From assembly GCF_006345805.1 (NCBI RefSeq), contig NW_021827319.1, forward strand, positions 1-10,863: a DNA stretch of 10,863 bases, given 5' to 3'. The notes under the pieces were generated by a model that saw only the letters and a program-made list of their open reading frames with translations, did not search any database and had not been told where the DNA came from. The position numbers were made by a program, and so were the translations under genes. Positions 1 to 10,863 of the stretch are shown piece after piece (within the stretch, counting starts at the first letter, position 1; each line of letters opens with the position of its first letter). The stretch is from Octopus sinensis (taxonomy: Eukaryota).

Positions 1-137
1 TAGGGTTAGGCTTAGGGGTTACGGTTACGGTTAGGGTTTAGGATTAGGTGTTAGGGGTTAGGGTTAGGGTCAGGCGTTAATGGTAAGGAGTTAGGGTCAG
101 CGTTTAGGGTTGGGGCTAGGGTTAAGGATTAGGCTAG
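1..137 (+). repeat. Degenerate telomere-type (TTAGGG)n array, interstitial orientation, cut by the window start
   Basis: Seven exact TTAGGG copies (12, 31, 51, 58, 64, 91, 104) among variants such as TTAGGC, TTACGG, TTAGGA, TCAGGC and CTAGGG. Unique sequence follows 3' of the G-strand. Confidence 0.85.
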
Positions 138-248
138 ATAACGACTGACTGATAGACGACTGGAGAGACAGCTGACAGAGAGGAAGATAGATAGGTAGAC
201 AGATAGACAGATAAATATGCAGAAGAGACAGACATATATTAAATATAT

Positions 249-284
<36 letters not shown>
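138..284. repeat. Low-complexity GATA/GACA-rich tract ending in (AG)16
   Basis: gatagataggtagacagatagacagata at about 187-214; perfect (AG)16 at 253-284. Confidence 0.85.
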
Positions 285-288
<4 letters not shown>

Positions 289-507
289 GGGGGTGGGGTG
301 GAAGATGAGTTGATAAAGTTAAAGAAGAGACATGGTACTTCAAAGAAAATAATTGACAAAGCAGCAAGTTCTGAAGGAAAGCAACATTCAAGATAATGCA
401 ATATTGGTCTGGGATCATCTTGAGATTATTGGTCCGTTAATGCCAGATAGAGATATAACGGTTACTGCATTCAACCCATCTATTTGAAATGTGTTCTCAA
501 ATTATGT

Positions 508-592
508 ACACACACCACACACACACACGCACACACACACACACACACGCACTCACACACACACACACACGCACACACACGCACTCACACAT

Positions 593-623
<31 letters not shown>

Positions 624-750
624 CGCACTCACACATAAACACACACACACACACGCACACACACGCGCACACACACACACACACACGCACATACACACAC
701 ACACACGCACACACACGCACTCACACACACACACACACACACACACATAC
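508..750. repeat. Compound (CA)n microsatellite with recurrent GC, GCACTC and AT interruptions
   Basis: About 240 bp of CA repeats read directly. It produces the His/Thr-rich pseudo-ORFs 484-798 and 491-823. Confidence 0.97.
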
Positions 751-1148
751 AGACTTGTATGTATTAAAAATGATTTTCAAGGCATTGTTCTATTTTAGAA
801 CTATGACTTGTTTTGTTACATAGTGTATCTATAAAGAAAGCCATGGCGATTTTGTTCTCTCAGCCTATCTGTAAAATTCGAAATCAAATATCAAAGTATA
901 GAACGCTTGTTAAATAGATTAGATGCAATTAAAGTATTTGTAATTACACAAATGAACTGGTGTTCATACATGTGTTTATTCAGAATAAATGGAGTCTATG
1001 CTAGAATTGAAGTATATTTCCCATTGTGGTTTTGCAAGACAGTTCAACTTAGCTTAGCTGGCGTATTTGGAAAAAAATGCCTTACGACACACGAAGAGTT
1101 CGATGCTGTCGTGGCGGTGCTCAGAAGCCGAAAGGCTAATTGACTGGC

Positions 1149-1158
1149 GGTCACGTGA
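1149..1158. promoter_or_regulatory. E-box/USF-CLEAR-type motif GGTCACGTGA in a CpG-rich patch
   Basis: Palindrome TCACGTGA at 1151-1158 at the edge of a CpG-rich segment (about 1084-1158). Motif match only; function not shown. Confidence 0.3.
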
Positions 1159-1253
1159 GAGAAGAGAGAGAAAAAAGGGGCAAAGGAATCAAAGAAAGAG
1201 AGAAAAAGAGGGACAAAGGCACAAAGGGGGATATATATATATATTATATATAT

Positions 1254-1505
1254 CATCGTCATCATCATCGTTTAACGTCGGTTTTCCGTGCTAGCACGGG
1301 TTGGACGGTTTGACCAGGGTCTGGGAAGCCAGGAGGCTGTGCCAGGCTCCAGTCTGATCTGGCAGTGTTTCTACAGCTGGATGCCCTTCCTAACGCCAAC
1401 CACTCCGAGAGTGTAGTGGGTGCTTTTTCGTGCCACCGACACAGATGCCAGGGGAGGCTGGCAGCGGTCACGATCGGTTGGTGCTTTTTACGTGCCACCG
1501 GCATA
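1254..1505 (-). mobile_element. SINE-like repeat (3' part) with (ATG)n tail on the minus strand
   Basis: (CAT)n-like tail at 1254-1269, then GTTTAACGTC...CTGGATGCCCTTCCTAACGCCAACCAC. Internal motif GTGCTTTTT(A)CGTGCCACCG occurs twice. A degenerate second copy lies at 5407-5660. The family assignment to an abundant octopus repeat is from recall. Confidence 0.75.
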
Positions 1506-1791
1506 GGTATCACAGCTGCTATTCCATTTATTTCGATGTTTATGTACTTGACTCAAGCACAGCAGGTCATGTGCCACATATATGGGAGAGTCTTGTAGTT
1601 CGCTTGAAGCATTGTGTATTGTTTCTAAAAAAAATAAAGTGTCTTGAATGGTACAACATTGCACTATAATAACAACCATGGACTATAATAACTGTTATAA
1701 TTTAATCATCCATAGTCTGATACAACATTTCGGAATATACTCGAAATACGACAACACGCACACTGAATGCTCTCAATATACTGATACATAA

Positions 1792-1893
1792 AGGTCGACT
1801 TTAATCCTTTAGGGTCGATAAATTAAGGACCAGTTGAGTACTACACCCTCCCACAAAATTTCGGGCCTTGTGCCTAAAATAGAAAAGAAAATA
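1792..1893 (+). mobile_element. SINE fragment, probably a Nin/Deu-domain-like core plus 3' tail
   Basis: AGGTCGACTTTAATCCTTTAGGGTCGATAAATTAAGGACCAGTTGAGTACT resembles the core CTTTCATCCTT(T/C)CGGGGTCGATAAA...AGTACCAG as I recall it. No 5' head is visible. Confidence 0.5.
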
Positions 1894-1945
1894 GGGATAG
1901 GTAAAGGGAGAGAATTAGACTTTGCTGCTTGGAATATTTCAGGAG

Positions 1946-1998
1946 GGGAAGTACGCATGCGCATTGAAGGTGCTTCTTCCTTGATGTCGATTTCCGGT
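1946..1998. promoter_or_regulatory. Cluster of housekeeping-promoter-like motifs (ETS-like GGAAGT, NRF1/Ewg-like TACGCATGCGCA, ETS-like TTCCGG)
   Basis: TACGCATGCGCA at 1952-1963 is 1 mismatch from the NRF1 palindrome TGCGCATGCGCA. GGGAAGT at 1946-1952; TTTCCGGT at 1991-1998. Confidence 0.35.
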
Positions 1999-2034
1999 TA
2001 AATGTCCTTTGAATGAATTTCTTTTAATCAGCTG

Positions 2035-2058
2035 ATAATAATAATAATAATAATAATA
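2035..2058. repeat. (ATA)8 microsatellite
   Basis: Perfect 24-bp trinucleotide run. Confidence 0.95.
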
Positions 2059-2244
2059 CGTTTATAATACTTAAAATATGGACTTAAAATGCATTTTTCT
2101 ACCAACACACACACATATATAAACAACACTATCCTTTACGAGACATTTGCGTAAGTATTAAACAATGAAAAGATTCAATGTTTTTTTAAAATTTTCGGTT
2201 TTTGGCGCGTAATTCTTTGCTCCTCTTCTCTCTTTTATGAATGC

Positions 2245-2552
2245 GAGATGTCCATGATTTGTGCAAGATTTGGCTGCTATTTCTAGCTACTAAAGAGATA
2301 TGTTTATGATATGTGCGAGATTTGGCTGCTATTTCTAACTATAGAAAAAATATGTCTATGATCTGTTCGAGATTTGGCTGCTATTTCTAGCTATGAGAGG
2401 AGTAAGATGTCTAAGAATTATGTGGGTTTTGGCTGCTATTTCTAGCTATGGAAGTGATCGTATTTGTTCGAGATTTGGCTGCTATTTCTAGCTATGAGAG
2501 TGAGATGTCTAAGAATTATGTGGGTTTTGGCTGCTATTTCTAGCTATGGAAG
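2245..2552. repeat. Minisatellite: six 21-bp cores TTTGGCTGCTATTTCTAGCTA separated by related 25-34 bp linkers (period about 52 bp)
   Basis: Cores start at 2269, 2321 (one G>A), 2373, 2428, 2474 and 2526. Linkers are 31, 31, 34, 25 and 31 bp. Linkers 3 and 5 share AGATGTCTAAGAATTATGTGGGT exactly. Confidence 0.93.
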
Positions 2553-2696
2553 CTGCCTTCTTCCTTCTCCGTCGTTGCCTCTTTAGGTTGTTGTGTGTTT
2601 TAGTTTGAGAAATATTCTCAAATACTTTCCAAAACTGAAATATTTGGAAACCAATTCTTTATTTTAATTTATCCATTGTTTCTCGCTATTACTATC

Positions 2697-2893
2697 GGGT
2701 ACTATTTAAGAAGAATGGTCCCGGTGCGCGCACTCGCTCATCCGCGCCAGCTAGTCGTGACTAGTCGATCCTTACTCTCTGTTTTTGTCTTTTATTTATT
2801 TTGCTAGATAGTCGTTGTAGGATCAACTAGTCACGACTAGCTAGCTCGGATGAGCGAGTGCGTGCACCGGGACCACTCTTCATAAATAGTCCC
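2697..2893. mobile_element. Palindromic MITE-like element with 72-bp inverted arms
   Basis: 2701-2772 matches the reverse complement of 2819-2890 at 66/72, with a 46-bp T-rich loop and GGG...CCC outer ends. No clean TSD seen. Confidence 0.75.
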
Positions 2894-3271
2894 TTACTTT
2901 CGATGTGTGCCCAACCAACTAGTAATTTGTTTCCTCATAACTTTCTGAAATACCTTTTCAGATGGTGTAGATAAGAATTATGCAGGAATTTGTTGTGTAA
3001 AGAAAAGTACAACTGAATGGAGGTTGTGGATAATTTATACACGTCGACTTTATTTCCTCATACCTGTAGATAGAAAATTATGCTGAAAACTATGGCCCAG
3101 TGTTGAAATAGCTCATCCACATTATTCGTTTTGAGGGGGATTTTTAAAAATTATCTTCACAACGCATTTGAAAATGATGGGGGTGAGGCCTTTTATGAAA
3201 AGTTATAAAAATATGATTTGCACCCGTTTTTAAGCCACCGAACACCATTGCAATTCTTGGGTATAATAATG

Positions 3272-3438
3272 GGCGATCCTTCGGGATAGGTACCATTAGT
3301 ACCGGACGTGGCTTTGTTTACATTTCTGAAGATAACAGAAACCCTTTTCTCCCCCCCTAACCCTAACCATGACCCCACCATATATATTAAAAAAACACTT
3401 TCTTGAAATGTTTCCGGTACCTATACCGAAGTTACGCC
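3272..3438. mobile_element. 167-bp non-autonomous DNA element (MITE) with 23-bp TIRs and an 8-bp flanking direct repeat (hAT-like TSD length)
   Basis: Left GGCGATCCTTCGGGATAGGTACC (3272-3294) matches the reverse complement of 3416-3438 (GGCGTAACTTCGGTATAGGTACC) at 19/23. TAATAATG lies at both 3264-3271 and 3439-3446. Internal CCCTAACCCTAACC at 3355-3368. Confidence 0.75.
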
Positions 3439-3936
3439 TAATAATGTATACCGTCGGTAAAGGATGAATTTGTTTTTGTTTGTATAATAAAATATATTCT
3501 TATTTGGCAAAATATTTTTAGATGGTGAAAGAGAAAGTATTAAAGATGAAATAATCGAGAGAAGAAAAAGGGAATTACTTCACCAACGAAACAAAGGGAA
3601 CGAAAGAAGTGGGAAAGGATTAACCAGTAGAAATGTTTTTTCTTCCTTTCCCTAGAATTCCCCTAAAAATCTGCTGCTAAATATAAATCTATATTCGATG
3701 AAAGTAAATTGTCCTTCAAAAAGTGTATTTTACGATGGAAACCAGAAGTGATGAGAGTAATATACGAATATTTCATGAAACCCGTTTGATATTCGATTGG
3801 GCTGTTCCTGTGTGGGTCTCGGCAACTGTATACTCCCGTTAAATTGTCAGCGATTCAACCAGTGTTGTTGATGCAAATGATGACAGCATCCATACACAGG
3901 CTATGGCGATGACGAAGGAAGGCGATGATGTGGAAT

Positions 3937-4160
3937 TACTCTTTTACTTGATTCAATCACCTGACTGTGGCCATGCTAGAGCACCGCCTTTGGACAAATC
4001 GACATCAGGACTTATTTTTTTAGCCTAGTTCTTATTCTGTTGTTGTCTTTTGACGAACCATTAAGCTACGAAGAACTAAATATAGCAACACTGATTGTCA
4101 AGCGGTCACGGGACACAAACAAACACGACGGGCATCTTTCAGTTTCTGTCTACCAAATCC
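3937..4160 (-). mobile_element. 5'-truncated copy of the tRNA-derived SINE family (3' portion)
   Basis: 4128-4160 GACGGGCATCTTTCAGTTTCTGTCTACCAAATCC matches 10204-10236 (ACGATGGGCTTCTTTCAGTTTCCATCTACCAAATCC). 3965-3991 matches the reverse complement of 7945-7971. It is truncated at the C14 run (4159-4172). Confidence 0.75.
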
Positions 4161-4568
4161 CCCCCCCCCCCCAAAAAAAAACAAAACCCTCGGATATGTT
4201 TGCGTGGTATCAAGTACCCTGACCTCCTAATATGTTGCAAACTTCTTATTTTTGTTCGGAAAAGTGGGGAGGGGGTTCGCCCCCCCATCATATCACGGAA
4301 ACATTGGAATTTTTATTTTCTTACTGAAAATCGTGCGAGTGAAAGAATCAAATAATACCGAAGAGATGTTTCATTTGCAGATGAGACTGCGGAAGAGAAT
4401 TGGACCAAAATTTACCATAACTTTTTTTCAGATACAAATGAAAGAATAATTTATCTGACACAAACAGAAAATAATTGATGGAAATATACTTCAGCAATTT
4501 CATGGCCTTTTTTGTGTATGTTTAAAAAGAGATTTTTAACCCCACCCTTTTAAGTGTATAGTACAGAA

Positions 4569-5048
4569 AAAGAATTTGACTCATGGAAGCATAAAAGTTT
4601 TCACAATAAACCGACGGTGAAGATGATGATTATGATGTGCAAAACAAGTACCTGCTAAGAAAATCCACTTTTCCATTCTTTTGTGGGTCAGGCAGAGATT
4701 TTTCTGCCAGATGGCCTTCTTCTTGTGAACCCTCACTAGTTTCCAAGCAAGGTAATATTTCCCCATGTCTGCACATATTTTCAGGTTGATGTGCATTGAC
4801 ATGTGTTAAGTGATATGAAGACACAAAAACACACAGGACTACCTTCTTTGAGTTTCTGTCTATCAAATCCACTCAGATGGCTTTAGATGCTGCTATTAAA
4901 GAAGACCCTTGCTCAAGGTGCTGCTCTGTGAGACTGAACTTGAAATCACATGGTTGGAAATCAAAGTTGTTCAAAATTTTTTTTCCTAATTTTCTTGGCT
5001 TTTCATAATTCATCAATGTTTATTCTTGCTTCATCTGTCATAAAAATT
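4569..5048 (+). repeat. Segment D, copy 1 (480 bp), direct repeat of 9613-10094
   Basis: About 98% identical by hand comparison: about 6 substitutions plus a CAAAA/TTCCTAA replacement. Confidence 0.97.
4836..4968 (-). mobile_element. Old degenerate tRNA-SINE copy inside segment D (duplicated at about 9880-10012)
   Basis: CTTCTTTGAGTTTCTGTCTATCAAATCCACTCAGATGGCTTTAG...GAAGACCCTTGCTCAAGGTGC...GAGACTGAACTTGAAATCACATGGTTGG aligns colinearly with the young copy at 10204-10367. Confidence 0.75.
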
Positions 5049-5406
5049 GTAGTTCCGGCAGTTCTCCATGTGACAACATGACCTACTAGAAATAACAGCA
5101 CATTTCTCTTCAATTTCTCCTATGGGTTACAAATATTGAAGACTGTATTGGATGACATAATTATAGATATAGAATGTTAGAGAAATAGACAAGATGTTCA
5201 TGGATGGAATGTCTATAATCACATGTCTGTTCAGTCAGAACTGACCTGGATCTAAACAAAAAGTTATATTTCTGGAGAAAGACTAATGTTAGCGTCCACC
5301 ATTCTGTAGTTTTATTTTAAAACCCTTACACAATGTGAAGGTGTCAGTGGAGTTGACAAATATCTAAGCTTCACACAAGATTCTATGATGTAAATTTTAA
5401 TAAATG

Positions 5407-5660
5407 AAGTTCATCGTCATCTTTCGACCTCTATACTGGAAGCGATTCGATGGTTTGAGCAGGGCTGGCAAGCTGGGGAGCTGCAGCACACTCCAGTGTG
5501 AATTTTTATGGTTCCGAGAGCTAAATGTCCTTCCTCGTGCCAACCAGCTCACAGTTCACAGGTTGCTTTTATGTGGCACTGCACAGGCAATTTTATGTGC
5601 CACCACAGAGTTGCTTTAATGTGGTGCCACTTTAACATGGCACTGCACATCTGCTTTTAT
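5407..5660 (-). mobile_element. Degenerate copy of the SINE-like repeat at 1254-1505
   Basis: GATGGTTTGAGCAGGGCTGGCAAGCTGGGGAGCTGC...ATGTCCTTCCTCGTGCCAACCA...TTTTATGTGCCACCAC aligns with 1301-1500 at clearly lower identity. Confidence 0.6.
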
Positions 5661-6247
5661 GAAGAAAGGTCCCCAGTGTTTTTTACCACCAGACGGATAA
5701 GTCTGAATATTTCTGCTGTGGAGTACAGGTCTTCTTGGGTACAGCTGGGTGCCAGGCACCTTTGTTTTTATCATATCACCTGAAACTCTCCCATATCTTC
5801 TTGGGTGTCCCACTCCCATCTACTTTGAGAGATTGGCATTTCTTTAGGAGCTGTTAGCATCCAGCTCAGTTGTAAAGGTAAATGTTTGTTTCTACAGTTT
5901 ACCTCCATAGAATTGAATCTGTATTTTTTAAGTAGCCTCTACATTTTACACTGCTGTTTCTCTATAATTTCAGAACATCACATGACAGAAGAAGCATCAT
6001 CAATGTCTACTATGTTTTAAAGACTAAACGAAAATATACAAAACTTGTATAACATTGTTTTTTACAAATCTTTGGAAGAATTCCTGTGAAACATTTGCTC
6101 TGAAATAATATATTTAGCCAAATTTCTGAACATTATTGACTGGAATGTCAAGAAGATAAGACTGTGTCATGATTAAAGTTTGATAAATTTATGAAAGGGT
6201 TGCTAAACAAAGGTCACACTGGACAGAAATACAGCAGCAGAAGTGTA

Positions 6248-6434
6248 TGTAAGGAACAAAGTATAAAAACGAAAGCAAGGAAAATATATTGACTGGGATT
6301 TGAGAGGAAAAGTAAGAGAAAAGGGAGAGAAAAAAATTATAGAATAGATTTTTCCCTTAACACCTCATAAAAGAGATGAGTTCATATGACTGAGGTATCT
6401 GTACAAATCCTTTTTTCGAAAAAGTAACCCAATT
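6248..6434 (+). pseudogene. Decayed N-terminal region and disrupted first C2H2 finger upstream of the ZNF ORF
   Basis: 6385-6452 reads Y-D-STOP(TGA 6391-6393, first Cys position)-G-I-C-[2 nt, one base short]-K-S-F-F-R-K-S-N-P-I-M-H-K-R-I-H. Further upstream there is another TGA at 6290-6292 in a CKEQSIKTKARKIY* frame. Confidence 0.7.
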
Positions 6435-6812
6435 ATGCACAAACGTATTCATATTGGAGAGAAAGCGTACCACTGTGATATCTGTGGTAAATCATTCTCT
6501 AGCTGTGTTCACTTATCTACACACAAATATATTCATACAGGAGAGAGGCCATATCATTGTGATATCTGTGGTAAATCATTCTCTCAAAGTAATGACTTAA
6601 AGAAACACAAACCTATTCATACAGGAGAGAGGAAATATCCTTGTGATATCTGTGGTAAACCATTCATTCAACAGAGTGCCGTATCTATACACAAACGTAT
6701 TCATACGGGAGAGAGGCAATATCACTGTGATGTCTGTGGTAAATCATTCTCTCAAAGTACTGACTTCAAAAGACACAAACATATTCAAACAGGGGAGAAA
6801 GGAAAAGGGTAG
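6435..6812 (+). CDS. Tandem C2H2 (Kruppel-type) zinc-finger ORF, 125 aa, 4 fingers (last degenerate); truncated gene or pseudogene remnant
   Basis: C-x2-C-x12-H-x3-H repeats at an exact 84-bp period (Cys codons 6474, 6558, 6642, 6726). Linkers are IGEKAY, TGERPY, TGERKY and TGERQY. Finger 4 ends HKHIQ (His>Gln). Homology is certain; translation is not. Confidence 0.8.
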   Translation: MHKRIHIGEKAYHCDICGKSFSSCVHLSTHKYIHTGERPYHCDICGKSFSQSNDLKKHKPIHTGERKYPCDICGKPFIQQSAVSIHKRIHTGERQYHCDVCGKSFSQSTDFKRHKHIQTGEKGKG

Positions 6813-8004
6813 TTTCCATGGTTTCTTGTTTGCTATATTTAATATTCCTGTGTTGTAAATTGTGATGAAAGTATTTCCAAGAATTTTATATTTTTTCCAT
6901 TTGTTTATGCAGTTTCCTTTCCATGTTCTAAGGGCCTCTCTACCAAATCTCCTCCTCCTGACAACCCCACACATTATTCTTTCTTAAATATCGCATCCTG
7001 TAATTAACAGCATATTTTACTGTTTATTGTATTTTAAATGCTTCCCTCATTAAATACGTTATACAATGACATAAGTTATTAATTATTTTATACTCAGGAA
7101 TATTGTAAAGTTGTCAAATATGTACATAAACAATGACCCCCCAAATACAAAACAGAAGGGACCACAAAGGAAGAACATGAGGCATAAGTACAGTTTAGTG
7201 GCCCCACACTAGACTGATTCCTTGTTAGCTTTTCAATAATGGTTTCTTTAAATTAAACTTTACAGAGATGAGTTTTCAAATGTCCAGATAAAGATTATTT
7301 TCATAAAATTGATAATAAACATTTTGGAGGAGATTCTTATTCTCAACCCCATCCTGTTTTTGTCAACGCTAACTTCAGAACTTGAGGTAACCTACCAGCC
7401 TCTTGACCAACTATGAATCTGGTGATACACAAGTATTTCTGAGGAGATCAGGCATCGAGGTGGCTCTTGAAGCAGCAGGAGCTGTGGCTGGCTGTGGTAG
7501 TCATGGTCTGCTAGGGTTTGTGGCATGGAAGTTGCAACATCTGTAACAATTGAGGGAGTGCGGTACACAAGTTGGGAAGAAGGCTACAGCGATACTATAA
7601 GTATGGTGGTGGCAATAATTTTTGACAGTGGGGAGCACCTCTATATATATGGGGTTGCGTAAAATTATGTGTGCCTGTATATATGTATGTATATCTATAT
7701 GTATAGATTTGAAAGTAATTCCATACAAATTGTTTATATTTAGGGAATGAAATTTGGATTACTTTGAAAGACGTGCATTTAACTGCAATTTATTTGATGT
7801 TATAATGGTGATATCATAATTTATAAAAAATCATCTCACATGGACAAACATCTATATACGCCACACGTACACATACACACATAATAAATTCAAAATCTGG
7901 AAGAAATTATTCGTATCAAAAATATCACAGAGGTAAGTTATCTCAAGGCAGTGCTCCAGCATGGCTGCAGTGAATAAAAGTTTTAAACAAAATGAATGCA
8001 TGAA

Positions 8005-8026
8005 AGAGAGAGAGAGAGAGAGAGAG
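8005..8026. repeat. (AG)11 microsatellite; its mirror is (CT)18 at 10705-10740
   Basis: Read directly in both arms. Confidence 0.9.
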
Positions 8027-8186
8027 ACATAAAAAGCGTGGTAACAAGTAGAGAGAGACTGATGGTGATAAAGAGTAGATCTAAAAGTTAAGTTATTTCT
8101 CGTAGATTAAATATTTTTTATTATTATTTCCAGATGACTTCCTCTTTGAGATGATAATTATTTTTGCTTTGTTTTCCCTATTTATA

Positions 8187-8392
8187 GGCGCAGGATTGGC
8201 TGTGTGGTAAGTAGCTTGCTTACCAACCACATGGTTCTGGGTTCAGTCCCACTGCATGGCACCTTGGGCAAGTGTCATCTACTATAGCCTCGGGCCGACC
8301 AAAGCCTTGTGAGTGGATTTGGTAGATGGAAACTGAAAGAAGCCCATCGTATATATGTATATATATGTGTGTTTGTCCTCCCAATATCGCTA
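8187..8392 (+). mobile_element. tRNA-derived SINE with Pol III A and B boxes and a (TA/TG) tail
   Basis: A-box-like TGGCTGTGTGG (8197-8207) and B-box-like GGTTCAGTCCC (8240-8250). 164-bp core at 8187-8350, then ATATATGTATATATATGTGTG. Five related copies are in the window. Confidence 0.88.
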
Positions 8393-8471
8393 GAAAAAAT
8401 TCACCGAAACAAATTCTGCCCGACCTGTGTGAACAAGGAATGGTGGATGCGAAAATGAGAATGGTAGATTC

Positions 8472-8982
8472 TCTTTCCTCTGTTTGCAAAGCCAACTAAG
8501 AAGACATTTCTATCCCTTTCCCTTTTATTCTCTCATTATCCATGTTGTGTCCATTTAGGGTAAGGGTTAAGCATAGGATTACTATGCTTAACCCTCTCTT
8601 CTTTTCCACAAGGTCAGCCCTCTCAAATTTCCTCCTGGCTCATGCTTTCATTAAAAGGGTCGACTTACAAGGAAAACATAAATGGCAACAAGTCTCACTT
8701 CCTATTGCAGCCCCTCTCCGGAATGTACCCATTTCCGTACACTATCTCCATTACACCTACATTCATTTGACTGTCAACCATATGATGGGTCATGTTAGAT
8801 GCTGTGCTGACCGCTGCTGCAAAGGAGAGTATATCCACTGACAGCTTTTCAGTATGTCCCAAAAATCATATCTCATACCCGCCACCCCCAAGTTTTCATG
8901 ACAAGTTAGGGTCTGGAATACTCCAAACTGATGTATGACATGTCACTGGTTCGAATTAGTCCACAAATGCTTTGTCGTCAAT
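8472..8982 (+). repeat. Inner inverted-repeat arm B (511 bp; partner 9107-9617)
   Basis: 9 substitutions and no indels versus the reverse complement of 9107-9617 (about 98%). The unique spacer is 8983-9106. Confidence 0.98.
8563..8595. other. Perfect 14-bp hairpin AGGGTTAAGCATAG-gatta-CTATGCTTAACCCT (mirror at 9494-9526)
   Basis: Stem 8563-8576 / 8582-8595, 5-nt loop, preceded by TTAGGG-TAAGGG. Confidence 0.9.
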
Positions 8983-9106
8983 GCTGCACTTTCCCGTATC
9001 ACCTGTTTCAACACACCTGTAATATATATACAGACTACACCACTTTAATCCCAAGCAATGGCGAGTATCTCTACAAGTATATGTATATATATGTGTGAGT
9101 GTATAT

Positions 9107-9617
9107 ATTGACAACAAAGCATTTGTGGACTAATTCGAACCAGTGACATGTCATGCATCAGTTTGGAGTATTCCAGACCCTAACTTGTCATGAAAACTTG
9201 GGGGTGGCGGGTATGAGATATGATTTTTGGGACATACTGAAAAGCTGTCAGTGGATATACTCTCCTTTGCAGCAGCGGTCAGCACAGCATCTAACATGAC
9301 CCATCATATGGTTGACAGTCAAATGAATGTAGGTGTAATGGAGATAGTGTACGGAAATGGGTACATTCCGGAGAGGGGCTGCAATAGGAAGTGAGACTTG
9401 TTGCCATTTATGTTTTCCTTGTAAGTCAATACTTTTAATGAAAGCATGAACCAGGAGGAAATTTGAGAGGGCTGACCTAGTGGAAAAGCAGAGAGGGTTA
9501 AGCATAGTAATCCTATGCTTAACCCTTACCCTAAATGGACACAACATAGATAATGAGAGAATAAAAGGGAAAGGGATAGAAATGTCTTCTTAGTTGGCTT
9601 TGCAAACAGAGGAAAGA
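9107..9617 (-). repeat. Inner inverted-repeat arm B'
   Basis: Reverse complement of 8472-8982. Confidence 0.98.
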
Positions 9618-10094
9618 ATTTGACTCATGGAAGCATAAAAGTTTTCACAATAAACCGATGGTGAAGATGATGATTATGATGTGCAAAACAAGTACCTGCT
9701 AAGAAAATCCATTTTCCCATTCTTTTGTGGGTCAGGCAGAGATTTTTCTGCCAGATGGCCTTCTTCTTGTGAACCCTCACTAGTTTCCAAGCAAGGTAAT
9801 ATTTCCCCATGTCTGCACATATTTTCAGGTTGATGTGCATTGACATGTGTTAAGTGATATGAAGACACAAAAACACACAGGACTACCTTCTTTGAGTTTC
9901 TGTCTATCAAATCCACTCAGATGGCTTTAGATGCTGCTATTAAAGAAGACCCTTGCTCAAGGTGCTGCTCTGTGAGACTGAACTTGAAATCACATGGTTG
10001 GAAATCAAAGTTGTTTTCCTAATTTTTTTTCCTAATTTTCTTAGCTTTTCATTATTCATCAATGCTTATTCTTGCTTCATCTGTCATAAAAATT
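9613..10094 (+). repeat. Segment D, copy 2 (482 bp), lying between B' and A'
   Basis: Direct copy of 4569-5048. It shares AAAGA (9613-9617) with B' and ATT (10092-10094) with A'. Confidence 0.97.
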
Positions 10095-10161
10095 CTCATT
10101 TTCGCATCCACCATTCCTTGTTCACACAGGTCGGGCAGAATTTGTTTTGGGGAATATTTTC

Positions 10162-10367
10162 TAGCGATATTGGGAGGACAAACACACATATATATACATA
10201 TATACGATGGGCTTCTTTCAGTTTCCATCTACCAAATCCACTCACAAGGCTTTGGTCGGCCCGAGGCTGTAGTAGATGACACTTGCCCAAGGTGCCATGC
10301 AGTGGGACTGAACCCAGAACCATGTGGTTGGTAAGCAAGCTACTTACCCCACAGCCAATCCTACGCC
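10162..10367 (-). mobile_element. tRNA-derived SINE, tandem copy 1
   Basis: The 164-bp core 10204-10367 is the reverse complement of 8187-8350 with 3 substitutions. Confidence 0.88.
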
Positions 10368-10544
10368 TATATATATATATACGATGGGCTTCTTTCAGTT
10401 TCCATCTACCAAATCCACTCACAAGGCATTAGTCGGCCCGAGGCTGTAGTAGATGACACTTGCCCAAGGTGCCATGCAGTGGGACTGAACCCAGAACCAT
10501 GTGGTTGGTAAGCAAGCTACTTACCACACAGCCAATCCTGCGCC
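10368..10544 (-). mobile_element. tRNA-derived SINE, tandem copy 2 (177-bp period)
   Basis: (TA)n at 10368-10380, then the 164-bp core 10381-10544, which is the reverse complement of 8187-8350 with 3 substitutions. Confidence 0.88.
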
Positions 10545-10699
10545 TATAAATAGGGAAAACAAAGCAAAAATAATTATCATCTCAAAGAGGAAGTCATCTG
10601 GAAATAATAATAAAAAATATTTAATCTACGAGAAATAGGTTAACTTTTAGATCTACTCTTTATCACCATCAGTCTCTGTCTACTTGTTACCACGCTTTT

Positions 10700-10743
<44 letters not shown>

Positions 10744-10863
10744 TAGTATATGTATTATCTTTGATGCATTCATTTTGTTTAAAACTTTTATTCACTGCAG
10801 CCATGCTGGAGCACTGCCTTGAGATAACTTACCTCTGTGATATTTTTGATACGAATAATTTCT

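Follow-up and report, generated by a model that had tools for sequence, protein, structure and literature searches.

The window, that is, the whole stretch of 10,863 nucleotides of Octopus sinensis DNA that was analysed, begins within a telomere-like array, ends within the arm of an inverted repeat and may represent an entire small contig. Between these ends lie a C2H2 zinc-finger (ZNF) remnant and, downstream of it, a nested inverted duplication. A repeat finder and global alignments place the elements of this duplication in the order A (7902-8462), 9 bp, B (8472-8982), a 124-bp spacer, B' (9107-9617), D (9613-10094) and A' (10092-10863). The nested fold-back with a templated insertion described in the original prediction is reproduced in every element and coordinate, to the base. 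The features of the locus are as follows.

4439/4440: sharp left end of the homology to two paralogous loci of O. vulgaris (L001 and L004), which are homologous for 721 bp further left while the window is not
4569-5048, plus strand: source of D; unique sequence with an old inverted SINE-like fragment at about 4823-4964
6435-6812, plus strand: C2H2 zinc-finger remnant of four 84-bp finger units, upstream of the rearrangement, with an in-frame stop directly upstream
7902-8462, plus strand: A in its original orientation; (GA)n at about 8004-8027 and one SINE-like unit of about 180 bp at 8179-8366; colinear with L001 and L004
8463-8471, plus strand: the 9 bp GGTAGATTC that separate A from B; D takes their place on the inverted side, and both O. 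vulgaris paralogues have them
8472-8982, plus strand: B in its original orientation; 2 of 511 sites differ from both L001 and L004
8983-9106, plus strand: 124-bp spacer with TA/TG dinucleotide repeats at its end
9105-9108: J1, the fold-back junction (9106/9107); 2-bp AT overlap, 9105-9106 against 8983-8984
9107-9617, minus strand: B', inverted copy of B, with 7 copy-unique substitutions, every one in 9428-9548, the D-proximal part
9613-9617: J2, the B'/D junction; 5-bp microhomology AAAGA, read from the sequence
9613-10094, plus strand: D, a 482-nt direct-orientation copy of 4569-5048; perfect 13-bp tandem duplication at 10014-10039
10092-10094: J3, the D/A' junction; 3-bp microhomology ATT, read from the sequence
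10092-10863, minus strand: A', inverted copy of A, cut at the window end; two tandem 177-bp SINE-like units (10191-10544) plus 34 bp

The copies are closely similar, and 480-560-nt repeats at 98% identity are far above chance expectation. B and B', which stand 124 nt apart, differ by 9 substitutions in 511 nt with no indels, A and A' by 8 substitutions in 561 aligned nt, and D differs from its source by 8 substitutions in 480 nt plus one 2-bp indel. Divergence in the global alignments is about equal among the three pairs (A/A' 1.43%, B/B' 1.76%, D/source 1.67%). The 25 substitutions comprise 15 transitions and 10 transversions, and as the copies differ by substitutions only, small indels being absent, long-read errors are not their source. 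In addition to 17 substitutions, the two arms differ structurally by D, by a 177-bp unit (A' holds a second SINE-like unit, the two lying at 10191-10367 and 10368-10544) and by a 34-bp indel beside the (GA)n microsatellite, the 34 bp being present in A' and absent from A. Scans for tRNA and Rfam families gave no name to the SINE-like unit of about 180 bp. The spacer is single-copy in the window and is flanked by the inverted and direct copies (511-nt arms).

The three novel junctions, J1, J2 and J3, lie in cis and all inside 1 kb. The microhomologies first noted at two of them, AAAGA at J2 and ATT at J3, were confirmed, as was the replacement of 9 bp by D: the B'-D-A' side is without the GGTAGATTC of 8463-8471. 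At J1 the overlap is 2 bp (AT), and inverted microhomology of this length is weak evidence, as 13% of simulated junctions reach at least 2 bp (PMC3907307). J1 sits in the TA/TG repeat at the point where a (TA)n tract starts.

The ancestral order of the region is revealed by the two paralogous loci in the O. vulgaris reference, which lie 6.9 Mb apart in the same orientation. The paralogues match intermittently over the roughly 29 kb of L001 open to comparison, and the mutual distance among the window, L001 and L004 is 1.2-1.4%. Both exhibit the plain order of A, 9 bp, B, spacer and (TA)n, followed by unique DNA; in each the spacer passes into a long run of (TA)n, roughly 65-85 bp in length, B' and a second D are absent from both, and the colinearity of the window with both stops at J1. 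Because both paralogues are un-rearranged, the order A-9 bp-B-spacer is ancestral and the three junctions are derived. The break in homology at 4439/4440 may mark either a fourth breakpoint belonging to the same copy or the edge of an independent duplication. Two O. sinensis contigs recovered via DCLK-like exons (L002 and L003) contain the downstream part of the duplicated region only, with no A or B.

The source of D lies 3.4 kb away from the A/B junction, and 5.0 kb separate it from the insertion point. Over about 300 bp the interior of D shows no difference from this source in the window itself, and at one site in that interior D and the source agree against both O. vulgaris paralogues; these two findings tie the copying of D to this locus. 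No target-site duplication was found for D, the 9 bp being replaced rather than duplicated, and D contains no terminal repeats and has ends that do not match repeat boundaries. Each O. vulgaris locus possesses one high-identity match to D, which runs on into the flanks, and the repeated part of D is the SINE-like fragment only. D is single-copy and lacks a target-site duplication, which makes it a templated insertion rather than a transposon; the original proposal of a templated insert is upheld. The richness of the region in SINE-like units, with one in A and an old fragment in D, might alternatively point to a transposable element, with A-B and B'-A' as the long terminal inverted repeats of a foldback-type element or with D as a mobile insertion. 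However, A-B-spacer meets unique flanks in both O. vulgaris paralogues and has no inverted partner there, and D shows neither the termini nor the copy number of a mobile element. A transposon origin of D or of the arms is effectively refuted by the paralogue order, the termini of D and its copy number, and such an origin appears scarcely credible.

The explanation that we favour, at a probability of about one half, is that the rearrangement is real, of the MMBIR/FoSTeS type and not very recent, and that it arose in several steps by serial template switching begun at the (TA)n tract. A fork or a broken end would have stalled at 9106, where the long and hairpin-prone (TA)n tract starts, and its 3' end would have re-annealed 124 nt back on the complementary strand via 2 bp, so that B was copied backwards. 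At AAAGA, synthesis would then have switched to a template 5 kb off, from which the 482 nt of D would have been copied, and at ATT it would have returned 9 bp past its departure point and copied A backwards from there onward. The original arm would afterwards have lost one SINE unit and the 34 bp by slippage, and the copies would have accumulated their 1.4-1.8% divergence after an event that was not recent. From the observed architecture, junctions, ancestral order and substitution pattern we infer a single event, its direction, the behaviour of the polymerase and the existence of the structure in the animal. The equal divergence of the three pairs is predicted by one event. Furthermore, a rare templated insertion 0.5 kb from a fold-back is expected of one chained event and would otherwise be a coincidence. 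The ratio of transitions to transversions is the same as in the paralogue family, which indicates that the differences are evolutionary rather than read errors, and the arm differences (D, the 177-bp unit and the 34 bp) are beyond what a single-molecule fold-back in vitro can yield.

The distribution of the substitutions is revealing of which copy changed, and where. When polarised, 19 of 22 fall on the rearranged copy and 3 of 22 on the original (p=0.0009), and the copy-unique changes are concentrated in the 190 bp or so next to the junctions, the interiors of the segments being identical. Sixteen of the 19 copy-unique substitutions lie no more than 200 bp from J2 or J3 (p=0.0025, with the threshold picked post hoc; other statistics gave p=0.03-0.11). 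The central identical run is 273 bp in B/B' (p=0.01) and 300 bp in D/source (p=0.002). Dense patches occur on the B' side of J2 (7 in 190 bp), on the D side of J3 (5 in 80 bp) and in A', where 3 substitutions fall in a 9-bp stretch about 60 bp inside. No copy-unique change falls in the 321 bp of B' that adjoin J1, in contrast to the flanks of the other two junctions; the two arm differences closest to J1 are 7 and 49 bp from the edge. The transition to transversion counts of the copy-unique changes (9:10) show no separation from those of the family divergence (46:39, p=0.62). A' retains an ancestral 34-bp stretch and the second SINE unit, both lost from A, and both A' and D carry states apparently older than those of the neighbouring originals. 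Plain neutral copying of the neighbouring arm does not describe the rearranged copy.

The original proposal of a single replication-repair event is consequently only partly sustained: the equal divergence of the three pairs favours it, while the unequal branches, the ancestral states of A' and the edge-clustered differences count against it. One simple local copy does not predict branch lengths of 19 and 3, and the clean flank of J1 does not fit one event in a simple way. Identical interiors with divergent edges may have two causes, namely low-fidelity synthesis at the switches, or later gene conversion that homogenised the interiors but not the ends. That the dense patches are fossil traces left by a repair polymerase working with low fidelity at every template switch in a single germline event seems rather unlikely. 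MMBIR-type events exhibit few junction-proximal mutations per junction (PMC4352052), as against 3-6% in the patches here. No variant-containing 11-mer recurs meaningfully in the window or in four loci, as micro-templating of the mutated patches would require. If the patch reading were true, the locus would hold a natural record of the length of error-prone synthesis before an accurate polymerase takes over, at a mutation density (3-6%) far beyond that described for MMBIR-type events. If the structure is real, the edge-clustered substitutions could inform on the fidelity of repair synthesis or on gene conversion between short repeats.

The contrast between the flanks of J2 and J3, dense in copy-unique substitutions, and the B' flank of J1, which has none, suggests different histories for these junctions and could point to two separate real events, with D inserted at the A/B junction in one copy and the fold-back or inverted duplication occurring at another time. 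Had D been inserted before the fold-back, it should be found in both arms, yet A-9 bp-B is without D. Had it been inserted afterwards, D and its source should be less diverged, and the observed 1.67% lies within the 1.43-1.76% of the other pairs. Two rare microhomology events inside 1 kb would also be needed, and we consider a two-event history improbable.

A weightier alternative to serial template switching, and one that is quite possible if short of probable, is that the D insertion (J2 and J3) is real and resides on the other haplotype or a very close paralogue, whereas J1 is a long-read fold-back chimera and not genomic, the assembler having turned at the (TA)n tract and then followed that other haplotype backwards. 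The original caveat that two haplotypes might have been mis-joined therefore stands, as the 1.4-1.8% divergence of the arms matches the heterozygosity published for O. vulgaris, 1.22% (PMC10700109), and the geometry is that of a nanopore artefact. The divergence also matches the 1.2-1.4% by which the window, L001 and L004 differ from one another, and the copy arm behaves as a separate lineage, with its 19 unique substitutions and retained ancestral indel states. In addition, the J1 overlap is only 2 bp and its B' flank is unmutated, the fold-back junction is missing from both O. vulgaris paralogues, and a window that extends from a repeat array to the inside of A' exhibits the pattern of a short dead-end contig. 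The absence of the junction from both O. vulgaris copies and the closeness of the arm divergence to published heterozygosity count likewise against a real fold-back.

Nanopore genomic libraries contain 0.55-0.6% fold-back reads, which re-align within 200 bp on the opposite strand and have breakpoints enriched in dinucleotide repeats (Heinz, Meyerson and Li 2026, PMC12870357). The present fold-back resembles them in strand, in distance (124 bp) and in its TA/TG repeat breakpoint. It differs in that arms from one molecule should be identical, and here they are separated by an insertion, two indels and 17 substitutions; because the arms are not identical, an artefact would need an added haplotype switch by the assembler. 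The usual template-complement artefact is a zero-offset palindrome with identical arms, whereas a clean 124-bp genomic spacer is present here, and the two arm differences nearest J1, at 7 and 49 bp from the edge, rule out a contig built simply from a single chimeric molecule. A chimeric J1 would moreover demand that two rare and independent events fell 0.5 kb from each other, one being the inverted templated insertion of 482 bp with its microhomology and the other a chimeric read not eliminated during assembly, and it leaves the sharp homology break at 4439/4440 without explanation.

Other technical origins are contradicted more directly. Short-offset inverted chimeras with microhomology are typical of amplified libraries (PMC6218980), and all three junctions could in principle have been made in vitro on one molecule, by strand-displacement amplification or by template switching of an end-repair polymerase. 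Templates and copies should then be identical, yet they differ by 25 substitutions of natural spectrum, by the 177-bp unit and by the 34-bp indel. The divergence between copies contradicts a one-molecule chimera of this kind, to which we attach very little likelihood. A de Bruijn-type turn-around via the self-complementary (TA)n tract was rejected, as the spacer would then be inverted too.

The proposed serial template switching at this locus has several counterparts among known systems. Origin-dependent inverted-repeat amplification (ODIRA), reportedly the model of Brewer and colleagues, involves template switching of a fork at closely spaced short inverted repeats, which yields inverted copies. 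Under this model a replication origin should lie within an inverted triplication whose two boundaries coincide with short inverted repeats that were there beforehand. The present locus resembles ODIRA in having an inverted copy that may be due to fork template switching. Human constitutional fold-back inverted duplications are similar in their single-copy spacer, inverted microhomology (2-8 bp in human) and nearby templated insertions; they differ in having spacers of 766 bp-70 kb, megabase duplications and terminal deletions, compared with a 124-bp spacer and 1.8 kb of visible inverted arm here (Hermetz et al. 2014, PMC3907307). MMBIR/FoSTeS rearrangements, including DUP-TRP/INV-DUP, likewise exhibit clustered junctions in cis, microhomology at each, point changes nearby, and inverted and direct segments templated within a few kb (PMC2621351, PMC4352052, PMC11293582). 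Those cases are de novo with parental controls, whereas the present structure is old (1.4-1.8% diverged) and its controls are paralogous loci; the density of junction-proximal changes here is also far above that reported. Short templated inverted duplications at double-strand breaks in yeast similarly involve a microhomology-primed fold-back followed by templated synthesis, but they span about 5-34 bp, in contrast to segments of 480 to more than 770 bp here (PMC11724301).

If real, the structure would give a cephalopod example of a complex template-switch rearrangement that is cleanly resolved and has been retained in evolution, with its ancestral state known from two paralogues and its trigger, the long (TA)n tract, legible in the sequence. 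It would demonstrate that the replicative mechanisms of human disease and of yeast also shape the segmental duplications of octopus. If J1 is an artefact, the biological part reduces to the 482-bp templated insertion, and the locus becomes a warning that a heterozygous, paralogue-rich region and one fold-back read can mimic a textbook rearrangement.

On either reading, the growth of ZNF clusters is currently not explained. The suggestion that fold-backs of this kind enlarge cephalopod ZNF clusters found no support: the ZNF is a four-finger remnant behind an in-frame stop, and its two O. vulgaris paralogues share one orientation at a distance of 6.9 Mb and have no fold-back. Exact-product look-ups returned no match for the ORF of the B arm or for the ZNF ORF. 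A homology search with the 99-aa ORF in B likewise found no relative and yielded no independent contigs, which indicates that B is not a known coding sequence or called gene. The ZNF remnant is 99% identical to the first 125 residues of an O. vulgaris protein (P0001).

The layout originally described, A-9 bp-B-spacer-B'-D-A', was borne out, all of its elements being recovered by a repeat finder, global alignments and direct reading of the sequence. Segments, junctions and the two paralogous loci of Octopus vulgaris used for comparison are as follows.

4569-5048 (+), source of D
7902-8462 (+), A
8463-8471, 9 bp between A and B
8472-8982 (+), B
8983-9106, 124-bp spacer
9106/9107, J1, fold-back junction with a 2-bp overlap (AT)
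9107-9617 (-), B', inverted copy of B (511 nt, 98%, 124 nt apart)
9613-9617, J2, AAAGA common to the ends of B' and D
9613-10094 (+), D, direct repeat of 4569-5048
10092-10094, J3, ATT common to the ends of D and A'
10092-10863 (-), A', inverted copy of A in three collinear inverted blocks together, cut by the window end
CATOCA020000001.1:2085995-2122525, L001, locus of the O. vulgaris protein matching the ZNF, on a 12-Mb contig of GCA_951406725.2
CATOCA020000001.1:8949676-9005223, L004, on the same contig and in the same orientation as L001, 6.9 Mb away

Global alignment gave 8 substitutions per 561 nt for A/A', 9 per 511 nt for B/B' and 8 per 480 nt for D and its source, together 15 transitions and 10 transversions, and the only small indel was one of 2 bp in D. 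The microhomologies at J2 and J3 were read directly off the sequence, as was the lack of the 9 bp at 8463-8471 on the inverted side. Two features of A' had previously gone unmentioned: a 177-bp SINE-like unit is present twice in tandem (once in A), and a further 34 bp adjoin a (GA)n microsatellite.

The ancestral state of the region is indicated by its paralogues. The ZNF ORF (6435-6812) shares 99% identity with the start of an O. vulgaris protein. The locus of that protein, L001, aligns colinearly with window 4440-9108 at a substitution divergence of ~1.2%. L004, found via DCLK1-like exons annotated as fused to the ZNF, is colinear over the same interval. Past the equivalent of 9108, L001 continues into other sequence, and neither locus contains B' or a second D. 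In both, a long (TA)n tract (roughly 65-85 bp) follows the spacer, and J1 coincides with the start of that tract. This unrearranged order and (TA)n continuation in both paralogues show that A-9 bp-B-spacer-(TA)n is ancestral and that all three junctions are derived. The window, L001 and L004 stand at similar distances from each other (24, 28 and 34 lineage-unique substitutions over ~4.4 kb), and window homology to the other two ends sharply at 4439/4440; the window is thus either a third member of a segmentally duplicated region or a diverged allele within it. Homology between L001 and L004 runs 721 bp further left. Short repeats are the sole matches of window 1-4439 to the four fetched loci.

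Each difference between copy and original was polarised using L001 and L004. Unique substitutions numbered 7 in B' and 2 in B, 6 in D and 1 in its source, and 3 in A' and 0 in A for both the right end and the left part of that pair, for a total of 19 in the rearranged copy versus 3 in the original (binomial p=0.0009). The rearranged segments are thus not plain neutral copies of the neighbouring arms. The extra SINE unit of A' and its additional 34 bp are also present in L001 and L004, so A is the arm that changed. The copy is nevertheless tied to the window locus, because the interior of D equals the window's own source over ~300 bp, one site therein being common to both against L001 and L004, and A and A' likewise share one site against both paralogues. 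A 13-bp unit is perfectly duplicated in tandem within D (TTTTCCTAATTTT x2, 10014-10039), whereas the site has a diverged 11+13-bp form in the source and L004 and a single unit in L001; D therefore does not have the appearance here of having been copied from the source in its present form. Across the window, L001 and L004, B and the right end of A (8364-8982) hardly vary (2 differences/619 bp versus about 12 expected, p=0.0005), with L001 and L004 identical throughout, which points to either homogenisation of the forward copies by gene conversion or a constrained region or element. A 99-aa ORF at 8542-8841 had no homologue in the protein database. Inside B and B' (8563-8595 and 9494-9526) lies a perfect hairpin with a 13-bp stem, AGGGTTAAGCATA-loop-TATGCTTAACCCT.

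The differences are also unevenly placed. The middle of B/B' is identical over 273 bp (largest-gap p=0.01) and D/source over 300 bp (p=0.002), and the edge pattern, with clustered changes taken as single events, yields a combined p of 0.003. More specifically, 16 of the 19 copy-unique changes lie <=200 bp from J2 or J3 (p=0.0025, with a threshold picked post hoc; other statistics gave p=0.03-0.11). The B' sequence nearest J1 is free of copy-unique changes for 321 bp, and the two B/B' differences within that stretch, at 7 and 49 bp from its edge, both belong to the original arm. The substitution spectrum of the copies did not differ from ordinary family divergence, and no variant-bearing 11-mer recurs elsewhere. 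Candidate causes of the clustering are low-fidelity synthesis around each switch and gene conversion between copies, which cannot reach the homology ends. Replicative repair is error-prone, yet few changes are reported per junction (PMC4352052).

Serial template switching of the kind proposed for MMBIR/FoSTeS (PMC2621351) is the mechanism with the best support. Under this model, synthesis would have stalled at the structure-forming (TA)n tract, folded back over 124 nt on 2 bp and copied 511 nt. With 5 bp of microhomology it would have switched to a template 5 kb off and copied 482 nt, and then returned on 3 bp, landing 9 bp past its exit point. The anatomy agrees with that of sequenced human fold-back duplications, in which a spacer is accompanied by microhomology of 2-8 bp and by templated insertions nearby (PMC3907307), and with that of multi-junction rearrangements at PLP1 and MECP2 (PMC4352052, PMC11293582). 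The original reading as a replication-repair event is partly supported: its anatomy and derived junctions are borne out, but its segments are not plain neutral copies. D as a mobile element was rejected: it replaces 9 bp with no target duplication, lacks terminal repeats, has ends falling within sequence continuous in all three forward copies, and finds one high-identity match per locus only, the repeated part being an internal old SINE-like fragment alone.

We place the probability of a single complex real event at about 0.5. A less favoured but serious competitor is a hybrid in which a fold-back read supplied J1 and the contig then followed the other haplotype, a real carrier of the D insertion. 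Arm divergence equals O. vulgaris heterozygosity, 1.22% (PMC10700109); 0.55-0.6% of nanopore genomic reads are fold-backs, with opposite-strand re-alignment within 200 bp and an excess of breakpoints in dinucleotide repeats (PMC12870357); a separate lineage would fit the long copy-arm branch; and the window begins within a repeat array and stops within A'. However, the hybrid requires an inverted templated insertion, itself rare, to lie by coincidence 0.5 kb from a chimera that survived assembly, the clean 124-bp genomic spacer is atypical of template-complement artefacts, and the substitutions are patterned with respect to the junctions. Two separate real events are improbable, and all remaining readings together still less likely. 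A one-molecule in-vitro chimera (missed adapter, template-complement read or amplification switching) is excluded, since an insertion, two indels and substitutions of natural spectrum separate one arm from the other; a k-mer-graph turn-around via self-complementary (TA)n was rejected, as the spacer, too, would then be inverted, which it is not. Were J1 an artefact, only the 482-bp templated insertion would be left; the single event, if real, is a further example of an already known rearrangement type. From its first base to position 133, the window consists of degenerate (TTAGGG)n-like repeats (~70% match) whose G-rich strand points inwards. They represent a telomere-like tract, interstitial or subtelomeric, or else mark a contig broken inside a repeat.

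The proposal that the inverted arm contributes to growth of ZNF clusters found no support. The inverted arm is not seen to extend as far as the ZNF within the window. Only four fingers are left of the ZNF, directly downstream of an in-frame stop, and in O. vulgaris the two ZNF copies, at L001 and L004, are in the same orientation, far apart and without a fold-back. Octopod C2H2 ZNFs have been described as scattered across many chromosomes, with a few clusters (PMC9795677). The O. vulgaris annotation fuses the ZNF to DCLK1-like kinase exons 10-16 kb downstream, a gene model that is probably chimeric. The ZNF remnant, A, B, spacer and DCLK1-like exons of L001 and L004 lie inside a same-orientation matching region, 6.9 Mb apart; matches are intermittent over the ~29 kb of L001 available for comparison, at about 91%-98% identity.

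Several other repeats were observed. The ~180-bp SINE-like unit, with a TA/TG tail, forms a variable tandem array (window 8179-8366 and 10191-10544; L001 11790-12745; L004 6952-7511) whose copy number rises from 1 in A through 2 in A' and 3 in L004 to 5 in L001, and dozens of 82-92% copies occur in both orientations in neighbouring loci. An inverted repeat at 2698-2893 (75 nt, 91% complementary, 46-nt loop) gave, on either strand, a sub-threshold match to MIR7125, a microRNA family of plants, and is probably a MITE-like hairpin, not a microRNA. Long ORFs over a long (~244 bp), imperfect (AC)n microsatellite (508-751) were dismissed as repeat artefacts. An (AG)n tract occupies 249-285, and 2236-2552 holds a tandem array of about 6 copies of a 52-bp unit (73-82% matches), in which a 98-bp period is also readable.
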